From sequence record OZ413489.1: a stretch of DNA of 64,000 nucleotides. One strand, given 5' to 3'. The DNA is from a phage. The notes beneath the pieces are model-generated. The model ran no database searches. It was not told the DNA's origin and worked only from the letters and a program-made list of their open reading frames with translations. How positions within the stretch are numbered: the first letter of the stretch is position 1; each line of letters opens with the position of its first letter. This document shows, piece after piece, positions 1-64,000 of the stretch. The translations under genes and the position numbers were made by a program.

Positions 1-258
1 CTCTGGGATGCCAACCCAGGTCTTAAGGGGCGCAAAGAGGATCTGGAGAAATTCTGGGAAGCAACAGGTAAGAAGTTTATCTACTCTTTTGATGGTCATG
101 CTATCTGGACCCGATCTAAACACTCTTTACTTAATGCATACCAACAAAATGGCGGTGCATCGTTGTGTGACTTAGTTGGAATACTCATGCACCACCAGAT
201 GGTGAAGCGTGGGTGGTACGATGAAGGTGTTCGTCGTATTATTTATTACCATAAATAA
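1..258 (+). CDS. hypothetical protein (5'-truncated at window edge)
   Basis: Open frame 1 from window start to TAA at 256-258; same strand as downstream array. Confidence 0.5.
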   Translation, partial: LWDANPGLKGRKEDLEKFWEATGKKFIYSFDGHAIWTRSKHSLLNAYQQNGGASLCDLVGILMHHQMVKRGWYDEGVRRIIYYHK

Positions 259-282
259 CATTGTGGCTTCATAGAGTAATCT

Positions 283-441
283 ATGTCGAATAACCTCTTT
301 AACTGCGGGAAGCCTAAACCTTATGGCAAGGTAATCCGCAACGAAGCGCTCAAAAGAGCGAACGCTCAGAGGCCATTCCGAAAGGAAGTAGACCAGCAAG
401 TGCGGTCGAAATGGGAGGATTCCTGTGGTTGCTTATCATAG
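283..441 (+). CDS. small Cys-containing hypothetical protein (52 aa)
   Basis: ATG 283, weak RBS; not in ORF track (<60 aa). Confidence 0.25.
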   Translation: MSNNLFNCGKPKPYGKVIRNEALKRANAQRPFRKEVDQQVRSKWEDSCGCLS

Positions 442-525
442 GAATATGAGATGGTCCGATCCTACGTGAAAACGTATGGCTATGCACGTAATGGTGCGGG
501 GTAGCTTAACGACCTACCTGAACTA

Positions 526-882
526 TTGGATGAGTACCAACTTCAAGTGCCTGACACACCGAAGTATAAGACTGTGTACACCTTCGACACAATTGAAGAA
601 CTGGAAGCATTTAAGGCAGAGCAGGAAGCCAAACTTCATGTGTTCGACGGTCATAAGTACAAAAAGGCACGCAAGGATGAGGACGGAAACGAAGTGGTTG
701 ACAGAGACGGAAACACGGTGTACGATCCTATCCTGAACGATGACGGAAAGCTTGAACTTATCTGGAGCCCTGTGGGTGAAATGGTGGTACATTGCTTCTG
801 GCAAGCTTCTAAAATGATGGGAGTCCCGTTCCAGATCACAGGTGAATACTTGTGTGGTCGTAATTGGGGTGATTGTCACTAA
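526..882 (+). CDS. hypothetical protein
   Basis: 118-aa ORF, protein-like composition. Confidence 0.6.
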   Translation: MDEYQLQVPDTPKYKTVYTFDTIEELEAFKAEQEAKLHVFDGHKYKKARKDEDGNEVVDRDGNTVYDPILNDDGKLELIWSPVGEMVVHCFWQASKMMGVPFQITGEYLCGRNWGDCH

Positions 883-931
883 TGTAAACTATCAACACAT
901 GGAAGTGTTGTTGAGCAAAGAGGAGACTTTT

Positions 932-1216
932 ATGGTAGTAGAACCAACAAAAACATTTACATCCATGACTATCCCTGTTATTATGCAGGTGGAGTGTGTT
1001 CAGGTATCTCAAGTGTGGCCTGGCACCAAAATCCCAACAGGGCCTGATTTCTTTCAGGTTGGGAAAGTGTACAATGTCTGGAAGGCACCAGATTGTTACC
1101 CTTTCATTAAAGATGACCGTGGGATGCTGTGGTACCTTGGAAATGACTTGACACTGCACCTTGGGAATACTATTATTGCAGTATTCAGACTTAACAAGAA
1201 GGAGACCGATCAATGA
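932..1216 (+). CDS. hypothetical protein
   Basis: ATG 932 preceded by aggag RBS; track ORF 842..1216 probably over-extended. Confidence 0.55.
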   Translation: MVVEPTKTFTSMTIPVIMQVECVQVSQVWPGTKIPTGPDFFQVGKVYNVWKAPDCYPFIKDDRGMLWYLGNDLTLHLGNTIIAVFRLNKKETDQ

Positions 1217-1440
1217 CGACTTTGGTTAAAGCTACCTTTGTAGAAGAAAAGATGACAGACCTGTCATTCTTTAAAGAAGGAAAGACCTACGAGGTTTATT
1301 ACGATAAAGCTCGTGCAAACAAAATGATTAAAGACGAGGAAGGGGTTGCCTGGTATATCTCTCACCTGGCAAACGGTGAGTATCATATCTACGGAACCAC
1401 TTTGCTTGCCAAGTTTGTAGTTGTTGAAGAGGACCTATGA
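1213..1440 (+). CDS. hypothetical protein
   Basis: 75-aa ORF, start overlaps upstream stop (ATGA coupling). Confidence 0.6.
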   Translation: MTTLVKATFVEEKMTDLSFFKEGKTYEVYYDKARANKMIKDEEGVAWYISHLANGEYHIYGTTLLAKFVVVEEDL

Positions 1441-1631
1441 AAGTAAAGTATCTTGCTGAAGGTATGAATAGGTATTTTACCCTTGGTGAAGAATATTGGC
1501 CCTTTACAAACAACGGCGATGTCTACGTGAAAGATAATTTCGGCACGCCGTGGTTTCTGCACTCTAATGGGCTGGGATACTCCATTTACTGCGGTGCAGT
1601 GAACAACACAACTCTTGCAGAGTTCGTTTAG
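1437..1631 (+). CDS. hypothetical protein
   Basis: 64-aa ORF, translationally coupled. Confidence 0.55.
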   Translation: MKVKYLAEGMNRYFTLGEEYWPFTNNGDVYVKDNFGTPWFLHSNGLGYSIYCGAVNNTTLAEFV

Positions 1632-1641
1632 AGGAGGTAGG

Positions 1642-2013
1642 ATGTTAGTAAAAGGTACCCACACAGTCAAACAACGTATTGAAGTTGAGATTGATGATTG
1701 TGAGCTGAAGCATATTTTACGGTCATGCTCCAACGTTTTGCTCCTTAGTATTCTTCAGGAGCGAGCGGAGAACGAGTTCTTAAATGCATTGGCAGGCCGT
1801 CCCGGTGACTTCTGTGTGCGTAAGCGTGGTGACAACAAGTCGTGGTTGTGGGAGATCGATGCCGACTGGGATTACCACAAAAATGAGGGTATAGATGAGC
1901 CTATTCGTGAACTGACGGACAAAGAGATTCAGATGTACAATGAAGTTTGTCATTGGGCAACACGCCAACAAATTTACCTAGACCCTGTGTGGCTGATTGA
2001 AAATAGTCGTTGA
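1642..2013 (+). CDS. hypothetical protein
   Basis: ATG 1642 after GAGGAGG RBS. Confidence 0.6.
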   Translation: MLVKGTHTVKQRIEVEIDDCELKHILRSCSNVLLLSILQERAENEFLNALAGRPGDFCVRKRGDNKSWLWEIDADWDYHKNEGIDEPIRELTDKEIQMYNEVCHWATRQQIYLDPVWLIENSR

Positions 2014-2038
2014 CAAGAAGTAAGGCTAGATGTAAGAT
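2010..2038 (+). promoter_or_regulatory. sigma70-like promoter (ttgaca-17-taagat)
   Basis: -35 ttgaca at 2010-2015, -10 at 2033-2038; upstream aaatagtcgttgaca motif shared with 10591-10604. Confidence 0.55.
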
Positions 2039-2089
2039 ACTCCCCACAAACAGAGTATTGATTGTTAAATAATTAAGGAGACCTCTAAG

Positions 2090-2344
2090 ATGAAAATCAT
2101 GTTGAAACCAGAATGCGTTGCAAACGACCGAGCTTTTAAAGATTGCACACTTGGCGCTACTTATGAAGCAGAGTTTTGTGAGAACCCTTTGGTAAAAGCC
2201 CTTTTGGAAGAAGGGGCCCCTCTATCACAAGAAGAGCTTGATGAGCTGGAAAACTCAGCACAGTGCCTTACCTTTAAAGATGATGAAGGAGACTCTGTCT
2301 GGTGCACTGTTAATGAAGTAGTTTTTGTAAAACCTGAACATTAA
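2090..2344 (+). CDS. hypothetical protein, paralog of 2408..2668
   Basis: RBS aaggaga; shares DRAFKDCT / DSAFRDCT with next gene. Confidence 0.65.
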   Translation: MKIMLKPECVANDRAFKDCTLGATYEAEFCENPLVKALLEEGAPLSQEELDELENSAQCLTFKDDEGDSVWCTVNEVVFVKPEH

Positions 2345-2347
2345 TAC

Positions 2348-2376
2348 TTGACAACAGTGATGGGGCCTAATATAAT
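2348..2376 (+). promoter_or_regulatory. sigma70-like promoter (ttgaca-17-tataat)
   Basis: Consensus hexamers at 2348-2353 and 2371-2376. Confidence 0.6.
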
Positions 2377-2407
2377 GGCCCTATCAAAACGAAAGGGGAC
2401 CACAGCA

Positions 2408-2668
2408 ATGACCAAACAATATCAACGAATTAAAGCCAAGGTTAAGCCAGACTATCTGGAGAAAGACTCTGCTTTTCGGGACTGCACAGCCGACAAAGTT
2501 TACACAGGGGCTGTCCTGTTGAACGATAAACTTGAAGTAGATGTGCTGGGTAAAGAGGCCGTTATCGAGGATGACAACGGTGACTGGGTTTTCTGCACCA
2601 CACGAGAGCTAGAAGTCTTAGAATATTTCGGTGAAATCTTCAACTCCTTAGACGACGAGGAAGCGTGA
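2408..2668 (+). CDS. hypothetical protein, paralog of 2090..2344
   Basis: ATG 2408 downstream of promoter; track start 2348 lies inside the promoter. Confidence 0.6.
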   Translation: MTKQYQRIKAKVKPDYLEKDSAFRDCTADKVYTGAVLLNDKLEVDVLGKEAVIEDDNGDWVFCTTRELEVLEYFGEIFNSLDDEEA

Positions 2669-3057
2669 TGAAAAATATTTGGGATATCGATATCTTTGAA
2701 GCCTCTAAGCTTGACGGTGCTGATGGAGTGATTATGGTGTCTGATGGCAAGGCAACACTAACTTCCGGAGATATCATCTATGCCTTGGACGAGCTGGCGC
2801 TTCTGAAATCTACCGGTAACACTTTGGAGGAGCGTCTTCAAGGATTCGCTTTCAAAGAAGGTACAAATACAGCCATGATGTGCACCACACGGACAGTTCA
2901 GGTTGGTAACGGTGTCTATATGATTATTGCTGTGTGTCCTAAATTCAGCAACGTCAACAAAGATGATGCTGACGCGGTCAACGATGTGGTTGTTCTCTTC
3001 GTGGGTGACGCTATGGCAGATCTGATGAATGCAGGAGAAGCAGCAAATGAAGACTGA
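2665..3057 (+). CDS. hypothetical protein
   Basis: 130-aa ORF, coupled start. Confidence 0.6.
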   Translation: MMKNIWDIDIFEASKLDGADGVIMVSDGKATLTSGDIIYALDELALLKSTGNTLEERLQGFAFKEGTNTAMMCTTRTVQVGNGVYMIIAVCPKFSNVNKDDADAVNDVVVLFVGDAMADLMNAGEAANED

Positions 3058-3349
3058 AAACATCACCCCAGCAGGGTTCTTAAAAGTATACCGTGAACTG
3101 CTATATACTACAGAGGACAGTGTTCTAGAGTATCCAGAATATCTTTTGCTGTATAAGTATCTGCAGGAGGCTGGTGAAAATCTGCCAGTTAGTGCAGAAG
3201 GTGGTCCAAACTGGATATACAGCGCATGGAGAAAGGTTGACATTCTCCCAGACCCAGGTAAAGATATGGTAGTTTGGCAGCTTATCAACAACATCGGGAT
3301 TCCAATCTTTGATGAAGCTGTTAAAATCTATTTTGAACTTGACGATTAA
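3047..3349 (+). CDS. hypothetical protein
   Basis: ATG 3047 with ggagaag RBS; in frame with track ORF 3029. Confidence 0.55.
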   Translation: MKTENITPAGFLKVYRELLYTTEDSVLEYPEYLLLYKYLQEAGENLPVSAEGGPNWIYSAWRKVDILPDPGKDMVVWQLINNIGIPIFDEAVKIYFELDD

Positions 3350-3366
3350 TATCAGGAGACCTTAAG

Positions 3367-3612
3367 ATGACTGAAGCAGTTGCTCGCGCAGGACAGAAAG
3401 TACGTTGTGTTGAAGTAGGTTTTGGTGGCAAAGGGTGTCAAAACTTGACTCAAGGTAAGGAATACGCTGTTATCTCTGGGGGTGGAGACGAAAGTATTGT
3501 GTTCGAGGGCCACATCCTGGATGCTGAAAACTTTGAAATCTTTGACGACGATGGGGACCCGATCACCTGCCTGCTGGACGGGAATTGGGGAACTTTCGAA
3601 GTGATTGGCTAA
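3367..3612 (+). CDS. hypothetical protein
   Basis: RBS caggagacc upstream. Confidence 0.6.
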   Translation: MTEAVARAGQKVRCVEVGFGGKGCQNLTQGKEYAVISGGGDESIVFEGHILDAENFEIFDDDGDPITCLLDGNWGTFEVIG

Positions 3613-3695
3613 CAAATACCTATTGTAATTTACAGAAGGGGATGCTAAAATAGTGTCTCCTTCTATGTTGTTCAAATAAAATCGGAGATTCCATA

Positions 3696-4061
3696 ATGGA
3701 ACAAATGAACGATCAAGCGTCGGTTGCGATGAACGAGCAAGAACAACCTCAAGAATTTTTCTTAGGGTTAAGTAAAGATCAAGTGTCTCTTCTGCTAGTG
3801 CTTTCTTCTTTCATGGGAAGACTTCAGGAGCTTACACAACAGCCAGAGGCTGAACAATTATTCCAGGCTCTGCGTGAAGAAGAAAAATATCGTCGTTTGG
3901 ACTATGCCTTAGGTTGGGTAGCTCAACAACGAGATATGCTGATGGCCCTCTCTGGGACCACAAGTTTTGCAATGGGCCTGTTGGCTCAAGTTCAGGACAA
4001 ATTAATTCAAGCAGGGTTTGCACACACGGCAAACACTAACGAAGAACAAGGAGATAAATAA
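3696..4061 (+). CDS. hypothetical protein
   Basis: 121-aa ORF. Confidence 0.6.
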   Translation: MEQMNDQASVAMNEQEQPQEFFLGLSKDQVSLLLVLSSFMGRLQELTQQPEAEQLFQALREEEKYRRLDYALGWVAQQRDMLMALSGTTSFAMGLLAQVQDKLIQAGFAHTANTNEEQGDK

Positions 4062-5287
4062 TGAGCGTTATTCAACAATTCGCTAACCCGATGAATCCGC
4101 GTGAAACTGTTTTACTAGCTCACGGCATGATTAAACGTGTCAGCATCAAGCCTATCAAAGGTGCTGATCCTACAACAGGTATTAAAACCACTGTGTGGCA
4201 AGGTAAGAAAATTGAATCCAGCCACACCATCTCTTTACTGATTTCTGAACTGGATTCCTCTGATAACCTACTTCAAGGTGGTGAAGAAGTTTGGATCAGT
4301 ATGGGCGATAAGCTGCTTAAACCAGGTCATCAAGACTCTGTCTCTGTTAAAATTGATGACAAGTGGGAAACCGTAACGCCAGGATGGATCGTAAATATCC
4401 CTTTGAAGGCAAACGAGCATAACGGTAAGACCTACTACAAAGGCTCACTGGCTAAGATGGTTAAGCTGGGTGCAGGAGAGGCTCCAGCAGCGACTCAGCA
4501 GCAAAAACAGCAACAAGGTGCACAATCACAAGGCCAGAAGCAGAAACCTCAGCAGAATGCCAATCAGGACGTTTTACGCATCTATGGTGATGTGACTCAG
4601 ATTGTTGGCAACGTGGTTACTGTTAATGACCACAAGATTGGCGAAGGTGCTATGGTTGTCACTGATGAGCAGCTTAAAGACCTGGTGGTAGGTGGTCGTG
4701 TTGCAGCCATTGTTGACAAAGACACCGGAAACATTATCAGTGGCTTCAAGGCCTATCCTCCTAAGGCAGAGAACGGCACTCAAGGCTCTGGTGGCAAGCG
4801 TAAATCCTCTTACGACCCTATCGGTGTGGAGACGGGACATAGCATCAATGCGTTGCAGATCATCCTGGATCGCGGGTTTAAGGTGGACGACCCACTAGGC
4901 GTGGCTAAAACACTGCACGTAGTCACCATTGAGCTTAAGAAAGAGTATGCTCAAGCCACCAACCGAACTGAAGATGAAGTAGGTGCCAGTGTCGGCAATG
5001 CGGTGTTGAACGCTTGTCGCCGTATTGACAAGAAAACGAAAGTTGATGATTTTGCAGCGGCAATTACTGCAGAAGCAAAAGATGTCTTGACTAATCTGGC
5101 TGAGCCGTTGTACGATTGGATCAAGAACGGTGCTGGGTCCACTGACCATCAAGAACCTCAAGCTGCCAAACAGGAAGCAGCTCCACAGCAAAACACTGTA
5201 GACGCTCCTCCTGTAAATGACGAGGAAGATGACCCGATGGATCAGAATCCAGCACAGTATGAGTTCGATGACTCGATCCCTTTCTGA
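4061..5287 (+). CDS. SSB-like protein (Gln-rich linker, C-terminal acidic tail ...YEFDDSIPF)
   Basis: C-terminal DDSIPF resembles the bacterial SSB tail (DFDDDIPF); Q-rich low-complexity linker; N-terminal fold not verifiable by eye. Confidence 0.55.
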   Translation: MSVIQQFANPMNPRETVLLAHGMIKRVSIKPIKGADPTTGIKTTVWQGKKIESSHTISLLISELDSSDNLLQGGEEVWISMGDKLLKPGHQDSVSVKIDDKWETVTPGWIVNIPLKANEHNGKTYYKGSLAKMVKLGAGEAPAATQQQKQQQGAQSQGQKQKPQQNANQDVLRIYGDVTQIVGNVVTVNDHKIGEGAMVVTDEQLKDLVVGGRVAAIVDKDTGNIISGFKAYPPKAENGTQGSGGKRKSSYDPIGVETGHSINALQIILDRGFKVDDPLGVAKTLHVVTIELKKEYAQATNRTEDEVGASVGNAVLNACRRIDKKTKVDDFAAAITAEAKDVLTNLAEPLYDWIKNGAGSTDHQEPQAAKQEAAPQQNTVDAPPVNDEEDDPMDQNPAQYEFDDSIPF

Positions 5288-5295
5288 GGTCAGTT

Positions 5296-5874
5296 ATGAA
5301 ATGCAAACGTTGTGGAGAGGACAAGGAGGCCTCCGACTTCTACACCAGTAACAAATCAACGTGCAAAGAGTGTTGCAAGAAGGCCAGCAGGGAGGCTGAC
5401 CAATTTGCTAAAGACTCTTCAGAAAAAGGTGTAATACGTGTGTTGTACAAGGCTCAAAAGTGCAACAGCAAGCAAAGAGGTCACCCTCCTCCGACTTACA
5501 CCAAAAAAGAGTTTAAGGAGTGGCTATACCTTAACGGTTACAAAGAGTTGTATGATCAGTGGGTAGCCAGCGGATACGACAAAAGGAAAAAGCCTTCTTG
5601 TGACAGGATAGATGATTTCAAAGGGTACTCTTTTGATAATATCCGTTTAACGACTTGGGGAGAAAATAAAGACAAGCAGACAGAGGATATTCTGTTACAT
5701 AGAAGCACCAGCGGTAGACGGTGCAAAAATGTAAGGAGGTTGGACATGAATGGTAACGTTCTTAAAGAATGGGTATCTCACAACTCTTGTAGCAGAGAAA
5801 CCGGAATATATATTGGTTACTACATTCATGAAAAAATTCCAGCTCCAGATGGATACTTATACGAATACTTTTAA
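5296..5874 (+). CDS. Cys-rich protein with HNH_3-like domain (DRID in place of DHID)
   Basis: N-terminal CxxC...CxxCC; SCDRIDDFKGYSFDNIRLTTWGENK resembles HNH_3 but catalytic His position is Arg. Confidence 0.45.
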   Translation: MKCKRCGEDKEASDFYTSNKSTCKECCKKASREADQFAKDSSEKGVIRVLYKAQKCNSKQRGHPPPTYTKKEFKEWLYLNGYKELYDQWVASGYDKRKKPSCDRIDDFKGYSFDNIRLTTWGENKDKQTEDILLHRSTSGRRCKNVRRLDMNGNVLKEWVSHNSCSRETGIYIGYYIHEKIPAPDGYLYEYF

Positions 5875-5890
5875 CACATAACTAACATAG

Positions 5891-5917
5891 CCCTGCCCGA
5901 AAGGGTGGGGCATTTTT
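5891..5917 (+). terminator. putative intrinsic terminator
   Basis: ccctgccc-gaaa-gggtgggg hairpin followed by T-run. Confidence 0.45.
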
Positions 5918-5936
5918 GTATAAGGAGATCTGAAAA

Positions 5937-6353
5937 ATGACATTAGAAGATATCATTGTTAAACCTGAGAACTATGACCAATACAACCTGTCAACTCAAT
6001 CTGTAGACCTTGGATGCGCCACAGTTAGTGCGTGGCTGGTTAATGGAAAAGAGCTGGACAAGTGCTTAGAAGCTCACATGTCTGTTAACAAGTTTCTGGA
6101 TGAAAATACTCACTGGCTTGAGGGTGCTGGAGTATATGCTTCATGGTTGGAGAGCATGGGCTTTGACTATCAATCTGATGAAGGGTGGTGGAGCTATCTG
6201 GCTATCTGTCCAGAAACACTGCAATGCTTCATGAAATACTCTGAAGATCTTGAGTACCGAGCGGTGGTTGATAGTGCTATTGCCCGTTATAGCCGTAAAC
6301 CTTTTTCCCATGACATTAAAACTGTGGAAGAATTTGTTGAAGTTTTCTGTTGA
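5937..6353 (+). CDS. hypothetical protein
   Basis: 138-aa ORF. Confidence 0.6.
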   Translation: MTLEDIIVKPENYDQYNLSTQSVDLGCATVSAWLVNGKELDKCLEAHMSVNKFLDENTHWLEGAGVYASWLESMGFDYQSDEGWWSYLAICPETLQCFMKYSEDLEYRAVVDSAIARYSRKPFSHDIKTVEEFVEVFC

Positions 6354-6449
6354 CACAGGTTGAAAGGTGTGCAATTATAACTTCATAAAACGGGAGGACG
6401 CGATGAACGAAGAAAACTGGGATGTATAACTAACAGGAGACCACTGCCC

Positions 6450-6647
6450 ATGATTTATCGAATCCGTGTAAGAGAAGATGCACCAGGCTGTTACTTTGAC
6501 TGGCGTGGGTGGTGGTTTCTCCACCCGATGGATGGACTCACAGATAGAATGCTGGATGCTGCCCTTTATACAGATACCGACATAGAATATAATCTTTATC
6601 TGAAGGACGGTATAGATAACGGCCTATTTGAAGCAATTCCTGTGTAA
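6450..6647 (+). CDS. hypothetical protein
   Basis: 65-aa ORF. Confidence 0.5.
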   Translation: MIYRIRVREDAPGCYFDWRGWWFLHPMDGLTDRMLDAALYTDTDIEYNLYLKDGIDNGLFEAIPV

Positions 6648-6715
6648 GAGACTGCGATAGCCATGTTTTATGATCTTCCTGTAGCACCACCACCTATTGA
6701 ACCCGGAGAACCAAG

Positions 6716-7135
6716 ATGATCTATGAAATGCCAAAATTGATCCGTGACGATGCCCAAAACCACACCATTATTATGGGTAAACGCATGAATATCCTTTGCC
6801 GTAACGATTTCTGTGGTGGAGAATACGTTGCAGACTACTTCGGTGAGAATGGTAAACACCCTGTTCAGTTCTTCCTTGACCATGAGGATAACATTATCTG
6901 GGAGTTTGAAACTGAAGATATCCGCAACCTCTTCATCTTCCTCGGTGTCAAGGTTAAGGCCAATTTCGCAGAAGGTGAGTGCGACGATTGTGGATTTTAT
7001 GAGGTGACAGACTTTTATCTCCCGAGTGGCAAGAACCTTTACTATGAGAGTCACTTCGGAAACACCAACATGCCTCAAAGCTGGGAAGAATTTTTCAGTA
7101 TCGTAGAAGAGGAGCTGGCATACCGTGATTATTGA
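6716..7135 (+). CDS. hypothetical protein
   Basis: 139-aa ORF, overlaps start of macro-domain gene (operon). Confidence 0.6.
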   Translation: MIYEMPKLIRDDAQNHTIIMGKRMNILCRNDFCGGEYVADYFGENGKHPVQFFLDHEDNIIWEFETEDIRNLFIFLGVKVKANFAEGECDDCGFYEVTDFYLPSGKNLYYESHFGNTNMPQSWEEFFSIVEEELAYRDY

Positions 7136-7583
7136 TACTGTAAAGGGAGATTTAATCTCCCTTTTTAAGAGCGGTGCTGGTCACCTGATCCACGGTTGTA
7201 ACTGCTTCCACACAATGGGTAAAGGTATAGCAAAACAGATTGCCCGTGAGTTCCCTCAAGCATTGGCAGCCGACAAAGAGACGAGACACGGTTGCCTAAG
7301 TAAACTGGGTGCGTTCTCCCGATGGGAGCACTTATCTCCGATAGGTATTGTCTACGGAATCAATCTGTATACTCAGTTCTACCCAGGGCCTAATGCTGAA
7401 TATTTCTCAATCCTGAAAGGCTTTGAGCTAGTCAATGAGGTATTCAAGGGATCGACTTTACCATTCTACATCCCTAAGATCGGGTGCGGCATAGGCGGTT
7501 TGAAGTGGGAGCACGTAGAGGACGTTATTAACCTCGCCACTTTTGATATAGATATTATCGTGGTGGAGTACAAAGAGTGTTGA
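7125..7583 (+). CDS. macro-domain protein (ADP-ribose binding / O-acetyl-ADP-ribose deacetylase family)
   Basis: GHLIHGCNCFHTMGKGIAKQI and IGCGIGG match macro-domain signatures; GTG start. Confidence 0.7.
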   Translation: MIIDTVKGDLISLFKSGAGHLIHGCNCFHTMGKGIAKQIAREFPQALAADKETRHGCLSKLGAFSRWEHLSPIGIVYGINLYTQFYPGPNAEYFSILKGFELVNEVFKGSTLPFYIPKIGCGIGGLKWEHVEDVINLATFDIDIIVVEYKEC

Positions 7584-7609
7584 CAGCTGGCTTTTGAGAT
7601 GGTATAGTC
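7580..7609 (+). promoter_or_regulatory. sigma70-like promoter (ttgaca-18-tatagt)
   Basis: Hexamers at 7580-7585 and 7604-7609. Confidence 0.5.
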
Positions 7610-7636
7610 ACCACAACGATTGAGAGAGGGAGCACT

Positions 7637-7837
7637 ATGGAGACTAAAATCTTAATTCTGGCTGTGATAGATACGACCGAAGGGGCCGTGTTCGAATCTG
7701 CAGGAGGGTATTTCTACCTGCCCTACGGAAAAAGAACTTCCGAACCGAGTAAAGATTCAATCCTTAAAGTGTTCCCTTGTGCTTTCTGGCTGGAGATTCT
7801 GGTAGAAGATTGCAGAGGATTGGGGAGAGAATTATGA
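7637..7837 (+). CDS. hypothetical protein
   Basis: 66-aa ORF. Confidence 0.5.
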   Translation: METKILILAVIDTTEGAVFESAGGYFYLPYGKRTSEPSKDSILKVFPCAFWLEILVEDCRGLGREL

Positions 7838-8028
7838 GAAACAAGAAAGAGCTTTACTCTGGCGAGTGGATCAACGATCAACAGGTCGGAGAGGTAACCT
7901 GCTTCCGATGTTTTACCAGGTACAATCTTAAAACTGCACCAAAAAGTGTTCCAAAGACTGATGGTTATTATATAAAAGAACCTCATTGCCCAAAATGTAA
8001 ATGCCGATTGTACTGGAGCAATCTGTAA
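7834..8028 (+). CDS. zinc-ribbon protein (CxxC...CxxC)
   Basis: ATG 7834 after ggggagag RBS; CFRC...CPKCKC. Confidence 0.5.
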   Translation: MRNKKELYSGEWINDQQVGEVTCFRCFTRYNLKTAPKSVPKTDGYYIKEPHCPKCKCRLYWSNL

Positions 8029-8041
8029 GAGGTTGACATCT

Positions 8042-8069
8042 GAAAACTGCAGTGTATAATATACGCATA
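8042..8069 (+). promoter_or_regulatory. sigma70-like promoter with extended -10 (ttgaca-16-tgtgtataat)
   Basis: Consensus hexamers. Confidence 0.6.
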
Positions 8070-8091
8070 AACTAACAGAGAGCGATGTATT

Positions 8092-8283
8092 ATGGTAATT
8101 TTTAACCGGGATGGTATCATAGTTAGACAGCACCCGTTCCTTGAATACTATCAAATTGAGCAATGGTGCTACGGGGATTGCAGTCACTCCTATGGGCAAA
8201 GTTGGGGATACCGTACAGTTTTTGAATCCACAGACCTTGACAAAGTAAGACAGAAAGTTTTAGAACTTATTAACAACAAGTGA
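8092..8283 (+). CDS. hypothetical protein
   Basis: 63-aa ORF downstream of promoter. Confidence 0.5.
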   Translation: MVIFNRDGIIVRQHPFLEYYQIEQWCYGDCSHSYGQSWGYRTVFESTDLDKVRQKVLELINNK

Positions 8284-8290
8284 GTATGAT

Positions 8291-8623
8291 ATGGTAACAT
8301 TAGAAAGACGTAAAGCTATTGCCGCCACACTGGCAGACATCTTTTGGGATTGTAATTTAAAATCTACCCGAAATTGTGGCGCATCTGTAGATGTATTATT
8401 CCCACGGCCTACTATTGTTGCAATGGGCAACCTTCTTGATGTGGTATATGGAGCATGGGACAAGGAAGGTGGATTCTATATCTGGCAACCTGACTACGGG
8501 ACTTGGAAAGAGGTTAGTGGTTCTACGGACTTCACTCCTGCAGTGGCTAAAATGGATGGCTGGAAAATCTATGTCGGTAACGACATGGAACTGAAAGGCG
8601 AAATTGTTTACTGGTTACCTTAA
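8291..8623 (+). CDS. hypothetical protein
   Basis: 110-aa ORF. Confidence 0.6.
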   Translation: MVTLERRKAIAATLADIFWDCNLKSTRNCGASVDVLFPRPTIVAMGNLLDVVYGAWDKEGGFYIWQPDYGTWKEVSGSTDFTPAVAKMDGWKIYVGNDMELKGEIVYWLP

Positions 8624-8644
8624 GAGAATGCAGGAGATAAAGTT

Positions 8645-8890
8645 ATGAACAAAGGGTGGACATTTGTAGACGGCGTTAAAAACATGCCTCTAGGAAAGTA
8701 TATTGTAGCCATGGCTGATGAGGATGGCAATGTGGATTTCGGAGCTTGCGAGGTTGTTCTTGCAGGATCTGGTAACTATGTGGACAAAACCGGGATAATT
8801 AACGGTCAGTTCTACTTTGATCACAACCCTGTTGTAGCGTATATGGCTATGCCAGAGTTTAAGTTCCCAAAGGATGGTGCTGATGTTTAA
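8645..8890 (+). CDS. hypothetical protein
   Basis: 81-aa ORF, RBS gcaggaga. Confidence 0.55.
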   Translation: MNKGWTFVDGVKNMPLGKYIVAMADEDGNVDFGACEVVLAGSGNYVDKTGIINGQFYFDHNPVVAYMAMPEFKFPKDGADV

Positions 8891-9080
8891 GCTTAAATCC
8901 GCATGGAGCATTGCTGTGGGTGATGAGATCCGTATCCCCGGTGGGAAGACCATTATGAAGATATCTCGTATTGAGTACGAAGGTGACCGTGTATTCCACA
9001 TCTTCGCAGAAGATGGTCGAGAAATTTATATACAGGCAGGTTCTCACATTTATATCCGTAAGAAAGGGGACGACAAATGA
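8874..9080 (+). CDS. hypothetical protein
   Basis: 68-aa ORF. Confidence 0.5.
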   Translation: MVLMFKLKSAWSIAVGDEIRIPGGKTIMKISRIEYEGDRVFHIFAEDGREIYIQAGSHIYIRKKGDDK

Positions 9081-9406
9081 CAGAAATCATCATTTCAACT
9101 GCAGGGTATGTGTTCCTGACAATCATTGCACTGACTATTTTGGTGACAGTGTATGGGTTTGTTATCCTTCCTATCCTTGAGACATTTAGTTTGTGTCGGT
9201 GTTGGAGAAAAGCTTACGGTCCACAACCATGGAAGGACTGGCCCCACCTGGTGCGCTTAGCGTTCTCTTATGCTTACGATCACTCCAGTAGTGCATGCAT
9301 AACCGGATACCACGCCCACAACTGGAGCTGGGAAGGGTTGAGGAAATGGAATGTTACAAAGACCATACCTCTGCGCATGTACAAACCTAAAAACAAAGAC
9401 AACTGA
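9077..9406 (+). CDS. membrane protein (N-terminal TM helix)
   Basis: Hydrophobic N-terminus IISTAGYVFLTIIALTILVTVYGFVILPIL. Confidence 0.55.
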   Translation: MTEIIISTAGYVFLTIIALTILVTVYGFVILPILETFSLCRCWRKAYGPQPWKDWPHLVRLAFSYAYDHSSSACITGYHAHNWSWEGLRKWNVTKTIPLRMYKPKNKDN

Positions 9407-9419
9407 TACTTGAAAATTC

Positions 9420-9990
9420 TTGGCATATCAAGTATAAGGGGGATTTCTAAAATGGATTTCCTCCTTTTGATATTTCACCGGGCCGGATATTTTAAAATTC
9501 TTAGAAAATCAGAAAATGGATCGAAAACTAAAATGGATTTTTCAGAGTAGGCGCGACAAGCTGAATAACTCATCCTATCGTTTGCACCATATTCCAGGCC
9601 ACCATTATAGATTTCCCACACATGCTAACCTCCCTCTACTAGAACTTCCTCCACTTACCCTTGACCTTCTATGGTAACAATCTAACCGCTATCTTGAAGT
9701 TGCTGTGCAGCTTTCCAGGTACTCGATCTACTTTTCATTTCAGGGCTTGGATTTTCTGAAAATTTTTCTCGATAAATTTCTCAGTACTCGATCTGTTTTT
9801 CGTTTTCTGAATCGGATTTTCTGGAAATCGTTCCGGCTCTCGACCTGAAATTTTTGGGGACGAAATCGATTTTTCGTTTTCAGAAATGGATTTTTAAAAT
9901 TTCTATATGGGAATATTTTATGGGATACTGTTTTATAGGAAATTGTTACGGAGGGTAATTAGCGTGCTAATTAAATTTATTAAATGCGAG
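9420..9990. repeat. ORF-free region of degenerate direct repeats
   Basis: Recurring tactcgatct, ggattttctg, tttcgttttc, aaatggattt motifs; no ORF of 60 aa or more. Confidence 0.6.
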
Positions 9991-10004
9991 GAGTTCTCAT
10001 TTAG

Positions 10005-10225
10005 AATTTTGAATGATAATCATTCTCGTTTGCAGAATAACGGGCAGGCCCGGTGATTGTCTCCCGGCCCCTACTGCCCCGGCTTGTTATTATAGTATCA
10101 CACAGGACAAAGAAAGCAAGGATTTTTTGCATAAATTTTTAAATGATAATGATAACCGTTCTCATTTTATGCAGCGCCCATCCCCGGTGGTTGTCTCCCC
10201 CGTCACCGGTGCCTGCCGTCCTTTC
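10005..10225 (+). repeat. two tandem ~75-nt GC-rich units containing ccggtgRttgtctccc
   Basis: Unit 1 ~10005-10085, unit 2 ~10143-10225; each begins aatgataat and contains a GC hairpin. Confidence 0.6.
10045..10067. repeat. 23-nt inverted-repeat arm, left (ggcaggcccggtgattgtctccc)
   Basis: Exact reverse complement of 17486-17508. Confidence 0.75.
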
Positions 10226-10422
10226 GATAGGTATATCGTGCCACCTGGCGGGGCCGCTGTCAACACTTTTCAAAAAATTTTTCTAACCTGATGCGCTAAC
10301 CGCTGCAACCTGGCGGGGTCAGCCTGGCAGGACCTAACTGACCGGGTAGGAGAGAATGAAGGCTTGTAAACCTGGTGGGCCTATGCTACAGGATAGGTAA
10401 CAATTGAAGAGGAGGTACAAAA

Positions 10423-10590
10423 ATGAAAGGTAATATGATCCCCCTAGAAAATGTAGCTATTAATGACGCTGAGGCTATCGCCCTGGTTGAAAAGGCTATG
10501 GCGGGAGCGTTGGAACATAAAGAAGAGTACGAAAAATGGTGGTTAACCTGGCGGGGGCGGCAGGTGGATTCTATCATAAAAATAATTTAA
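10423..10590 (+). CDS. small hypothetical protein (55 aa)
   Basis: Strong RBS gaggagg; not in ORF track (<60 aa). Confidence 0.45.
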   Translation: MKGNMIPLENVAINDAEAIALVEKAMAGALEHKEEYEKWWLTWRGRQVDSIIKII

Positions 10591-10598
10591 AATAGTCG

Positions 10599-10626
10599 TT
10601 GACAACAAGGTTAATCATGGTATTAT
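10599..10626 (+). promoter_or_regulatory. sigma70-like promoter (aaatagtcgttgaca...tattat)
   Basis: Same upstream motif as promoter at 2010. Confidence 0.5.
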
Positions 10627-10676
10627 TACCCTACAAGGTGAACAACACCGCACTAACCAGTAAAGAGGATAAATTT

Positions 10677-10874
10677 ATGAACGCATACGGGATCAAAGTA
10701 CGTCGCAACACTCGCCAGGTGGTCACCAATCAAGTGATTTGCCGGGTGGATGTAACCATCAACAACGGGCAAGGCCTTTATAAATTTCGTCGCGGTCATA
10801 GCTATACCCTGCAACAGCTTAATCGTTGCGCCCTGACAAAAGGTCAGATCAACCATTGGTTTAATAAAAAATAA
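10677..10874 (+). CDS. hypothetical protein
   Basis: ATG 10677 after gagga RBS; track start 10599 lies in the promoter. Confidence 0.5.
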   Translation: MNAYGIKVRRNTRQVVTNQVICRVDVTINNGQGLYKFRRGHSYTLQQLNRCALTKGQINHWFNKK

Positions 10875-10877
10875 GTA

Positions 10878-10906
10878 TTGACATACAGTCCGACACCAAA
10901 TACACT
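10878..10906 (+). promoter_or_regulatory. sigma70-like promoter (ttgaca-17-tacact)
   Basis: Hexamers upstream of 10939 gene. Confidence 0.5.
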
Positions 10907-10938
10907 AAAAGCACAAAAGACACTAAGAGGATAAAATC

Positions 10939-11337
10939 ATGAAAACCACTACCTTTAATTTTGATAATGCAGACTTTTCTTTTTCTGATGTCAAGAACTG
11001 CCGCCGTGATCGTGGATTTTACAAGGCTTATAATCTGGTGGGCCTGGACGATGACAATAATTTGCACGAAGTAGCTGAGATCCGGTATTATGCCGCCGCC
11101 AGCGGTAACACTAACTACTGCGTTTTTTGGATACACGACAACAAGAACAATAAGTACGGTTATACTGGTGGCAAGGCTAGCGGTCACGGTTATGATAAAG
11201 CCAACGCTGCACTTGAAAGCGCATTAAATGCCATGGGAATCACTGCCGACGGCTGGATCTATGAAGAAGAGTTTTTGGCGGCACTTGCTGCCCACCTGGG
11301 CTATAAAAAGCACATTGTAACATGCGCCCACGAATAA
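10939..11337 (+). CDS. hypothetical protein
   Basis: 132-aa ORF, RBS aagagga. Confidence 0.6.
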   Translation: MKTTTFNFDNADFSFSDVKNCRRDRGFYKAYNLVGLDDDNNLHEVAEIRYYAAASGNTNYCVFWIHDNKNNKYGYTGGKASGHGYDKANAALESALNAMGITADGWIYEEEFLAALAAHLGYKKHIVTCAHE

Positions 11338-11347
11338 AAAAAAAATT

Positions 11348-11376
11348 ATTGACACGCTGCAAAATTCAAGTAAACT
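11348..11376 (+). promoter_or_regulatory. sigma70-like promoter (ttgaca-17-taaact)
   Basis: Hexamers upstream of 11425 gene. Confidence 0.5.
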
Positions 11377-11424
11377 AGGCACAAAAGGCGGGAATGTTTC
11401 CCGCCAACACGAAGGAAAAAGATC

Positions 11425-11820
11425 ATGAATAAAAACGTACGCCGCATCATGAACGAACTGGCAAACGATGAAAAAATTATTGATATGCATTTGGTCAACA
11501 TTTGCCGCCGTTGTGTAACATATAACAACCGCGCCGCAAAAGCGCGTGAGATGAACGCAAAAGGCACCTTAAAGCCCTTTCAGGTGGTTGTAAAATCTAT
11601 GACCAGTGCAGCAGGCCAGGCGCATGACCACAACAACGGGAGCACTAATATTGATCCATCTTACGTAATGAAACGGATCCGGACTTGCAAGAATAAAGAG
11701 CAGGTGTATAACGTCATAGATTGGCTGGACTCCCTGGGTGACGTGGTTTACAATAGGTTTTCTGCAGCTATTGAAATTCAGTTAGACAGGTTGGACGGGA
11801 AAGTACTGAAAACTTACTGA
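11425..11820 (+). CDS. hypothetical protein
   Basis: 131-aa ORF. Confidence 0.6.
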   Translation: MNKNVRRIMNELANDEKIIDMHLVNICRRCVTYNNRAAKAREMNAKGTLKPFQVVVKSMTSAAGQAHDHNNGSTNIDPSYVMKRIRTCKNKEQVYNVIDWLDSLGDVVYNRFSAAIEIQLDRLDGKVLKTY

Positions 11821-11822
11821 GT

Positions 11823-11868
11823 TTATTTTTAGATGGCCTTGACTCCAGGGCCATCAATAAAGTAAACT
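11823..11868 (+). promoter_or_regulatory. conserved promoter-stem-loop module, copy 1
   Basis: ttatttttagatggccttgactccagggccatcaataaagtaaact: 7-bp stem gatggcc/ggccatc enclosing ttgact. Confidence 0.6.
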
Positions 11869-11900
11869 AATCCCAGTTAAGCGAAAAAGGAGGCTTGAAG

Positions 11901-12020
11901 ATGAGCACTACACGCCAGCACACAAAGGTAACTATTATCGTTTGCATCATTGGTTATATCCTGGCGCAAATGTTGATGGGTAGCGCTAACGGTGTCGCAA
12001 AATTTTTCTTAAACTTTTAA
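11901..12020 (+). CDS. small hydrophobic peptide (39 aa)
   Basis: RBS aaaggagg; TM-like IIVCIIGYILAQMLMG; below ORF-track cutoff. Confidence 0.4.
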   Translation: MSTTRQHTKVTIIVCIIGYILAQMLMGSANGVAKFFLNF

Positions 12021-12049
12021 TTGACAAGCTAACTTAGATCAGTATACTA
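12021..12049 (+). promoter_or_regulatory. sigma70-like promoter (ttgaca-17-tatact)
   Basis: Hexamers upstream of 12098 gene. Confidence 0.55.
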
Positions 12050-12097
12050 AACACATAAACGGGAAAACTTCCCAGAACACCAAAAGGAGAAAACATT

Positions 12098-12448
12098 ATG
12101 AATACTTCCATCACTATGACCGCCGAAGAAAAAGCCCTGCAGATCGCCGCTCTGAAAAAACAGATTGCAGAACTTGAAGACAAGATCGACAATTTTGAAA
12201 TCGACGAAGACAAATACGACGATAAATATGATGAATGGTTGGACGAGATCTACGGCGAAATTATGATCGGAAACATTTCTTTTCTTCCGTCGCGTATCCT
12301 CAAGGAGCTAGATCCTATCGCTTACCGCTGCGGATTTAGCGACTACATCGACAGCCTGGATATTGAGGACGATGAAGAATACCAGGAATTGCAGACAGAG
12401 CTTGAAGAAGTGAAAGAAGAGCTTGCAGAACTGGAAGAAAACGAGTAA
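12098..12448 (+). CDS. highly acidic coiled-coil protein
   Basis: 116 aa, Asp/Glu-rich with heptad-like N-terminus. Confidence 0.6.
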   Translation: MNTSITMTAEEKALQIAALKKQIAELEDKIDNFEIDEDKYDDKYDEWLDEIYGEIMIGNISFLPSRILKELDPIAYRCGFSDYIDSLDIEDDEEYQELQTELEEVKEELAELEENE

Positions 12449-12450
12449 GA

Positions 12451-12496
12451 TTATTTTTAGATGGCCTTGACTCCAGGGCCATCAATAAAGTAAACT
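12451..12496 (+). promoter_or_regulatory. conserved promoter-stem-loop module, copy 2
   Basis: Identical to copy 1. Confidence 0.6.
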
Positions 12497-12537
12497 TTAT
12501 ACTGTTAACACTGAACTAATGCATAGGAGTTAAAACC

Positions 12538-12783
12538 ATGGCAGCACTAATCACCAAATATTATGCCCCTACCAACACCAAAAGCGCCCGTATCATGGTA
12601 AAAGGCTTCGGACGTAAAAAGGTTTACACTTGGGATTATTCCCTAGACATGGAAGACAACTACACCAACGCGATGACCGATTTTATTAATGAACTAAATA
12701 AGCAGATCTTAACCAATTATAAGGTGACCGACATCGCCTATGTTGGGGAAGGTGGGATCTGTTTTGTCGGTATTGTCAAATAA
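12538..12783 (+). CDS. hypothetical protein
   Basis: 81-aa ORF. Confidence 0.6.
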   Translation: MAALITKYYAPTNTKSARIMVKGFGRKKVYTWDYSLDMEDNYTNAMTDFINELNKQILTNYKVTDIAYVGEGGICFVGIVK

Positions 12784-12835
12784 GCTGTTTTTTCGGTGGT
12801 CCTGGTGGCAGGGCCATCTATAAAGATAGTTTATT
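12784..12835 (+). promoter_or_regulatory. diverged promoter-stem-loop module
   Basis: gtggtcctggtggcagggccatctataaagatag; same layout, different stem. Confidence 0.4.
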
Positions 12836-12858
12836 AACACCATGAAAGGAGAAAGTAC

Positions 12859-13212
12859 ATGATCAGCGGGGCTAGTTTTATTATTGGCGCTATTGCTACA
12901 GCTTTAATTGTAAACAAGATCCAGGATAAAAAGGAAAGAGGAAGTACCGCCCTTGCAGAATATCCATTTTGGACATTCAACGATAACGAAGATTATATTA
13001 TAAAGTATAAAAATAAAGAAGGTGACCAAGTAACACCGCGACCGATCCCGGCTTACAAGATGCAGGAAACACTATACCGCTTGGAGGCAGGGGGCGCAAA
13101 AATTGTGGACTTTTGGGGATACGATCACACAGATCAGGAAGTTATAAAGCGCCGTATCCGGGCTATTCAGGCCAATATTGAAGTTAGCAAGGGGGGAATA
13201 TATGAAGATTAA
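12859..13212 (+). CDS. membrane-anchored hypothetical protein
   Basis: N-terminal TM helix, 117 aa. Confidence 0.6.
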   Translation: MISGASFIIGAIATALIVNKIQDKKERGSTALAEYPFWTFNDNEDYIIKYKNKEGDQVTPRPIPAYKMQETLYRLEAGGAKIVDFWGYDHTDQEVIKRRIRAIQANIEVSKGGIYED

Positions 13213-13399
13213 TTTTGAGAAAATTGTAAAGCGATCTCATGATTCCGAAGAGCTGCCGGAACGCCGCCAGCGTAACAATAAACTGAATAAGCCAAAAAGA
13301 TTTGGGAAGATCTGGCGGAATCATTATGATCGTAAATTGCCGGGCCTCCTTTTGGAACGTGAACGGCAGGCGGAACGATACCGCCACAAAGGCAACTAA
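13202..13399 (+). CDS. small basic protein
   Basis: ATG 13202; Lys/Arg-rich. Confidence 0.4.
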   Translation: MKINFEKIVKRSHDSEELPERRQRNNKLNKPKRFGKIWRNHYDRKLPGLLLERERQAERYRHKGN

Positions 13400-13406
13400 C
13401 AACCAA

Positions 13407-13434
13407 CGCCCCGCCATCGTGCGGGGCTTTTTAT
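13407..13434 (+). terminator. intrinsic terminator
   Basis: gccccgc-loop-gcggggc followed by tttttatt. Confidence 0.65.
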
Positions 13435-13556
13435 TTCTACCCTACGAATAGCGCCCCTGGTTGGCCCCACAACGCCCTAAAAGCCCCCTACCCATGCAAT
13501 CCCATTTCTTAACCTGAAAACATCGTCAAAGGCTGTTTTAAAGCGTTAAAAATATT

Positions 13557-13584
13557 GTTGACATCTAAAATATTCTAGATATAC
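13557..13584 (+). promoter_or_regulatory. sigma70-like promoter (ttgaca-16-tatact)
   Basis: Hexamers upstream of 13621 gene. Confidence 0.55.
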
Positions 13585-13620
13585 TAATCACATCAAAGCG
13601 AGAAGTAAGGAGTAAACGCC

Positions 13621-13881
13621 ATGCGTAAATTAAAAAATTTTGATAAAGTTGATATTGTCCTGAATAATTTTTACTACTGCAATAACAAGGCCGTTTGGTG
13701 GCGTGATAGTTCCACCGATAAAGTCAAGGCGCGCTTTCTCCAGGGGCACTGGCAAGGCCGCCCAGTGATTAAAATCATGGGGCAATTGGTAGCGTTTAAA
13801 AATTGCCGCCGTGTTGATGACGTTGAAGAGATTTTAAACATTTTGCGCCACAATAATTTAAAAAATAGTGTTGACAAGTAA
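13621..13881 (+). CDS. hypothetical protein
   Basis: 86-aa ORF, RBS aaggag. Confidence 0.55.
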   Translation: MRKLKNFDKVDIVLNNFYYCNNKAVWWRDSSTDKVKARFLQGHWQGRPVIKIMGQLVAFKNCRRVDDVEEILNILRHNNLKNSVDK

Positions 13882-13898
13882 ATCTCAATAAGTATAAT
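13871..13898 (+). promoter_or_regulatory. sigma70-like promoter (ttgaca-16-tataat)
   Basis: Consensus hexamers; overlaps 3' end of previous ORF. Confidence 0.55.
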
Positions 13899-13955
13899 TA
13901 AAAACACAGGCGGGAAAACTTCCCGCCACTAACAAAGAAAACAGGAGAAAATATC

Positions 13956-14579
13956 ATGACCACCGTTAACATTACCACAGGTTACAATTTATCTTTCGAC
14001 GTGCTGACCGACGAACAAAAAGAAAAAGCCGTGGAAATGGTCCGCGAAAGAGAAGAACACAGCGGGGATAACTTTTTTGCAGAAAGTGTAATTGAGTACT
14101 ATAAAGAATATGTTTTTCCAGAGTACGGCCTTGAAGATACCGATGTACATTGGTCAGGCTTTTGGTGCCAGGGTGACGGCGCGTCAATCAGTGCGGAAAA
14201 CGTGGATTTAGAAAAATTCTTGCGTAAAGTCAAGTCTCTGACTAAATTCCGCTCAATTCGTCACTTGTTCGGCACAATGCACGATGGCGAGTTATCCGCA
14301 AGTGTTGAGCGTGATCCATATAGCCGCTATAGTCACGAAAACACTGTAAACGGATACATCGATACTACATGGCTAGACCTGACCACCAAACAAGAAAACA
14401 AAGTGGAAGATCTGGAAGAGCTGATCACCGAGACGGTACGGGAGTTATCCCGCAAGGTTTACGTAGACCTGGAGGAGGCCTATCTTGAACAATTCACCGC
14501 CGAAAACTTGATCGGCCTTATCGAGGCCAATGATTGGCGGTTTGATGTCGATGAACACGGTAAGATGACTTTTTCATAA
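13956..14579 (+). CDS. hypothetical protein
   Basis: 207-aa ORF. Confidence 0.65.
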   Translation: MTTVNITTGYNLSFDVLTDEQKEKAVEMVREREEHSGDNFFAESVIEYYKEYVFPEYGLEDTDVHWSGFWCQGDGASISAENVDLEKFLRKVKSLTKFRSIRHLFGTMHDGELSASVERDPYSRYSHENTVNGYIDTTWLDLTTKQENKVEDLEELITETVRELSRKVYVDLEEAYLEQFTAENLIGLIEANDWRFDVDEHGKMTFS

Positions 14580-14667
14580 ATAAAGTGTTGCAATAACCTA
14601 AAAACCTGCTATATTAAAACTCAAGGGGCAAGACGTTTGCCCCACACAAAACAAAGAGGTAAACATT

Positions 14668-15048
14668 ATGAAAAACACTACTAAAGCTATTGACACCGTT
14701 ATGTTTAACCTGGTTACATTCCGTGAAGATATGAAAGATCTTCCACGTGAAACAGTGTGCGATCACATTGAAAACTATCGCAAACTAATCAAAGAGTTGC
14801 CTTTAAAACGTGACCAGTATGCGGCTAACGCTATGCTTAACGCCATGATCAAAAAGATGATTCAGTGTGATTTAACTCTGGCCTATGATTATGCAGGTGG
14901 TCGTTTTGCAGTATACAATCAGCCCGTGCCTGGTATGAGCACCACCGAAGAATTGCACGCGTTAAATCTGAAACAAGATGTATGGGATAACATGCCCCGC
15001 GTGGTGGTGTGGGCAGAAAGCGGAAAGATTTACGGCGATAATTTTTAA
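14668..15048 (+). CDS. hypothetical protein
   Basis: 126-aa ORF. Confidence 0.6.
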   Translation: MKNTTKAIDTVMFNLVTFREDMKDLPRETVCDHIENYRKLIKELPLKRDQYAANAMLNAMIKKMIQCDLTLAYDYAGGRFAVYNQPVPGMSTTEELHALNLKQDVWDNMPRVVVWAESGKIYGDNF

Positions 15049-15112
15049 TCAGGTAACAGGCGGCATATTTGCCGCCTTATTGTTAAACAGAACTGCAAAA
15101 GAGGTACATAGA

Positions 15113-15484
15113 ATGGAATTTATTATTTTGGCTGTAGTAGTTGCCTTGTTCAACGCCTGGATCGCTGGCAAGATAGGTAGATCCGCTTTTCTATGGTTTG
15201 TTATATCTATTTTCCTGGGAGTGGTTGCAACTATTGTATTGGTTATCCTTGCAATTGTTGACAAGGGCGATAATAGAAAGGGTAAAGTGTTTTCCGACCT
15301 GTATGACGCACAAACGTTTGTCAACGCCTATTATAGTGATCTTCCAGTCTCCCTACGCTGCAGCCTGGCACAACAGGTTTTTGATGAGGCTAAAACCAGA
15401 GACCAAGCCCATGAGATATGTTTAACTGAAGCGGATCGCCTATTTGAGAGGAATAGAAAATATGTGGACCAGCCGTTTAAATAA
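15113..15484 (+). CDS. membrane protein (two TM helices)
   Basis: ATG 15113 after aagagg RBS; hydrophobic N-terminal half. Confidence 0.55.
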   Translation: MEFIILAVVVALFNAWIAGKIGRSAFLWFVISIFLGVVATIVLVILAIVDKGDNRKGKVFSDLYDAQTFVNAYYSDLPVSLRCSLAQQVFDEAKTRDQAHEICLTEADRLFERNRKYVDQPFK

Positions 15485-15683
15485 CGCCACGTTAATTAAT
15501 CCCTTTAGTGAAGATTTGAAGCCAGCCGCCTGGCGTGACGGATTCAATAACGAACGCTTTATTTTCAGGCCTGATCTTGAGGAATTTTATAACAATGGAT
15601 CGAACAACAGCGGAGATAATTTTTCTTGTGGTGTGCGTGGTGATAGGACTCCTGGGGGCCATTGTAAACCACGTCACTACTAA
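15462..15683 (+). CDS. hypothetical protein (alternative: overlapping frame 15535..15720 with a TM segment)
   Basis: Two overlapping frames; neither resolvable from sequence alone. Confidence 0.3.
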   Translation: MWTSRLNNATLINPFSEDLKPAAWRDGFNNERFIFRPDLEEFYNNGSNNSGDNFSCGVRGDRTPGGHCKPRHY

Positions 15684-15703
15684 CAGGAGGGAAGGGGGAG
15701 ACG

Positions 15704-15823
15704 ATGACAACCAAAGATAAGCCATGCGCTGATAAGGTGCGCCGTGTTATGGTATGGCTTGAGATTATCGCCCTTGAAATATTGTTAGGCGTAGGGATGT
15801 ACTTTATCGCTGTAAGTAACTAA
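15704..15823 (+). CDS. small membrane peptide (39 aa)
   Basis: RBS aggaggg; hydrophobic core; terminator immediately downstream. Confidence 0.4.
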   Translation: MTTKDKPCADKVRRVMVWLEIIALEILLGVGMYFIAVSN

Positions 15824-15825
15824 GA

Positions 15826-15856
15826 GCGGCCCCCGATCATGGGGGCCTATCTTTTA
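15826..15856 (+). terminator. intrinsic terminator
   Basis: ggccccc-gatcat-gggggcc followed by T-run. Confidence 0.65.
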
Positions 15857-15961
15857 AAAAATTTTTCTTCCGGGGTGTTGCAATCCGGTCCGGAATGTGG
15901 ATAATAACAATCAACGGGGAGCTAATCCCCACCACCACAAAAACCAGAAAGGAGAAACAAA

Positions 15962-16162
15962 ATGAGCAACAATATCCGCGTTATTAACTTCAAAAAAGAA
16001 GAAAAAATTGCCGTGCTGATTGACGGTCAAGAAATCTTCAAGGGCGACTATGAAGATCATCAAACGGCGATTAGTATCACTCGCGTGATTGGTTATCATA
16101 ATTTCTACCCCCAAGGCGCTGAGGCAGCAGTTAAACGAATCAAAGAGATTGTAGGCCTGTAA
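15962..16162 (+). CDS. hypothetical protein
   Basis: 66-aa ORF, RBS aaaggagaaa. Confidence 0.6.
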   Translation: MSNNIRVINFKKEEKIAVLIDGQEIFKGDYEDHQTAISITRVIGYHNFYPQGAEAAVKRIKEIVGL

Positions 16163-16165
16163 AAT

Positions 16166-16210
16166 TTATTTTTAGATGGCCTTGACTTCAGGGCCATCGA
16201 TAAAGTAAAT
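16166..16210 (+). promoter_or_regulatory. conserved promoter-stem-loop module, copy 3
   Basis: tttatttttagatggccttgacttcagggccatcgataaagtaaat. Confidence 0.6.
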
Positions 16211-16255
16211 TTAAACCCTGTTAAAATACCACGCAGTTAACAAGGAGTGATAGAC

Positions 16256-16555
16256 ATGTTTATCCAGGCTAATAATCTTTATTTCTTTGATGGTCAGATC
16301 GTAGATGGTGTGGAAGTGGAGATCACCGGGTGCCCTGGCGGTCAGGCTATGACTTTTCGGAATAATGCCTTTGATGATTCTCATATCGTTATAAGAATGG
16401 AAGTTACGAAGCTGGACGACAAGAAAACACTTATTGACTATTCTGTGAAAGATCATCCAGACTACCGCATGATCCATGGTGATTTGTGCATTGTTGACCG
16501 TGACAAGGTGGGCGGCATTGTGATCGCTATTGTGAACGATGTTTTCTCAAACTAA
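16256..16555 (+). CDS. hypothetical protein
   Basis: ATG 16256 after aaggag RBS. Confidence 0.6.
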   Translation: MFIQANNLYFFDGQIVDGVEVEITGCPGGQAMTFRNNAFDDSHIVIRMEVTKLDDKKTLIDYSVKDHPDYRMIHGDLCIVDRDKVGGIVIAIVNDVFSN

Positions 16556-16572
16556 TTTCAGCAGGCGATTTT

Positions 16573-16923
16573 ATGAAAGTCAAACTATATTACCTTAATG
16601 AGCTTAACCCCCTTGCCCAGGTCCGCGCCCTAGCTAATACCTTGATTTGTGAGAAATCTGTATATTGTGTTGAGCTTAACGCCATGCGTGAACGTCTCAA
16701 AGGTGGTTACTTTGACATCCATGCTGCAATCAACGGCCTGAATATGGAATTTATACGCTTACGTAACAGCCGCCGGAATCTGGCAAGAATGGAACAAGAT
16801 CCGGCCCACCTTCGTAAACTGGTTATTGAAAATCATCTGATGTTTAATGCCGAGGGGGATTATTACCATTTTCACCGCAAACGCTGGTACCGTGGCGGCA
16901 ATACAGGCAAGAATGCAAAATAA
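16573..16923 (+). CDS. hypothetical protein
   Basis: 116-aa ORF. Confidence 0.6.
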   Translation: MKVKLYYLNELNPLAQVRALANTLICEKSVYCVELNAMRERLKGGYFDIHAAINGLNMEFIRLRNSRRNLARMEQDPAHLRKLVIENHLMFNAEGDYYHFHRKRWYRGGNTGKNAK

Positions 16924-16957
16924 GGCCCCTAGCAGGGCCTGCAGCAATATAATCACA

Positions 16958-16992
16958 TAAAGGCCATGCGGTTGCATGGCCTTTATTATTTT
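16958..16992 (+). terminator. intrinsic terminator
   Basis: aggccatgc-ggtt-gcatggcct followed by ttattatttt. Confidence 0.6.
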
Positions 16993-17048
16993 GGCGTTAC
17001 AACGGCATACGGGGCGCTTAAAAAATTTTTAAAGAAGTACTTGCATCA

Positions 17049-17530
17049 TTCCCGACAATATGGATAATAAGAGTTGTCGAGGGGGAGGCCCCCAATCGTT
17101 GACCAGATAGATAGGAGTTAAAATCATGGCTATTGTTACCGCTGGCTATCTTCAAAGATGCGGAAGCAAAACAACGCCGGATCTCAATACATGAGATCAT
17201 CAACCTTAACGCTGGAGGCACACCATACCGCCCAGGACCTGGCCGTGAGATGGACAATACGCTAGCGATCCTGAAGATACGCCGTAAACGGTCCTCCCTT
17301 ACTCTGGACTCATTACACACAATGCAGCCTCCGTTCCAGGTGACCGGGAAACGGATCGCCAGGTCCTGGACAAAGGCCAATGATCGGACCGTATAAATAA
17401 AAGTGTTTTGGTACTGATTTTGGGGTTGACTTGTTCGGCCCCTTTTGCTATTCTTATTAAACGGGCGGCACTTGGGAACAGGGGGAGACAATCACCGGGC
17501 CTGCCTGTCATATAAGAACTATAAAAACCG
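17049..17530 (+). other. promoter-driven GC-rich leader region: candidate 22-aa leader ORF or structured RNA
   Basis: ttgcat-16-gataat promoter at 17049-17076; 22-aa ORF at 17126 with aggag RBS; both long ORFs here look non-protein-like. Confidence 0.35.
17486..17508. repeat. 23-nt inverted-repeat arm, right
   Basis: ggagacaatcaccgggcctgcc is the reverse complement of 10045-10067. Confidence 0.75.
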
Positions 17531-17559
17531 TTGACATCTGCCATGGGGTGGGGTAACAT
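17531..17559 (+). promoter_or_regulatory. sigma70-like promoter (ttgaca-17-taacat)
   Basis: Hexamers upstream of 17614 gene. Confidence 0.5.
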
Positions 17560-17613
17560 TTATCTTGAAGGGGCAAAAGTGCCCACACAACAACCAAGAG
17601 AGAGGAAAACACT

Positions 17614-17886
17614 ATGTCAAACTGGATTAATCAAGAAGTCGAATCACGTTTTAATGCTATTTGGGATCTCATCGAAAAAGAAGACGGCACATCAAGCCCC
17701 TACCTCAACAATTTGGAATTCCATTTTGTGGAAGCGATGAACGCAGAACATGATCACGAAGGTGGCGCGGATGAGTTCGCTAAAGGTTATGGCTTTAACA
17801 ATGCCAACGAAATGATCGAGGCGGTAGTACTCCAGGCTGAGGAAGATTATCAACTAAAAACGCTTGAATTCTGCCGCCGCAAGTAA
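17614..17886 (+). CDS. hypothetical protein
   Basis: 90-aa ORF, RBS agagagga. Confidence 0.6.
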   Translation: MSNWINQEVESRFNAIWDLIEKEDGTSSPYLNNLEFHFVEAMNAEHDHEGGADEFAKGYGFNNANEMIEAVVLQAEEDYQLKTLEFCRRK

Positions 17887-17946
17887 TAAGATAATGACAC
17901 GGGCCAAAAGGCCCACTAATCAGAACCGCACAAAGAGGTAAACATC

Positions 17947-18210
17947 ATGAAACGTCTTGATCAGCTCAAATTAGTTCAATATATGGCTTATCGTGTTCTT
18001 GAAGTCCAGAAAGGTAGCAAAAAAGAGGTTTGCGAGAAAGCTTATAAGATCTTCACTCGCAAAAAAGATGACTGGATGCTACGCCAGACTAAAAAGGCTG
18101 ACATCTTGGGGTACCTGGAAGAAGAGATCCGCCTTGAAGAGCAAGAAGAGATCCGCCGTAGTGAGGCAGATTATCAGGCAGCTTGGGAAAACTGGATGAG
18201 CAACAAATAA
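17947..18210 (+). CDS. hypothetical protein
   Basis: 87-aa ORF, RBS aagaggtaaa. Confidence 0.6.
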   Translation: MKRLDQLKLVQYMAYRVLEVQKGSKKEVCEKAYKIFTRKKDDWMLRQTKKADILGYLEEEIRLEEQEEIRRSEADYQAAWENWMSNK

Positions 18211-18228
18211 TACAACAAGGTGCACGGT

Positions 18229-18256
18229 CAGGGGCTTAAAGCCCCTTTCTTTTTGT
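18229..18256 (+). terminator. intrinsic terminator closing the + strand block
   Basis: aggggc-ttaaa-gcccct followed by ttctttttg. Confidence 0.65.
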
Positions 18257-18859
18257 CTCCTCTTTTCCTACCACAAATGGCCCCGCCTGGCAAATGGAAT
18301 AATCAACAAGCCAGCAATTAACCCCACTGTACAAACATACATATAAAATAACTATTGCATAATTTTTCATTGTGTGGTAGCAGTGCCATTTTTACACGTT
18401 TTTCCTTCCAAAATTGCACGTAATGCAGCATTTGCACAAAATTTAACCTGATGCATATCTTCAATAGCTTGTCAACAACTAAAAATCTTTATAAGTCATA
18501 CACTTACATAACTACAAAAACGTTTTCTACGTGAAAAATCGAGTATAACTATAGCCGCCAGATCTCAGAATTTACGTACGCTCGCCATTCTATAGCCTGC
18601 TAAGCATTTATTCCAACCATAGAATAACGGAATAGTCAATACCTGCATAAAATAATTATTCGTGTAAACTGCATAACATAAATCGGCCCAGGTGTCAACA
18701 TTTTTCGTAAACAGTCTGGAATTGTCACGTTAGGTTACCATAAGCAGAGAAATCTTTAGTCGTCTAATGTTTACTGTACATTACTATACTGACTGGAATC
18801 ATTAGATGACTAAGAGAAAGATAAGAAATAATTAATAATGTAATTATTTTACCTGTAAC

Positions 18860-19125
18860 AATAAGGCAACTATGCAAACGAATGGCATGGCGCGACGGAG
18901 TCGCGACATAATATAAAAGCAGTAACCATCACCCCCGTGATAGTTTGTCTGCAAACTATTAATCAGATCATAGTTGCCTTGTATTTAGTTAATCATGACA
19001 TGACAAGCAAGGCAACTATAGATCTGCTAATAGTTGCCCTGCTTTTATATTATGTCATGCTAATTATAATCAGTGCGATTATTGTCATGTATAATTATTG
19101 TCATGCAAACGAATGGCATGGCTGA
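18860..19125. repeat. array of aaggcaactat motifs in both orientations plus duplicated gcaaacgaatggcatggc
   Basis: Copies near 18863, 18970 (inverted), 19009, 19031 (inverted variant); 18-mer at 18874 and 19106; cgcgac-ggag-tcgcg palindrome. Confidence 0.6.
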
Positions 19126-19132
19126 TTATCGG

Positions 19133-19230
19133 TGTGTAAACAGTCAATCATGTAAATGGTTAGCATGTGAACAATCAGGAATGTAAACAATCCAGTGTGT
19201 AAACTAATAGGTGTGTAAAAGTGTCATGTT
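19133..19230. repeat. iteron-like array of six tgtaaac-type direct repeats
   Basis: gtgtgtaaacag, atgtaaatgg, atgtgaacaa, aatgtaaacaa, gtgtgtaaact, gtgtgtaaaag at 10-20 bp spacing. Confidence 0.55.
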
Positions 19231-19364
19231 GTGTCAGTTAGGTCACATTATGTCAGACAAGTTTTTCTCCTCTTTGTCAAGTGCTGCATGAAAAATTTAC
19301 AAGCTTGTATGGTAGCATTTTTGCGGCCCTGTTTACATTCAGTAATGTATGTATAATCCTTGTT

Positions 19365-19527
19365 GTGTGGGCGTTTAGACGTCTAGACGGTTGGAAGTCC
19401 ACAGGTCAATATCTAATCTATCGGCTGCTAACTATATCCCACACATGTGTGGGCGTTTAGACGTCTAGACGGTTGGAAGTCCACAGGTCAATATCTAATC
19501 TATCGGCTGCTAACTATATCCCACACA
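19365..19527 (+). repeat. perfect tandem duplication of an 81-bp unit (82-bp period)
   Basis: Unit gtgtgggcg...tagacgtcta...cccacaca twice; 7-bp terminal inverted repeat gtgtggg/cccacac; tataat hexamer at 19351-19356. Confidence 0.8.
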
Positions 19528-19789
19528 AATAGTAAGAAATATGATTGTTATATGCGTAAACTGTAACTCATGTTATCAATCCCTGTATGGATCGCCAGTG
19601 GTGCGCATAATAGGTATTATGTTAAATTGCCCGTAATGATAACAGTTCTCACAATGATAGGTATTCTCATTCATCCACACAAAATAGGTTGCAAATGTTG
19701 TGCCACTGTGTGAACGGCCTGGCCTATTAATTTCTCTCACTGCCTCGATATTTGAGAATTGTTATAAGAATGAGAAGTATTCCCATTCC

Positions 19790-20130
19790 GTCCGCCTGGC
19801 AGCACTCCTGTAGGTCCTGCAAGGACTCTAGCTGAAAGCTAGACCCTTCGGGCCTCCCTGTAGGTCAGGTCAAAATCGTGGTAGAATTGGGCCTGTTCAG
19901 ATATTTCTGGCTGACTCTTCAGGTCTGTGTGGGAAAAGCCAACCTCTCCGGCGGGGCAGGGGGTCATGACGGGAAAATTGCAGGTCAATTAAAAAATTTA
20001 CGTGGTGTATGAAGCGCTCTTCAGGTAAGGCATGTATTATGGGATGAAACCCTCTTCAGGCAATGATATTTGTGGGTGTGATATTTGCTGGAAAGCCAGA
20101 TATGACGGGACTCCCGGCGGGGATGGGGTA
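19790..20130. repeat. GC-rich segment with recurring short motifs
   Basis: ctcttcagg x3 (plus one at 20465), ccggcgggg x2, cctgtaggtc x2, atgacggg x2. Confidence 0.55.
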
Positions 20131-20823
20131 GTACAGACAGGGAAAATATGAGAATGTAGTTGGGGAAATTGATCAGACAGGTAGAGTATGGAATATGTTA
20201 CAAGTATGTTAAATATGGAGGTTGAATATCTGTAGGATTTGTGTGTAAAATCAAAGACTTAAGGGGTGTTGTGGTATTTTCTATAAATAATTCAAGTTTA
20301 ATAGGCAATATTTGTCTCTATCCGCTTTGTGTGGTAAACAGATTCAGATTAGATTGGTTTACAAGTGTATACATAATATACAAATTAAAGATACAAGAAA
20401 CCCCCCTCCCCCTTCGGCTACCATTCACCTTTTCCTCTGACTGGTACTTAAACACTTATTCAGACTCTTCAGGTTATCACCCATATATCATATGGCAGTG
20501 ACTGGTGTCCTCCGGCCCCTCTTTCGTCACCCGTCCGCTTCGCCATGCTAATGCCATAGCCAATGGTTCGGTTGTTCACTCTGTTCACTCAGGTGTATCT
20601 CCATACCCCTTCAAACCGAAGAGAACAGAAAACCCGAATTACTCGGTAAAAGAAAAGAGAAGAACTTAATTTTATCAGGATAGGCAAGAATGTCAAGGCA
20701 TGACTGCTCACTAAACAAGCAAACAGTCATGTGTGGAAGGTAAGTGATTGTGGTGGTGGGAAATTTAGTTGAAAGATGTGTTATAGGTGCTCCCAGCACT
20801 TTAGCCGGGTAGCTAATTGTGTG

Positions 20824-21039
20824 TCAGTCCAGTGGTTCATCACCTACTTCACTGAAATCAATGTTCATGGTCTCCTCCCAACCATCAATCTCAGCACCAG
20901 AGTAGAGATCTTTAGGACTTACTCCCAAAGCATCAGCAACAGAGTCCATATTTAACACCTCTGGCAGGTATGATTCATCGAATTCAAGGTAAATCAGGCC
21001 ACGAGTGTTGTCAGCTCCACCAAATATTTCTATCTTCAT
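20824..21039 (-). CDS. hypothetical acidic protein
   Basis: Start at MKIEIF after aggag RBS; last gene of minus block. Confidence 0.5.
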   Translation of the reverse strand: MKIEIFGGADNTRGLIYLEFDESYLPEVLNMDSVADALGVSPKDLYSGAEIDGWEETMNIDFSEVGDEPLD

Positions 21040-21159
21040 GAAATCTCCTCTGGGAATGAGAGTGTGAACAGGGTTTATACGTTCCAATGCGCTGGAATTA
21101 TGCACGTTTGCCTCTTCAGGCCATGCTTCAGCATGAGGAACCTGTGTGGGCTCGGTGCT

Positions 21160-21372
21160 TCATAGTCTACCACCCCTGAACTCTTCGTGCTCAGGCATAA
21201 TAGAGAACCAGATATCTACGATGTCTTCCCACGTCAGGTCATCAGCCTCAGGATCTACCTGGAGCGAAGATGAAGAATCTTCAGAATCGAAGTTTTCCTC
21301 TTGCACTGGCTCAGTCAAGGGACATATAGTCACTCCTTTGGATGTCTCTTCAGATGCATGTGTGTTTATCAT
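21160..21372 (-). CDS. hypothetical acidic protein
   Basis: 70-aa ORF; start overlaps stop of upstream small ORF. Confidence 0.35.
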   Translation of the reverse strand: MINTHASEETSKGVTICPLTEPVQEENFDSEDSSSSLQVDPEADDLTWEDIVDIWFSIMPEHEEFRGGRL

Positions 21373-21470
21373 GTTCCACCCGTGAGTATTCCGGCAACAG
21401 CTGCTATGGACGTAATGATCATCAGGATCACCACTAAAACTTCGGACAATGTTCTCATTGTGTACTCCAT
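21369..21470 (-). CDS. small membrane peptide (33 aa)
   Basis: Hydrophobic LVVILMIITSIAAVAGIL; ATGA coupling to next gene; no clear RBS. Confidence 0.25.
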   Translation of the reverse strand: MEYTMRTLSEVLVVILMIITSIAAVAGILTGGT

Positions 21471-21732
21471 ATTCTACAAACTATGTGTGGATACTATCAC
21501 TGGATCGGTAATGTGTCAACAGAAACGCCGCGAGGGTTTGGTTAAAATCCGAGCGTATGGTGATTTGGGTCAAAACGGACGTGCGTTCTCGCTACGCTCG
21601 AAATATGGAGTTGTTTGTAGGGAGCTCTTAAACGCTCTGTAATGAAATTAACTACCCAAGGTATGCAATCGTGCACCAGACAAAGAAAAGGACGCCACAG
21701 AGCGTCCTAGGTGTCTTAAATTTGATATTTTG

Positions 21733-22044
21733 CTATACCCACGAGGGCTTATCAAGGTTGGAGTAGCTGAAAGGTGTCAAAAGGTGACTGTCAAAATCTC
21801 TCAAACTATCCAAATCTTTTTCCTCGTCCTGACACCATCTGTGCCTACATTTGTTGTTGTAGTGCATGGAATGCATAGCGTTCTGCAACTTAACAGGCAC
21901 AAGTGATTCAGGAGTAGATAGTATTGTTGGGTATGCCAGAACCACCTCAAACAGTGGAAACACATCGAAACTAAAGTCTACCTCTGCAGAGGTTGATGGC
22001 ATATAGGAGTATTTAGCCGCCTTTGTAGACATAATCCACCTCAC
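21733..22044 (-). CDS. hypothetical protein
   Basis: 103-aa ORF. Confidence 0.55.
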   Translation of the reverse strand: MRWIMSTKAAKYSYMPSTSAEVDFSFDVFPLFEVVLAYPTILSTPESLVPVKLQNAMHSMHYNNKCRHRWCQDEEKDLDSLRDFDSHLLTPFSYSNLDKPSWV

Positions 22045-22373
22045 ACAGGTTTGATAATACCTTCACCGAATAGCTCTTCGTATCTAATCTTGTCCGGATC
22101 CCACTCCTGTATAATTTCGAAGACAATATCCAACCCAGGAACAATCACTTCTCCAGTGTCAAGCTTAGCAAGAACAAAACCGGAAGGTTGAATGGTTTCC
22201 CAGTTACGGCGATCAGAATAAAATACTTCGAAAATATCACCAACCTCAATCCGTTTCTGTTGCTCAAGATGCTGAAGGTTCTCTTTCATACGGATGCAGC
22301 GTATTTTTCGTGCAGGCCATAGACCACCTGCATCACGTTCATTCAATTCTTTTACAGTGATCGGTATACCCAT
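22041..22373 (-). CDS. hypothetical protein
   Basis: 110-aa ORF. Confidence 0.6.
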   Translation of the reverse strand: MGIPITVKELNERDAGGLWPARKIRCIRMKENLQHLEQQKRIEVGDIFEVFYSDRRNWETIQPSGFVLAKLDTGEVIVPGLDIVFEIIQEWDPDKIRYEELFGEGIIKPV

Positions 22374-22428
22374 CTCAAGTCTCCTTCATGGATAGTAAAA
22401 AGAGGGGCCTAAGCCCCCCTCTTTGTCA

Positions 22429-22734
22429 TTATTCTACAGAGCGTTTGAACAGAATGTCTGCCTCAGACATGTGCTCAACCTCTTCTTCGATTTTAGCTCG
22501 ACGTTTTTCAGCCTCATATCGAATATCGAACTCGGTAGCCACCAGAGATTTGATGAATTTAGGAGAATACAGATGATCCTGCTTCTCAACAAGAATGATA
22601 TCCTTGATGGCATCTTTCAAATCTTTAATCTGAAGCTGGAGTTCCACCAGTTCTTCAATTGTTTTGCGAAGGCGATCACGTTCTGCAGTGTCAGAAGGAA
22701 GAGAGGTGAACAGTTCAACTTTAGATTTAGCCAT
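22429..22734 (-). CDS. coiled-coil hypothetical protein
   Basis: 101-aa ORF, charged heptad-like sequence. Confidence 0.6.
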   Translation of the reverse strand: MAKSKVELFTSLPSDTAERDRLRKTIEELVELQLQIKDLKDAIKDIILVEKQDHLYSPKFIKSLVATEFDIRYEAEKRRAKIEEEVEHMSEADILFKRSVE

Positions 22735-22762
22735 AGTAAGAGTCTCCTTATGTTGTTTTAAA

Positions 22763-23014
22763 TTAACGTTCTACAAAAATACCGTTCAGTTCAATAACCA
22801 GGAATTTCTGGTCTTCACTATCGTCTCGTGCCAGCACCTCACAGACGTATCGGTCATCCCCATCATCATCGCAGTCAAATACAAGACTGAGGACTTTATC
22901 ATGGTAAACCTTCGCCACTACCGCCTCGTAAGTATTGCCGATTGTGAATCCAAGATAATCTCCGATGCATTTGACAACAACATGGTCTCCAGCATTTAAG
23001 TCAATCTTCGTCAT
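22763..23014 (-). CDS. hypothetical protein
   Basis: Start at MTKIDL after aaggag RBS; track ORF extended to 23080. Confidence 0.55.
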   Translation of the reverse strand: MTKIDLNAGDHVVVKCIGDYLGFTIGNTYEAVVAKVYHDKVLSLVFDCDDDGDDRYVCEVLARDDSEDQKFLVIELNGIFVER

Positions 23015-23169
23015 TACTGCGCTCCTTGGGTAATAATACTGTATGTAAAACTTTAACCAGAGATGTGAATAACGCCCCAAAACACACCGATAGCGCTAAA
23101 ACAGACAAGGCCATCATTAAAGCTTCAGTAAAATCCGTCATTCCTCACCTCTTGTTAGTCACTATACTA

Positions 23170-23433
23170 TCATTTATCCTTGTCGTCAAGAACTTTTTTA
23201 AATCTTTCAGGGATATCTCCCGTTCTTAGATAGTTCATGACCTCGCAAGGTTCCCACTTGAATTTCTTACAGAGCAGGGCGGCTGAGATTGTTTCATTGC
23301 GAAAAGAAAGGATATTAATATCCCACTCTGAGAACCCCAACTTCCGAAGGGTAGCTACAGAAATCCTCACCGCAACCCAGCAGCAAAAACATGCAACAAA
23401 CGCCACTGCTACAACCCACATCAGGATGTTCAT
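23170..23433 (-). CDS. membrane protein (N-terminal TM)
   Basis: MNILMWVVAVAFVACFCCWVAV hydrophobic N-terminus. Confidence 0.55.
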   Translation of the reverse strand: MNILMWVVAVAFVACFCCWVAVRISVATLRKLGFSEWDINILSFRNETISAALLCKKFKWEPCEVMNYLRTGDIPERFKKVLDDKDK

Positions 23434-23522
23434 ATAAGCACCTTACTGAAATACAAGACACAGTGTTAAGGTTACTGACCAGCAAATAATTAACAGTGCC
23501 GTTGCAACCTTGGCAAGATTTA

Positions 23523-23810
23523 TCATAGTGCCTCTAAGATTTCATATCCTTCGGGTCGGAATACAAGCCACTCCGTGGCTCCGTTTGGTCGATACGCTTT
23601 ATACAGAACAACCTGATCTCGGCACATGCACATGGCTACATAGTTTTCATCCACACCTGCAGCCTGCATTGCATCTTCTTCTCCGGCAACCGCTTTGCTT
23701 ACAACTTCCTTGGTAGGCAGGTGTGCGATCAGCTCGTCACCATCATTAATTCCAAAATGGCTGAGTTCTCCATTGGTATCTTTGATCTTAATCTTAACCA
23801 GATCTTTCAT
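23523..23810 (-). CDS. hypothetical protein
   Basis: 95-aa ORF. Confidence 0.6.
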   Translation of the reverse strand: MKDLVKIKIKDTNGELSHFGINDGDELIAHLPTKEVVSKAVAGEEDAMQAAGVDENYVAMCMCRDQVVLYKAYRPNGATEWLVFRPEGYEILEAL

Positions 23811-24139
23811 TAGTCTTTCTCCAGGTTCAAAGGTCCTAAGATTTCATATGCCAGATTAGAAGTTACAAGAGGGTCTTCTGCGTCTTTAGTATTATACCAC
23901 CCGTGAATAACCAGAGTCCCACTTTGTTTCATGTCCAACTGTAACTCTTCTGCCGTTTCCTCATCCAGCTCCAAGATTTCCATAAGGTATTTGATGTTAG
24001 GGAGGTATGCAGCTGTTACAGTCCCCTCTACCAGACCTTCAGGCCAACCTACATCTGGATGACAAGTAGGAACCAGGTTGGTCAGCTTAATGGTGTACGC
24101 TTTTTCTGCACGAGCCTTCAGTAACGGGTCAATCTTCAT
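23810..24139 (-). CDS. hypothetical acidic protein
   Basis: 109-aa ORF, coupled. Confidence 0.6.
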   Translation of the reverse strand: MKIDPLLKARAEKAYTIKLTNLVPTCHPDVGWPEGLVEGTVTAAYLPNIKYLMEILELDEETAEELQLDMKQSGTLVIHGWYNTKDAEDPLVTSNLAYEILGPLNLEKD

Positions 24140-24489
24140 TATTCGTCCTCCTCTTCGGTACCTGCTTCCAGTAATAAGTTAAGAATATCTTCTGCACAAG
24201 GCTCATAGAACTCTTGGCCTTCATTATCGATGATTTTATAGTCATCTCCACGAATAATCAGGGGATCACTCTCAAAATTATCGAGACCTTTAACAACGAC
24301 AACACGATCGATTGCCATCATTGTAAGAACTTTATCGACATCTTCCTCTGCTACACCATACTGCAGCAGAATGTCTTTGGTAGGAGGAACAGCATCCACC
24401 ACAACGCCGTTACCAAAACCTTCTGGAAGTTTAGCTAAAATATCTTCCGGAACCACATTCACATCAAAACCGGTAATTTCTACTTTCAT
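24139..24489 (-). CDS. hypothetical acidic protein (MKVEITG family)
   Basis: 116-aa ORF. Confidence 0.6.
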   Translation of the reverse strand: MKVEITGFDVNVVPEDILAKLPEGFGNGVVVDAVPPTKDILLQYGVAEEDVDKVLTMMAIDRVVVVKGLDNFESDPLIIRGDDYKIIDNEGQEFYEPCAEDILNLLLEAGTEEEDE

Positions 24490-24750
24490 TTACAGCACCT
24501 CTTCGTCAACTACTTCATAAAAATGGCCTGGGATTGCAATAGCGTTCTCACCTTCACCTACAAACACAGTTCCGTCAAGAATCAACATCATAAGAATTTC
24601 TGTAATATCCTCTTCCGGAACGTTGCCAAAACCTTTAATCAGCTCGTAGGTTGGAATATTTACCTCTAAGATGTCACCATCTTTAGAACGGAAATCAACA
24701 CCGTCCTGAATCTCTGCCGTTTCAAGGTTTTTCAATTTAATCTTCATCAA
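24490..24750 (-). CDS. hypothetical acidic protein (MKIKL family)
   Basis: 86-aa ORF. Confidence 0.6.
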   Translation of the reverse strand: MMKIKLKNLETAEIQDGVDFRSKDGDILEVNIPTYELIKGFGNVPEEDITEILMMLILDGTVFVGEGENAIAIPGHFYEVVDEEVL

Positions 24751-24826
24751 TCGGTCTCCTGTCTTGTTAAGATGAAGGTATTATTTCACACAGGGTTGGC
24801 GTTGTCAACACCTGTGTGCAAGAAAA

Positions 24827-25222
24827 TTACTGAAACAGTGCGGATAAATTACCTTCTGGTGGGAACTTATCTGCCAAAAACGGTGTTAGCACAGTAGCCC
24901 TCTGAAGATCTGGGGTCCACTCGTTGTTCAGAACATCCCAGTAGTACGCAATGTTGCTGTGTGGGTGCCGCATTACGAACTTTTTCCCTTCGTAGTCATC
25001 TGAAACCTCTACAGAAGAAATAACAACAGAATCTTCAAGGGTTTCTTCATAGAAAGATCCACCTTCAAATTTCCAACGAGATGCAAGAGCCCCTGCCTTG
25101 AACGCTGCAGATAACGGACTGTCGGCAAGAACATACATTTCTTGCACTCTGTCGCTGCGATCTTTGCTTCTTACGTTGTATACAGTATCTGAGCTATACT
25201 CAACACGGTATAGGCTTACCAT
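24827..25222 (-). CDS. hypothetical protein, paralog of 27029..27427
   Basis: Shared HP(H/D)S...YW...W TP block. Confidence 0.65.
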   Translation of the reverse strand: MVSLYRVEYSSDTVYNVRSKDRSDRVQEMYVLADSPLSAAFKAGALASRWKFEGGSFYEETLEDSVVISSVEVSDDYEGKKFVMRHPHSNIAYYWDVLNNEWTPDLQRATVLTPFLADKFPPEGNLSALFQ

Positions 25223-25554
25223 TACCGAACCTCCTCAATAACTTCCACATCTGAACCTACCACAAATGCAAAAGGACAGGTTTCATGAAAGATATCCGGA
25301 TCGCCGCCAAGCTTGCTAACAATTTCTCCACCACTAATAAACACAAGCTCACCGATATTCATCAGATTGCTGAAATAGTACCCATAATGATTAAAGAATG
25401 CAGCAGGGTCAGGTAGACTAGTAGCCTCAAGCACTACATCGGTTGAGGTTACTTTCTTATCATAACCTCTCGCCTTTTGAGATGCAAGATCTGCAGAATC
25501 CTCAGGCGACCGGAGATGCACAGGAATTGTTTCACCAATAAAGCGTACTTTCAT
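25222..25554 (-). CDS. hypothetical protein
   Basis: ATG start at MKVRFIGE; track start is TTG. Confidence 0.55.
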   Translation of the reverse strand: MKVRFIGETIPVHLRSPEDSADLASQKARGYDKKVTSTDVVLEATSLPDPAAFFNHYGYYFSNLMNIGELVFISGGEIVSKLGGDPDIFHETCPFAFVVGSDVEVIEEVR

Positions 25555-25558
25555 ATTA

Positions 25559-25822
25559 TCACCCAACAACCATAGCTTCAAAAGGAGTCATGAACGAATA
25601 AACGGCATCATCATCTGCTTCAGGGAATGCTCCCAAAGACTTCATATCTGAGCCCTTGACAAATACAAGGTTTTGATCAAAGGCTTCTTGGGGGTCAATC
25701 CGATACATATTTCGTAAAATATCGCTTACCTCCTCATCAAGAGGTGAGTATGCTGTGCACGTTTTTCCGATCAAGCTTTGAGAATCAGGGTATCCACCTG
25801 AAGTTTTAAAATAAACAATCAT
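25559..25822 (-). CDS. hypothetical protein
   Basis: 87-aa ORF. Confidence 0.6.
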   Translation of the reverse strand: MIVYFKTSGGYPDSQSLIGKTCTAYSPLDEEVSDILRNMYRIDPQEAFDQNLVFVKGSDMKSLGAFPEADDDAVYSFMTPFEAMVVG

Positions 25823-25913
25823 ATAGTATCACCTCTGGTAAGAGATTGGGACTCCTTTCCCACAAATAATTACAAATCTTCCTTAGCGAGGAAGTATGCT
25901 AATCCAAGCAGGA

Positions 25914-26183
25914 TTATTCCTCTACAATCTCATACACATCAGGAGTTACAATCAACTCTTCTCCGTTACCCGGTGCAACAAACACCACCAAACCTTCAGG
26001 TGTGTGCTTTTTAGCCATCTCGATAACATCTTCTCGCAGAGCTGGCTCCATCAGATCAAAACCTTCACCTAGGGCATCACGAACCACCTTCATATAGTCC
26101 ACTGGTTGTGCTTCAACAATCATGCCTTCAACCAGTCCACAATTTTTGTCTGCCAGCTCAGTTTGGAATAATTTAATTTTCAT
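25914..26183 (-). CDS. hypothetical acidic protein (MKIKLF family)
   Basis: 89-aa ORF. Confidence 0.6.
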   Translation of the reverse strand: MKIKLFQTELADKNCGLVEGMIVEAQPVDYMKVVRDALGEGFDLMEPALREDVIEMAKKHTPEGLVVFVAPGNGEELIVTPDVYEIVEE

Positions 26184-26320
26184 TTAGAGGTCTCCTCAAT
26201 TATTTGATATTAATAGCCGTAACCTAACACATTAACTACAACTGCGATTGCAAACATAATTTCAAAGCATGCAATCTCTACATTTGGGACTAATTTCTTA
26301 ATCACACCCATTGTAGCACC

Positions 26321-26638
26321 TCATTCTCCAAAGTCAATCTTTACTTTGCCTTTCCCCTTACCTTTCTTTCCACCGCATTTAGCCAGCTGACGTGCTGCAA
26401 CATCTACCATACGGTCAGTTGCCTCGTAAGCATCACTGCCTTTAGCCTTGGCAATAACTTCTTTTCCAGAATTGTCAAAAATGAACGCCATAACTTCCTG
26501 GTGATCATTTTCAACTTTTACACTCACACGTGCATAGTTGGCAGAGGGATGCAAACGCTCCAACTTAGACATTTTGTGGGAAATGAAAGACACCATACCT
26601 TCAGTGATTTCTACGTTGCCAGTGATTTCAATTTGCAT
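26321..26638 (-). CDS. ribosome hibernation promoting factor / RaiA (YfiA) family homolog
   Basis: MQIEITGNVEITEGM...KVE...AKAKGSDAYEATDRMVDVAARQLAK aligns by eye with E. coli HPF (MQLNITGNNVEITEAL...ASAEGQDMYAAIDGLIDKLARQLTK); Lys/Gly-rich C-terminal tail. Confidence 0.7.
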   Translation of the reverse strand: MQIEITGNVEITEGMVSFISHKMSKLERLHPSANYARVSVKVENDHQEVMAFIFDNSGKEVIAKAKGSDAYEATDRMVDVAARQLAKCGGKKGKGKGKVKIDFGE

Positions 26639-26720
26639 AACGTGTTCCTTTTAAAGAAGAGGGAACCGAACCCTCTTTGAAAACAATGATACTAAATCTG
26701 AAGCGTTGTGTCAACAGTTT

Positions 26721-27011
26721 TTACAGATTGTTGTCGATAGTTTTTAAAATATCCACAGCAAGATCTGCCATTTTTCGAACATACTCTGCAAACTCAACAG
26801 GATCCTTGATCAAAGAATTCACAGGGTCGTACCCTAGAGCGTTCAAAATGGCTGCAGCATCTACAACCTTCTCATCATTTGCGAAGATCTCTCCATCAAA
26901 CTTGTAGGTCCATTTTGAGTCAATCTTGGCAGGGAATGATTGGTCAACGCTTGTTACACCATCCTTTTTAAACGCTCCGGTGTTATCAGTGTCTAGAACT
27001 AAATCCATCAT
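26721..27011 (-). CDS. hypothetical protein
   Basis: 96-aa ORF. Confidence 0.6.
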   Translation of the reverse strand: MMDLVLDTDNTGAFKKDGVTSVDQSFPAKIDSKWTYKFDGEIFANDEKVVDAAAILNALGYDPVNSLIKDPVEFAEYVRKMADLAVDILKTIDNNL

Positions 27012-27028
27012 GTTAGTACCTCACCGTT

Positions 27029-27427
27029 TCAGTTTAGCTTTTCTTCAACAACCCCATAGCTCGGGACAGAGTCAAGAGCTTTCTGGTTTAAAAGTGGTGT
27101 AGCAGAATCTGCAAACGGTGTCCAAGTTTTTGTTCTGGCGTTCCAGTAATGCTTCACTCTGGAATCTGGATGCACTATAACAAAAACTTTTTCACTTGTC
27201 AACACATTAATTTCTTCCACACCCCTGCTGATAATTTCTCCGTCATATCCCCCGGTCTGGTATCCTTCGTACCAGGTTCTTGCATAGGCATAGCCAGCCT
27301 GCCAGCATGCAGCCTCCTCCGAGGTGGAGACTACGTAGAAGTCTTTCTCAAATTCTGGGATACGCCCTTGCTTTACGCTCCAAGCTCCGCGAATTTTCAT
27401 TGTAACTTTGAATAGTTTATTTTTCAC
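27029..27427 (-). CDS. hypothetical protein, paralog of 24827..25222
   Basis: 132-aa ORF. Confidence 0.65.
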   Translation of the reverse strand: MKNKLFKVTMKIRGAWSVKQGRIPEFEKDFYVVSTSEEAACWQAGYAYARTWYEGYQTGGYDGEIISRGVEEINVLTSEKVFVIVHPDSRVKHYWNARTKTWTPFADSATPLLNQKALDSVPSYGVVEEKLN

Positions 27428-27439
27428 AACGGTTACCCA

Positions 27440-27694
27440 TCACAGTTCTACAATATCTGCATCTGACCCTGCCCCAAAGGCATAATAGGACTCTTCCCCG
27501 AAATAATATTCCGGTGCACCAGCAGCGATCAGGTCTGATCCCAAAATGAATACCACGTTGTGGCCTACATAGCTGTGATTTTGCCGCACAGGATCATCCC
27601 ACGGCAACCCTTCGAAGTATACCGCAGGGACGACCTTTCCTTTCAGGAAGGATTGCCCCAAGTAGACGTTAGAATCAAGAATTTTAACCTTCAT
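27440..27694 (-). CDS. hypothetical protein, MKVK(I/V)LD paralog family
   Basis: Shares MKVKxLDS...GKV...DLIAAGA with 27684..27911 and 31324..31557. Confidence 0.65.
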   Translation of the reverse strand: MKVKILDSNVYLGQSFLKGKVVPAVYFEGLPWDDPVRQNHSYVGHNVVFILGSDLIAAGAPEYYFGEESYYAFGAGSDADIVEL

Positions 27695-27911
27695 GATCGT
27701 CCTCCACTATCTCTACATCCTCACCTAGGGCAAAGTTGTAGGTCCACTGACTGTCAAAGCATTCCTGAGATGCACCAGCGGCAATAAGATCTGCCCCTTT
27801 TATTTTTAAAAGGTCAGGGTAATCTTCGTTAGGGACAGCAGTAAACACTTTCCCTACTAAAGGCTCCTGACCAATATAGAAGCTTGAATCTAAAACTTTA
27901 ACTTTCATCAA
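27684..27911 (-). CDS. hypothetical protein, MKVK(I/V)LD paralog family
   Basis: Tandem paralog. Confidence 0.65.
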   Translation of the reverse strand: MMKVKVLDSSFYIGQEPLVGKVFTAVPNEDYPDLLKIKGADLIAAGASQECFDSQWTYNFALGEDVEIVEDDHEG

Positions 27912-28195
27912 CGGTCTCCATCAGGTGGTTGTGGGACGTAAACACTGTTACGAATATCGTCCGCAGTATAGTAATAAGTGTCTCCAACCCTATCTCTGGC
28001 TGCAATGTACTCTGCTATACCAATAAGTGCCATTGATTTGGTGGCGTATCTTCCCCACTCGTTAGCTCCCCAGTAGAATTTAGACCAGTAGGGAATAATA
28101 CCGAACAAATATACCTTTTGACGAACTTCCCAGTAAGTGCCTTTTCCGACAAGTTTAAACTCTACTTCACTACTGTTAATCTTTTTCATTATCAA
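27908..28195 (-). CDS. hypothetical protein
   Basis: 95-aa ORF. Confidence 0.6.
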   Translation of the reverse strand: MIMKKINSSEVEFKLVGKGTYWEVRQKVYLFGIIPYWSKFYWGANEWGRYATKSMALIGIAEYIAARDRVGDTYYYTADDIRNSVYVPQPPDGDR

Positions 28196-28488
28196 TCTCC
28201 CTCTACCGTGGTCGGATTGTCAGTAAGAAATTGAGCATTGGCTGGAGGCACGCCTGACATTTTCCACACAACCATAAGTTTGTAACCAGGAACTCTATTA
28301 AGTGCAGATCGAGTAGAGTTTGTGCACGTATACTTTCGCTTTCCAAACCCGTTCTCCATCATAATCCAGTACCCAGTATCTTTGTCACCAGGTATCGGTA
28401 GACCACCTTCATCAACCCACTGAATGGACCACGGCACGATGGCTACAGCTTTATATTTAAACTTTTTAAACCACTCAAAAAGTTTCAT
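28192..28488 (-). CDS. hypothetical protein
   Basis: 98-aa ORF. Confidence 0.6.
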   Translation of the reverse strand: MKLFEWFKKFKYKAVAIVPWSIQWVDEGGLPIPGDKDTGYWIMMENGFGKRKYTCTNSTRSALNRVPGYKLMVVWKMSGVPPANAQFLTDNPTTVEGD

Positions 28489-28491
28489 AAT

Positions 28492-28581
28492 TCAGCCTCG
28501 CATAGACATAATCACTATAAACAGGCAAACAATGAATCCGAATGCCACGCCACCCATAAACGTTAATATTGATGCAATCAT
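28492..28581 (-). CDS. small membrane peptide (29 aa)
   Basis: MIASILTFMGGVAFGFIVCLFIVIMSMRG; fits exactly between flanking genes; below ORF-track cutoff. Confidence 0.35.
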   Translation of the reverse strand: MIASILTFMGGVAFGFIVCLFIVIMSMRG

Positions 28582-28583
28582 AG

Positions 28584-28769
28584 TCAATCAGCCTCGCTTG
28601 GCAACTCTTCTACCTTAACATGCCGAAAAGTGTTACCGTAATGGTTGATCCATGACATCAGCTCGCTTTCTTGCTCTTCCTCTGGGATGAACTCTCGAAT
28701 GCTGACAAGTTTTAAGAAAACCCAATCACAATCTGCACCCATTCTACCAGACAGGCAATAGTGCTTCAT
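28584..28769 (-). CDS. hypothetical protein
   Basis: 61-aa ORF. Confidence 0.5.
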   Translation of the reverse strand: MKHYCLSGRMGADCDWVFLKLVSIREFIPEEEQESELMSWINHYGNTFRHVKVEELPSEAD

Positions 28770-28787
28770 AAAAACCCCCCGCCTGGT

Positions 28788-28982
28788 TTAGAATATTGCT
28801 TCTTCCATTGCACCTGAGAGCAACAAAGAGGTGATCTGGCTAACATTCATCTCAGACTCTACTTCCTCCCCTTTGAAAGGTTCGCGGCAGAATAGGACTG
28901 TTTCAGGACTTTTACTTCGAACAATATAATACAAATCATTCAATGTGTTGTAGTAATAAGTGTTAAAACGTAAGTTTTTCAT
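28788..28982 (-). CDS. hypothetical protein
   Basis: 64-aa ORF. Confidence 0.5.
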   Translation of the reverse strand: MKNLRFNTYYYNTLNDLYYIVRSKSPETVLFCREPFKGEEVESEMNVSQITSLLLSGAMEEAIF

Positions 28983-29266
28983 TTTCTAGTCCCCTTCTTA
29001 GATTTTTGTGTAGAAACGCTTTCTGCAATACGAGACAAACGTTCTTCTGAAGCCTTGCCTATTCCAGGTTTTTTGAGTGGGTTATCTTTATGACCACAAT
29101 CCAATTGGATATTGGATACCTCTCCAACCTTGTAAGTCAATTCTAGCAAAAGGTTGTCGTCCTTGTCAAATGTTCTTACGATAAATTTTTTATCGTTCTC
29201 CTGAACTTCGTATCGGGTACCCGCAGTATACAGCATGGTGCCATCCGCATAGGATATCCAGATCAT
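28979..29266 (-). CDS. hypothetical protein
   Basis: 95-aa ORF. Confidence 0.6.
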   Translation of the reverse strand: MIWISYADGTMLYTAGTRYEVQENDKKFIVRTFDKDDNLLLELTYKVGEVSNIQLDCGHKDNPLKKPGIGKASEERLSRIAESVSTQKSKKGTRK

Positions 29267-29610
29267 TGAACCTCCTTCTGCTGCAACAGCATTAACTCTT
29301 TGTTGGAGATTTTTACTGCTGTTTTTATTGTTCCATCTTCACGAAACCACGACCAGAACTCTACAGTGTCCCCACTGTCAAGCAAAGCATACCCGTGGTA
29401 GAAGTCTTTGTCCTTAGACAGTTTCTCATCTATGTCTGCATCGACACATTCGTGATCCATAGCATTTTGCCTGAATGCATCGGTTATACCAATGCACGCC
29501 TTGCTCTCAAGACTGGTATATCCGATATCTTTTAATTCAGTTTCCCAAGTCCAGTACCCTATAAAAGCTAAAACAGCTACCCACATTAATAACGTTTTAA
29601 TCTTTGGCAT
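29263..29610 (-). CDS. membrane-anchored hypothetical protein
   Basis: N-terminal hydrophobic LLMWVAVLAFIGYW. Confidence 0.6.
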   Translation of the reverse strand: MPKIKTLLMWVAVLAFIGYWTWETELKDIGYTSLESKACIGITDAFRQNAMDHECVDADIDEKLSKDKDFYHGYALLDSGDTVEFWSWFREDGTIKTAVKISNKELMLLQQKEVQ

Positions 29611-29672
29611 TCTCTCTACCTCTTTCTTAGTTTATTTCACTATGGCACATCCTTTGTGCCATATCTCAACCA

Positions 29673-30134
29673 CTACTTAAATAGTAGTCCAAAATAGTGC
29701 AAAATTAACAGAAGTTGAACTACACCTAGTGCAACGGCGAGTATGTTAATCTTAGAATCGAAAAACTTCTTAACTTTTACTCTAAAAGGTTCCTTAATGT
29801 CCTTTACGATCCTATTTATAGATGATTTCATATCCCTGATTACCATCCTAAACATTAGAGACGGATCTTCCTTCTCTGTAATAGAATCGAAAACATACTC
29901 TCTTCGGTCATAAGGACCTCCAGATCTGCGTATTAACCTCTCCACAGAGACCTCGTACGACACACCTGTAACGTAATCATCTATGATAAGTAGTGACGGG
30001 TCTTTATCGTCCAAGGGTATTAAAGTTATCTTTCCAGATTTTGTTAAAATTTCTCCTTTTTCAAGCAAGGTGTACCAATGCTCTCTACCAAGATTGTTGA
30101 GGCACGTTTTTACATATTTAACAAACATCGTCAC
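29673..30134 (-). CDS. hypothetical protein with C-terminal TM helix
   Basis: C-terminal NILAVALGVVQLLLILHYFGLLFK. Confidence 0.6.
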   Translation of the reverse strand: MTMFVKYVKTCLNNLGREHWYTLLEKGEILTKSGKITLIPLDDKDPSLLIIDDYVTGVSYEVSVERLIRRSGGPYDRREYVFDSITEKEDPSLMFRMVIRDMKSSINRIVKDIKEPFRVKVKKFFDSKINILAVALGVVQLLLILHYFGLLFK

Positions 30135-30334
30135 CCCTCATCGCACGTCTGATATAACCACTCTATGAAATCTTGATACCATTCGCCCTCTGAGCGCTCC
30201 GTAGGCCAATAATCTTCACCCTCTCGTGCATTAAAATCTGAGTATTCAACTTTCCACTCCTTTACCAGCTCGTGGAGAAGGTTTTCAGCCTGCTCTAAAG
30301 ATTTATTTTTTGCCATTGCTGTCTCCTTTTTCAA
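30131..30334 (-). CDS. hypothetical protein
   Basis: 67-aa ORF. Confidence 0.55.
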   Translation of the reverse strand: MKKETAMAKNKSLEQAENLLHELVKEWKVEYSDFNAREGEDYWPTERSEGEWYQDFIEWLYQTCDEG

Positions 30335-30535
30335 GATAGTTATACATCAGAACTGCACCACCTAAGATGGCTACCAGTAACAATATCCCAGATAGCATCT
30401 CAATAAACATGGCTTGAAACACTGGAAGGTCTCCCTAAATTAACGCACCATTTTAAATACATGCTCTTTTCCCATAAAGGTGCCTGGCTAAGATCTGCGT
30501 AGAACGCAATCTCTTTAAGAACAGTATAGATAGTT

Positions 30536-30763
30536 TTAGGTGCGGTCTCCATCCCTACTCTCCTTCCTGATATTCTTGTAGTAATCAACTAGGCACATTG
30601 TTACGATGAAGATAACAACAGGCCAAAAAGGTGCAGCAGTGATGATGGTGATAAAATCATCAAACTTCACCCTTCGTCTGGACACGATGCATACACCTGT
30701 CAAGAATGCCGCTGTTATAACGGACATTACCAGGTAACCTATTAGCACAACATTTATACTCAT
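30536..30763 (-). CDS. small two-TM membrane protein (holin-like topology)
   Basis: Two hydrophobic segments and charged C-terminus; holin role is speculation. Confidence 0.5.
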   Translation of the reverse strand: MSINVVLIGYLVMSVITAAFLTGVCIVSRRRVKFDDFITIITAAPFWPVVIFIVTMCLVDYYKNIRKESRDGDRT

Positions 30764-30793
30764 TGGTCCTCCCTTTGTAGGTTAAATTGTATA

Positions 30794-31327
30794 CTACAAA
30801 TGGTCGCTGAGGGTGTCAAGAAAATTATCCCGTTCTTTCTCAGAGTTTTCATGTGTGTAGCTGAAAAACATATCGAGAATAACCTTATTGATATATTCCA
30901 GCTCCTCTGTGTTCAGATGCTTAGCAGGATCTACAATGACATCCCAAATATCATACAGACCACACTCATGATACCCATAACGCCACTCAATTGTCAAGCT
31001 GAGCGGCAAATCTTTACCTTCACAAACAACCTTCCATCTACATATGTTGGTATCTGGTCGTACCTGTGCACGGTACACCTGCACAAAATCCAATTTGAAT
31101 TTGAGGTACTCGTCATACAATTTAAGCACAAAGCTCTCGATTTGTGGAGACACTTTTGCAGCAAACTGTGCGTATTTGTACTTGCACTGGATGATCTTTC
31201 TACGTTTTGCAGTTAAATTTTTTGCCGCCAGTTGTTCTTCAGTGTATCTCCACCTACGATCAACAAACGCAACAGGGTCTTTGTCCCCATAGAGGTCTTC
31301 CCAGTTAATCAGAAGCATACCTGTCAC
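30794..31327 (-). CDS. hypothetical protein
   Basis: 177-aa ORF. Confidence 0.65.
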   Translation of the reverse strand: MTGMLLINWEDLYGDKDPVAFVDRRWRYTEEQLAAKNLTAKRRKIIQCKYKYAQFAAKVSPQIESFVLKLYDEYLKFKLDFVQVYRAQVRPDTNICRWKVVCEGKDLPLSLTIEWRYGYHECGLYDIWDVIVDPAKHLNTEELEYINKVILDMFFSYTHENSEKERDNFLDTLSDHL

Positions 31328-31557
31328 TCCTCCACAACTTCAAGGCCTTTACCGCCTCGCTCTGGCAGATTACTTAAAGATAGGTAATACATATAATCAG
31401 GAGAGATCCTGCCAGACTCTGCACCTGCAGCTAGTAAATCCTTCCCTTTAACCAGGACAACATTCTCGTTTGCAGATAGCCGTTTTGCTTCCACAATTTT
31501 ACCAACACAGTCAACCAAGGAAGGGTACCCTAAATCTGTAAGAAATTTAACTTTCAT
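31324..31557 (-). CDS. hypothetical protein, MKVK(I/V)LD paralog family
   Basis: MKVKFLTD...GKIV...DLLAAGA. Confidence 0.6.
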   Translation of the reverse strand: MKVKFLTDLGYPSLVDCVGKIVEAKRLSANENVVLVKGKDLLAAGAESGRISPDYMYYLSLSNLPERGGKGLEVVEE

Positions 31558-31594
31558 GCTACCTCCTACCTACCGTCCCTGGTAAGATAAATTA

Positions 31595-31993
31595 TTACTG
31601 AACAGAGCGCGGTGCTGGGAAGGATAACTCCTCTAAAGAGAAGATTTCATTTCCTACCACCCAAGTTGCTGGGTCATCTGGATCAACAGGTTGGATAATC
31701 ATTACCTCATCCGCCTCGCACACACGTTTCCCACCCATAGTAGCGTCAGCCACTAACATACGCGGCTCTTCAGAAATGCACAGGTAGCCACCTCGGCCCA
31801 CTGTTCCTTCCACGGGATCCTGCCCTTTGACCACAATGAATACCTTCTCTCCTGTGGAGATATTACTTTTCACACTAACAGTTTGACCAACTTTAGATGT
31901 ACCGATCTTGGTGGCTTCAAACATTAAATCCCGAATTACTGTTGCATAGTTGCCGGACACTTTCTTACCTTCTTTAGTAATCTCAATCTTCAT
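31595..31993 (-). CDS. hypothetical protein
   Basis: 132-aa ORF. Confidence 0.6.
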   Translation of the reverse strand: MKIEITKEGKKVSGNYATVIRDLMFEATKIGTSKVGQTVSVKSNISTGEKVFIVVKGQDPVEGTVGRGGYLCISEEPRMLVADATMGGKRVCEADEVMIIQPVDPDDPATWVVGNEIFSLEELSFPAPRSVQ

Positions 31994-32265
31994 AATCTAG
32001 GCTCCTTAAATGAATCTATGTAATCAATTAAATCCCAAGCATCGCGATGGGCTGTCAGAGGGTATACTTCTCCGAGAGGGATCATAGCAATAAGTCTATC
32101 AAAAACCCAGTCTGGACGCAACATTTTATGGTGATATTCCCACTCACCTTCCACAGATTTTTTCTGAGTTATCAGGATCTCTGTGTAGTGTTTCTCCTGT
32201 CTTGAGTAGATTGAAAATGACTTGTACATAAATGACCCCCTCTTGTTGAAAACAACAATACACAA
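31990..32265 (-). CDS. hypothetical protein
   Basis: 91-aa ORF. Confidence 0.6.
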   Translation of the reverse strand: MCIVVFNKRGSFMYKSFSIYSRQEKHYTEILITQKKSVEGEWEYHHKMLRPDWVFDRLIAMIPLGEVYPLTAHRDAWDLIDYIDSFKEPRL

Positions 32266-32580
32266 CTACCAGGTTACTGTCAAGTAGGCAACCGTATTAT
32301 TTTTCTCTGGGGAGATGCCAACAACATCTACCTGCAGACCTCCTGCCCTTAAATCTCCAACAATGTGAGGGAAGTAATCTGAGAGATGCGAGGGTAGATT
32401 TATCGAAAATCCGCACCCCAGAAAGCCTGCTAACGCTTTATTTTGTATCTCCCCCACAATCGCATCATAAATGGAGTTAAGCTCGTCAGGGAGCGTTACA
32501 GGACGTTTTAGCGCTAACTGGTGTAATTTGTCCTTAGCACTCATTTTCATTTCAGGTCTACCTCTGGAGGTGCCAACCAC
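32266..32580 (-). CDS. hypothetical protein
   Basis: 104-aa ORF. Confidence 0.6.
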   Translation of the reverse strand: MVGTSRGRPEMKMSAKDKLHQLALKRPVTLPDELNSIYDAIVGEIQNKALAGFLGCGFSINLPSHLSDYFPHIVGDLRAGGLQVDVVGISPEKNNTVAYLTVTW

Positions 32581-33080
32581 ATAAACGGCGGCAAGTCTAA
32601 ACGGTTTTTCTTATCCCACACAAAATATGCATATGCTTGCCCGTCAGTTCTGCCGTTTGATTGAAATGATGGACGCTTAGATATTGTGATCACAGTAGTA
32701 GGTGCATTATCAAGCCACCATTCAAATCTGGCTTTGCTTTCCAGAAAATTAAGACGCAAAAGCATAATAACTACGTCAGCATCTTTCAACGCCTTGTCTA
32801 CAAACTCACGAGCCAGGCTGTATGGTGGGTTGGTGATAATACAGTCAACATGGTTGTATTCTGTATTCAGATAGTCAACACCTTCTTGTATTTCTCCCCA
32901 TGCAGATCCTAACGGCATACGGGAGTAGAACACACCTGAGGCACTATTCCTGCAAGGCTCTAAGTAGGTCCAGTCTTCTGGGAACGGAATAAGGTCATAC
33001 AGCCCTTCTGCACACCACTCCGGTGTCACATACTCATCGTAGGCGTTACGTTGTTCATCAGGTTTTCGAGCACAAGTCAT
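32547..33080 (-). CDS. DNA N6-adenine methyltransferase (small phage Dam-like, NPPY motif)
   Basis: IITNPPYS catalytic motif; 177 aa. Confidence 0.6.
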   Translation of the reverse strand: MTCARKPDEQRNAYDEYVTPEWCAEGLYDLIPFPEDWTYLEPCRNSASGVFYSRMPLGSAWGEIQEGVDYLNTEYNHVDCIITNPPYSLAREFVDKALKDADVVIMLLRLNFLESKARFEWWLDNAPTTVITISKRPSFQSNGRTDGQAYAYFVWDKKNRLDLPPFMWLAPPEVDLK

Positions 33081-33131
33081 GCAAATCTCCAGATCATAAA
33101 AGCCCTCCGAAGAGGGCTTTAGAATTAATGT

Positions 33132-34181
33132 TTAAGCTTCTTCGACAATTCCTGCACCCAGGATTTTTTCATTGAGCTCTTTTGCTGTTTTAATAATATT
33201 GTCCACCAGACGCTTGCGAGTCTTATCTTTTACCTTAACCTCTTCACCGCCGTTTAGGGTTGTCTTCAATTGGGACAAAATGTCTTGAAGTTCAACGACA
33301 GAGAATCGCTGCAGATCTTCTGAGGTAATCTCACCTAAGGCAATCTTAACGGTCTCACCACTTTCCATCTGCAGGTTCAGGAACACAGTGTGAACATCCC
33401 CTTTCGAACCACCCGCTTTTGCAGATTCAACAGCATGAACTAACTCATCTAAAGATGTGCACTGGTGAATCTCCGGAAGACCTGCTTCACCTAACACGCC
33501 TTCTTCATCACCTTTTGCCAGAAGCTTTTTCGGTTTTTGTCCGTTCTGGATGCGTTGTATGTTGCCTTCATCCAGAATAATAGCTCCAGTGCGTGCTGCC
33601 AGCTCTTCTCCGTCCAACCACACTTCGCCACCAGCTGTGATGGATGCGATCTCATCTTCTGTCAGCACCCCACCGTAGTATTTTTCGATCAGGCGTTCAA
33701 AACGTTTTTTCCAGTAGCTGACCTGAGTATTCATGTTCACACCGTTACCATAAGTGCCACCTTGATAGTAGTGGAACATAAACTCTGTGTCCGGAGCCAC
33801 AGTACGTTCTTTGCAACCCAGCCATAAGATTGTTCCCGCAGAGCAGCACATCCCTTCCGCATGTGCAACAACGCTTGCCTGAGACTCGCGGAATGCCTGC
33901 AGATAAGCCATCGCAATGTGCACGCAACCACCAGGGCTGTTAATGATCACTCGAATGCTTTCTTCAGGCTGAGCCATACGGATCGTCTGCAGGCGAGACA
34001 TATGATCCTGCAGGTCTTCCAAATCGTCGATATAAAGAACGTGGTCAACAACAGGTGTTGGGTAGCTGTATGTTTCCATGATACCGCCCGGCATACCAAA
34101 CATTTTATTACTCATAGGTTCGAAACCGTTCTGTTTCTCTTTCATGCCGTGTACCATGGTGCTGCGAGGTGTTAAATTCAT
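33132..34181 (-). CDS. ClpP/S14-like serine peptidase with C-terminal extension
   Basis: VIINSPGG and GMCCSAGT match ClpP-family motifs; about 150-aa C-terminal extension. Confidence 0.6.
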   Translation of the reverse strand: MNLTPRSTMVHGMKEKQNGFEPMSNKMFGMPGGIMETYSYPTPVVDHVLYIDDLEDLQDHMSRLQTIRMAQPEESIRVIINSPGGCVHIAMAYLQAFRESQASVVAHAEGMCCSAGTILWLGCKERTVAPDTEFMFHYYQGGTYGNGVNMNTQVSYWKKRFERLIEKYYGGVLTEDEIASITAGGEVWLDGEELAARTGAIILDEGNIQRIQNGQKPKKLLAKGDEEGVLGEAGLPEIHQCTSLDELVHAVESAKAGGSKGDVHTVFLNLQMESGETVKIALGEITSEDLQRFSVVELQDILSQLKTTLNGGEEVKVKDKTRKRLVDNIIKTAKELNEKILGAGIVEEA

Positions 34182-34241
34182 GAGAAATCCTTAATATTGG
34201 AAGTTGAAAGCTATTTATTTAAACCTGATTCACATTTACCT

Positions 34242-34553
34242 TTATTTAGCAATCACTATGGAATACTTACGATTGTCAGAAGCATCACAGCTCAATGATT
34301 GCCAGTCTACCACATACCACGTATCATTGTCAACAATTACTTTATCGCCTGTTCTGTAGCAAGTGCTGCTTTCAATAATTCGAGACTCGATAAAGAATCT
34401 GTGTCGGCGCTCACGTAGCAACGCTAAGTTAATTATATTACCACCGCTGTCCTTGGTCCACACATTCTTGGATCCCTTATTTGCCAAAATTGTCTCGCCG
34501 TTATAGACAAACAGGCAGTATATTTTATTCAGTTTCTCTTGTATTGTAGCCAT
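34242..34553 (-). CDS. hypothetical protein
   Basis: 103-aa ORF with minus-strand ttgaca/tattat promoter upstream (~34593-34622). Confidence 0.6.
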   Translation of the reverse strand: MATIQEKLNKIYCLFVYNGETILANKGSKNVWTKDSGGNIINLALLRERRHRFFIESRIIESSTCYRTGDKVIVDNDTWYVVDWQSLSCDASDNRKYSIVIAK

Positions 34554-34654
34554 ACTGTCCTTCTCTCTGTTTTGTCCGATAATAATATCTAAAGCTTACC
34601 TATTTGTCAACAACTGTTTTAGATATTTAAGGGTGGAATAACCACCCTTCTGTA

Positions 34655-35443
34655 TTACTCGGAAACAGGGGTCCAAATATGATTTGCACGATCCTCAATA
34701 AGATTGAGTGCGATCTGACGACCCAACCCAGAACGAACGACATCGTCTGGACTATCAAAGCTGATCATTCCAACCTCAGGATCTGGATGACGAGTAAAGA
34801 AATCCGTCACCCATGCAAGGCCAGATTTACCAGGGATGTCACGTTGGCTATTATCACCCATAATTACAAGGGTGGCTTGATCAGAGATCCTTGTGATAAT
34901 TGACAACATTTCTTCAGGGTTAGTTTGCTGTGCCTCGTCAATCAGGACAAAGCATCGCTCATCGAAACTACGACCACGAATGCTTTCAACTTCACAAATC
35001 TCGATACGACTGTTCTGACCGTCTCCCAGCATTGCGGCAAAAGCACCTTTGCCAACACGACGACAAATCGTGTCCATCATGCTTCGAAGATAGGGCCACA
35101 GTTTCTGCATTGCATTTCCGGGTTTAAATCCTGAAGTCTTTCCTGTCTGGACGTAAGGACGTGCAACAATGATCTTATCAATCTCATTCTTACGCAGAAG
35201 ATCACCTGCATATGCAGATGCCATGAATGTCTTACCGGATCCAAACACACCGTTTACAATAATAATCTTACGTGACCCTAGATAATCAAGATACTTTTGC
35301 TGCTTTTTATTCATTGGTCGGAGAGCTGGAGCGGTGTGCTCTCGTTCGTCAGCAAATTTCTCAGCAGCCTTACGCAGGCGATCAGATTTGCGAGCCTCTC
35401 TAGCTTCATCACGCATGCGTTTTGTTTCTTTAGCTCGACCCAT
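34655..35443 (-). CDS. phoH: PhoH-like ATPase
   Basis: Walker A GVFGSGKTFMA; size and basic N-terminus typical of phage PhoH. Confidence 0.7.
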   Translation of the reverse strand: MGRAKETKRMRDEAREARKSDRLRKAAEKFADEREHTAPALRPMNKKQQKYLDYLGSRKIIIVNGVFGSGKTFMASAYAGDLLRKNEIDKIIVARPYVQTGKTSGFKPGNAMQKLWPYLRSMMDTICRRVGKGAFAAMLGDGQNSRIEICEVESIRGRSFDERCFVLIDEAQQTNPEEMLSIITRISDQATLVIMGDNSQRDIPGKSGLAWVTDFFTRHPDPEVGMISFDSPDDVVRSGLGRQIALNLIEDRANHIWTPVSE

Positions 35444-35481
35444 GTTGGGACTCCTTTCAGATTGAGATGTGCCAAGTACTT

Positions 35482-35832
35482 TTACTGCAACAGTTTTTCA
35501 ATAGCCGCTTCCATGCTGCTTGCAACAGCCTGAACTCGGATATTCATCTCTTCTTGGTGGATCAGCTCCTTAAGCTCTTTAATGGTAAATTCTTTAGAGA
35601 AACCTTCCACCATAATCTTGTGCAAGGCTTCTTGCGTGTCTACTTGCAAGAACTTTTCCAGTTTGTTGGCAGAGGCTTCTAAATCAGCCCGAATACGAGG
35701 GTCATCTGTGCGATTCAGCATTAGGCGTAAGCCATCAAGATTAGTAGAAATAGCGTCTGCATGTTGAGTAACTAACCGTGGCAAAATGAGATCTACAAAC
35801 TTATTAGCCAAATCGATACGTTCTTGTGTCAC
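35482..35832 (-). CDS. hypothetical protein
   Basis: 116-aa ORF, GTG start. Confidence 0.55.
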   Translation of the reverse strand: MTQERIDLANKFVDLILPRLVTQHADAISTNLDGLRLMLNRTDDPRIRADLEASANKLEKFLQVDTQEALHKIMVEGFSKEFTIKELKELIHQEEMNIRVQAVASSMEAAIEKLLQ

Positions 35833-35942
35833 TGTTGCACCCCCTCTTCATCCTCATGATATTTCTTTTCACGCTTGTGTTTTTTCTTAAGCTCAAGCGC
35901 AATCTCTTTTTTGTACGCCTTCTTCAAGGCTTTTTTAGCCAT
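35829..35942 (-). CDS. small Lys-rich peptide (37 aa)
   Basis: Perfect RBS gaggagg 6 nt upstream of ATG; GTGA coupling to next gene; below ORF-track cutoff. Confidence 0.5.
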   Translation of the reverse strand: MAKKALKKAYKKEIALELKKKHKREKKYHEDEEGVQQ

Positions 35943-36004
35943 TTGGCACCTCCTCTGCTCTCATTACGCTAATTATAACCAACTTAACAAAGCTTTGTCA
36001 ACGA

Positions 36005-36478
36005 TTAGTCAACCTGAACCCAACCATCTGCTACCTTTTTAAACATTCTTTGGTTATCACTACCTCTGAATGGTTTTTTGGTGGGGTTATCTTTTTCGTA
36101 CTTACCATCCATAATGTAATCGACACTATCTTTAATATAATCTGGGACTTCTTCAAACAAATACCCTGTGTACACCCAGATAGTTTTTGTGTTGCCGAAG
36201 CGTTCACGGATAGCGAGAATGATCGAGTACATACCATCGATATTGTAAGGCGCTAAAGGTTCGCCACCACACAATGTAACTCCGGTAATATGTTTCGGCT
36301 CTATAGAGTGAAGTATACTCTCAATTGTGTCATTTGTTAACGGTTCCCCTTTAGCGGGTGACCAAACACTTTTGTTTTGGCAACCAACACAGTGATGTGG
36401 ACAACCAGAACAGAACACCGTTGTCCTAATGCCTGGGCCGTCAACCATGCTACACTCTATAATATTAACAACATTCAT
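36005..36478 (-). CDS. nrdG: anaerobic ribonucleotide reductase activating protein (radical SAM)
   Basis: CSGCPHHCVGC cluster near N-terminus; adjacent to nrdD. Confidence 0.75.
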   Translation of the reverse strand: MNVVNIIECSMVDGPGIRTTVFCSGCPHHCVGCQNKSVWSPAKGEPLTNDTIESILHSIEPKHITGVTLCGGEPLAPYNIDGMYSIILAIRERFGNTKTIWVYTGYLFEEVPDYIKDSVDYIMDGKYEKDNPTKKPFRGSDNQRMFKKVADGWVQVD

Positions 36479-36711
36479 TCCTTACCCTCTTTGAGGTAGG
36501 GATATTCAGGCCCACAATAAGCTCTATCTAAGAAAACAGCTTCTTCCCCTCTGGAATCAGTAGATCTATAATACCCATCACCCTGGTAACTAACGAACCA
36601 GTAGCACCCATCATCGCTTTCTACTGTTGTGGCTCTGTCCGAATGAAAGATAATTTCGTAATCCTTGCCGAATGTAAACCATCTGTTAGCTTTTACACAG
36701 ACACCTACCAT
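36475..36711 (-). CDS. hypothetical protein
   Basis: 78-aa ORF between nrdD and nrdG. Confidence 0.55.
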   Translation of the reverse strand: MVGVCVKANRWFTFGKDYEIIFHSDRATTVESDDGCYWFVSYQGDGYYRSTDSRGEEAVFLDRAYCGPEYPYLKEGKE

Positions 36712-36862
36712 AAGGAACCTCTCTTCTGTGGTGTGCTTCTATTCAAGATAAACTTATAAAAGTCCATTTGATGAAGCCGTATAACTTTTTATACTTACGC
36801 TTCAGTGCTAACAATTTTATCTTGAGTTTCTTGATAGATTTCCGCATTTCGACCCCTTATGC

Positions 36863-36979
36863 TTATAAGTACTCTGCATCGCATTCAGGACAATGCCAAA
36901 TAAAATCGTCCAGTGCCTTGCACCAACGAAGATTGCAACGACAACCACACTTGCAAATTTTATAAATACCTTTAGACAT
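36863..36979 (-). CDS. small zinc-ribbon protein (38 aa)
   Basis: aggagg RBS; MSKGIYKICKCGCRCNLRWCKALDDFIWHCPECDAEYL; preferred over track ORF 36817..37008. Confidence 0.45.
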   Translation of the reverse strand: MSKGIYKICKCGCRCNLRWCKALDDFIWHCPECDAEYL

Positions 36980-37042
36980 ACTGTACCTCCTAGCTCACTG
37001 TGTGTCAATAATATGCCACATCCTTGTGGCTTTTGTCAAGTA

Positions 37043-39166
37043 TCAGCAAATACAACTTCCATAGTGCTTAACTCGCTCGATAACTTCCGCTTGCTTACCT
37101 TTATTGTAAGGACGGGAGTTAGGACTGGAAAGGTATCCAGACACACGTCGAATTACACTGATCGTTCCCTCTTCATGGTTTCCACACTCTGGGCATACAA
37201 AGCCTTTAGCTGTTGCACTGAACTCACCAGAGAAACCACACTTGAGACATTTATCCACAGGTTGGTTAATACCAAAATACATAATATGTTTATATCCGAA
37301 ATCAACAAGAGTTTCCAAAGCATCTAAGTTGTTTTTCAGATTTGGTGTCTCTACGTATCCGATGTTGCCACCAGAGGAGATCATAGCAAAACCTTCCTCA
37401 TACTCCCACTTATCAAAAGGAGAGCTACTGATCCATACTGGCTGATGGAAACTGTTGGTGAGATATTCATGCTCGTGCTTCAACACTTCCGGATATTCAC
37501 GATCCAGACAGGTTGCAGCTTTATAGCATAGACTTTCAGAAGGGGTGCCGTACAAGCTAAATGCTAGTCTACTTTCCTTCTTGTATCTCTCACAAGCATC
37601 TCTCATGTGCTGAAGGATTCCAAGAGCTAAAGCCTTGTCACCCTCTCTGCCCAAAATCTTACAGGTTTCATACACACCAATATACCCAATACTGATGGAA
37701 GCGTACCCGTCATAGAAGAGTTTATCAATACTCTCTTCAGGATCCAGGCGAGCAAGAGCGCCTTCACACCACATGATAGGGTTCTGCCCTGCCTTGGTGC
37801 CTTTCAGACGGTTAACCCTTACAAGGTGAGCTTCATATGCCAAATCCAGATACTCGTCAAGAACGGCAAAGAAATCAACACCTTCCGTCTTAGCTTTTGC
37901 CGCAATCATTGGTAGGTTAAGGCTAACAACACCCAAGTTGAATCTGCCGAGGTATTTCTCCTCACCTGTTTCCAAGTCATTGTATTTGCTAAGAAAACTC
38001 CGGCAACCCATACTCGTTACTTTGCCATCTGTCGAGCCTGTCACTTTACGATTTAGTGGAACAGAAACAAAGTCAGGATAAATCCGCTCTGCAGAGCATT
38101 CCAGAGCTAATCGTTTCAAATCATAGTTGGGATCTCCAGGGTTCATGTTGACACCCTCTTCTAGGAAGAACAGCACTTTAGGGAACACAGGTGTGATACG
38201 TTCTTCACCAAGACCCATTTTGTGGACTTTCAAGTAGTTTTTGGTAATCATTCTACCAAAGACTGAGGTGTCCAAACCTAAACTCAATGTGATGAATGGA
38301 GTTTGCCCGTTGACAGAAGTTAACGTATTGATTTGATAGAGCAAAGTCTGCATGCTGTCAAATACGTCTTTATCTGTCATTTGCATTGCAACAGTCTCAG
38401 CATCTGGCAACCAATGTTCCTGGCAAAATTTAAGGTTCTTCTCATAAGTCGCCTCAACATACTGTGCCAAATAATGGTCAATATGGCTCATAGTCTGACC
38501 CCCATATTGAGCACTAGCTACTGCACTAGAGATTTGGCTAAGGATTGTTGTTGCAACCCCTATTGACTTCGGCTTACTGACATGGGCGTTACCAATGTTG
38601 AATCCGTTTTCCAACATATCTGGATAATTTACCAAACAACAGTTTGTTAACGGACTGATCAAGTAGTCAAGATCATGCACATGGATGAAGCCTTTATTGT
38701 GCTCTTCTGAGACACGGTCTGGCAGGATCTGTGTTGATGCAAGGTGTTTGCTAAGGATGCCTGCAAGCAGGTCACGATGAGTGTGTACATGATTGGTAGG
38801 CTTATTTGCGTTTTCTTTTGTAAATTCATCACAAGTTCGATCCAAGAAGCCACTAATATCTGCAAGCAGTTTTCCACCTGCCTCTCTGTTATTATCTCTT
38901 GTCTGTCTATACTGGATGTATTCTCTGGCTGCACATTTTAAACCCATATCCATAAGAGCATCTTCAACAAGGATATGGATATTTTTTACAGAGATCGTGC
39001 ACTGGTCGGTTGGTAGATTGTTAGCAACAACTTCATTAACCGCACAAGCGATCCGGTAAGCTTCTTCTTCAGTATGTCCAGACTCAAGTAAGGCGGACTC
39101 TGCCGCCTTGATCACCTTAATTCCGTTATAGACCTCTTCTCTACCGTCCCGTTTTACAACTTTCAC
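37043..39166 (-). CDS. nrdD: anaerobic ribonucleoside-triphosphate reductase (class III)
   Basis: N-terminal ATP-cone; C-terminal Cys cluster and glycyl-radical motif RVSGYL; 707 aa. Confidence 0.85.
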   Translation of the reverse strand: MKVVKRDGREEVYNGIKVIKAAESALLESGHTEEEAYRIACAVNEVVANNLPTDQCTISVKNIHILVEDALMDMGLKCAAREYIQYRQTRDNNREAGGKLLADISGFLDRTCDEFTKENANKPTNHVHTHRDLLAGILSKHLASTQILPDRVSEEHNKGFIHVHDLDYLISPLTNCCLVNYPDMLENGFNIGNAHVSKPKSIGVATTILSQISSAVASAQYGGQTMSHIDHYLAQYVEATYEKNLKFCQEHWLPDAETVAMQMTDKDVFDSMQTLLYQINTLTSVNGQTPFITLSLGLDTSVFGRMITKNYLKVHKMGLGEERITPVFPKVLFFLEEGVNMNPGDPNYDLKRLALECSAERIYPDFVSVPLNRKVTGSTDGKVTSMGCRSFLSKYNDLETGEEKYLGRFNLGVVSLNLPMIAAKAKTEGVDFFAVLDEYLDLAYEAHLVRVNRLKGTKAGQNPIMWCEGALARLDPEESIDKLFYDGYASISIGYIGVYETCKILGREGDKALALGILQHMRDACERYKKESRLAFSLYGTPSESLCYKAATCLDREYPEVLKHEHEYLTNSFHQPVWISSSPFDKWEYEEGFAMISSGGNIGYVETPNLKNNLDALETLVDFGYKHIMYFGINQPVDKCLKCGFSGEFSATAKGFVCPECGNHEEGTISVIRRVSGYLSSPNSRPYNKGKQAEVIERVKHYGSCIC

Positions 39167-39441
39167 TTTTTCTCTCCAAAACCATTCTTAACAAAAGAGA
39201 TGAAATCGTCGGCACCGCCTATATGGACACTTTCAAGATTGCTTTCTAAGAAGATCTGCGGCAACGTTCTGGGTACGATTGGACTGCACTTCTCAATAAG
39301 CTCTTCTTTTGTGTAACCCTCGCCAAGTGTCTTATATACAAAAGGCAGACCTTTACTGACTGCAAATTCTTTTGCTCTTACACAATGTGGGCAGTTATCT
39401 TTACCGTAAATAATAAAGAAAAAAGATTTTTCACAGCTCAT
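39163..39441 (-). CDS. glutaredoxin/thioredoxin-like protein (CPHC)
   Basis: GKDNCPHCVRAKEF redox motif; between nrdB and nrdD. Confidence 0.7.
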   Translation of the reverse strand: MSCEKSFFFIIYGKDNCPHCVRAKEFAVSKGLPFVYKTLGEGYTKEELIEKCSPIVPRTLPQIFLESNLESVHIGGADDFISFVKNGFGEKK

Positions 39442-39444
39442 GTA

Positions 39445-40533
39445 TTAAAACTCCCAAATTTCTTCTTCAGCGTCATTAACAGTTGTGTTGACGCGGTAGT
39501 CAGTGTTCGACATTTCTTGGTTCGCCGTCTGTTGCAATGAAGGTTTCATCCACACCTGCATAAACGGTAGAGGGTCCTTTGTTGGCGGCACAAAGTCTTT
39601 GTCGATGCCGTAGTAATCATAAATCGGTGAGCAGTTATAGTCAACCCATTCTTTAAGCAACGGTGAGTTAAGACCTATAATCGCTCTTCCTTCGCTGAAA
39701 ATATAGTCACTCCAACCGTACTCTTTGGTTCGTACTTCATCAAGAATCTCTTTTAACTCCCCTTTTATCTCAAGGAAGCTTTTCTCCCATGCCGGATCAT
39801 TAAGCAGGATATCAATGATGGCAAAATCACCTTTCGAGTGTAGCATTTCGTCAAGCATGATTTTTTGAACAAGCTGCGCCACCTGAACAAAAATACCCTG
39901 TTCAGCTACTGCGAAAGTGCATGCAAAACTTGCAATAAACTCAATACTTTCCAGGGCTAAAAGTGCAAAAAGCGCTCTAAGAATGCATTTCCGCACAATA
40001 TCTTCTTCAACACTAGAAGGATCCAGTCGGTATTTTGCACCAATAACCTCAAGCTCTTGCATGTATTTGACAATAACGCCAGATCTGCTCAGAACGTTTT
40101 GGTTTTCCTGAATCTCTTCTATAATCTCACGGGCATTGGGGAGGCATTGTCTAACAATCTCTGAGTAAGTTAGTGCGTGAAGAACTTCAATCTCTGACTG
40201 TTTCATCAATAGAGTGAAAAGCTCACTATTAGTGATGAATGGTGAAAAGAGGCAGATGATCGATCTTGCCGCAACGCTATCAGCCTCCCATTGCCACATC
40301 AAGGTCTGCACCATCACGTCATAAGTTGACTTGGAGCATGTTACAAAATCTGAAATAGATTGCGACAAATCCACTTCATCCTCTGCCCAATCTTGCTCTT
40401 TTTGTTTTTTGTATAGTTCAAACAGTTGTGGATATTTTTTGTTGATAGAGTCATACATACCCATTTGCTGTCCTAGAAACAGCGGATAGTCACCAGTTTT
40501 ATGAGCGGTGTTCTCAGCATTAAATACAGCCAT
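39445..40533 (-). CDS. nrdB: ribonucleotide reductase class Ia beta subunit
   Basis: 362 aa immediately downstream of nrdA; called from length and operon position. Confidence 0.75.
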   Translation of the reverse strand: MAVFNAENTAHKTGDYPLFLGQQMGMYDSINKKYPQLFELYKKQKEQDWAEDEVDLSQSISDFVTCSKSTYDVMVQTLMWQWEADSVAARSIICLFSPFITNSELFTLLMKQSEIEVLHALTYSEIVRQCLPNAREIIEEIQENQNVLSRSGVIVKYMQELEVIGAKYRLDPSSVEEDIVRKCILRALFALLALESIEFIASFACTFAVAEQGIFVQVAQLVQKIMLDEMLHSKGDFAIIDILLNDPAWEKSFLEIKGELKEILDEVRTKEYGWSDYIFSEGRAIIGLNSPLLKEWVDYNCSPIYDYYGIDKDFVPPTKDPLPFMQVWMKPSLQQTANQEMSNTDYRVNTTVNDAEEEIWEF

Positions 40534-40572
40534 TATTCTAACCTCTAAAATGGGGCCGAAGCCCCTTTAAAA

Positions 40573-42888
40573 TTATAGTGCACAACTTTCGCAATACGGA
40601 TCTTCAACCGAACTATCTGCAATCAAAGGGTAGTTCTTTCTGGTTTCATCTTCAGCCTGTTTCTTGGCATGAAGTTCCTCTGCCAATGAGTCACCAGCAC
40701 CAACCCTGGAGTTTAAATAATACCATGTCTTCATCCCGAATTTAGTGGCACGGATAAGGTACCCTAGCTGCTCCTTCATTGAAATTTTACCATCTTTCAA
40801 CTTGGTGTAGTCTATGTATAAATCCGCGCTGATTGCCTGACCTGTAAATTTTTGAATCACAGCATACATATCGATCATGTCGTTAGTATCAACGTCCCAA
40901 GCCGAGGTGTAATACTCTTTCAACTCATCATAGTCAGGAACGATAAACAGCACCTGCCCTTGTGGCGACTTTTTAAAGATAATGTGCTCACGGACAGGAT
41001 AAACCCCGTTAGTGGTGTTTGTTGCCAGCGAAGAGCTTTCATTAGGCATATATGCTTCAAGAACGCTATTACGTAGCCCACCATTTTCAATGATTTCTTT
41101 ACGTAACCCTTCCCAATCCTGTTTAAGAGAAGGATCTTTCACCACGCTATCGACCTCTTTGTTATAGGTGTCGATTGGTAACCAACCTTCTGGATATTTT
41201 GTTTTATGCATCCACTCGCAGACACCACGCTCTTTTGCCAACCGTAAACTTGCCTTATGCAAGCTGTAGCTGTGAAGTTCTGCAAGATCGTGAACAAGCT
41301 GTTTACTTTCAGGAGATCCGTAAGTAACCTTGTGGCTGGCAATAAAATGTGCAACATTGGTAAGGCCAACCCCGATGGATCTGCGTTTTTTAACTGTGCT
41401 TTCCATATTTTCATACGGATATGTCATGATTTCCATAACATTGTCAATCATAAGCACCGTGTAGTATGCAACATCCTCATACTCCTCTGGAGTAACCCTT
41501 CCAGCTACAAGAGATGACAGGAAGCACAATGCAACCTCTCCATCATCAGCATCGTACTTGAAGATATTACGCATATCTGAATAGCCTTTTGTAGGGAGGG
41601 CTATTTCTGCACACAGGTTACTTGAATAGATCACATCTTTAAAAGGTGTATGTCTATTCATCTCATCTGTCCAGTATACATACAGCCTTCCCACCTCAGT
41701 ACGCTGCGTGATCAGTTCAACAGCAAGATCTCTGGCTCGGATCCATGTTTTAGGAATACTGTCATCTTTAGCAATACGATCAACCTCTGCATCAAACTCC
41801 TCCATAGACATGGTGAAGATACCCTCATGCAGTTGAGGAGCGTGCTTATAAGAAACAAGCATCCAATCTAAATTCTTAGCCACACGGTTGATAAACGACC
41901 TATTAATACCGATGGAGTAGTCCATGGTGTTGATTCTTTTTGAAGCAACAGTCATAGGGTTTCTCAAGCGGATTAGCTCATCAATCTGCGGGTCTAGTGC
42001 AAGGAATGATACTGTTGCAGAACCGCCACGTGATTGTTGTCTGTTCTCCTTAACACCAGCATCAATACCTCGATAATATGGAATCTTACCCATGTGTTTA
42101 ATAGTGTTACCGCGAACACCATCACCTGCAGATCTTGATGATAAATAGTAGCCGATACCTGCTTGGTTAACCGTCATTGTGTACGCAACTTCACGTGCCA
42201 CACCAATAGATTTTGCTGTATCGTCAGCTTTTATTACACAACAAGATGCATACCCTGTCTTACCTGTGCGCAGCCCGTTTAAGTACGGTGTCGGGGCATT
42301 GATCTTTAAGTCGGACAGATAAGTGTATAATTTTACAACATCGTTGATACGACGTTCTTTTGGCATATTCTTCATGACAGCCATTGCTATCCCCATAAAC
42401 ATCATCTGGGGAGATTCAAACAAGGTGTCTTTAAGAGTATCCTTGATCCCGTATTTGTCGCGAAACTGTTTAAGGACTGCATAGCCATAACCGAGATCTT
42501 TACTGTGGTCAATAACAGCGTCTAAAGTGTTTAGCTCGGTAAAGCTATATCCCATATCCTCCCAATACCCTTTCTCAACCATGTCGTTGTAAAATGATGG
42601 TAAGGAAGGGATCTTTGTAAACCCTCCAAAAGCCTCTTTATAAATCTGACCAATAAGAACACGACCAGCCATACGGGAATGTGCTTCGTCTTTACGGCTA
42701 ACACAGGAGTCTATGATAGCTTGGTTAACTTCTTTGGTTGTACATCCATCATACAGTCGTTTGTATGCATCCAGTGCAATATGTGACCAATTGCCGTTAC
42801 CGTCGTCACCGAAAATAGCTGCCTTATTTAAACGTTCTGGATCGAATGCCACTTCACATCCGTTGCTTTTAATTACCTTGGTGATCAA
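40573..42888 (-). CDS. nrdA: ribonucleotide reductase class Ia alpha subunit
   Basis: N-terminal ATP-cone (VIKSNGCEVAFDPERL); 771 aa. Confidence 0.85.
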   Translation of the reverse strand: MITKVIKSNGCEVAFDPERLNKAAIFGDDGNGNWSHIALDAYKRLYDGCTTKEVNQAIIDSCVSRKDEAHSRMAGRVLIGQIYKEAFGGFTKIPSLPSFYNDMVEKGYWEDMGYSFTELNTLDAVIDHSKDLGYGYAVLKQFRDKYGIKDTLKDTLFESPQMMFMGIAMAVMKNMPKERRINDVVKLYTYLSDLKINAPTPYLNGLRTGKTGYASCCVIKADDTAKSIGVAREVAYTMTVNQAGIGYYLSSRSAGDGVRGNTIKHMGKIPYYRGIDAGVKENRQQSRGGSATVSFLALDPQIDELIRLRNPMTVASKRINTMDYSIGINRSFINRVAKNLDWMLVSYKHAPQLHEGIFTMSMEEFDAEVDRIAKDDSIPKTWIRARDLAVELITQRTEVGRLYVYWTDEMNRHTPFKDVIYSSNLCAEIALPTKGYSDMRNIFKYDADDGEVALCFLSSLVAGRVTPEEYEDVAYYTVLMIDNVMEIMTYPYENMESTVKKRRSIGVGLTNVAHFIASHKVTYGSPESKQLVHDLAELHSYSLHKASLRLAKERGVCEWMHKTKYPEGWLPIDTYNKEVDSVVKDPSLKQDWEGLRKEIIENGGLRNSVLEAYMPNESSSLATNTTNGVYPVREHIIFKKSPQGQVLFIVPDYDELKEYYTSAWDVDTNDMIDMYAVIQKFTGQAISADLYIDYTKLKDGKISMKEQLGYLIRATKFGMKTWYYLNSRVGAGDSLAEELHAKKQAEDETRKNYPLIADSSVEDPYCESCAL

Positions 42889-43115
42889 TTTGCTTCCTCC
42901 ACTTCATCAACGTATTTATCAAGGCAGGTATCAGTATCTTGCTGGATAAAGGTATCCTCTTCTACAGAGATATTTATAATTTTGCCTGTATACTCGTCAT
43001 AATAAACATCATCATACATTTTAATATCGTTTGTCAGGCCGTTGAACCAAAGCCAACCAACATACTCTGACCGACTTGCAAAACCAAGATCCTTCCACTT
43101 GGAGTTATGACTCAT
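42885..43115 (-). CDS. hypothetical protein
   Basis: Start at MSHNSKW after aaggtgg RBS; track ORF extended to 43193. Confidence 0.5.
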   Translation of the reverse strand: MSHNSKWKDLGFASRSEYVGWLWFNGLTNDIKMYDDVYYDEYTGKIINISVEEDTFIQQDTDTCLDKYVDEVEEAN

Positions 43116-43125
43116 CTTCACCACC

Positions 43126-43626
43126 TTAGCTTTCAATACCGAATAATTTTTCCAGGCGATGCAGATCTTCAAAATTGAAAGGTTCATCAACAATATGAAT
43201 ATCTTCAGCCTTTTCAGATTGTTTTGTATACTTTCTTACATTAACACGATCCTCTACAGGAATATCATACGGAAGATCTTGAACAAGCATTGCCTCACCA
43301 GGTGCTTTATCCACATCTAAAATATCTACACCGTTATACATTTGCGGGTATCTAAAGTCTGCACGCATGACACCAGCAAATACATCTGCCTTTCGATAAT
43401 GTGTTGGCTTATTTTTGCATCGAACGTTTTTTCCACGAAGAACATCAATACTTTTTAAATCAAACCCTACGGCAAAGAGTGCAGCTCGGAGACCGTTTCG
43501 TGTGCGAACGTTAAACCCGGGAACGGTAGATAGGAAATCCAAAGTAACTGAAATAAATGTCTTTTTAGGAATCATAACATTACTCATATCTGTCTCCATT
43601 TCTGGCTCACCAACAAAGTGAGCCAT
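43126..43626 (-). CDS. hypothetical protein (nucleotide-metabolism context)
   Basis: 166 aa between thyX and nrdA; no motif recognised. Confidence 0.55.
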   Translation of the reverse strand: MAHFVGEPEMETDMSNVMIPKKTFISVTLDFLSTVPGFNVRTRNGLRAALFAVGFDLKSIDVLRGKNVRCKNKPTHYRKADVFAGVMRADFRYPQMYNGVDILDVDKAPGEAMLVQDLPYDIPVEDRVNVRKYTKQSEKAEDIHIVDEPFNFEDLHRLEKLFGIES

Positions 43627-43685
43627 TATTATAGATTATCTAATACTATTAGTCAACACAAAAGTTACCTATCGCTGTGATAGGA

Positions 43686-44669
43686 TTAACCTTTCACGAA
43701 GTGGTTATTAAGCAGTTGTCTGTGCTGAACCCACCCACAAAAGTTGGCAGACCAGAATTTACCATCACGGTCTTGATGGGTTACACCTTCCTGCCAAGTA
43801 CTGATGTCTTGTGTGATTTCACATGAAGACAGGTAGTAGTTTAAACGTTCCATTGCGTTATCGTGATCCATAGGTGTTGCCTGGTGCTCGTAAGGGCTTG
43901 CATGAATACGATCCCCACCAATCAATTTTTTAGCAACACTATCTGCCTTTTCAAACGTGCTGTCAATATTTCGATAAGATACTTGTGCACAGCAACTAGC
44001 ACTGATAGACAGAGCTTCTTTAGTATCGAGAATGCAAAGCTTTCCTTCTGTGTCACGTACAGCGTAGTTAAACTCTCCGTCCAAATAAACGTGCTCTACA
44101 TATGGGGTGTGCCATTGACCCGGTTTAAGGATTTCAGGAGTGCTATTCTCAAGAGCCTCCCACATACAATTAGCTAACATCTGAATCGTAGGATCCGCAT
44201 CGTGCCAGCAACGGAGGTGGAAAAAATTATTCCACTCGGTGCTTGTTACAACTGTTTTCATGCGCTGGAACGGCTCCACTAAGCGGTTACATACTTGCTT
44301 ATGGTAACCAGCAAGGGCGAACTTCTCTGCATGCCAAGCGGCGTTTTTTGCAGCTTCTTTCCAAAACTCTTCAGGAGTTAGCTCCATGTCAGTGTACTCT
44401 ACACGGATCTTTTGATCGTGTTCCCCACCATCTTCCATTCCTCGCTTATTTACACCGAAGCGAACTGGCATTGCCGGATTCTCCACAATCTGTTGCAGCA
44501 TCTTTCCGACAGGCACTGCACGGGAAGACATGGCGTTTCGGCTGAACACTCGGTGCGTCATAAGCTCTGAGTGAATAATTCGAGGATACTCTAGCTCAAA
44601 AGTGGTGATGCGCTTACCTTTCTCGGAAATGCTGTCAGCAATGATCTTTGCAGTGCACAGTTTTAGCAT
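43686..44669 (-). CDS. thyX: flavin-dependent thymidylate synthase (ThyX-like)
   Basis: HRVFSRNAMSSR matches the ThyX RHRx7S motif with Thr in place of the first Arg. Confidence 0.6.
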   Translation of the reverse strand: MLKLCTAKIIADSISEKGKRITTFELEYPRIIHSELMTHRVFSRNAMSSRAVPVGKMLQQIVENPAMPVRFGVNKRGMEDGGEHDQKIRVEYTDMELTPEEFWKEAAKNAAWHAEKFALAGYHKQVCNRLVEPFQRMKTVVTSTEWNNFFHLRCWHDADPTIQMLANCMWEALENSTPEILKPGQWHTPYVEHVYLDGEFNYAVRDTEGKLCILDTKEALSISASCCAQVSYRNIDSTFEKADSVAKKLIGGDRIHASPYEHQATPMDHDNAMERLNYYLSSCEITQDISTWQEGVTHQDRDGKFWSANFCGWVQHRQLLNNHFVKG

Positions 44670-44869
44670 TATTTAGCTCTCCTTGTTTTAATTTTGGAAA
44701 TTTCGTCTGGGTTTATGTTGGCCTTAAATGCAAGGTATCTGTTGAACATATCGGAGCACATGTCTTGGGTGATCCTAGAGGCATACACTAGCTTACCTCC
44801 TAGATCATACACCTCTAGCCAGTCACCGTATCTGACTACAGGATCGCCACCTTTAGAACATCTGCCCAT
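44669..44869 (-). CDS. hypothetical protein
   Basis: 66-aa ORF. Confidence 0.5.
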   Translation of the reverse strand: MGRCSKGGDPVVRYGDWLEVYDLGGKLVYASRITQDMCSDMFNRYLAFKANINPDEISKIKTRRAK

Positions 44870-44870
44870 T

Positions 44871-45464
44871 TCAAATACCTTCTAAAAATTTTCCTATTTT
44901 ATACCAGCTATTAGCGGTATAGTCAACACTGACCTTTAACTCCTCGAATTGCTCATAAGGCGTATCTTTTAGGATTTTAATAACTTCAGGTCGTGAAGCG
45001 AATTGGTTCAGGTATTCATGCCTGTCATCAATTATAACATCTACAGCCACATTTCCTTTGAAATGTGTGGCGTAGAATCCGTGGCCCTGGGTGTGATCGT
45101 CCAGATCCATAAAATCACTGGTCCAACGCTTTAAGAACCTTGATTTAGATGCAAGGTGACCTTTCTTGCATACCGAGATAAATGCAAGCTTGTGACCACG
45201 AGCCACCAAATCTTTCATAACCTCAATAGCCCCCTCTTCAGGCTTAAGGAAGTCGTAGAGGGACGGATCACTCCAGAAATCAAAAGGTCCTATGATGTTT
45301 TCTTTGGGACGATCAGGCCAATACTTTGACAGATCGTAATACATTAGCCCATTAGAAGGTTTAGCTACTGTCTTACTGGCTGGACCATACAAACGCTCCA
45401 ACCACTCCCACCATGCTGTTCCTGAATCTACCAGTGTCAGATCTACATCAATTCCGATTAACAT
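44871..45464 (-). CDS. HAD-family 5'(3')-deoxyribonucleotidase
   Basis: N-terminal IGIDVDLTL (DxDxT) motif. Confidence 0.6.
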   Translation of the reverse strand: MLIGIDVDLTLVDSGTAWWEWLERLYGPASKTVAKPSNGLMYYDLSKYWPDRPKENIIGPFDFWSDPSLYDFLKPEEGAIEVMKDLVARGHKLAFISVCKKGHLASKSRFLKRWTSDFMDLDDHTQGHGFYATHFKGNVAVDVIIDDRHEYLNQFASRPEVIKILKDTPYEQFEELKVSVDYTANSWYKIGKFLEGI

Positions 45465-46072
45465 TCTTCTTGGGCCTCTTTAGCATCAATATACTTGCAC
45501 ACAATCTCCGATGCACACTCCCAAGGTGCACCTTCAGGGTTTACAACATCAAACTCAACCCCTTTTATTCCGTTCTTTTCCAGACTTAGATAGGTTCTGG
45601 AATCATTTCCCCAGTCATATCCTACACGGTGAATACGGAACAACAACAGATCTCCACCTGTGCTGTATGCGTACTCGCTAAGGCATGCCAGCTCCTCTTT
45701 GAATCCCCCATCGGAGTAAACAATAACCCCTTTACCTTCAGGGAAATCTTTCTTCAAAGATGCGACTGCGGCTTTACCGAAAGCATCTTCACCAAAGATA
45801 GGTTTAATCAGATTTTCACTACAATGGATCATCCATTCTCGCGGAGAAACATGCTTGCCGTCTATCATTAAGAAAGGGCAAGGCTCTTCTTTGTAGTGAC
45901 GGTCATAAAGTGCATTCCAGAGTTGAGGAGTTACACCAGCTGCCTTAATTGCCACACTGAAGAGCATTTCCTTAACCTCGCGGTGGTGTGAGTTAGGAAT
46001 AGCTTCCAACAAGAGATCTGCAATGTGATCCTTACCACTGCTGGGTGGGGCGTTAAGAACAATAATATCCAT
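45458..46072 (-). CDS. P-loop kinase, probable dNMP kinase
   Basis: Walker A NAPPSSGKDH; layout resembles T4 gp1. Confidence 0.5.
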   Translation of the reverse strand: MDIIVLNAPPSSGKDHIADLLLEAIPNSHHREVKEMLFSVAIKAAGVTPQLWNALYDRHYKEEPCPFLMIDGKHVSPREWMIHCSENLIKPIFGEDAFGKAAVASLKKDFPEGKGVIVYSDGGFKEELACLSEYAYSTGGDLLLFRIHRVGYDWGNDSRTYLSLEKNGIKGVEFDVVNPEGAPWECASEIVCKYIDAKEAQEEC

Positions 46073-46275
46073 TAAAAACCTCCGTGGTATTCTTCAACTG
46101 CATCAATAATACTTTTACACTTATCTACCAGCTCGTTAGCCACTACAGAATCGTCTTCCCAAACAGCCTCCTCAATCTGATCAAGCAATGATCGCATCTT
46201 ACTCATCATTTCTGGGATAAAGTTTTCTGAAAAGTTGTCTGGAATTGTTAACTCTAGTGTCATTTCGGTCTCCAA
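46072..46275 (-). CDS. hypothetical acidic protein
   Basis: 67-aa ORF. Confidence 0.5.
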   Translation of the reverse strand: METEMTLELTIPDNFSENFIPEMMSKMRSLLDQIEEAVWEDDSVVANELVDKCKSIIDAVEEYHGGF

Positions 46276-46290
46276 TCATACTATGCGTTA

Positions 46291-46749
46291 TTAGAAGTTT
46301 GTTTTTACACGTCCCTTCTCATCAACCTCGTTGTTAGCTAAAAGCGTTACAAAGTCTGTGAAACGAACATGAAGAACCCTTTTCTTATCAAGGTATCCTA
46401 AAGCCACCCCTGAGAAATTTAGCATCAAAGGGGCTAAAGAAGCTCTGGCACTGAAATGCTGTTGTTCTACCCTTCCAACACCCTTAGTGTAGGATGGGTT
46501 AAGATTGTAAGTTCTGAATCCCAGTTTTGTTGGAGCTTTAGAATTAAAAACGACTTTATAGCGTTTCTTACTCAACTTATGCTCCAGGATAAGCATTCCC
46601 TTATCACCTTTGATAAGTTGAAAATCTGTAAAGTGCTCTTTTAAGACGAAAGGTAGTGCCAGTCCCATCGCCTGTCCTCTTTGTACCGCTGTCTCACCAA
46701 AAGCTTTTGCATCAGTAAGTTCTTTGGTCAAGTCTATGCTTTTGATCAT
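46291..46749 (-). CDS. hypothetical protein
   Basis: 152-aa ORF. Confidence 0.6.
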   Translation of the reverse strand: MIKSIDLTKELTDAKAFGETAVQRGQAMGLALPFVLKEHFTDFQLIKGDKGMLILEHKLSKKRYKVVFNSKAPTKLGFRTYNLNPSYTKGVGRVEQQHFSARASLAPLMLNFSGVALGYLDKKRVLHVRFTDFVTLLANNEVDEKGRVKTNF

Positions 46750-47533
46750 ACCTGGTCTCCAAAATGTATTGTAGTTCTTTCTTACCTATACTCTTCATTC
46801 CAGCAGTCTTACCTGCTTCTTCTTGAAAAGAAGAATAGCATTCAGCAAACACTCTGTCAACACCGTTAACTAAAGATTTTATGAAATATGTTGATTCTTC
46901 AGATTTTGGGTCATCATCCCCCAATACTTTTCCAGCATTATACCCAACACGTCTTACACAGAAGTCGTAGTCATCTGGTGTGCTAAAAGAAAATAACTTA
47001 TTCTCTCCAATCTCTACAGGATCCCTATTGCACGCCTTTTTCTCCCAAATTTGGAAAACACATGGCACGTCATAAGGTTTGCCATTAAGTAAAAACGAAT
47101 TCTTAGGGCACCTTTCGCTGTAGACAAGGTGCATCGACATGTCCAGTTTGTTTGCAAAAAATATTTTTTCAAATGTCCGTGGCAAGATGAAGGCTATAGC
47201 CCCTCCAAGCTCTAGCAATGATGCACAATGGTTAAAGAATTTGCAAGCTAAGGATGAATTCTTGCCAAATGGTGGGTTACCTATGAAGACATCTGCCTTG
47301 GGATGCACCTCCAAGAAGTTTGCCTGAATGCACGGTGTTGGTCCTTCAAATTCAGGATCTGGTACTAAATCGTACGACAGTATCTCTGAAAATAGTTTTG
47401 AAAAAGAACCCCTTCCAGCAGAAGGCTCAACGTATGCACAATTCCCATACTTATCTTTTACTTTACCAACAAGATATTCTGCATACTCAGGGTTTGTGTA
47501 GTATTTGTCGTTGGACTCTTTCTTGCTCAAAGT
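46712..47533 (-). CDS. DNA N6-adenine methyltransferase (NPPF motif)
   Basis: VEPSAGRGSF (motif I) and IGNPPFGK (motif IV); TTG start after ggagg; stem-loop gggaggc-gcaa-gcctccc just upstream. Confidence 0.65.
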   Translation of the reverse strand, partial: TLSKKESNDKYYTNPEYAEYLVGKVKDKYGNCAYVEPSAGRGSFSKLFSEILSYDLVPDPEFEGPTPCIQANFLEVHPKADVFIGNPPFGKNSSLACKFFNHCASLLELGGAIAFILPRTFEKIFFANKLDMSMHLVYSERCPKNSFLLNGKPYDVPCVFQIWEKKACNRDPVEIGENKLFSFSTPDDYDFCVRRVGYNAGKVLGDDDPKSEESTYFIKSLVNGVDRVFAECYSSFQEEAGKTAGMKSIGKKELQYILETRYDQKHRLDQRTY

Positions 47534-47575
47534 GCCTCCAAAAGGAAAAGGGAGGCGCAAGCCTCCCTATAATTG

Positions 47576-48559
47576 TTAGATTATCTGAATCAGGGTATTT
47601 TTCATTTCTTCTCTGGTTCGGATGTTGTTACGGTCACGAACAACAGATCCACAACCTTCGCAGCGGTATGTTTTAAATGCACTCAGTTGAGTATACGCCA
47701 AAGCTTCTTCCTCGTGAAGGTGTTCTCCACCACAGCGTGGGCAACGAACTTTTGGCTCCTCATCCTGGTAGTACAATGACATGTTGGGGTGCTGCTTAGC
47801 AAACGGGCGAGCCAGCAAATACAGGCCTTCCAGAGATAGGATATCGCCAACATTGTACTCCCGCATCTGTTTAAACGCCTCAAGATCACCGTGAACACAC
47901 TTGATCCACATTTCAAATGTGTGGTCAATCAGTTTCTGTCGGGCAAGTTGGAAGTATTTGCATGCATACTCCAAAGTGTTTGCATTCAAACGGAATGCCT
48001 TCTTGATCATTTTAAGGGTGTCAACCTCTTTGTAGGGGCTTGTTGGAGGCAATCCGTGAAATGCAAATCGTTGGTTGGCCCACCCACAGTCAAAACCTGA
48101 ATTGTGGGCTACTGCGACATCACATTTATCCAGATAATACCACAAATCCTGAATCAATTCGAGATCATTGTGAATATCCTCATCCCACATTTTGTAATCA
48201 GGAAGAGCGCAGTCAACCACACTAGGACTGTCTAACCACTTACCTGCGAAAGTTAGCATGTAGGGCATAATTTCAATACCACAGGTTTGAATGTTGGTCT
48301 TATAGTGCCCAAAGAACCAGCCGTTTGTTGGGGATGTCTCTGTATCATACACCCAAACTTTAGCACCTTTGTGCTCCTCAAGGAAGCGCTCCGTTGCCTC
48401 TCCTACAATCTCTGACATATTCTCTTGTGCACGTTTAAGCTGTAGTCGGATCCAGCTCTCACGTGACTCACGGCCTAAAAATTCACGAGCAATTTGTCTA
48501 TTAGTGTATCCCTGTTGCTTTAGTGTTAAAATTTGCTCAAGAGTTAACTTTGTCATCAT
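47576..48559 (-). CDS. DnaQ-like 3'-5' exonuclease with N-terminal HTH
   Basis: VWVYDTETS, VAHNSGFD and HGD exonuclease motifs; C-terminal CxxC...CxxC. Confidence 0.65.
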   Translation of the reverse strand: MMTKLTLEQILTLKQQGYTNRQIAREFLGRESRESWIRLQLKRAQENMSEIVGEATERFLEEHKGAKVWVYDTETSPTNGWFFGHYKTNIQTCGIEIMPYMLTFAGKWLDSPSVVDCALPDYKMWDEDIHNDLELIQDLWYYLDKCDVAVAHNSGFDCGWANQRFAFHGLPPTSPYKEVDTLKMIKKAFRLNANTLEYACKYFQLARQKLIDHTFEMWIKCVHGDLEAFKQMREYNVGDILSLEGLYLLARPFAKQHPNMSLYYQDEEPKVRCPRCGGEHLHEEEALAYTQLSAFKTYRCEGCGSVVRDRNNIRTREEMKNTLIQII

Positions 48560-48571
48560 CGTTAAGATTCC

Positions 48572-48793
48572 TTAGTAAAACTGAAGAATGTCTTTTAAAG
48601 CGAAGTCACGATATTCGCCCTTGTCTACATCGAAGGCACGCATCAACCACTGCTCTTCTTTATGATACTCTGTAGAGCCAAACCATAAATTAGGCTCAGT
48701 AACGCAGCGATCTGCAACAACACCTTTCCAGTTACGGTATTTCATCCTGATCAGGACTGAGTCGCAAGGATTGAATACCTTTTTCATCCCCAT
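48572..48793 (-). CDS. hypothetical protein
   Basis: 73-aa ORF; start uncertain. Confidence 0.45.
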   Translation of the reverse strand: MGMKKVFNPCDSVLIRMKYRNWKGVVADRCVTEPNLWFGSTEYHKEEQWLMRAFDVDKGEYRDFALKDILQFY

Positions 48794-49337
48794 AGAAATC
48801 TCTCTCCTCAGTTTTCTTTATAAACTCTTGCATGTAGGACTCAATAGCCTCATGCTTGGTGCACTCCGGATCAATGACAAGATTGAGATCTGATTCTGCT
48901 CGTGCAATAATCGTAGCTTTAGAGCATCTCCTCAAGAACTTTGTCATATCATCTCTGTAGTTTTTGTGGAGCGGGAAGTCGCTGTAGTCTTTCTCCAAAT
49001 AGTCAGCCATCCGGCGCAACGCCTCTGATAAACTGCAATCTGTATACTCGTTACAGTATTTCATCCAGTATTTAAGCACATACCCCTCAAAGGTATTAGT
49101 GCATTGAGACAAAACACCCCTGCAACGACCAGTCAGATGATCATGATCTAAACAAGGCTTACGAAGTGGCTCGCACAAGATCGGATCAAGACCATCCTGC
49201 TCCTCTGACAATTCTTTTCGAAAGTTGGCTATGTCCTTAGAATCTTTTAACCACCCGTTATGAACTGGGGCTTTGACAGCTTTCTTTCTTATTTTACGCT
49301 TTGCGATAATCCCTCCAGATGAGCCCTGCCTATCCAA
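48732..49337 (-). CDS. endonuclease VII-like Holliday junction resolvase
   Basis: CLDHDHLTGRCRGVLSQCTN matches the T4 gp49 HLDHDHxxG...RGLLCxxCN signature. Confidence 0.7.
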   Translation of the reverse strand: MDRQGSSGGIIAKRKIRKKAVKAPVHNGWLKDSKDIANFRKELSEEQDGLDPILCEPLRKPCLDHDHLTGRCRGVLSQCTNTFEGYVLKYWMKYCNEYTDCSLSEALRRMADYLEKDYSDFPLHKNYRDDMTKFLRRCSKATIIARAESDLNLVIDPECTKHEAIESYMQEFIKKTEERDFYGDEKGIQSLRLSPDQDEIP

Positions 49338-49918
49338 TAAGCATCTGCGAGATCGGCCTTACCTTGTACCAAATTGATCCCGTCTAGGAACCCAGGTTCA
49401 GATACTTCGCAGGCCTTAACCATCAACTTTTTATCCATTGTAACAGGTTTCTTCACAGTATGCTCTTTACCTGTCTTTTTGTCAAGCTTTTTCTTCTCCT
49501 CAAAAGCAAGTTCTTCAGGAAGATGACTACGAGCAAACTTTTTGGCAGTTGTTGGTGTCACTGTGTGGACCTTAAACAGGCCGTCATTTTCACAATCAGC
49601 TAAGGCATCCCAAAGCATAATTTCAAGACCGTAAAACAACCCAGCCAGTTCACGTGTGGCATCCCCGCGTGATCCAAAGGAAAGCCCTTCCATAACCACG
49701 GTGTCAACGTGATGCGTGTGGATATAATATCTGACCTGTTTGCAGATCCAGTCAATACGCTCAGCAGCTGTTGCAAAAGAAACCGTCCCTGGTTTCTTCT
49801 CTTTTGCAGATGAGCTTTGAGTTCGTAACACAACCTTATGAACAGGCTTTCCATCGTCCCATACAACGCAAGCTGTGTGTGTCAACGACTGGTCTATGGA
49901 TAATAGACGCTCTCTCAT
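49289..49918 (-). CDS. RuvC-like resolvase/nuclease (putative)
   Basis: N-terminal LLSIDQSLTHTACVVWD and later VMEGLSFG resemble RuvC/YqgF folds; weak. Confidence 0.45.
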   Translation of the reverse strand: MRERLLSIDQSLTHTACVVWDDGKPVHKVVLRTQSSSAKEKKPGTVSFATAAERIDWICKQVRYYIHTHHVDTVVMEGLSFGSRGDATRELAGLFYGLEIMLWDALADCENDGLFKVHTVTPTTAKKFARSHLPEELAFEEKKKLDKKTGKEHTVKKPVTMDKKLMVKACEVSEPGFLDGINLVQGKADLADAYWIGRAHLEGLSQSVK

Positions 49919-50250
49919 ACTTCCTCATCCTCCTCTCCTTCATCAGGAGCATAAGCCTTATCTTTGAACAAGACGAGAGAGCAAAGCTTAACATCTGTTT
50001 CCACACTGGTGAACATGCATAACCGCTCGCCCTCAATCAGTTCACAATCCTCTTTTAAAACAGCAGACCATACACGGTCATCTGCGTAATCATCAGTGTA
50101 CAGGATGTATGAAATGGTGTCATCTTCATACAACCGCCACATACCTGTGGCAACAACGAATGTATTTTTTGTTTTAAGTGTCCCTGTTGTATGATCATCC
50201 TCAAAAACAGCTTCCATAATTGCACTATCTACAGAATTTTTAGTCATCAA
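49915..50250 (-). CDS. hypothetical acidic protein
   Basis: 111-aa ORF. Confidence 0.55.
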   Translation of the reverse strand: MMTKNSVDSAIMEAVFEDDHTTGTLKTKNTFVVATGMWRLYEDDTISYILYTDDYADDRVWSAVLKEDCELIEGERLCMFTSVETDVKLCSLVLFKDKAYAPDEGEEDEEV

Positions 50251-51386
50251 ATTGCTCCAACATTTCTAAGAACGTTAACAAGTTTTGTTTGATCATTGAA
50301 TGTTCGCTTCATATACAAACAGTCAAAAATTATACTCATCCATTGACCTACGGAAATTCTACGATCAACACCATTGAAGTCAGTATACTTAACAACACCT
50401 TTCGGGAACCACTTCTTGTACTGATCAATAATAGCCACCCACATCTCCTTTGGAGTGCTGCACTGAGACAGTAGGTAGAATGCTGAGGCATCTCCGAACT
50501 TACCCTTACCGATAAGTCCCTGATACGGCTTGATGTTGTCAGCAGAGTCACCACACAGCATTTGGTATCCGAAGAACAGCATTCCGTAACCACCAACCTC
50601 TCCATTAGGCTTCATGAAGATGTTCCCCATACCGTTATCGATCAGCATAGGGGTTTCTCTTACAAAATCTCCCTTATCGTTTCGCATGGGATCGAACACA
50701 AGCCCCGGTAGTGTTCTTTGGTCCTTATCAATAGAGATAATAAACTTGTTGAACTTACCTGTTTTTTGGTAGTGGTTCCAACCTTCAAATTGCTGGATAG
50801 CTAACCAGTCGTCAGCCTCGATACCGTTGATCACTTGAGCATTATACTGCTTTTGGAGATACTGTCTTGCATCTCCAAGCAGCAGTGGTCGAAGAGTATT
50901 GTTACGGTTGGCTTTATATCTTTCCGGCATGGGAAGATCTAGTCTGAAATTACCTGTGCCTCCAAGTACCCCCACGCACCGATCTTCCGGAATACCGAGA
51001 TAATTAAGGACTGCATTAGCTTTACACTTAATTGTGTGCAAGCAGTTCTCTACAGGATCAGGGGTTTGGATATCCAAGACATCGAAATCTTCTCGTGTCC
51101 ACGGAATAAACTCCTTGCCAGCCTTTTTACATGCAGCTTCACGGTTGGTATTCTCAGCTTTTAACCAACCACCAACGGTGTTCTTCTGCCGCCCCCAGAA
51201 CTCTGTTCGTGTTTTAAACATCTTCTTACGTCCGGAGGCTTTGTGTGTTACCTCAATTGTCCTTTTTTCACAACTTGCTGCAGCTTGATATGCAACCTGA
51301 TCGAAGTCATAATAAACTATAGCGTCAGGTTCAAGAAGATCAGCCAGACAATCTATGGACTCAATAAGTGGATATTCTCTACTCAA
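50247..51386 (-). CDS. FEN-family 5'-3' exonuclease / RNase H-like protein
   Basis: GIEADD and GDSADNIKPY acidic motifs. Confidence 0.6.
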   Translation of the reverse strand: MSREYPLIESIDCLADLLEPDAIVYYDFDQVAYQAAASCEKRTIEVTHKASGRKKMFKTRTEFWGRQKNTVGGWLKAENTNREAACKKAGKEFIPWTREDFDVLDIQTPDPVENCLHTIKCKANAVLNYLGIPEDRCVGVLGGTGNFRLDLPMPERYKANRNNTLRPLLLGDARQYLQKQYNAQVINGIEADDWLAIQQFEGWNHYQKTGKFNKFIISIDKDQRTLPGLVFDPMRNDKGDFVRETPMLIDNGMGNIFMKPNGEVGGYGMLFFGYQMLCGDSADNIKPYQGLIGKGKFGDASAFYLLSQCSTPKEMWVAIIDQYKKWFPKGVVKYTDFNGVDRRISVGQWMSIIFDCLYMKRTFNDQTKLVNVLRNVGAI

Positions 51387-51687
51387 AGACCCTCCTGTTA
51401 GTTATTCTGCAAGATGGTTGGATGCTGTAATGGAAGGCATCATCACTCTCTGCAATAAGTGACTCAACATCCCAATACTTTTCAAAAAGGAACGGATTAG
51501 ACCCCCAGTGGTGGGTTATTTTCATCAAGGAGTCTGGTATCATATAACCACAGATCTTAATTACATCGCCAGGTTGAATTGTGTTTTCATGAAGGTTGCT
51601 TGCCTTCTTCAGAATCATACCTTTATGATTCTCGTTTGCATACAACTGGACAATATCTTTATCTTCAACAATAAAAATTTTAAGCAT
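51379..51687 (-). CDS. hypothetical protein
   Basis: 102-aa ORF. Confidence 0.55.
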   Translation of the reverse strand: MLKIFIVEDKDIVQLYANENHKGMILKKASNLHENTIQPGDVIKICGYMIPDSLMKITHHWGSNPFLFEKYWDVESLIAESDDAFHYSIQPSCRITNRRVFE

Positions 51688-51746
51688 ATCTAGTTCTCCT
51701 AGTTTATAGATATCTTACCGATAATATCAGATTAATAACACTTTTG

Positions 51747-52040
51747 TCAAGACTTTTTAGTCTTTCTTGGAGAGCTTTTTGTTGATCTTTTCCTTTTGTG
51801 GTAGATTCCAAGTGCAGCGTTTTCTTGGGCGCACGTTTTAACAGTTCTCAGACAAGAACTTTCAGCTTTAGGCAGGTTTAACTCCCACCAACCAAGCCAG
51901 TAAAGTTCTGATTCAGACAACTGCTCAGATTCAGCCTTCCGATACAAGGCTTGCATACCTCTGATGATATCGTCCAGAGGTGTATCGAATACAAAAGCTG
52001 TCTTATCGAATTTCTCTTTTACAGGTTTCTTAGCCATCAA
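51747..52040 (-). CDS. hypothetical protein
   Basis: 97-aa ORF, basic C-terminus. Confidence 0.55.
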   Translation of the reverse strand: MMAKKPVKEKFDKTAFVFDTPLDDIIRGMQALYRKAESEQLSESELYWLGWWELNLPKAESSCLRTVKTCAQENAALGIYHKRKRSTKSSPRKTKKS

Positions 52041-52494
52041 GGTAACCCTCTATCCACGAAAAGTCAGTCTTCCACTCTGGAACTTTACTAAGCTCACGCC
52101 ACTCTGCAAAGCAGTCTCGGTAATACTCCTCTGCCATACCTTTGGTGATCTTATTCACCTTAGCCAACTGATTAACTGCCTGAGCATACTTTCCACGGAT
52201 ATTTGCTAACCCAGGGTGCACCGATGTGTGACAATCCGGGCACAACGCTATCAGTCCGACAAGCCGGATCACTCCCTCTTCGAAAGTGTAAAGTTCATGA
52301 CACTCCACTGGGTGTTTGCTGCCTTTACCGCCGCACACCTCACAGGTGTAGTTGGCTTCTCTATAGCACTTCTTGCGGATCTTATCCCACTCACTCTTCT
52401 TTACAGCGTTTCGGAGGTTATTATACCAAGCTGTTTCTGGGATCAGTTGCACAATAAGCCTGCGTTCAGACTTCATTAAACGTCCGTCTTCCAC
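52030..52494 (-). CDS. HNH-like endonuclease (putative)
   Basis: CEVCGG...HPVECHE...CPDCHTSVH arrangement. Confidence 0.5.
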   Translation of the reverse strand: MEDGRLMKSERRLIVQLIPETAWYNNLRNAVKKSEWDKIRKKCYREANYTCEVCGGKGSKHPVECHELYTFEEGVIRLVGLIALCPDCHTSVHPGLANIRGKYAQAVNQLAKVNKITKGMAEEYYRDCFAEWRELSKVPEWKTDFSWIEGYLDG

Positions 52495-52503
52495 GTATCC
52501 TCC

Positions 52504-52710
52504 TCATTCAAAGAAATGGGTACGAGGGCAGGAACCTGCCTCTCCTTGTTTCACAAGTTCGTAGAGCTCACCTTGGCTTGTCTCATAAAGGCAAATACGT
52601 TTACCATTGTCCCGATATACATCGACAAGATACGCTGTTTCACCTGCAAACACTACACCACAGGCCAGACATGCCGCCATGAACAAAATTGCCAACAGAA
52701 AATCTTTCAT
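52504..52710 (-). CDS. small secreted protein or lipoprotein (68 aa)
   Basis: Signal peptide MKDFLLAILFMAACLACGVVFA with possible lipobox Cys; downstream of endolysin. Confidence 0.5.
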   Translation of the reverse strand: MKDFLLAILFMAACLACGVVFAGETAYLVDVYRDNGKRICLYETSQGELYELVKQGEAGSCPRTHFFE

Positions 52711-52778
52711 GGTTAAACCCTCTCAAACATTTTATGAGGTGACAATACCACGTCCGTGTGGTTATGTCAATGATACTG

Positions 52779-53477
52779 TTACAAGCTTTCAGTAAGAGCC
52801 TTTGCGTAACACGCTTCAGCAGACTCTTTGGTGTCAAACCTGCCTAACGTTTTTCCTCTGAAAGTTACTTTCCATTTGCCCCTGTCTGCTTCAAATCTGA
52901 CACCTCTAGATTTATCCCTCCCTAAAGGCTGTCCACGATATTCCCTGACAAACGTGCCACTTTCAAAAGACTTTTGAGCAGCAATGGCCTCTTCTAAGGT
53001 ATCGTATTCTCCTAAATCTTTCTTATAGTAATGACCTACCTTACCAAAAGCAGCATACCTTCCAGATCTAGCATGAAAATATACACCCAAATGTCCAGTA
53101 TTGGATTTAGGTATCTTGCGTGCCAGGCATCCGTCATCTGCCGCCTTTTTTGCATTTTCTTCTGGTGTTAACAGTTGTAGGTTTTCTACCCTATCATCCG
53201 CAACACCATCGGAATAGAAAAGTGGCTTTATGTGATCAACTTCGTACCCTTCTGGGATTGGTCCATAGTGCATCTCCCACACCAATCTATGCCTGTAGTA
53301 ATGCACGCCACAATAGACTATATCCCTGTACCCGTCCATGTTAGTACATCCAGCCTCCTTTCCCAGTAGTTGAGGTTTGTTTTTTGGCGGGGACTTCCAA
53401 AACAACCTTCCAGTTCCTGTATCGTATCTAAAGACACTCCACCAGTTAATCCCGTTACTCATCTGTAACAACTCCAC
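52779..53477 (-). CDS. HNH homing endonuclease with AP2-like DNA-binding domain
   Basis: GYEVDHIKP...NLQLLTPEEN HNH core; C-terminal AP2-like segment; overlaps endolysin 3' end. Confidence 0.7.
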   Translation of the reverse strand: MELLQMSNGINWWSVFRYDTGTGRLFWKSPPKNKPQLLGKEAGCTNMDGYRDIVYCGVHYYRHRLVWEMHYGPIPEGYEVDHIKPLFYSDGVADDRVENLQLLTPEENAKKAADDGCLARKIPKSNTGHLGVYFHARSGRYAAFGKVGHYYKKDLGEYDTLEEAIAAQKSFESGTFVREYRGQPLGRDKSRGVRFEADRGKWKVTFRGKTLGRFDTKESAEACYAKALTESL

Positions 53478-53943
53478 CTGCCTTCTTAAAGATATCCAGC
53501 ATCTTGTCTATACTTTCTGCTCGCTGATTGTACAGCTTTCCAGCTCCTGGCGGTGGTGGGAAGCTTGCCCAGCGGCTGCGGCATTTATAAATGGCCTGAT
53601 GAATACGCCCTTCGTCAATGTCAGCGAGAGCCTTGCACTCACGGATCAGTTGCAACGCAATCTTGTCCTGACTGGCAGGGCCAAAATCTGGTAATCCTAA
53701 CTGTTTCATGTAGTGTTTAGCAAACTTCTCCAAAACCTGGTAACGACCAGCAGCGGAGGAGGTAAGTTTAGCATTTAGCTTAACGTAAACACCTGGATGC
53801 TTGCTGTAATCGCTGAACAGCTTGCCGCCGACTATGACATCGTACCCCCGATCCTTGGTAGGTTGTCTACCATTATCTGTTCCTTCCGAATATGCGATCA
53901 TATCCAAGAAAGCTTTTCGTTGAACATTTTTATCAAGTTTCAT
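53455..53943 (-). CDS. endolysin, lambda R-like
   Basis: NVQRKAFLDMIAYSEGTDNGRQPTKDRGYDVIVGG aligns by eye with phage lambda R. Confidence 0.8.
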   Translation of the reverse strand: MKLDKNVQRKAFLDMIAYSEGTDNGRQPTKDRGYDVIVGGKLFSDYSKHPGVYVKLNAKLTSSAAGRYQVLEKFAKHYMKQLGLPDFGPASQDKIALQLIRECKALADIDEGRIHQAIYKCRSRWASFPPPPGAGKLYNQRAESIDKMLDIFKKAGGVVTDE

Positions 53944-54067
53944 TTTTCATACTCTCCAGTTTGCTCATAACTAACCCGATCAACAACACTGCATAGTGTG
54001 GTTATGTAGGTGCCAATTGAAAAACCATCATTCAATTGGCTACCGTTACCTACTAAACCATCCTACA

Positions 54068-55351
54068 TCATTCCAGAACCTCCCAAGTGTCTGGGTCAAC
54101 ATTTCGGACGCAGATACCGACAGGGAATTGGTAGTTGTTGTCTTCTGTCCTTGATTGATATTTGAAGGTGACAAACTTGCCGATCATTTCCTGCATCCTG
54201 TCATAGCTACGCTCCTCGTGCGTGCCTTTCATCTTCATTTTAACAATAACACCTTCCTTGTCAACACAGATAAGAACACCTTCATCATTCTTATCTTTCT
54301 CAACGTCAATAACTTTCACCTCTGCGTCGTTGAACTTTTTCCATTTCAATGCTTCAGATGTTCGCTGACCGTACTCGTATTTACCGCAGAAATTACGCAT
54401 GATAGTACCTTCATATCCTTCGGACATGAATATACCAACAGATTCTTCGCAATGATCAACTGTGTACGCAAGCTCTGCGTCAACAACCTTGATATGGTCA
54501 AGCATCAGAGTGGTAACGGTATCCTCTGCATCCATAAGATCCTTGCAGCGTCCAGACTCTGTTTCTGGATCCCACCACACCTTGTCGCTAGGAATATCAA
54601 AAATGTGATACTCCAGATCGTAGCTACAGTACCCACCGTAACGCAAATCATCACGAACAGGCTCAACATCGACAGGAATATCTACCTTGTTGAAGTTTTT
54701 GTATGTTGATAAGCCTGCCTTAATTGCTGCATGACGGCGTTTTTTATCTGCCTCATAGTCTTTATCGATCTCGGCCTGAATTTCTTCCTGTGTGCGCCAC
54801 CGTTTAGCAAGAGACACTATTTTCTGCAGAGGAAGACCATGAATATAGAGCTCTCCGTCGAGCTGTTTAATCCCGGTGGTTAGGTGGAAAGAGCGAAGTT
54901 GCTCCAGAAGCTTTCCTTGAATAGGGTAGGACTTATTACCACGGGAAATAAATTTAGGCTCACCATTTTGGAAAACAACAAGCAGACGAAGGCCATCTAA
55001 CTTACGCAAGATCCAGCAAGGTAATTTAAGTGCCTTGCCACGCTTCAGGTAGTCATGCACCAGCATGGGTAAAAGATCAACACCCTGCTCGCAATCTTCC
55101 ATGTTTTCAACATACCCCAGACGGACTTGTTTTTCCCACTTGCTGATAGCCTCAAGCTCGGCCTGTTGCTCAGCTGTAGTCTCGTTGGCACGACCTACGT
55201 TCTTAGGTGTGCATACCGTCTCTTTGTACTGCAGTTTACCATCAAGCTTGCCAAACTCTACGATAACCTTATCACCATCCGTGAATACTTTCCACTGTTG
55301 GTAGCTGCCATCTTTATTCAGTGCGTACAGTGTTGTTTTGATCTGATGCAT
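54068..55351 (-). CDS. ATP-dependent DNA ligase (putative)
   Basis: Motif I KxDGxR (RKLDGLR); 427 aa; ligase versus other nucleotidyltransferase not fully resolved. Confidence 0.6.
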   Translation of the reverse strand: MHQIKTTLYALNKDGSYQQWKVFTDGDKVIVEFGKLDGKLQYKETVCTPKNVGRANETTAEQQAELEAISKWEKQVRLGYVENMEDCEQGVDLLPMLVHDYLKRGKALKLPCWILRKLDGLRLLVVFQNGEPKFISRGNKSYPIQGKLLEQLRSFHLTTGIKQLDGELYIHGLPLQKIVSLAKRWRTQEEIQAEIDKDYEADKKRRHAAIKAGLSTYKNFNKVDIPVDVEPVRDDLRYGGYCSYDLEYHIFDIPSDKVWWDPETESGRCKDLMDAEDTVTTLMLDHIKVVDAELAYTVDHCEESVGIFMSEGYEGTIMRNFCGKYEYGQRTSEALKWKKFNDAEVKVIDVEKDKNDEGVLICVDKEGVIVKMKMKGTHEERSYDRMQEMIGKFVTFKYQSRTEDNNYQFPVGICVRNVDPDTWEVLE

Positions 55352-55620
55352 TACTCGGCCTCTTCCTTAAAAATTTTAAACATCTCTTCTTTACTCATTA
55401 CCAACCAGTCTCCCATAAAGTCAACTAGCCAATCTCCCTGGTACAAGACAAGGTTACCAAAAGGCTCGACAAGCTCACACATGCGACGAAGATCTCTGGT
55501 CCGAACAGGTGACGATGTAAACACACCTGTATCAATCCACCGTTGCAGATCAGATACTGATGAAGAGCTTCCGTCAAACTGATGTGCTTCTACAGGTTTA
55601 GCAAGATTAAATAACGGCAT
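55351..55620 (-). CDS. hypothetical protein
   Basis: 89-aa ORF. Confidence 0.55.
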   Translation of the reverse strand: MPLFNLAKPVEAHQFDGSSSSVSDLQRWIDTGVFTSSPVRTRDLRRMCELVEPFGNLVLYQGDWLVDFMGDWLVMSKEEMFKIFKEEAE

Positions 55621-55945
55621 TGCAGTCCTCCTTCTGTAGTAGGTCTTTTATAGGATAAACAAGTAAGTGTGGGTCGTAATAACGTATAGTCCTATTCTGC
55701 CACACTATGAACTTTATTACAACCAAATTTACAATATCTTTATCACCATGTAGCCCAACACACACATTTGTCCATATTTTGTGGTTGAAGACCTTGCTAT
55801 CGATGTAGATTTTAGTGTCAAACTTATCCTCCATTCTACCAATAAGTTTAACCAACTCTTTCATCTGATCCCCAAACACAGCATCGTTTTCAAGATCTCT
55901 AGAGTGCTTGTACATAACTATCTGCCTCACTTGCATACTTTCCAC
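55607..55945 (-). CDS. hypothetical protein
   Basis: 112-aa ORF. Confidence 0.55.
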   Translation of the reverse strand: MESMQVRQIVMYKHSRDLENDAVFGDQMKELVKLIGRMEDKFDTKIYIDSKVFNHKIWTNVCVGLHGDKDIVNLVVIKFIVWQNRTIRYYDPHLLVYPIKDLLQKEDCNAVI

Positions 55946-55978
55946 AACAAGTAAAGCCGGGTAATCCCGGCTATGTTG

Positions 55979-56692
55979 TTAAATATACTCTGTTACATCC
56001 TTGAAGCTCGAAGGCTTCATGATCTTACCTTTACTGTCAAGGAATATGATAACTTTATTACCGTTGTAGAATTCTTCCTTAGCAACAAAACCTTCATATC
56101 GACCATCAAAGCGTCGTTCAAGATCTTTAATCTCCAACTCGATGAGTTGTTCAGCAGGCATATCTGCACTGGCACCGTGTGAATACCGTAGATGGTTGAC
56201 CCGTGCAAACTTGCTGTCATTCGATTTGAGAACCTTACGCATCATCCCGCACACATCGCCGCGAAGCTGGAACAGCAAAGCTGTTGACAACTCTGCTAAG
56301 CGGTAAGCGGATGCTCTTTGCTTAGAGGTGTTTTTCGCAGCGATCAGTGTATCATAGAACTCACCGATCTTGAACTTAAGACCTCGTGGATTATCAAACA
56401 GGTTTGACCACTTTTCGTGATTGTCATTAACAAGATAAGCGGCATAACTTGTGACAACGTGAAGATCGCAGGCCTCTTTTAGCAGGTGATCTCCACCATC
56501 CCCTTTCTCCAGCTCTTCCAAAACTTCATTGAACTCTTCCTCAATGAAGCTAAGCTGTAATTCGAACGGTATGTATGATTTTTTCACTTTAGCTGCCACA
56601 CGGTTCCAGTTTTCCACCCAGTTGGCAGACCAAAGGTAGTTTTCAGGTTGGGACAGTTTTTCCAGGTTGTCAATTAATTTGGTATTCAGCAT
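55979..56692 (-). CDS. hypothetical protein, possible MazG-like NTP pyrophosphohydrolase
   Basis: EEEFNEVLEELEKGD...LLKEACDL resembles the MazG EExxE...D pattern; weak. Confidence 0.35.
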   Translation of the reverse strand: MLNTKLIDNLEKLSQPENYLWSANWVENWNRVAAKVKKSYIPFELQLSFIEEEFNEVLEELEKGDGGDHLLKEACDLHVVTSYAAYLVNDNHEKWSNLFDNPRGLKFKIGEFYDTLIAAKNTSKQRASAYRLAELSTALLFQLRGDVCGMMRKVLKSNDSKFARVNHLRYSHGASADMPAEQLIELEIKDLERRFDGRYEGFVAKEEFYNGNKVIIFLDSKGKIMKPSSFKDVTEYI

Positions 56693-56705
56693 TAAAGGTC
56701 TCCTT

Positions 56706-57467
56706 TTAAAGTTCCATAAAGTTTTCTACGGTCTCAATGAATGTTTTATCAGAGAAGGCATCAACCGCACCGTTAAACCAAACTGGGATGCCGCGATCCT
56801 CATACTGGTAAATATCACTACGTGAAATGCCATTCTCCTCTAGATGCTGTGAGTCGTATTTATTAACGATCAGTAGTTTGGTTCCCTTATTGCAGGCAGG
56901 GAATAGCTCCCAGTTAAAATTGATAACTGTGTTGGAACACCCTACAAGGATAACCATATCATTGCTTGTAAGAGAAGTCAACAGGTCATACATGTCTGTA
57001 TACTTCGGAGCTACTTCTCCGAAGAACACCACATTAGGTTTAACCCAGGTATACTTTCCTGCATCTACCTCAGAGTATCCAATGTCCTTAATGACGTCAC
57101 TTCCTTCATCGTCCTCATAGACTATTTCTGGCAAATACCCGTGAACATGTAAAATATCTTCATGTTTTACACCAGCACGCTCCAGCAAATCATCTACATT
57201 GGTGGTAAGGTTGATCACACGACCAGACCAGCGGGAATACCACTCAGCGATCCGAAGATGTGCAAGGTTAGGCTCAACACCGCCTAGAGCTACACGACGT
57301 GCATTGTAAAAGTCATGCACCTTGTAGTAGTTCTTGGCAAAGGTGTGGATGTTGCACACCTCATCGATGCTGAAATTCTCCCACATTGCAGTGCTACCAG
57401 ATCGGAAAGTGGGAATACCAGATTCAGCGCTCAAACCAGCACCGGAGATAATAATCAGTCGTCGCAT
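56706..57467 (-). CDS. Sir2-family (sirtuin-like) NAD-dependent protein
   Basis: GAGLSAESGIPTFR, TTNVDDL and HG motifs match Sir2/CobB; no Zn-ribbon Cys pairs seen. Confidence 0.7.
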   Translation of the reverse strand: MRRLIIISGAGLSAESGIPTFRSGSTAMWENFSIDEVCNIHTFAKNYYKVHDFYNARRVALGGVEPNLAHLRIAEWYSRWSGRVINLTTNVDDLLERAGVKHEDILHVHGYLPEIVYEDDEGSDVIKDIGYSEVDAGKYTWVKPNVVFFGEVAPKYTDMYDLLTSLTSNDMVILVGCSNTVINFNWELFPACNKGTKLLIVNKYDSQHLEENGISRSDIYQYEDRGIPVWFNGAVDAFSDKTFIETVENFMEL

Positions 57468-57475
57468 AAGTGTCC

Positions 57476-57826
57476 TCAGTAGATGTTTTGTTTAATCTCT
57501 ATTCCAAACTTTTTAAACGAGTCAGCTGCAAGCATGAATTTACGAGCCGCTGATGGGTTAGAAGTATGCACGAAAATCTTCACGTTGTCAACTACAGGGG
57601 GCTTACCAAATACAAATTTTTCCTCCAACATAGATAGGCAATCGTACCCTTCGAACACCTCTCCAAGGTCGTTGTCCATGTGCCACTCAGAAACGCGTCT
57701 GTAGAGCTTTCCCCTATCGTTAATAAAATCTATAAACTCGGAGGAATTCTTTAGCCAAATAGCGTCTGGGAGCCCATAATTTGACGGATCTCTCAAGTCA
57801 TCCAGCCACACAATCAACTTCTTCAT
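57476..57826 (-). CDS. hypothetical protein
   Basis: 116-aa ORF between Sir2 and RNA ligase. Confidence 0.55.
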   Translation of the reverse strand: MKKLIVWLDDLRDPSNYGLPDAIWLKNSSEFIDFINDRGKLYRRVSEWHMDNDLGEVFEGYDCLSMLEEKFVFGKPPVVDNVKIFVHTSNPSAARKFMLAADSFKKFGIEIKQNIY

Positions 57827-58758
57827 TGCATATAGTTCTCGTTGTGGAAATAGTAATCAAGTATCTCACGGCGTTCCTGCTCCAGGAGGCAGTTCCACAC
57901 ATCTTCTGTGTAATTGTTACGAATGAAGTTTACCATGCCGTAAAACTCTTCGTCAACACGTTTAAAGATATCATCATCCCAAATCCTCCAAGCTTTACCC
58001 CTCATTACGGCCTTCCGTGCCAGGTAGTATGGAGACTTGATCTTCAGCTGCAGGTCATAAGGGTAGTAAGGCTTACGGATCATATACCCTTCGCCCCTTG
58101 TTTCTGCGGCTAATTCTTTTGCATAGCTGAACGGGATTTCACGCACAGTGTGAGGACGTTTTGCACCAAGGTATTTGGCAATCCCATCTAAAGCTGCTTC
58201 TGGTAGCATTATTCCAGAATCATTATATCTGCAACCTATCAAATATGCGCCATGGTCTTCTTGAACAATATGCGGATCTGAAGGGTGACAAATTTCAAAC
58301 ATGAATGTCATGTTTTCATTGCCCATAACCTTCTTGATAAGATCTAAATTACCACATTGCTCTTGGATGGTTTCCTTTGCAAGGTTACAATATGGAGAAT
58401 CAAGAGACCCGGTTGTTGAGAACAATAGGTCACCTTTATGAGATGATACCACACCAAGGAATCCGTTCTTTTTCTCTACCGCAGTCACAAGCTTATTGTC
58501 AGGCAGGTTGGTGGAGTTTTCTCCCAAGTTAAACACTTTTGTGAAGGGCCATGCCACAACATTTCCTTCATTACCTACAACAATGCCTCGACACTCCAGT
58601 AAACGAGGGGACAAATGCCATAAATTGTTGTAAAATACTTTTCTAGCATATTTATAGATCTTTAACCCAAGATCCGGGTAATATCTACTGGTTACAAGAC
58701 CTTTGTCAACTAGGTCGTCTGCATTAAAATACTTCATCATACGTTCCTCATTTGTCAT
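57823..58758 (-). CDS. RNA ligase, T4 RnlA (Rnl1)-like
   Basis: LLECRGIVVG...KVFNLGEN resembles T4 Rnl1 (ALECRGIMFE...FFNLNENP); nucleotidyltransferase motif EKKNG. Confidence 0.6.
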   Translation of the reverse strand: MTNEERMMKYFNADDLVDKGLVTSRYYPDLGLKIYKYARKVFYNNLWHLSPRLLECRGIVVGNEGNVVAWPFTKVFNLGENSTNLPDNKLVTAVEKKNGFLGVVSSHKGDLLFSTTGSLDSPYCNLAKETIQEQCGNLDLIKKVMGNENMTFMFEICHPSDPHIVQEDHGAYLIGCRYNDSGIMLPEAALDGIAKYLGAKRPHTVREIPFSYAKELAAETRGEGYMIRKPYYPYDLQLKIKSPYYLARKAVMRGKAWRIWDDDIFKRVDEEFYGMVNFIRNNYTEDVWNCLLEQERREILDYYFHNENYMQ

Positions 58759-58801
58759 TTTGTCAGTCTATCCTGCCACACAAATAACCTAGTGTCAACA
58801 C

Positions 58802-58830
58802 TTGAAATTAACAAAACAGTTAGGTATACT
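58802..58830 (+). promoter_or_regulatory. sigma70-like promoter (ttgaaa-17-tatact)
   Basis: In the divergent intergenic region upstream of the kinase gene. Confidence 0.5.
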
Positions 58831-58858
58831 ATCGTTGAAATTAAAACGGAGTATTACT

Positions 58859-59269
58859 ATGTCTAAAATGCTATATATCGTGCGTGGTCTACCAGGGTCT
58901 GGCAAATCAACACTGGCAAATGCGCTATCTTTAGAAGGTCTGTATCCACATTTTGAGAACGACATGTTCTGGTACGACGATGATGGAAATTACAACTGGG
59001 ATGCAAGTAAAGTAACACTTGCAGCAAAATGGTGCAAAGATAACGTAGAAGATATGATGCGTATGGGATACGACCGTATCGTGGTAAGTAATACGTTTAC
59101 AAAAGAAAAATATGTGCAAGAATATATTGACATGGCGATCAGTCATGGGTATAGTTATACCGTGATCGTGGTTGAAAACCGCCATGGTAATAAAAGCATT
59201 CATGATGTTCCAGACAGGGTTGTGGATCGTATGGAACGCCAGCTTAAAAACTGCATTAAACTTAAATGA
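58859..59269 (+). CDS. P-loop polynucleotide 5'-kinase-like protein
   Basis: Walker A RGLPGSGKST; layout similar to the T4 Pnk kinase domain; track start 58802 lies in the promoter. Confidence 0.55.
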   Translation: MSKMLYIVRGLPGSGKSTLANALSLEGLYPHFENDMFWYDDDGNYNWDASKVTLAAKWCKDNVEDMMRMGYDRIVVSNTFTKEKYVQEYIDMAISHGYSYTVIVVENRHGNKSIHDVPDRVVDRMERQLKNCIKLK

Positions 59270-59276
59270 GGAATGT

Positions 59277-59831
59277 ATGAAATACTTTGTAACAAGCGAC
59301 ACACACTTTCTCCACCAGCGGGTCATGGAGTTCGATTCATGTCAAAAACACAGATCTCAGTATGATCACAATCTTGACAGTATGAATGCGGGAATCATCG
59401 CCGAGTGGAACTCTGTTGTGTCACCTGCAGACACTGTGTTCCACTTGGGAGATATTGCGTGCACTAATGATAAGAATATCAACAACTTACTTCCAGATAT
59501 TCTAAATATGTTGAACGGACATATTATTCTTGTTCGTGGCAACCATGACACAAGGACGACTGTCAGAATTATGAAAGAGTTCGGTCATGAGGTTGTAGAT
59601 TATTACGAGCTTCGCCACAACAAGAATTTGATCTGTATGAGCCATTACCAATTTGCAAAGTGGAACAGAAAGCCTCACGGATCAGTCCAACTGTTCGGTC
59701 ATGCTCACGGAACCACACAACAGTTGTTTGGCAGGCAGCTTGATGTCGGTTGGGATGTGTGGGGGAGACTCTTACCATTAGAAGAGGCATACCGTATTGC
59801 AATGAGTTTTGCTATTGACAGCGGGGAGTAA
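59277..59831 (+). CDS. calcineurin-like metallophosphoesterase
   Basis: VTSDTHF, HLGDI and GNHDT phosphoesterase motifs; start at MKYFVTSD. Confidence 0.7.
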   Translation: MKYFVTSDTHFLHQRVMEFDSCQKHRSQYDHNLDSMNAGIIAEWNSVVSPADTVFHLGDIACTNDKNINNLLPDILNMLNGHIILVRGNHDTRTTVRIMKEFGHEVVDYYELRHNKNLICMSHYQFAKWNRKPHGSVQLFGHAHGTTQQLFGRQLDVGWDVWGRLLPLEEAYRIAMSFAIDSGE

Positions 59832-59878
59832 TCCCTGCTATTTTAAAGAAAATTGCCACACAAGGAGAATCAGGAGAT

Positions 59879-60229
59879 ATGAAAGATGGGGATAAGCTGC
59901 TATATCTTAAAGTCCCCCTTGAAATACTGTCTATGTCAAAAGTTTTGAATGACACAACTGGAGAGGTTGTTGTTCTTGACTTGTATGACAAGATCGTATA
60001 CTGCTACCTGCACAACTGGTATAAGCTTGGAGGAAATTCACGCTTCACACCCAGCACAAGGAAAATTGCAGCAGATGTTGGGATAAAGAAAACAAAAGCA
60101 GCAGCGTGCGTTAAAACTTTAGAGTGTGCAGGGGTGGTTGAAACATCCACACAAGGGAGAGGTAAAAGATGCACATTTTCCAAAGTTTTGCCACCAGAAG
60201 AAGTTATTCGGATGTCAACAACTGGTTAG
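59879..60229 (+). CDS. winged-helix DNA-binding protein (replication-organizer or repressor-like)
   Basis: PSTRKIAADVGIKKTKAAACVKTLECAGVVE resembles HTH of phage replication initiators; operator array immediately downstream. Confidence 0.5.
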   Translation: MKDGDKLLYLKVPLEILSMSKVLNDTTGEVVVLDLYDKIVYCYLHNWYKLGGNSRFTPSTRKIAADVGIKKTKAAACVKTLECAGVVETSTQGRGKRCTFSKVLPPEEVIRMSTTG

Positions 60230-60288
60230 ACCAGTAAAAACTTAAATATCTGTACTATAAGGATTCGTATGTTTTATGTTCGCCATGG

Positions 60289-60386
60289 AACGGATACTAT
60301 TAACTGTCCGTGATACGGACACTACTGTCCGTCACGCGGACACATCTGCCCGTAATACGGACACTAACTGTCCGTGATACGGACAC
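60289..60386 (+). promoter_or_regulatory. array of four palindromic operators (ctgtccgt-N3-acggacac)
   Basis: Copies at 60304-60322, 60325-60343, 60346-60364, 60368-60386; 21-22 bp centre-to-centre. Confidence 0.7.
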
Positions 60387-60529
60387 ATAAAGAATATAAC
60401 TAAAATAACTAAATAATAAAAAATAAAAGATCTAGTACTTATGGTACTAAGTACATATACTTAACTTATGTAGAATATACTAGATCCTAAGTACCATGTT
60501 TTAAATTTATTACTTACTATGGGCAGTGT

Positions 60530-60790
60530 CGGCCCTTCATTGGCACTCGCCTACGAGGGGCGAGATGCCGTGCCTCCTTGGTGTACACAATAACAGAAGT
60601 GCATACATGCAGGTCTGTTAACATGTGTGGGAGCGAAGCGATAGCGCAGGCCAAAGGCCGAGCACTGCTGTGGACCACCGACGAAAGCTTGCCAGCGCCG
60701 TAAGGAGTCGGTTGAGAGTCTCCCGCGCGAGCTTGGATGAAGTTTATGTGTGGAAACTGACAAGAAGGTCCCTAAATCGCTCCACAGCCA
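60530..60790 (+). other. GC-rich hairpin-dense island; candidate structured RNA or leader
   Basis: Sharp composition shift; multiple stem-loops; only ORF is antisense and non-protein-like. Confidence 0.3.
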
Positions 60791-60889
60791 TGTAAACTAT
60801 ACCAAGTAAGGCAATCGCACCAGTTTGATAGAAAAGCTCGTTACAAAGCGATACAGTGAGTTTTTCTATAACTTGAAGAGGAGGCAGCT

Positions 60890-61468
60890 ATGAGTCCACG
60901 CAAAGATGACCGTGAAAAGATTGCAAAACGTTATCAGAATGAAGAACAGATGGAGAAAACTTTCAAGTGGAAGCCAGGTTTCCAGCGTAATCATTCTAAC
61001 GCTCGTGATCGTAAGCATCCGGATAAGTGGTTAACACCGCCAAATGATGGCATGCAGGTTGGGGATGAGAAGGAGCTGTCACCTGGAAAAGATGGCAACT
61101 ACATTCGCACTAAGGAAGCAGGTCCAAAGGATGACAGCTATCTTGTAGATAAGGTTCTTGATGGTATTGATGTAGATGTTGACACTGCACGAAACCTTTT
61201 TCTTGGTTGGTATCGTACAGGGTTTTTCGACATCAAGGCTATTCGTCGTGTTTGTGATATTAAAAAGTCTGCATATGATGATGACTCTCTACATCGCACT
61301 CTGAGACAATGCTCAGAGAGATACGGTCATCCAGTTATCACTCTTGACGATATTAACGAAGTGATGTATCATGCAGAGGTTGTTGCAGGTAGATTCGGTG
61401 ATGCATATCTCGGTATTCTTTCTGCAAAAGATGAGGTAATGTTAAATAAAATTTACTATGAACGCTGA
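60890..61468 (+). CDS. hypothetical protein
   Basis: 192-aa ORF, RBS gaggagg. Confidence 0.65.
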   Translation: MSPRKDDREKIAKRYQNEEQMEKTFKWKPGFQRNHSNARDRKHPDKWLTPPNDGMQVGDEKELSPGKDGNYIRTKEAGPKDDSYLVDKVLDGIDVDVDTARNLFLGWYRTGFFDIKAIRRVCDIKKSAYDDDSLHRTLRQCSERYGHPVITLDDINEVMYHAEVVAGRFGDAYLGILSAKDEVMLNKIYYER

Positions 61469-61667
61469 GGAGCGCTTAATGAACAACCCGGTAGCAAAGA
61501 ACTGTAATAAGTTCAACAAGTCTGCAATTCACACTGACAGGAAAAAGAGCTGGTCTCCTGACATTGACGAGGAGCTTGAGAGTTACTTTGAAGACCTGGT
61601 CACTAATGCAGATGAGGTTGCGATTAAAGAATACGCAGACAGGAAGGATAAGGCCGGAATCTGTTGA
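61458..61667 (+). CDS. hypothetical protein
   Basis: 69-aa ORF. Confidence 0.5.
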   Translation: MNAEERLMNNPVAKNCNKFNKSAIHTDRKKSWSPDIDEELESYFEDLVTNADEVAIKEYADRKDKAGIC

Positions 61668-61743
61668 CAAAAATAGTGTTACCTGATAAGATCTGCAATA
61701 TGATGTGATGCAATTTTAACTTACGAGGTCTACAGGTAATGCT

Positions 61744-61986
61744 ATGTTTAAGGTTAAGCTCGTTTTTCGTTCCATGAATGAGGATTATTTAGAAGATGAA
61801 GGTGAATTTCGTGCACTGGATGATGCAATAGATTTTGCCAACGACTTAGCTTGTATGAATACAGGTTATGGGCTATGTTGTTGGGATGGTGGTGTTCAGA
61901 TCGGTGATAGCAAGATCTTCTACTTCTACCCTGAGCCTGATAACAAACAAATTAAGTATGTTTTATTTATTTGTGCTTTACAATGA
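61744..61986 (+). CDS. hypothetical protein
   Basis: 80-aa ORF. Confidence 0.55.
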   Translation: MFKVKLVFRSMNEDYLEDEGEFRALDDAIDFANDLACMNTGYGLCCWDGGVQIGDSKIFYFYPEPDNKQIKYVLFICALQ

Positions 61987-62039
61987 GGTTGTTTTCGTGT
62001 ATCATGATGAATATCCAATTTAAAGATGAATTTGATGGC

Positions 62040-62300
62040 TTTATCTCTGGATGCTTTGAAACAGGGTTCGGAGAAGACTGAGTTCCCCTTAGAGGGCTTG
62101 ATAGTGCACCACACTTAAAATGGTAGGGGCAGCCAGCACATGACGATGTGACCCCAGCCAACCTGTAACAAGGTCGAGCCGAAGCGCGGGTAATAGGCCT
62201 CTGGTAACCCACTTGTTGGGTCTTGCTGGCCCAGGACGCTGGACAAGTCGCAGGGAATACCACCCTGCGGCGAACTTGACAATCAGTATTTGCTATGATA
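62040..62300 (+). other. GC-rich island; candidate structured RNA or leader
   Basis: Composition shift; stem-loops; in-frame extension upstream of ATG 62333 looks non-coding. Confidence 0.3.
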
Positions 62301-62332
62301 AAATCCACCTATCACGTGATAATGGAGGAAAC

Positions 62333-62671
62333 ATGGCGGATACAACTAAAAAGCGTCGCCGTAGAGGCAGACCTCTGAAAGAGGAGTCCAACGCCATTCA
62401 GCTAGAGAAGAACATCCTTGATATGAAGGAATCTTTTATAGCGATGGTTCCAGAAGCTCACAAAGTTTTAAGAGAGCTGATGTTGGACCCGAAAACCAAA
62501 CAAAATATTCGTCAAAGCATTGCAGAGTATGTTCTTGATAAGGCAGACCGAATGCAGGAAGAATATGATGAGATGTTTGGTGAAGAGGAAGAGGTGGTAG
62601 TGGAAGAGGCTGAAAAACCAGCACCTTTTATGCCATTTACTACAGAAATACAGCCTGTTAGCAATAGCTAA
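62333..62671 (+). CDS. AT-hook-like basic/acidic DNA-binding protein
   Basis: N-terminal KKRRRRGRPLKE (RGRP AT-hook core) and acidic C-terminus; RBS ggagga. Confidence 0.55.
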   Translation: MADTTKKRRRRGRPLKEESNAIQLEKNILDMKESFIAMVPEAHKVLRELMLDPKTKQNIRQSIAEYVLDKADRMQEEYDEMFGEEEEVVVEEAEKPAPFMPFTTEIQPVSNS

Positions 62672-62680
62672 AATATTTTC

Positions 62681-62709
62681 TTGACAAACTTTGCTTAACA
62701 GTGTAATAT
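62681..62709 (+). promoter_or_regulatory. sigma70-like promoter upstream of tRNA cluster (ttgaca-17-taatat)
   Basis: Hexamers at 62681-62686 and 62704-62709. Confidence 0.55.
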
Positions 62710-62767
62710 TGTAAACATGGTCTCCCACCTTTTCTGGCGGCTAAGGTGTAAAAGAAAGCCACCCAGT

Positions 62768-62842
62768 GCCCTGTTAGCTTAGTGGATAAAGCAGCGGCCT
62801 TCTAAGCCGTTGACACTGGTTCGAGTCCAGTACGGGGTGCCA
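62768..62842 (+). tRNA. tRNA-Arg (anticodon UCU)
   Basis: Cloverleaf folded by hand; loop cttctaa; TTCGAGT T-loop; encoded CCA. Confidence 0.75.
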
Positions 62843-62846
62843 AATT

Positions 62847-62933
62847 GGGGAGTTATCCCGTAGAGGTAGCGGTGTAGACTGTAAATCTATTGTCATTGCG
62901 ACTCGGGTGGTTCGACTCCACCACTCCCCACCA
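62847..62933 (+). tRNA. tRNA-Tyr (anticodon GUA), long variable arm
   Basis: Perfect acceptor ggggagt/actcccc; loop ctgtaaa; encoded CCA. Confidence 0.75.
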
Positions 62934-63047
62934 AATTTATATTTTTAGATGCATAAATAATACAGATAATGGCATTGATATTTATCGTCGTTTATACTAG
63001 TCACTAACTGCTCGAAAATCAGTGTCATTATCAGTATAATTTATAAA

Positions 63048-63138
63048 GGAGGGTAGGGAGCAATGGTGCTCAAGCGGTCTTGAAAACCGTCCCGTTGAGG
63101 ATGACTCGATGATGGTTCGATTCCATTACTCTCCGCCA
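63048..63138 (+). tRNA. tRNA-Ser (anticodon UGA), long variable arm
   Basis: Anticodon arm gcggt-cttgaaa-accgt close to E. coli tRNA-Ser(UGA); encoded CCA. Confidence 0.7.
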
Positions 63139-63236
63139 CATTGTTGACCTTGTAATTAAGCGAAAGCCGGAAGCAGAACCGGATTATCAAATGTTACAGT
63201 CGTCATCGCCGACTAGCAACATGGTCAACATGCTGA

Positions 63237-63335
63237 GCTAGGTAAGCCCTTTGGCAAGGGCGAGGATTTTTAATCCTGAAAATAGACGAGGTAGTCGTTG
63301 AATACATAGGTGGTTCGATTCCATCACCTAGCACC
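63237..63335 (+). tRNA. tRNA-like gene with aberrant anticodon arm
   Basis: Acceptor gctaggt/acctagc, D-arm and T-arm fold; anticodon region is either a 5-nt loop or a 4-bp stem with loop tttttaa; 3' end is CC then T. Confidence 0.35.
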
Positions 63336-63340
63336 TTTTT

Positions 63341-63416
63341 GCTGATGTAGCACAATCGGTAGTGCAATTGATTTGTAATCAATAGGTTGTAGGTTCAAAT
63401 CCTGCCATCAGCACCA
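63341..63416 (+). tRNA. tRNA-Thr (anticodon UGU)
   Basis: Perfect acceptor gctgatg/catcagc; loop tttgtaa; encoded CCA. Confidence 0.8.
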
Positions 63417-63417
63417 A

Positions 63418-63492
63418 GGCCCTGTAGCTGGAAGGTTCAAGCAAGCGACTCATAATCGCCAGACGGTGGTTCAATTCCACCCAGGGCCACCA
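63418..63492 (+). tRNA. tRNA-Met (anticodon CAU; could be Ile-lysidine type)
   Basis: Perfect acceptor ggccctg/cagggcc; loop ctcataa; encoded CCA. Confidence 0.75.
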
Positions 63493-63503
63493 AATAGTAA
63501 ATA

Positions 63504-63580
63504 CTCCGCGTAGCTCAGCTTGGTAGAGCGCCTGATTTGGGATCAGGAGGTCGAGTGTTCGAATCACTTCGTGGAGACCA
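63504..63580 (+). tRNA. tRNA-Pro (anticodon UGG)
   Basis: Anticodon arm cctga-tttggga-tcagg; canonical D-arm; encoded CCA. Confidence 0.75.
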
Positions 63581-63626
63581 CTTTCAGTTATACTTTAAAC
63601 ATATATAAACAAAAGGAACCTTTAAA

Positions 63627-63896
63627 ATGTATACACTTAAAATTGTAGAGCGTGTAAATCCAACCCATACTGTAGATTTTCGTGACGATTTCAATCCTCT
63701 GGCTGTAAATCTTCGAGAGTCATATCATGAACTCAGCTGCGATGCAGTGGTGGTCTTTTTTGAAGACAACTCTGAAGGGGCGGTAGCTTGTGTTGTTGAT
63801 AGTGAGCAGAAGTTTTATATTTACAGAGATGTAGATGCATACTTGATGAATGAAAACGCAGTTACTGTTAGAATCATCCACCGAGTGCCTCGATAA
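63627..63896 (+). CDS. hypothetical protein
   Basis: 89-aa ORF, RBS aaaggaacc. Confidence 0.6.
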   Translation: MYTLKIVERVNPTHTVDFRDDFNPLAVNLRESYHELSCDAVVVFFEDNSEGAVACVVDSEQKFYIYRDVDAYLMNENAVTVRIIHRVPR

Positions 63897-63949
63897 GTAT
63901 TAGTCTCCTTTTAGTTAGTTTCGATCTATTTAGGTTACTCAATTTTAAC

Positions 63950-63986
63950 CCGCCCCGTTAGCTGTATAGCTGCGGGGTTTTTTCGT
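63950..63986 (+). terminator. intrinsic terminator
   Basis: ccccg...cgggg stem followed by ttttttcg. Confidence 0.6.
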
Positions 63987-64000
63987 TTCTGGAGCCTTAA

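What the first reader, a model, noticed from the sequence alone, without database searches (positions are those of the whole stretch)
26321..26638. Phage-encoded homolog of ribosome hibernation promoting factor (HPF/RaiA)
The 105-aa product aligns by eye along most of its length with E. coli HPF and carries an extra Lys/Gly-rich tail. A phage copy of a ribosome-silencing factor inside a block of unknown small genes suggests manipulation of host translation.
Basis: partly seen in the sequence, partly recalled or inferred. Interest (0 to 1): 0.65.

Follow-up and report, generated by a model that had tools for sequence, protein, structure and literature searches.

The report
Known phage copy of ribosome hibernation factor
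The gene is real and clearly derives from the bacterial ribosome-silencing protein HPF, but it is the long-annotated gp139 of coliphage rV5, which a 2019 study expressed in E. coli without finding it on ribosomes, so what it does is still open.

Summary
A 105-aa ORF lies at 26321-26638 on the minus strand. It matches Pfam Ribosomal_S30AE (48.3 bits, cut-off 23.7) and TIGR00741 (45.9, cut-off 40.9). It models as a beta-alpha-beta-beta-beta-alpha HPF fold (TM 0.91, rmsd 1.0 A to V. cholerae HPF) with a disordered Lys/Gly tail.

It is not new. The window is a Vequintavirus (rV5-like coliphage), and the protein is 100% identical to rV5 gp139/ORF144. Mizuno et al. 2019 listed it and expressed it in E. 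coli. They found it in crude extract but not in 500 mM NH4Cl-washed 70S/100S ribosomes, and saw no effect on 100S.

This analysis adds three points:
- The protein is only 33-44% identical to any cellular HPF.
- It keeps K23, K26, R83 and K87 (E. coli numbering) but has lost K80, K89, T53 and H55, which are near-invariant in 121 gammaproteobacterial HPFs.
- It is under strong purifying selection (pN/pS 0.04-0.07) and sits behind its own near-consensus sigma-70 promoter.

Most likely it is an early, salt-labile binder of the 30S decoding channel that acts more like RaiA than like a promoter of 100S dimers. A non-ribosomal new function is a serious rival. Interest is low to moderate.

The parts
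26321..26638 (-). Complete CDS of the phage HPF-family protein (105 aa plus stop); the orthologue of rV5 gp139/ORF144
   Evidence: ORF list. 100% amino-acid identity to rV5 YP_002003641/ABI79209. Pfam, TIGRFAM and PDB matches.
26375..26638 (-). HPF/YfiA core domain, residues 1-88. Strands 2-7, 33-43, 46-55 and 60-67; helices 13-29 and 70-88.
   Evidence: AF2 model with block-mean pLDDT 87-95 for residues 1-80 and 81 for residues 81-90. Foldseek against PDB: 4hei TMt 0.91 and rmsd 1.0 A; 6h4n_x TMt 0.87. Residue-by-residue comparison with 121 bacterial HPFs.
26324..26374 (-). Flexible polybasic C-terminal tail, residues 89-105 (GGKKGKGKGKVKIDFGE). It begins where a Gly-Gly pair ends helix alpha-2.
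   Evidence: pLDDT <50 for residues 91-105. Net charge +4 for residues 88-105. Conserved within Vequintavirus despite pS up to 0.47. The sister lineage has a different but still basic tail that ends in a similar K-W-D-Y.
26686..26714 (-). Sigma-70-type promoter directly upstream: TTGACA, 17 nt, TATCAT (11 of 12 matches)
   Evidence: Consensus scan. The same element is annotated as promoter P144 in the rV5 RefSeq record. A perfect TTGACA occupies the equivalent position in the divergent sister lineage L002. No transcript evidence was examined.
26646..26650 (-). Shine-Dalgarno AAGGA, 7 nt before the ATG
   Evidence: Read directly from the sequence.

Best explanation
This is the Vequintavirus (rV5 gp139) copy of an enterobacterial short hpf gene that diverged strongly after capture.

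Proposed mechanism: host RNA polymerase transcribes it early from its own sigma-70 promoter. The product is a small, basic HPF-fold protein that still docks in the tRNA/mRNA channel of vacant host 30S/70S ribosomes. Docking would use the retained h44-facing residues, which are K22, K25, R28, R83 and K87 in phage numbering.

Two features differ from host HPF. The head-facing surface is rewired: the T53/H55 positions are now Phe/Phe, and K80 is lost. A flexible Lys/Gly tail replaces the end of helix alpha-2.

The expected consequence is RaiA-like, salt-labile occupancy. Idle ribosomes would be kept as protected 70S monomers, and the phage protein would compete with host HPF+RMF. The protein would not promote 100S dimers.

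Shown: homology, predicted fold, promoter motif, the pattern of retained and lost residues, and purifying selection. Inferred: ribosome binding, the role of the tail, and the benefit to the phage.
For: - Family membership above curated cut-offs.
- Predicted fold superposes on ribosome-bound E. coli HPF 6h4n_x and on V. cholerae HPF at 1.0-1.1 A.
- Retained positions: K23 (100% conserved in 121 bacterial HPFs), K26, R83, Q84 and K87. Cryo-EM work names K26, R83 and K87 as contacts to C1496/G1497, m4Cm1402 and nearby bases (10.1101/2025.10.07.680626).
- The replacements at the m2G966/uS9 contact positions are Phe or Arg, residues that commonly contact RNA bases (this reading is inference).
- The protein is more basic than host HPF or RaiA: pI 8.7 against 6.5 and 5.95. 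It also has new lysines at positions 59, 64 and 66 on beta-4.
- Strong purifying selection: pN/pS 0.04-0.07 within the genus. Against the 64%-identical sister lineage, core pN is 0.22 while pS is saturated at 0.83.
- Present in 119 phage records and syntenic in a divergent lineage.
- Near-consensus sigma-70 promoter.
[quoted passage not shown] A tail-bearing HPF homologue is therefore expected to behave like RaiA.
- No 100S increase on expression fits a RaiA-like role rather than an HPF-like one.
Against: - The identical protein expressed in E. coli was not detected by MS in 70S or 100S fractions, although it was present in the extract.
- K80 (100% Lys) and K89 (98% Lys) are lost in both phage lineages. 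Both are described as strictly conserved rRNA contacts. T53 (93%) and H55 (95%) are also lost.
- Several core hydrophobic residues are replaced by smaller ones: M70A, I74T, L81A, F31H and I34A. The surface geometry may therefore differ from the AF2 model, which was driven by bacterial HPF sequences in its alignment.
- The tail has no sequence similarity to RaiA's tail, which is acidic at its end.
- It is unclear how blocking the A/P site would help a phage that needs translation.
Confidence: 0.45

Rival explanations
1. Neofunctionalised HPF fold. After capture the protein lost stable ribosome binding and now uses its dsRBD-like fold and basic tail on another target. That target could be another RNA (phage or host mRNA, or tRNA) or a host protein reached through the conserved C-terminal K-[IW]-D-[FY] motif.
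For: - Not found on ribosomes, and no effect on 100S, when expressed.
- Loss of the universally conserved K80 and of K89, T53, H55, R17 and E/D51.
- About 30 positions that are at least 80% conserved in bacterial HPFs differ, and many of these changes are shared by both phage lineages. They were therefore fixed early and then conserved.
- Only 33-44% identity to any cellular HPF. Only 22 hits at E<1e-3 among 1.8 billion representative proteins.
- Strong purifying selection shows it does something.
- The HPF-like fold has been re-purposed in phages before, in the Acb4 sponges.
Against: The negative experiment used a 500 mM NH4Cl wash and late-exponential cells. From my own knowledge, not checked here, this treatment also strips host RMF, HPF and YfiA. 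The residues that face h44 are retained. No alternative target is indicated by any data.
Confidence: 0.33
2. Classical HPF function. The phage protein cooperates with host RMF to convert 70S ribosomes into 100S dimers, shutting down host translation.
For: The best sequence and structure matches are to short HPF rather than RaiA: NF007780 scores 55.8 bits against 17.6 for RaiA NF007654, and the top PDB hits are HPFs.
Against: - No effect on 100S on expression.
- Below the HPF equivalog cut-off (55.8 of 125 bits).
- Head-contact residues have changed.
- The extra tail is the feature that, in RaiA, prevents RMF binding.
- Global ribosome dimerisation would also block phage translation.
Confidence: 0.08
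3. Acb4-like nucleotide sponge. An oligomeric HPF/dsRBD-like protein sequesters cyclic-nucleotide immune signals such as those of CBASS.
For: Acb4 of phage SPO1 was reported to resemble the V. cholerae hibernation factor 4HEI structurally (10.1101/2024.12.30.630793). Small-residue substitutions in the core (M70A, L81A, I74T) could in principle open a pocket (speculation).
Against: No protein named Acb4 appears among the phmmer hits to PDB sequences at E up to 10 or in the top 50 Foldseek PDB matches. All strong matches are true HPF/RaiA proteins with clear sequence homology. There is no evidence of oligomerisation.
Confidence: 0.04
4. A drifting, functionless remnant of captured host DNA.
For: High divergence from cellular HPFs. 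No phenotype in the one published expression test.
Against: - pN/pS of 0.04-0.07 within the genus, and pN well below the saturated pS against the sister lineage.
- An intact ORF in the window and in all five related loci translated, with full-length protein matches in 119 phage records.
- Its own promoter and Shine-Dalgarno sequence.
Confidence: 0.02

Closest known systems
E. coli / enterobacterial short HPF (YhbH; PDB 2rql, 6h4n, 4v8h; NCBIfam NF007780)
   Same: - Same single-domain beta-alpha-beta-beta-beta-alpha fold, with rmsd about 1.1 A to 6h4n_x.
- Co-linear alignment over residues 1-89, about 40% identity.
- Retains K23, K26, E28, E44, Y71, D75, D79, R83, Q84 and K87 in E. coli numbering.
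- Highest identities, 43-44%, are to short HPFs, several from Enterobacterales. Mizuno et al. placed the coliphage proteins among gammaproteobacterial HPFs.
   Different: - Scores 55.8 bits against the 125-bit equivalog cut-off.
- One-residue deletion in the beta1-alpha1 loop and one-residue insertion in the beta3-beta4 loop.
- K80, K89, T53, H55, R17, K45 and E51 replaced.
- Smaller core residues (M70A, I74T, L81A).
- New lysines at 59, 64 and 66.
- Helix alpha-2 ends at a Gly-Gly pair and is followed by a 17-residue Lys/Gly tail.
- pI 8.7 against 6.5.
- Phage-borne, with its own sigma-70 promoter.
- No 100S effect reported.
E. coli RaiA / YfiA / protein Y (PDB 1n3g, 4v8i; NCBIfam NF007654)
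   Same: Same fold, plus a C-terminal extension beyond the HPF core. In RaiA this extension occludes the RMF site and gives 70S monomers instead of 100S dimers. RefSeq names the phage protein RaiA.
   Different: Only 22% identity. Scores 17.6 bits against the 158-bit cut-off. The tail is unrelated in sequence and opposite in charge: +4 Lys/Gly against -4 with an acidic end.
Other phage-encoded HPF-family proteins (Cronobacter phage GAP32 K4F6Q6, Escherichia phage PBECO4 L7TII8; PHROG 8990)
   Same: HPF-fold proteins encoded by large myoviruses of enterobacteria. Mizuno et al. listed GAP32 alongside the rV5 group.
   Different: Only 21-25% identity. They belong to a different PHROG: this protein is in phrog_12469, annotated 'unknown function', at E 7.5e-71, and matches phrog_8990 only at 1.5e-06. 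Mizuno et al. place GAP32 elsewhere in the HPF tree, which suggests independent acquisitions.
Acb4 anti-CBASS sponge (Bacillus phage SPO1)
   Same: A small phage protein reported to share dsRBD/HPF-like topology.
   Different: No detectable sequence match and no top structural match here. Acb4 works as an oligomeric nucleotide sponge, and nothing here indicates that.

Membership tests
HPF/YfiA superfamily (Pfam PF02482 Ribosomal_S30AE; TIGR00741) | Profile-HMM match above the curated gathering or trusted cut-off | tested here: met
   PF02482: 48.3 bits against 23.7, E=1.8e-12, profile positions 1-83 of 88. TIGR00741: 45.9 bits against 40.9.
HPF/YfiA superfamily (Pfam PF02482 Ribosomal_S30AE; TIGR00741) | [quoted passage not shown] | tested here: met
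   AF2 secondary structure E2-7, H13-29, E33-43, E46-55, E60-67, H70-88, mean pLDDT 83. Foldseek TMt 0.84-0.91 to solved HPFs. This is a prediction, and the alignment behind it was dominated by bacterial HPFs.
HPF/YfiA superfamily (Pfam PF02482 Ribosomal_S30AE; TIGR00741) | Conserved basic residues of helix alpha-2 that contact 16S rRNA (K80, R83, K87, K89, K91; list) | tested here: inconclusive
   R83 and K87 are retained, and a Lys aligns with K91. K80 (100% Lys in 121 HPFs) is V here and T in the sister lineage. K89 (98% Lys) is G/S.
HPF/YfiA superfamily (Pfam PF02482 Ribosomal_S30AE; TIGR00741) | Beta-sheet motif contacting m2G966 and the uS9 C-terminus (T53, H55, E60, H/V/F62) | tested here: not met
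   T53 becomes F (R in P0004). H55 becomes F in both. E60 is kept here but is V in P0004. Position 62 is I/M.
HPF/YfiA superfamily (Pfam PF02482 Ribosomal_S30AE; TIGR00741) | Physical binding to the 30S decoding channel of 70S ribosomes | not testable with these tools
   A published test on the identical protein was negative after a 500 mM NH4Cl wash of ribosomes from late-exponential cells (PMC6375957). The authors call it inconclusive.
Short HPF equivalog (NCBIfam NF007780, E. coli YhbH type) | Equivalog-level score, implying the same function (100S promotion with RMF) | tested here: not met
   55.8 bits against a cut-off of 125. No 100S effect reported.
RaiA/YfiA equivalog (NCBIfam NF007654) | Equivalog-level score and a RaiA-type C-terminal tail | tested here: not met
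   17.6 bits against a cut-off of 158. A tail is present but is unrelated in sequence and basic rather than acidic.
Acb4 anti-CBASS sponge family | Sequence or close structural similarity to SPO1 Acb4 | tested here: not met
   No protein named Acb4 among the phmmer hits to PDB sequences at E up to 10, nor among the top 50 Foldseek PDB hits. I did not confirm that an Acb4 chain is present in either library.

The most novel reading that the evidence does not exclude
The Vequintavirus protein is no longer a hibernation factor. It would instead be an HPF-derived antagonist or re-purposed RNA/ligand binder. One version is an early 'anti-hibernation' factor: its rewired head-contact surface and polylysine tail let it displace host HPF/RMF, or stop ribosomes entering the 100S state during infection-triggered dormancy. 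Another version is a binder of a non-ribosomal target through the conserved C-terminal K-[IW]-D-[FY] motif.
Probability: 0.3. Interest if true: 0.6.

Novelty: already known. Interest (0 to 1): 0.3.

Why it matters
If the protein does act on ribosomes during infection, it would be one of the few phage factors that target the ribosome's dormant state. That bears on how lytic phages cope with starved or defence-arrested hosts. The gene, its homology and this hypothesis are already in the literature and in dozens of GenBank annotations. The one direct test gave no ribosome association. What remains valuable is narrower: the residue-level pattern (h44-facing contacts kept, head-facing contacts and K80 replaced, tail added, strong purifying selection) gives specific mutants and conditions for a decisive re-test.

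Tried and rejected
1. Acb4-type nucleotide sponge. This was prompted by a paper noting Acb4/HPF structural similarity. No sequence or top structural match was found, so I rejected it as a membership claim and kept it only as a low-probability rival.
2. Pseudogene or drift. Rejected by pN/pS of 0.04-0.07 and by pN well below the saturated pS against the sister lineage.
3. 5'-UTR hairpin at 26657-26677 as a regulatory element. MFE is -9.9 kcal/mol, but z is only -0.84 against shuffles, and it is absent from the sister lineage. Not pursued.
4. Wider phage distribution. tblastn of the phage collection found the gene only in Vequintavirus records. The single 'Salmonella' hit is a bacterial contig carrying the host's own hpf at 42% identity. 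A pattern scan of IMG/VR returned only 2 loci, both near-identical, so no broader phage clade could be assembled.
5. Literature on later functional work. Six further searches found nothing beyond Mizuno et al. 2019.
6. A sequence-only search of 1.8 billion representative proteins gave just 22 hits at E<1e-3. This shows divergence but revealed no informative intermediate between phage and cellular forms.

Full report
**1. The observation**

The ORF exists exactly at 26321-26638, on the minus strand. It starts with ATG at 26638 and encodes 105 aa. An AAGGA Shine-Dalgarno sequence lies 7 nt upstream.

- phmmer against all PDB chain sequences puts E. coli HPF (2rql, 4v8h, 6h4n) on top at E=5e-12 to 2.5e-11, co-linear over residues 1-89.
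- Pfam Ribosomal_S30AE scores 48.3 bits against a gathering score of 23.7.
- TIGR00741 (HPF/YfiA family) scores 45.9 bits against 40.9.

An AlphaFold2 model was built with a 61-sequence alignment (mean pLDDT 83.3, pTM 0.72). It has the beta-alpha-beta-beta-beta-alpha order of the family, and residues 91-105 are disordered with pLDDT <50. Foldseek against PDB returns only HPF/RaiA/pY proteins among its 35 matches at E<=1e-3. The best is V. cholerae HPF 4hei (TMt 0.91, rmsd 1.0 A), followed by ribosome-bound E. coli HPF 6h4n_x.

The Lys/Gly-rich tail (CGGKKGKGKGKVKIDFGE, net +4) is real.

**2. What and where it is**

The window is a Vequintavirus. A 3 kb stretch around the gene is 99% identical to Escherichia phage JohannBauhin and 95-99% identical to about 100 rV5-like phages. 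The protein is 100% identical to rV5 gp139/ORF144 (YP_002003641, ABI79209).

Depositors have named it variously 'sigma 54 modulation factor', 'ribosome hibernation (promoting) factor' and 'ribosome-associated translation inhibitor RaiA'. In a few records it is wrongly called 'ATP-dependent protease La'.

It lies in a long one-strand block of small genes without annotated function. Directly upstream is a near-consensus sigma-70 promoter, TTGACA-17-TATCAT, at 26714..26686. The rV5 RefSeq record annotates the same element as P144.

A 64%-identical orthologue (P0004) sits at the syntenic position in 126-137 kb contigs of a more distant vequintavirus-like lineage. That lineage shares only 12-16% megablast coverage with known phages. 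It also has a perfect TTGACA upstream of the gene.

**3. Prior knowledge**

Mizuno et al. 2019 (Nat Commun 10:752, PMC6375957) listed this very protein among virus-encoded ribosomal proteins. They placed the coliphage HPFs among gammaproteobacterial sequences in their phylogeny. They suggested that viral HPF might compete with cellular HPF and prevent ribosome dimers.

They also tested it. They expressed it from pBAD24 in E. coli NM522 and harvested at OD600 = 1. Ribosomes were pelleted through a 500 mM NH4Cl sucrose cushion and run on gradients, and the 70S and 100S fractions were analysed by MS.
- Peptides of the phage protein, including the C-terminal VKIDFGE, were found in crude extract but not in ribosome fractions.
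- The 100S peak was unchanged.
- The authors list growth phase, true loss of binding, or salt stripping as possible explanations.

From my own knowledge, not checked here, host RMF, HPF and YfiA are themselves removed by high-salt washing. The negative result is therefore weak.

Further literature searches found no later functional work.

**4. New analysis: how far it has moved from cellular HPF**

A filter-free phmmer scan of 1.8 billion representative proteins found only 22 hits at E<1e-3. Apart from the phage orthologue, the short (roughly 95-145 aa) HPF-sized hits were 27-45% identical. A profile search recovered 1302 HPFs. The listed short HPFs are 33-44% identical to the phage protein, and several of the highest are from Enterobacterales.

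I aligned the phage protein and P0004 with 121 short HPFs, mostly gammaproteobacterial by their source names, plus E. coli HPF and RaiA. I compared the result with the ribosome-contact residues reported from cryo-EM of enterobacterial and Pseudomonas HPF and RaiA (bioRxiv 10.1101/2025.10.07.680626).

Retained (E. coli numbering):
- K23 (100% conserved in the 121 bacterial HPFs)
- K26 (contacts C1496/G1497)
- Q29 replaced by R
- Y71, D75, D79
- R83 (contacts m4Cm1402)
- Q84 and K87

Lost in both phage lineages:

| Position (E. coli) | Conservation in 121 HPFs | This phage / P0004 | Reported role |
|---|---|---|---|
| K80 | 100% Lys | V / T | rRNA contact |
| K89 | 98% Lys | G / S | rRNA contact |
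| T53 | 93% | F / R | m2G966 contact |
| H55 | 95% | F / F | uS9 C-terminus contact |
| R17 | 78% Arg, 17% Lys | V / V | not stated |
| E/D51 | 100% acidic | M / S | not stated |

Other changes:
- Core positions carry smaller residues: M70A, I74T, L81A, F31H and I34A.
- New lysines appear at 59, 64 and 66 on the beta3-beta4 loop and on beta-4.
- There is a one-residue deletion in the beta1-alpha1 loop and a one-residue insertion in the beta3-beta4 loop.

Many of these changes are shared by the two phage lineages. They were therefore fixed before the lineages split and have been kept since.

The protein is more basic (pI 8.7; P0004 9.4) than E. coli HPF (6.5) or RaiA (5.95).

At equivalog level it is neither HPF (55.8 of 125 bits) nor RaiA (17.6 of 158 bits).

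**5. Selection**

Within Vequintavirus, pN/pS is 0.04-0.07 at pS up to 0.47, and the tail is conserved. Against the sister lineage, synonymous sites are saturated (pS 0.83). pN is 0.22 in the core and 0.46 in the tail. That tail is replaced by a different basic sequence but ends in a similar K-W-D-Y, compared with K-I-D-F here. The gene is therefore functional and constrained.

**6. Interpretation**

The retained residues are those that face h44 and the body side of the decoding channel. The changed residues face the 30S head (h31 m2G966 and the uS9 tail). Their replacements, Phe and Arg, are residue types that often contact bases.

In E. coli, the feature that turns an HPF-fold protein from a promoter of 100S dimers into a 70S-monomer factor is a C-terminal tail that blocks RMF binding.

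I therefore favour, at 0.45, an early-expressed, salt-labile, RaiA-like occupant of vacant ribosomes that competes with host HPF/RMF. Binding itself, the path of the tail and the benefit to the phage are all inferred.

The main rival, at 0.33, is that stable ribosome binding has been lost and the fold re-used for another target. The published negative result, the loss of K80 and the remodelled core fit this reading.

The remaining readings are unlikely:
- Classical promotion of 100S dimers (0.08).
- An Acb4-like nucleotide sponge (0.04). No protein named Acb4 appears.
- A decaying remnant of host DNA (0.02).

**7. Verdict**

The homology is right. The functional reading is plausible but unproven, and it has already been tested once without support. 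The finding is already known from database annotations and from Mizuno et al. 2019.

Interest is low to moderate. The residue-level pattern and the salt caveat define a clear re-test, but nothing here would surprise a specialist.

Noticed in passing
window 24827-25222 (-) and 27029-27427 (-); 27440-27694 (-), 27684-27911 (-) and 31324-31557 (-): The block of small genes around the HPF gene contains at least two paralogous families. One is a pair of 131/132-aa proteins (28% identity, E 2e-9). The other is a trio of 75-84-aa proteins (42% identity at E 1e-14; 31% at E 2e-6). This points to local duplication of early genes of unknown function.
   Followed up: partly
window 26210-26311 (-), with a promoter-like site at 26337..26310: A 33-aa hydrophobic ORF (the counterpart of rV5 gp140) follows the HPF gene directly. 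A promoter-like TTGACT-16-TACAAT with an upstream TG lies inside the 3' end of the HPF gene. This ORF is absent at the same position in the sister lineage L002.
   Followed up: partly
window 62768-63580 (+): A cluster of seven tRNA calls (Arg-tct, Tyr, Ser, Thr, Met, Pro). One is an odd 99-nt call at 63237-63335 with a four-base anticodon (atcc) and no assigned amino acid.
   Followed up: no
window 26657-26677 (-): [quoted passage not shown] MFE is -9.9 kcal/mol, which is not better than shuffles (z = -0.84). It is not present in the sister lineage.
   Followed up: yes
GenBank records matching window 25000-28000 (for example MG065654, MG065666): Eighteen records labelled 'Campylobacter phage' match this E. 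coli Vequintavirus region; those listed are about 98% identical. The host labels look doubtful. Several other records annotate the HPF gene as 'ATP-dependent protease La type I', an evident annotation error.
   Followed up: no
L002 5001-5312 (Logan ERR6997038 contig, 125.8 kb), also L003 and L004: A vequintavirus-like lineage not represented in the phage collection (12-16% megablast coverage). It carries a 64%-identical HPF orthologue at the syntenic position. NCBI holds the same protein under an 'Escherichia coli' RaiA label.
   Followed up: partly
BFVD hits K4F6Q6 (Cronobacter phage GAP32) and L7TII8 (Escherichia phage PBECO4): Jumbo myoviruses of enterobacteria carry their own HPF-fold proteins, only 21-25% identical to this one. 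They are probably separate acquisitions.
   Followed up: no

Follow-up and report, generated by a model that had tools for sequence, protein, structure and literature searches.

What does a sirtuin that has lost its zinc site do for a phage? The question is raised by a gene in OZ413489.1, of which we analysed a 64,000-nucleotide stretch (the window) belonging to a Vequintavirus, an rV5-like E. coli myovirus. The gene occupies positions 56706..57467 on the minus strand and encodes a protein of 253 residues. Its reading frame runs from ATG to stop over exactly this interval, and a GAGGA Shine-Dalgarno sequence lies 7 nt upstream of the start, where it overlaps the stop codon of the upstream gene for a cREC (cyclic-phosphate processing receiver) domain.

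A full-length sirtuin in a phage genome

Pfam SIR2 (PF02146) matched the open reading frame with E=5.5e-27 and 95.3 bits (gathering cut-off 24) in a nearly full-length alignment that paired residues 9-181 with profile positions 1-178 of 180. A PHROG search returned phrog_2162, 'Sir2 (NAD-dependent deacetylase)' (E=3.2e-109). GenBank already labels the gene as a Sir2 deacetylase, an annotation found in more than 100 phage records, and the sirtuin clade as a whole is present in 976 of 50,697 phage genome records (~2%). These searches confirm that the gene encodes a genuine, full-length Sir2-family protein.

The characteristic motifs are readily placed: GAGLS (residues 9-13), FR (21-22), FYNARR (53-58), TTNVDD (88-93), HVHG with the catalytic His109, FFGE (148-151), GCSN (176-179) and VN (201-202). 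To follow their conservation we used two alignments, one of the query with 120 homologues (121 sequences, 48-98% identity) and one of 150 distant representatives at 50% identity, made with MAFFT --auto. His109, whose codon is at 57141..57143 on the minus strand and which aligns with the catalytic His of CobB, was invariant in 121/121 sequences and kept in nearly all of the distant representatives. Also present, and invariant or nearly so across the 121 sequences, were G9-A10-G11, S13, F21-R22, N90, D92, F149 and E151; S178 was likewise invariant. A first-pass annotation made from the sequence alone had described a phage-borne protein with clear sirtuin core motifs, and both points hold, the Pfam match and the NAD+-binding and catalytic motifs being intact in a Vequintavirus genome. 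The loss of catalytic residues, which it had named as evidence against its reading, is not seen in the alignment of the query with its 120 homologues.

What the protein does lack is the Cys4 zinc ribbon. It has only three cysteines (C38, C177 and C192) and no CxxC pair, and the 38-residue segment between His109 and FGE (residues 110-147; 57027..57140, minus strand) holds none, versus four in the aligned segment of E. coli CobB; the earlier remark that no paired-Cys zinc module was visible is correct. Across the 121 sequences this module has no Cys in 70, one in 49 and two in 2; the loss of the zinc ligands characterises the clade and is no artefact of sequencing. Conservation extends to the zinc-less module, with a [DN][IV]GY motif at 128-131 in which G130 is invariant and Y131 is kept in at least 90% of the query and its homologues. 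A cluster look-up for the nearest zinc-bearing relatives gave almost only metagenomic proteins.

Other positions have changed as well. The sirtuin 'QNID' motif is T89-N90-V91-D92 (57192..57203, minus strand), with Thr in place of Gln in 121/121 sequences, and among the 150 representatives Thr at this position tracks the loss of the zinc cysteines (37/10 versus 9/81, Fisher p=6e-16). The canonical GTSxxVxP reads GCSNxVINF, and Cys38 is invariant. The class III anion-binding Tyr/Arg motif is retained as Y54-x-x-R57(R58) (57294..57308, minus strand; aligned to SIRT5 and CobB), in which all 121 sequences have Y54, R57 and R58, and Y54/R57 are equivalent to Y102/R105 of SIRT5.

Closest relatives among sirtuins

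The protein is small, and its structure was predicted with high confidence (AlphaFold (AF2) model, pLDDT 90.5, pTM 0.89). The model places three beta-strands in the zinc-less module (110-118, 124-128 and 142-146; block pLDDT 94-96), and the beta-scaffold of the zinc module is predicted to persist without its cysteines. The best matches in a PDB sequence search were E. coli CobB and SIRT5 (E ~4e-21, ~27% identity). Foldseek with the AF2 model also put CobB on top (target-normalised TM 0.82-0.84, E ~3e-18), with E values from 3e-18 to 7e-14 and TM of 0.57-0.84 over CobB, Sir2-Af1, SIRT5 and SIRT2. By sequence and predicted fold, the profile search and structure prediction that had been proposed for classing it, the phage sirtuin is closest to class III (E. 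coli CobB and SIRT5) and not to the defence NADase SIR2 proteins. Compared with E. coli CobB and human SIRT5 (PDB 1S5P, 6RXJ and 3RIY), it has the same fold, GAGxS, FR, N-x-D, catalytic His, FGE and Y-x-x-R, but differs in the missing Cys4 site, the Gln-to-Thr change, the altered GTSxxVxP and the invariant Cys38. It is also phage-encoded, lies within an RNA-repair operon and falls under the NCBIfam CobB equivalog cut-offs (NF001753, 122.4 bits versus 243; NF040867, 102.7 versus 320).

Defence SIR2 NADases have an NAD+-binding Rossmann core, a catalytic His and Asn, and no zinc ribbon. ThsA, DSR1/2, SIR2-HerA and SIR2-APAZ have these features in common with the phage protein. A defence-type SIR2 or NADase was nevertheless rejected as an identification, since the Pfam, PADLOC and fold searches all failed to support it. 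Pfam SIR2_2 (PF13289) stayed under threshold (E=0.16, 12.5 bits versus 24.5), the single match among the PADLOC models was insignificant (PDC-S65, E=0.011 over 34 residues), and the 50 highest-ranking structural matches that Foldseek listed contained no defence SIR2 NADase, the top ones all being classical class III sirtuins (CobB, Sir2-Af1 and SIRT5). The link that the first-pass annotation drew to NAD+-depleting defence SIR2 domains finds no support in these results. Unlike the defence proteins, to which it has no significant similarity, the sirtuin here carries no sensor or partner domains and is encoded by the phage rather than the host.

Two other families were compared. The Macro domain, partner of class M (SirTM) sirtuins, was absent from nine neighbouring proteins searched with Pfam, and the KptA/Tpt1 family (PF01885) gave no Pfam match to the Sir2 protein at E up to 1. 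KptA/Tpt1 enzymes have an ADP-ribosyltransferase (ART) fold as opposed to the Rossmann sirtuin fold and are not homologous to the phage protein; they have in common with it only the job proposed below, NAD+-dependent removal of an RNA 2'-phosphate in heal-and-seal repair.

Gene neighbourhood

The sirtuin gene is third in a four-gene unit on the minus strand, spaced by one 4-nt overlap (RNA ligase/cREC) and then gaps of 8 nt and 13 nt. The unit opens with an Rnl1-type (T4 RNA ligase 1 family) RNA ligase of 311 residues (57823..58758, minus strand; PF09511, E=1.1e-14; phrog_562, E=2.7e-66), followed directly upstream of the sirtuin by the 116-residue cREC protein (57476..57826, minus strand; PF20274, E=1.3e-14; phrog_1479). 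Directly downstream is a 237-residue MazG-like nucleotide pyrophosphohydrolase (55979..56692, minus strand; phrog_671, E=1.6e-21), which had no Pfam match and none in a PDB sequence search at E up to 1, and whose membership of the MazG superfamily is stated in PMC9503650. A terminator-like, GC-rich hairpin just past this gene (55955..55972, minus strand), picked up by a consensus scan only, may possibly mark the end of the unit; no enrichment of such sites over shuffles was seen, which makes it a weak candidate.

On the opposite strand, diverging from the ligase gene, is a 136-residue P-loop protein resembling polynucleotide kinases (58859..59269, plus strand; AAA_33, E=2.7e-10; phrog_2071 and phrog_505, 'polynucleotide kinase'), the counterpart of which in phage WalterGehring is labelled polynucleotide kinase. 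It is followed by a calcineurin-like metallophosphoesterase of 184 residues (59277..59831, plus strand; Metallophos_2, E=1.2e-6; Metallophos, E=3.9e-6; phrog_547, 'phosphoesterase', E=1.3e-51). Read together, these genes point to RNA repair, itself a form of counter-defence, rather than to general NAD+ manipulation. This neighbourhood, the most telling evidence on the protein, had gone unnoticed in the first-pass annotation.

Contexts across other phages

The same cluster is found in ~145-kb relatives, with proteins 43-62% identical. Among 60 loci, Rnl was present in 11, the kinase together with the metallophosphoesterase in 12 and cREC in 8; at least six of the loci had all the cluster genes, and at least three others had the cluster with no detectable cREC. 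In T5, a HAD_SAK_2 'Swiss Army Knife RNA repair' phosphatase (E=4e-20) lies ~0.3 kb downstream of the sirtuin. In a 366-kb jumbo phage, a 2H phosphoesterase whose best match is the Acb1 anti-CBASS family (E=1.6e-16) is directly upstream, with a Nudix gene two genes downstream, and in a 607-kb phage an Rnl1 ligase is 2.4 kb upstream. Three independent RNA-end-processing contexts of the sirtuin clade are reproduced here. In addition, at least 14 of 16 IMG/VR contigs with this cREC type also have the sirtuin, including cases in which ~30 kb separates the two genes.

The linkage to RNA repair is loose, RNA-repair genes being recognisable in just a minority of 33 sirtuin clusters defined at 70% identity. 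Within four genes on either side, our census of these clusters counted an RNA ligase in 5, cREC in 2, HAD_SAK_2 in 2 and 2H in 1; the remaining neighbours were DNA ligase, NrdD, PhoH, NAMPT or unknowns, with NAMPT (nicotinamide recycling) no more than two genes from the sirtuin in two clusters. At five loci of phi92-like and other ~150-kb phages, 9 of 10 sirtuin neighbours had no Pfam family, and T5-like phages, the largest sirtuin group, have no detectable Rnl1 near the gene. Salmonella phage records matching this ligase numbered 14, versus 287 with the sirtuin, and many Rnl1-bearing phages (Pseudomonas, 177; Streptomyces, 127) were absent among the sirtuin carriers.

A search with E. coli KptA found KptA itself in 98 phage records, from jumbo phages of Erwinia, Dickeya and Klebsiella and from Clostridioides phages. 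Neither the 40 matches listed nor the organism tally contained a Vequintavirus, T5-like or phi92-like phage, and on these matches KptA and the phage sirtuin appear to occupy different phage groups. To see whether KptA keeps the same partners (cREC, 2H, Nudix, ligase) in other phages, we scanned ten of its neighbours in Klebsiella phage FBKp24 and Erwinia phage RAY; none matched a Pfam family.

A proposed KptA-like step in RNA repair and its alternatives

The explanation that we favour, tentatively, is that the protein is a catalytically competent, NAD+-consuming sirtuin of class III descent that has lost its zinc ligands and forms part of a phage RNA-repair module. In the proposed sequence of events, tRNA or mRNA would be cut by anticodon nucleases of the host, or by other RNases that need no metal, to give ends with a 2',3'-cyclic phosphate and a 5'-OH. 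The 5'-OH would be phosphorylated by the P-loop kinase and the cyclic phosphate opened or removed by either cREC or the metallophosphoesterase, and the Rnl1-type ligase would seal the break. A leftover 2'-phosphate would then be taken off by the sirtuin in the manner of KptA/Tpt1: a phosphate oxygen would attack C1'' of NAD+ and expel nicotinamide, after which a ribose hydroxyl activated by His109 would attack the phosphorus to give 2'-OH RNA and ADP-ribose 1'',2''-cyclic phosphate, a by-product that cREC and the MazG-like pyrophosphatase may degrade. In Tpt1, attack on C1'' of NAD+ is followed by a second attack, from the ribose 2''-OH, and these two steps parallel those of sirtuin deacylation. 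The scheme is the one predicted by Iyer et al. (2022; PMC9503650); our analysis establishes the fold, the intact catalytic residues, the missing zinc site and the gene neighbourhood, while substrate and chemistry are inferred. No sirtuin is known to act on a nucleic-acid phosphate. The narrower proposal that the zinc-less sirtuin is a true RNA 2'-phosphotransferase, a convergent replacement for Tpt1/KptA in which Y54/R57 holds the phosphate, His109 cyclises it, and cREC and MazG clear the product, is one that we advance with slightly greater reserve.

Several lines of evidence support a KptA-like role. The active site is invariant across the 121 sequences, the model is confident and CobB/SIRT5-like, and the substrate cleft is remodelled through the loss of the zinc ligands and the changes in the QNID and GTSxxVxP motifs. 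The anatomy of the operon, the conserved cluster, the independent contexts, the co-occurrence with cREC and the lack of an adjacent Macro domain argue in the same direction, as do the absence of the phage groups named above from the KptA matches listed and the published prediction for this neighbourhood. The invariant anion-binding pair Y54/R57 would suit a phosphate. Against it stand the loose linkage to RNA repair in the census and the lack of a detectable Rnl1 near the gene in T5-like phages. T4-style repair by kinase, metallophosphoesterase and Rnl1 could, in addition, leave no 2'-phosphate to remove, the E. coli host already encodes KptA, and the tunnel formed by V146, V147, F148 and F149, together with the Tyr/Arg pair, is equally compatible with a protein desuccinylase.

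That last point belongs to a rather less probable account, in which the protein is a CobB-like, NAD+-dependent lysine deacylase (deacetylase or desuccinylase) that optimises the infected cell by acting on host or phage proteins such as Acs, the translational apparatus or even the repair enzymes encoded next to it, the zinc-free module being only a structural simplification. This is how Skliros et al. (2016; PMC5107563) read the KVP40/phiSt2 homologue. The ranking of CobB, Sir2-Af1 and SIRT5 as the best sequence and structure matches is consistent with it, as are the conserved catalytic His, FGE loop and hydrophobic tunnel residues, the invariance of a Tyr-x-x-Arg pair that in SIRT5 and CobB binds succinyl and malonyl carboxylates, and the predicted survival of the beta-scaffold. 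Most sirtuin neighbourhoods are, moreover, not specific to RNA repair, and NAMPT lies near the gene in two clusters, but this would fit any NAD+-consuming sirtuin. Weighing against a deacylase are scores far under every NCBIfam CobB equivalog cut-off and the alteration of both walls of the peptide cleft (the zinc module, and GTSxxVxP to GCSNxVINF) along with the QNID Gln. A deacylase would also leave unexplained why linkage to cREC, 2H, HAD_SAK, Nudix, MazG and RNA ligase genes recurs independently, and the E. coli host already has a CobB of its own.

An NAD+-consuming enzyme with some other target seems to us improbable. Such an enzyme might be an ADP-ribosyltransferase acting on protein or nucleic-acid ends, for example by capping 5'-phosphates as Tpt1 can do, or might make or destroy small molecules derived from ADP-ribose, with cREC, 2H, Nudix and MazG processing nucleotide by-products or host immune signals. 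It would draw on the ability of sirtuins to ADP-ribosylate (cited in PMC9503650), and the recurring partners (cREC, 2H/Acb1-like, Nudix and MazG) are enzymes of nucleotides and ADP-ribose derivatives and not strictly of RNA. The anti-CBASS affinity of the 2H neighbour in the 366-kb phage and the NAMPT neighbours would fit as well. However, none of nine neighbouring proteins is a Macro, ARG or NADAR partner that could reverse macromolecular ADP-ribosylation, there is no resemblance to the defence NADases, and the sequence names no specific target. Wholesale NAD+ hydrolysis would also harm the phage; T5-like phages use an NAD+-dependent DNA ligase.

Mutation of the zinc ligands inactivates canonical sirtuins. 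A remnant that is catalytically dead, or that only binds NAD/ADP-ribose, having become unstable with the loss of the site, would accord with this and with the stability question raised by Skliros et al. (PMC5107563), but is very improbable for a clade in 976 phage genome records whose catalytic and NAD+-binding residues are all invariant and whose zinc-less module is both conserved (G130, Y131) and confidently modelled as a three-stranded sheet. This invariance and conservation, in the alignments and the model, indicate purifying selection on an active enzyme.

Relation to published work

Exactly this neighbourhood, with phage V5 named, was described by Iyer, Burroughs, Anantharaman & Aravind (2022; Viruses 14:1977, section 3.7.3; PMC9503650), who predicted from comparative genomics a KptA/Tpt1-like sirtuin that removes RNA 2'-phosphates with NAD+. 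Their type-2 neighbourhood has Escherichia phage V5 and Proteus phage Mydo as prototypes, and the window exemplifies it with no substantive difference, having the same phage genus, gene and neighbours (T4-like RNA ligase, cREC, nucleotide kinase, MazG and calcineurin-like phosphoesterase) and, again, no adjacent Macro domain.

The absence of the zinc site from phage Sir2 proteins was published in 2016 by Skliros et al. (PMC5107563), who noted the missing ligand and the conserved catalytic His, measured transcription of the KVP40/phiSt2 gene during infection and hypothesised deacetylation of Acs. The Sir2/CobB proteins of Vibrio phages KVP40, phiSt2 and phiGrn1 belong to the same clade, with the zinc ligand absent and the catalytic His kept, and identity to Vibrio schizoT4-like phages is 45-48% over residues 3-202. 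The neighbourhood differs from that in the window, however: at a locus presumed to be KVP40-like, neither an RNA ligase nor cREC lay within 6 kb. Literature searches on phage sirtuins, cREC and Tpt1-like sirtuin activity returned no experimental work on any member. The gene, its zinc loss, its neighbourhood and its predicted role were thus already known; added here are the counts of zinc loss, the linked Gln-to-Thr change, the invariant Tyr/Arg pair, a confident model and a census of neighbourhoods.

Implications

With the annotation, zinc loss, neighbourhood and predicted role already published for this genus, the sequence observation alone adds little. If the prediction of a KptA-like activity is true, sirtuin chemistry would extend to RNA phosphates, and the phage protein would be the first of its family with a demonstrated action on a nucleic-acid phosphate rather than on acyl-lysine. 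An NAD+-dependent step of RNA repair would then have gone unrecognised in about 2% of sequenced phages, and T5-like, rV5-like, phi92-like and jumbo phages would have a new, NAD+-dependent way of mending RNA cut by host anticodon nucleases. Many defence systems deplete NAD+, and phage RNA repair would thereby be tied to that same pool.

A zinc-less sirtuin of class III affinity

The Sir2 gene (56706..57467, minus strand) runs from ATG to stop at exactly the coordinates proposed in the first-pass annotation, encodes 253 aa and is preceded, 7 nt upstream, by a ribosome-binding site (GAGGA) that overlaps the stop codon of the previous gene. Its product matched Pfam SIR2 end to end (E=5.5e-27; 95 bits, cut-off 24) and phrog_2162, 'Sir2 (NAD-dependent deacetylase)' (E=3e-109), with weak similarity to the NCBIfam CobB models, far under their equivalog cut-offs. 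The closest solved relatives by sequence were E. coli CobB and human SIRT5 (E about 4e-21), and the GAGLS, FR, FYNARR, TNVD, HVHG (containing His109), FFGE and GCSN motifs are all in register in alignments with these two proteins. The protein is a classical sirtuin nearest to class III, and its earlier assignment to the Sir2 family is confirmed.

The first-pass annotation had also seen no zinc ribbon, and none is present. The 38-residue segment from His109 to the FGE loop contains no Cys, compared with four in the aligned CobB segment, and the only Cys residues in the whole protein (38, 177 and 192) form no CxxC pair. Across the query and 120 database homologues (48-98% identity), the module had no Cys in 70 sequences, one in 49 and two in 2; on this alignment, the missing zinc cysteines are a property of the clade. 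Catalytic and other residues are kept: His109, N90, D92, Y54, R57, R58, F148, F149, E151 and S178 are invariant across the same set. Cys38 (codon 57354..57356, minus strand; motif EVCNI) is likewise invariant in 121 of 121 sequences and is found in most distant relatives, zinc-bearing and zinc-less alike; CobB and SIRT5 have Ala at this position.

An exhaustive search of 1.84 billion representative proteins yielded 5,594 relatives. In an alignment of the best 150 of these, the nearest zinc-bearing relatives also have the [IV]GY motif of the module and Cys38, which suggests that the zinc-less proteins descended from a Cys4 ancestor. Zinc loss in this alignment accompanies replacement of the Gln of 'QNID' by Thr: Thr occurs in 37 sequences without and 10 with a zinc site, and Gln in 9 and 81, respectively (Fisher p=6e-16, a value that overstates independence because the sequences are related).

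An AlphaFold2 model built from a 63-sequence alignment was confident (mean pLDDT 90.5, pTM 0.89) and weak only in the cofactor-binding loop (23-27) and part of 201-220. The former zinc module is predicted with confidence to be a three-stranded sheet (110-118, 124-128 and 142-146; block pLDDT 94-96), so its scaffold appears to survive without the metal ligands. Structure prediction, which the first-pass annotation had proposed alongside profile searches for classifying the protein, agrees with the sequence matches on class III as closest: a Foldseek search of the PDB placed CobB at the top (E=3e-18, target-normalised TM 0.82-0.84), followed by Sir2-Af1, SIRT5, SIRT2 and Sir2Tm. The idea of a defence-like NADase was rejected, with no meaningful match to anti-phage defence models and no defence-type SIR2 among the 50 best Foldseek matches listed; what stands of the earlier interpretation is a zinc-less, phage-borne sirtuin.

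An RNA-repair gene neighbourhood

The gene context, overlooked by the first-pass annotation, points to RNA repair. Sir2 is the third gene of a closely packed minus-strand unit that begins with an Rnl1-type RNA ligase (57823..58758; PF09511) and a cREC 'cyclic-phosphate processing receiver' domain (57476..57826; PF20274, E=1e-14), whose genes overlap by 4 nt, and ends with a 237-aa MazG-like ORF (55979..56692) that matched a PHROG for nucleotide pyrophosphohydrolases (E=1.6e-21). A perfect 7-bp GC-rich hairpin (AGCCGGG-ATTA-CCCGGCT, 55955..55972), terminator-like on either strand, lies within the 33 nt that separate the MazG-like gene from the following ORF and may mark the limit of the unit. 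Divergent from it are a polynucleotide-kinase-like P-loop protein (58859..59269) and a calcineurin-like metallophosphoesterase (59277..59831), and an ATP-dependent DNA ligase (54068..55351) is encoded farther downstream.

The MazG-like ORF (2980..3693 in locus L002) is named 'putative Sir2-like protein' in phage inoa (MN850593), a label propagated into further records. It showed no Sir2 similarity (no match in a Pfam search; phrog_671), and the label looks like an annotation error copied across genomes.

Roughly 3.5 kb from the RNA-repair genes is a cluster of seven tRNA genes (62768..63580, plus strand): Arg-TCT, Tyr-GTA, Ser-TGA, an odd Lys, Thr-TGT, Met/Ile-CAT and Pro-TGG. The tRNA-Lys(UUU)-like gene (63237..63333, plus strand; 97 nt) carries an insertion of ~26 nt in its variable region, which the Rfam tRNA model (35.5 bits) places between the anticodon and T arms. 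ARAGORN called it 'tRNA-???' with a 4-base anticodon, and GenBank has tRNA-Lys at the same site in phage WalterGehring. Anticodon nucleases classically target tRNA-Lys(UUU), so this atypical copy beside the RNA-repair genes may serve as a nuclease-resistant replacement.

Recurrence of the context across phages

The 2.8-kb region around Sir2 shares 99.6% identity with Escherichia phages A51.2 and PMBT16 and 99.5% with inoa and WalterGehring (Bas51); in all, 121 phage records match it at 90% identity or more. The matching phages are Vequintavirus (rV5-like) myoviruses, in whose records the gene is already labelled a SIR2-family NAD-dependent deacetylase. Between 18 and 25 GenBank 'Campylobacter phage' records (for example, MG065644, MG065653 and MG065662) were 93-97% identical to this rV5-like E. 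coli phage over the region; the host that they give, Campylobacter jejuni, looks doubtful.

Scanning IMG/VR twice identified 136 loci with a sirtuin relative. In PVP-SE1-, Mydo- and KNP2-like phages (~145 kb), the whole cluster lies near the sirtuin at 43-62% protein identity (ligase, kinase, phosphoesterase, MazG-like and DNA ligase, and usually cREC). T5 and its relatives have different but still informative neighbours, with HAD_SAK_2 ('HAD domain in Swiss Army Knife RNA repair proteins'; E=4e-20) about 0.3 kb downstream of the sirtuin. A 366-kb jumbo phage (L122) has a 2H phosphoesterase immediately upstream of the sirtuin and a Nudix gene two genes downstream, and a 607-kb phage (L115) has an Rnl1 ligase 2.4 kb upstream. 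Of 16 viral contigs with this cREC type, at least 14 encode the sirtuin as well. The phi92-like phages (~150 kb) keep both about 30 kb apart; therefore, the rV5-type adjacency is lineage-specific, and co-occurrence of cREC and sirtuin at the genome level is broader. The phi92-like pairs share IMG/VR contigs (L033, L032, L035 and L051 with L146, L151, L149 and L152), and in GenBank relatives the cREC match overlaps features labelled RNA ligase.

For a neighbour census, sirtuins were clustered at 70% identity (35 clusters, 33 usable) and four genes on either side were considered. Neighbours included DNA ligase (7 clusters), RNA ligase and NrdD (5 each), PhoH (4), cREC, HAD_SAK_2, Nudix and NAMPT (2 each) and 2H (Acb1-like; 1), and many belonged to no family. 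DUF7415 was the commonest neighbour family (7 matches within four genes either side); in T5-like loci (L005 7651..8481 and others), Sir2 and HAD_SAK_2 are followed by a tandem pair of DUF7415 genes. In the Pfam census of two genes either side, a NAMPT-type nicotinamide phosphoribosyltransferase was at most two genes from the sirtuin in two clusters, where it would recycle nicotinamide given off by any sirtuin reaction. Among 50,697 GenBank phage records, 976 had the sirtuin, 357 cREC and 756 this ligase type. Large groups encode one of the pair alone: T5-like Salmonella phages lack this ligase but have the sirtuin, and the reverse holds for Pseudomonas and Streptomyces phages.

Candidate roles

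We tentatively favour, as the likeliest role, an active NAD+-consuming enzyme in an RNA-repair module with a KptA-like mechanism. The fold, the catalytic residues, the loss of zinc ligands and the recurring gene order are observed. In this scheme, for which we infer the substrate, products and role of every partner, metal-independent host nucleases would cut tRNA or mRNA and the kinase would give back the 5'-phosphate; cREC or the metallophosphoesterase would resolve the 2',3'-cyclic phosphate, and Rnl1 would seal the break. The sirtuin would then move a residual 2'-phosphate onto ADP-ribose, generating nicotinamide and ADP-ribose 1'',2''-cyclic phosphate, the latter to be degraded by cREC and MazG. 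Tpt1 proceeds by nucleophilic attack on C1'' of NAD+ and then attack by the ribose 2''-OH, mirroring the two sirtuin steps, the second of which is promoted by a conserved histidine; by analogy, this parallel makes KptA-like chemistry plausible. Against it stand the loose linkage to RNA-repair genes, the T4-style alternative, in which repair by kinase, phosphatase and ligase leaves no 2'-phosphate behind, and the host's own KptA.

The class III anion-binding Tyr/Arg pair is invariant, yet the peptide cleft is remodelled on both walls. This combination suits a different macromolecular substrate bearing an anionic reactive group, without being specific to the KptA-like model. A CobB-like protein deacylase is biochemically the simplest expectation and accounts equally well for sequence and structure. 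It leaves the recurrent RNA-end- and ADP-ribose-processing partners unexplained, and the CobB scores, all below threshold, and the altered cleft also count against it; we consider it a possible but less probable role. Another NAD+-dependent transfer or small-molecule role seems unlikely, even though the partners that recur act on nucleotide derivatives and one 2H neighbour most resembles the anti-CBASS Acb1 family. An inactive remnant is highly improbable, being contradicted by strict residue conservation.

Skliros et al. 2016 (PMC5107563) modelled a homologue from Vibrio phages phiSt2, phiGrn1 and KVP40, found the zinc ligand absent, pointed out that T5 and other phages share the gene and suggested that it deacetylates host Acs. 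Iyer et al. 2022 (PMC9503650) coupled the sirtuin with a T4-like tRNA ligase, cREC, a nucleotide kinase, a MazG pyrophosphatase and sometimes a calcineurin-like phosphoesterase, and proposed that it removes RNA 2'-phosphates in a KptA-like manner; the function of cREC is a prediction (PMC7824862). In the literature on phage sirtuins, cREC and Tpt1-like sirtuin activity, we found no experimental test. The zinc-less, RNA-repair-linked sirtuin is already in the literature, down to the genus Vequintavirus.

Follow-up and report, generated by a model that had tools for sequence, protein, structure and literature searches.

A phased palindromic repeat array beside a winged-helix gene as candidate replication origin of rV5-like coliphages

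Directly behind the gene of a small winged-helix protein of an rV5-like coliphage, four phased palindromes are followed by a strongly A-rich tract and a further, conserved inverted repeat. Comparison with related loci and with known origins leads us to regard this module, at a probability of roughly 55%, as the replication origin of the phage or as one of its origins, namely as a lambda-type iteron origin which would be served by a minimal initiator. The evidence which carries this reading is the layout of the module, the confinement of its sites to a single cluster, the extreme AT content of the adjoining DNA, the profile matches of the protein to initiators and, above all, the recurrence of the same arrangement beside diverged homologues of the protein.

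Results

Genomic setting

The 3 kb around the module are 99.4% identical to Escherichia phage JohannBauhin (Bas53), a member of the genus Vequintavirus and thus an rV5-like coliphage, and share 95-99% identity with about 117 other rV5-like phages. All positions refer to the window, i.e. the whole stretch of 64 kb which was analysed, and correspond to the JohannBauhin position minus 71601. Counts over a whole genome were made on the complete 135.6-kb genome of JohannBauhin (99.4% identical). The features needed in the following are:

Before the divergent switch, minus strand: Sir2 genes and the gene of RNA ligase 1
58760-58800: divergent transcription switch
After the switch, plus strand, in this order: genes of a PNK-like ATPase, a phosphoesterase and the 116-aa HTH protein (59879-60229)
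59815..59844, plus strand: sigma-70-like promoter TTGACA-18-TATTTT, with TG, just 5' of the winged-helix gene (found by scan, 10 of 12 matches)
59879..60229, plus strand: gene of a winged-helix DNA-binding protein of 116 aa (rV5 gp075, Bas53_0214), presumed to act as initiator and to bind the sites specifically
60230-60889: gap of 660 bp without genes, between the winged-helix gene and the next gene (60890)
60301..60386, no strand: array of four 21-22-bp units, each with a 7-3-7 palindrome TGTCCGT-N3-ACGGACA; presumed iterons
60387..60431, plus strand (A on the strand reading away from the repeats): A-rich tract, 91% AT; presumed DNA-unwinding element
60420..60432, minus strand: GATCTTTTATTTT, an exact match to GATCTnTTnTTTT, which we take to be the 13-mer consensus of E. 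coli oriC
60429-60437 (GATCTAGTA) and 60478-60486 (TACTAGATC): conserved inverted repeat of 9 bp which encloses GTACTTA/TAAGTAC motifs
60515..60889, plus strand: conserved non-coding stretch, rich in G+C, which separates the module from the gene starting at 60890
Downstream of the gap: several small genes, a tRNA cluster, spanin genes and the large terminase gene with the structural genes

The promoter just 5' of the winged-helix gene is found at the same place as promoter "P76" of the rV5 RefSeq record and overlaps a hairpin at the end of the phosphoesterase gene (59820-59839; -13.9 kcal/mol, z = -2.7). Scanning both strands of 60230-60889 for promoters, with a method that does not cover phage-specific promoter types, yielded no sigma-70-like site. 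Further promoters of the sigma-70-like type were found downstream by the same kind of scan, at 61.3-62.7 kb, and a terminator scan detected no intrinsic terminator between the winged-helix gene and the genes downstream of it. As to replication enzymes, the phage encodes a primase-helicase of the T7 type and a family-A DNA polymerase.

The module is located 1.5 kb from the main minimum of the cumulative GC skew, which falls at the divergent transcription switch. Every turn of the skew in this genome, however, coincides with a change in the direction of transcription. Since the skew thus tracks transcription direction, we do not count its minimum as independent evidence of an origin. The same dependence was described for rV5 by Kropinski et al. 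(PMC3606486), whose genome paper tried skew analysis and did not place the origin (PMC3606486). Our literature search returned no publication which maps or proposes an origin of rV5-like phages. Elsewhere in the window, at 19.3-21.9 kb, an ORF-poor region of 2.5 kb with repeats is present which could hold another origin.

The palindromic array

Four units are reported both by Tandem Repeats Finder and by the repeat finder. The first-pass annotation had described four palindrome copies spaced by 21-22 bp and lying directly downstream of the winged-helix gene, and in both respects it proved correct. The first unit begins 71 bp past the stop codon of this gene, whose reading frame is real and preceded by a GGAGA ribosome-binding site. 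Two of the cores, at 60305-60321 and 60369-60385, are exact copies of TGTCCGTGATACGGACA (TGTCCGT GAT ACGGACA), while those at 60326-60342 (TGTCCGTCACGCGGACA) and 60347-60363 (TGCCCGTAATACGGACA) carry one mismatch each. Measured from start to start the cores are 21, 21 and 22 bp apart, which is close to two helical turns, and dimers bound to them would consequently sit on one face of the DNA.

Allowing up to two mismatches, the 64-kb window contains five matches to the site compared to 0.15 expected, a number which was reached in none of 100 shuffles. With at most one mismatch the site is confined to the array in the complete 135.6-kb JohannBauhin genome, which argues against a regulator with several targets. 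Within the array, the arms of the palindromes deviate from the consensus at merely 2 of 56 positions, while the N3 centres (GAT, CAC, AAT and GAT) and the spacers between the units vary freely. With constant arms next to varying centres and spacers, it is a specific sequence that is kept rather than mere self-complementarity, as would fit sequence-specific recognition. Some database records annotate the array as "repeat_region" without interpretation.

The A-rich tract and the palindromes behind it

The A-rich tract abuts the array and is nearly invariant among nine relatives. No other 45-bp window of the 135.6-kb genome reaches its 91% AT, the next best having 84%, so that the AT-rich tract pointed out in the first reading of this DNA is upheld. 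For the further palindromes claimed there the outcome is mixed: the conserved 9-bp inverted repeat and the GTACTTA/TAAGTAC motifs are present, but the palindromic tract, folded as DNA, does no better than chance (z = -1.4). On account of this value a cruciform reading of the tract was dropped.

At the A-rich tract's far end, the oriC-like 13-mer at 60420-60432 is the sole exact match in the window compared to 0.11 expected; as at least one such match occurred in 10 of 100 shuffles, it is suggestive only as a lead towards an origin. Matches to the DnaA box (TTWTNCACA) are absent from 51.3 kb to the end of the window.

The winged-helix protein

The 116-aa protein matches PHROG 12838 ("replication initiation protein") with an E-value of 5e-80 and, weakly, other initiator PHROGs, while its scores against Pfam DUF6945 and HTH_36 remain just under the cut-offs. 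Pfam gives no match to Rep_3, RepA_N or Phage_rep_O. The gene name "replication initiation protein" in RefSeq is based on homology only, and the labels given to the family are inconsistent, ranging from "transcriptional regulator" and "replication initiation protein" to "DsrC like" and "hypothetical".

Searches by tblastn and at the protein level with the 116-aa protein alone retrieved relatives of at least 87% identity throughout, all of them Vequintavirus proteins or unnamed contig proteins, close homologues being limited to the genus, and a locus search of IMG/VR gave no match. A profile search added two branches, viz. 105-aa proteins of Mydovirus, Seunavirus and Henunavirus and 182-217-aa proteins of uncultured phages. 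Weak hits to several PHROGs labelled "replication initiation O-like" (E of about 1e-5) are seen for the relatives only, whose profile matches include N-terminal domains of phage replication initiators. Three weak hits of an exhaustive search (P0007, P0010 and P0012) turned out to be spurious, representing Ig, SLH and low-complexity proteins, and were discarded.

A single-sequence AF2 model was unusable (pLDDT 39), while the alignment-based AlphaFold model reached a usable pLDDT of 78. The latter predicts a winged helix to which a hairpin is added at the N-terminal and a helix at the C-terminal end. The single clear relative of solved structure is PDB 4RO3, an N-terminal domain from a functionally uncharacterised Vibrio cholerae protein and for this reason of no help in deciding the role. 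Next in the Foldseek ranking are the N-terminal domains, which bind iterons, of staphylococcal RepA_N initiators (4pql, 4pt7 and 5kbj) with E-values of 6e-4 to 1e-3 and TM scores of about 0.5. Among the named relatives initiator domains come nearest to the protein, which we take to be a DNA binder of the winged-helix type. The predicted fold is generic and as such compatible with an initiator and a regulator alike. Fold and size are also compatible with a dimer. A part which could recruit a helicase is absent from the 116-aa protein, which consists of one small domain. In some members of the family an acidic C-terminal tail ends in Pro-Phe and resembles the tip of SSB; such a tail might contact replisome proteins directly.

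The same layout beside diverged homologues

In Mydovirus, Seunavirus and Henunavirus the gene of the 105-aa homologue is located at the divergent switch. Two GCTCAA-N-TTGAGC repeats with dyad symmetry, phased by 23 bp, immediately precede its start codon, and beyond these follow about 55 bp of A-rich DNA, an AGATCT...AGATCT palindrome and back-to-back sigma-70-like promoters. The order is here AT tract, repeats, gene, and the repeats have a sigma-70-like promoter on one side and the ribosome-binding site of the winged-helix gene on the other, lying in Mydovirus about 125-170 bp downstream of the promoter. The homologues of this group head an operon with the genes of PRPP synthetase (Prs) and NAMPT, and seven homologues match the Pfam family PF24409 ("wHTH-PRTase associated"). 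The operon and the family match fit an operon regulator, the match presumably not as independent evidence since PF24409 appears to have been built from these same phage neighbourhoods.

In the uncultured phages the gene of the 182-217-aa homologue is found just past a divergent gap of about 500 bp, and in one contig between the genes of the primase-helicase and DNA polymerase A. The gap contains an AT tract abutting two AGGTACA repeats which are phased by 22 bp, plus two copies further off; these repeats are located upstream of a promoter.

At every related locus examined the tract forms the local AT maximum (87-93%), and in all three groups the A-rich strand, as read from the sequences, runs away from the repeats. 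The repeat sequences themselves differ among the groups, as co-evolution of sites and protein would lead one to expect. While the geometry of the promoters differs in all three groups, that of repeats and A-rich tract is constant. For a module of gene, phased repeats and A-rich tract which stays constant while the geometry of the promoters varies, an origin is a better fit than an operator, and this comparative anatomy, read from sequence, is the strongest evidence in our analysis.

Conservation within the genus

To describe variation within the genus, the gap was aligned from nine Vequintaviruses. The array comprises four units in most of them, three in A147 and nomine and two in YN3, and these differences correspond to clean deletions of one or two units. 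Within the array the density of variable sites is 0.07 and within the block of AT tract and palindromes 0.063, compared to 0.30 over the 71 bp which precede the array and 0.18 in the G+C-rich remainder. Repeats and AT block hence vary 3-4 times less than their flanks and are the most constrained parts of the gap, which suggests purifying selection. Among the individual substitutions, one in unit 2 of a relative (L003) converts a U·G pair, considered at the RNA level, into C-G, whereas natural substitutions in unit 3 of the present phage and in unit 4 of FV3 and SYGMH1 produce C·A mismatches.

Comparison with known systems

The closest counterpart in layout which we considered is oriλ. According to its annotated record it comprises four dyad-symmetric iterons of 18 bp spaced by 20, 24 and 23 bp, compared to four 17-bp palindromes at 21, 21 and 22 bp in the present phage. 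The iterons are followed by an A-rich tract of about 40 bp with the same polarity and then by a palindrome, i.e. by the same parts in the same order. Both modules belong to an early unit transcribed rightwards, and the protein associated with either of them has an N-terminal winged-helix domain. There are clear differences, however. While oriλ sits inside the O gene, the array studied here lies 71 bp past the stop codon. λ O comprises 299 aa including a C-terminal domain which recruits P-DnaB, whereas the protein considered here, with its 116 aa, lacks such a domain. Alignment of the family profile with λ O by hhalign gave a probability of 0.1 and thus no detectable similarity. Moreover, the present phage carries its own primase-helicase of the T7 type so that, unlike in λ, no loader step is expected.

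Iteron plasmid origins, such as those of P1, F, pSC101 and pPS10 with Rep_3 initiators or the staphylococcal ones with RepA_N, likewise consist of phased direct repeats, an AT-rich unwinding element and an adjacent initiator gene, and the order of AT tract, repeats and gene in the Mydovirus group is the one seen in these plasmids. In contrast to them, the present module is devoid of DnaA boxes, its protein has a single domain, and its sites are not asymmetric iterons but full palindromes. No plasmid of PLSDB carries the module alone; the sole hit is an entry which, though listed as a plasmid, comprises an entire phage genome.

Dimeric winged-helix repressors (MarR, SlyA, Sta1/Lrs14-like) resemble the protein in fold class and size and its presumed targets in being palindromic. 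They differ from the situation described here in that no sigma-70-like promoter overlaps or adjoins the sites, which are present in four phased copies beside a genome-extreme AT tract. All sequence matches of the protein to the MarR, SlyA and Sta1/Lrs14-like families are far under the family cut-offs.

Discussion

A possible course of initiation

If the module is an origin, initiation could proceed as follows. Starting at the sigma-70-like promoters of 58.8-59.8 kb, host RNA polymerase would transcribe the early genes, whereupon the 116-aa protein would be made. Its dimers would fill the four palindromic sites and, all on the same side of the helix, could wrap or bend the DNA into a complex. 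Strain within this complex, perhaps aided by transcription through the region, would then melt the adjoining 45-bp A-rich tract. Finally, the melted DNA would admit the T7-type primase-helicase, with no separate loader being required, and the family-A DNA polymerase would start synthesis. The analysis shows the anatomy of the module, its statistical significance, its confinement to one place in the genome, its conservation and its recurrence beside diverged homologues, whereas binding, unwinding and initiation are all steps which we infer. Enzymes of the T7 gp4 type require no loader to get onto single-stranded DNA. Since the primase-helicase of the present phage would need none, a protein which merely opens the AT tract could suffice.

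More tentatively, and with odds which we put somewhat below even, this scheme may extend beyond the genus: single-domain winged-helix initiators (DUF6945 / HTH_36, 105-217 aa) would define the origins of Vequintavirinae and related uncultured phages, where two to four phased dimers would melt an A-rich tract to be entered by a self-loading T7-type primase-helicase. The origin complex would then be of the lambda style, but with neither a helicase-recruiting domain nor a loader being involved.

Several observations count against an origin. The protein is a small single domain and has no profile similarity to λ O; DnaA boxes are missing; the Mydovirus-group homologues belong to a Prs-NAMPT operon; and the region at 19.3-21.9 kb may hold another origin. 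Furthermore, phages with T7-type replisomes classically start at promoters and not at iterons bound by an initiator.

Alternative explanations

The first-pass annotation had proposed either an origin of the iteron type or a strong operator of a repressor. The origin has since gained from the oriλ-like layout, the unique cluster of sites, the AT extreme, the recurrence of the module and the initiator-like profiles, while the operator has lost ground. Under the latter explanation the array would be a local operator or transcriptional roadblock, and the winged-helix protein a repressor or activator with the four operators as its sole targets. Bound downstream of its own gene, the protein would block or modulate early read-through into the leader, the genes and the tRNAs, and in the Mydovirus group its target would be its own operon, wHTH-Prs-NAMPT. 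We consider this the main rival, though an unlikely one. Palindromic sites and a fold of this type suit a repressor, a protein roadblock would have a task as no intrinsic terminator follows the winged-helix gene, and both the position of the Mydovirus, Seunavirus and Henunavirus repeats between promoter and ribosome-binding site and the seven matches to PF24409, albeit presumably not independent, point towards regulation. Yet neither strand of the 660-bp gap offers a sigma-70-like site on which an operator could act, and it is the promoter geometry which changes among the three subfamilies and the geometry of repeats and A-rich tract which does not. An operator would also leave unexplained the genome-extreme, nearly invariant AT tract together with its palindrome, and given that sigma-70-like promoters go on at 61.3-62.7 kb there is no obvious boundary between early and late genes to insulate. 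As iteron initiators commonly autoregulate, the roles of operator and origin can coexist.

Considerably less probable in our view is a role of the repeats as RNA, be it as a processing site (e.g. for RNase III), as a stabiliser of the 3' end of the winged-helix mRNA or as part of a structured leader. The array is transcribed together with the upstream genes, there being no terminator between them, and folds as RNA with -43 kcal/mol (z = -8.4); the L003 substitution in unit 2 improves pairing, and a conserved, well-folding G+C-rich RNA candidate is situated just downstream. A high fold score is, however, automatic for tandem palindromes. Hairpins would not need the same arms in all four units with differing loops and spacers, the C·A mismatches in unit 3 of the present phage and unit 4 of FV3 and SYGMH1 disturb pairing, and the loss of whole units in relatives changes the pairing partners. 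Nor would a role as RNA account for the adjacent AT tract or for a DNA-binding protein being associated with the repeats in three subfamilies. A packaging site (pac or cosB-like), with the HTH protein as an unannotated small terminase after the manner of λ Nu1 and the R elements, was weighed as well. In favour of it, small terminases are small HTH proteins which bind repeated sites near their own gene, no small terminase is annotated in these genomes, where the gene upstream of the large terminase is that of a spanin, and record MG065672 starts exactly at the first repeat; the latter is, however, just what an assembly break at a tandem repeat would give. The large terminase gene follows only several kb downstream, past five hypothetical genes, the tRNA cluster and the spanin genes, and the protein has no terminase-small match in Pfam or PHROGs. 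In the Mydovirus KPP-1 the direct terminal repeat at 116.3 kb is about 45 kb apart from the homologous gene at 71.5 kb. Vequintaviruses have, moreover, been reported to be circularly permuted or headful packagers (PMC8407724, PMC13211470). On the basis of position and of these published data on genome termini we rejected the packaging site, which we deem highly improbable.

Significance

Phages of the rV5 type rank with the most frequently isolated coliphages and find use in phage therapy as well as in biocontrol. If the module is indeed an origin, it would provide an engineering handle, for instance for origin plasmids which are amplified on infection or for phages whose replication is conditional, and a test case for a T7-type replisome started by an initiator protein instead of a promoter. 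It would likewise give a functional assignment to a protein family which is inconsistently labelled. The lambda-type iteron origin as such is already a well-known kind, and it is the minimal initiator that would be notable. Should the array be merely a local operator, it would represent an ordinary regulatory site.

The G+C-rich stretch downstream of the module

The remainder of the gap, 60515-60889, contains no long ORF, and its substitutions lack codon periodicity, for which reason the small ORFs annotated there in some records were rejected. A search of 60200-62800 against Rfam, at gathering as well as permissive thresholds, revealed no credible RNA family. The stretch may belong to the module, and we regard it as a candidate structured RNA or long leader, the predicted fold of its plus strand amounting to -139 kcal/mol with a z-score of -4.5, compared to a z-score of -2.8 for the minus strand.

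Genes and non-coding sequence around the winged-helix module

Beyond the module formed by the winged-helix gene, its four-unit palindromic repeat array and the adjacent AT-rich tract, which is the proposed replication origin, several further features were located in the window.

Features outside the module (window coordinates)
243-478, plus strand: group I intron as reported by Rfam (64.7 bits, gathering score 50)
19300-21900: region of about 2.5 kb, poor in ORFs, where two transcription units converge
56706-59831: RNA-repair-like gene set, with Sir2-like genes upstream in it
57823-58758, minus strand: T4 Rnl1-type RNA ligase
58802-59269: PNK-like P-loop kinase
59172-59831: metallophosphoesterase
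60515-60889, plus strand: G+C-rich non-coding stretch of about 375 nt
63237-63335, plus strand: tRNA-like gene of 99 nt within the tRNA cluster

The RNA-repair-like genes lie on either side of the divergent switch at which the direction of transcription changes (58760-58800). Their order is rearranged in Vequintavirus compared to Mydovirus or Seunavirus, yet the winged-helix gene still adjoins its repeats. The conserved G+C-rich stretch, which separates the module from the next gene, carries no coding signal, and its predicted RNA folding is more pronounced for the plus strand (z = -4.5) than for the minus strand (z = -2.8). A search against Rfam gave no match for this stretch, whose equivalent is seen in Vequintavirus only and contains an 18-bp indel in some relatives. 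We regard it as a candidate for a structured RNA or a long leader.

Some of the longer winged-helix homologues from uncultured phages (P0011, P0013, P0014, P0019 and P0021; loci L021 and L022) end in acidic C-terminal tails, examples being DEDPDAPF, YYDTGEPF and YYDTEEPF. They resemble the tip at the C-terminus of E. coli SSB and, in T7, the acidic gp2.5 and gp4 tails that end in Phe, which hints that the tailed homologues might contact replisome proteins.

ORF-poor region, predicted group I intron and possibly unusual tRNA-like gene

The ORF-poor region, which probably corresponds to the “non-coding” box in the rV5 paper, coincides with the maximum of the cumulative GC skew and harbours several of the AT-rich windows of the genome. 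It includes a perfect tandem duplication of 82 bp (19364-19527) with the palindrome CGTTTAGACGTCTAGACG inside. The region might represent a terminus or, alternatively, a second origin.

The group I intron reported by Rfam is situated where the DNA polymerase gene annotated in JohannBauhin (Bas53), a 99.4%-identical Vequintavirus, has its 3' end. As annotated there, this gene stops at approximately window position 390, and it may be interrupted or mis-annotated. The tRNA-like gene, to which ARAGORN assigns a four-base anticodon (atcc), attains a weak Rfam score of 35.5 bits. Its annotation differs between two records, tRNA-Lys in the first and “tRNA-OTHER” in the second, and an intron or some other peculiarity is possible.

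Database records carrying the locus

A copy of the winged-helix protein with 97.4% identity is encoded by PLSDB entry CP057073.1 (137,565 bp, the size of a Vequintavirus genome), which is filed as a “plasmid”, classed as non-mobilizable, of a cattle-faeces isolate of E. coli; this may reflect a carrier state or culture contamination. The first base of GenBank record MG065672.1 (“Campylobacter phage A141”) is also that of the repeat array (query position 72, corresponding to window position 60301); a break of the assembly at the tandem repeat is the most likely cause. Eighteen rV5-like genomes are filed under Campylobacter phages, a host assignment which looks doubtful; MG065644, the one record examined among them, is marked UNVERIFIED.
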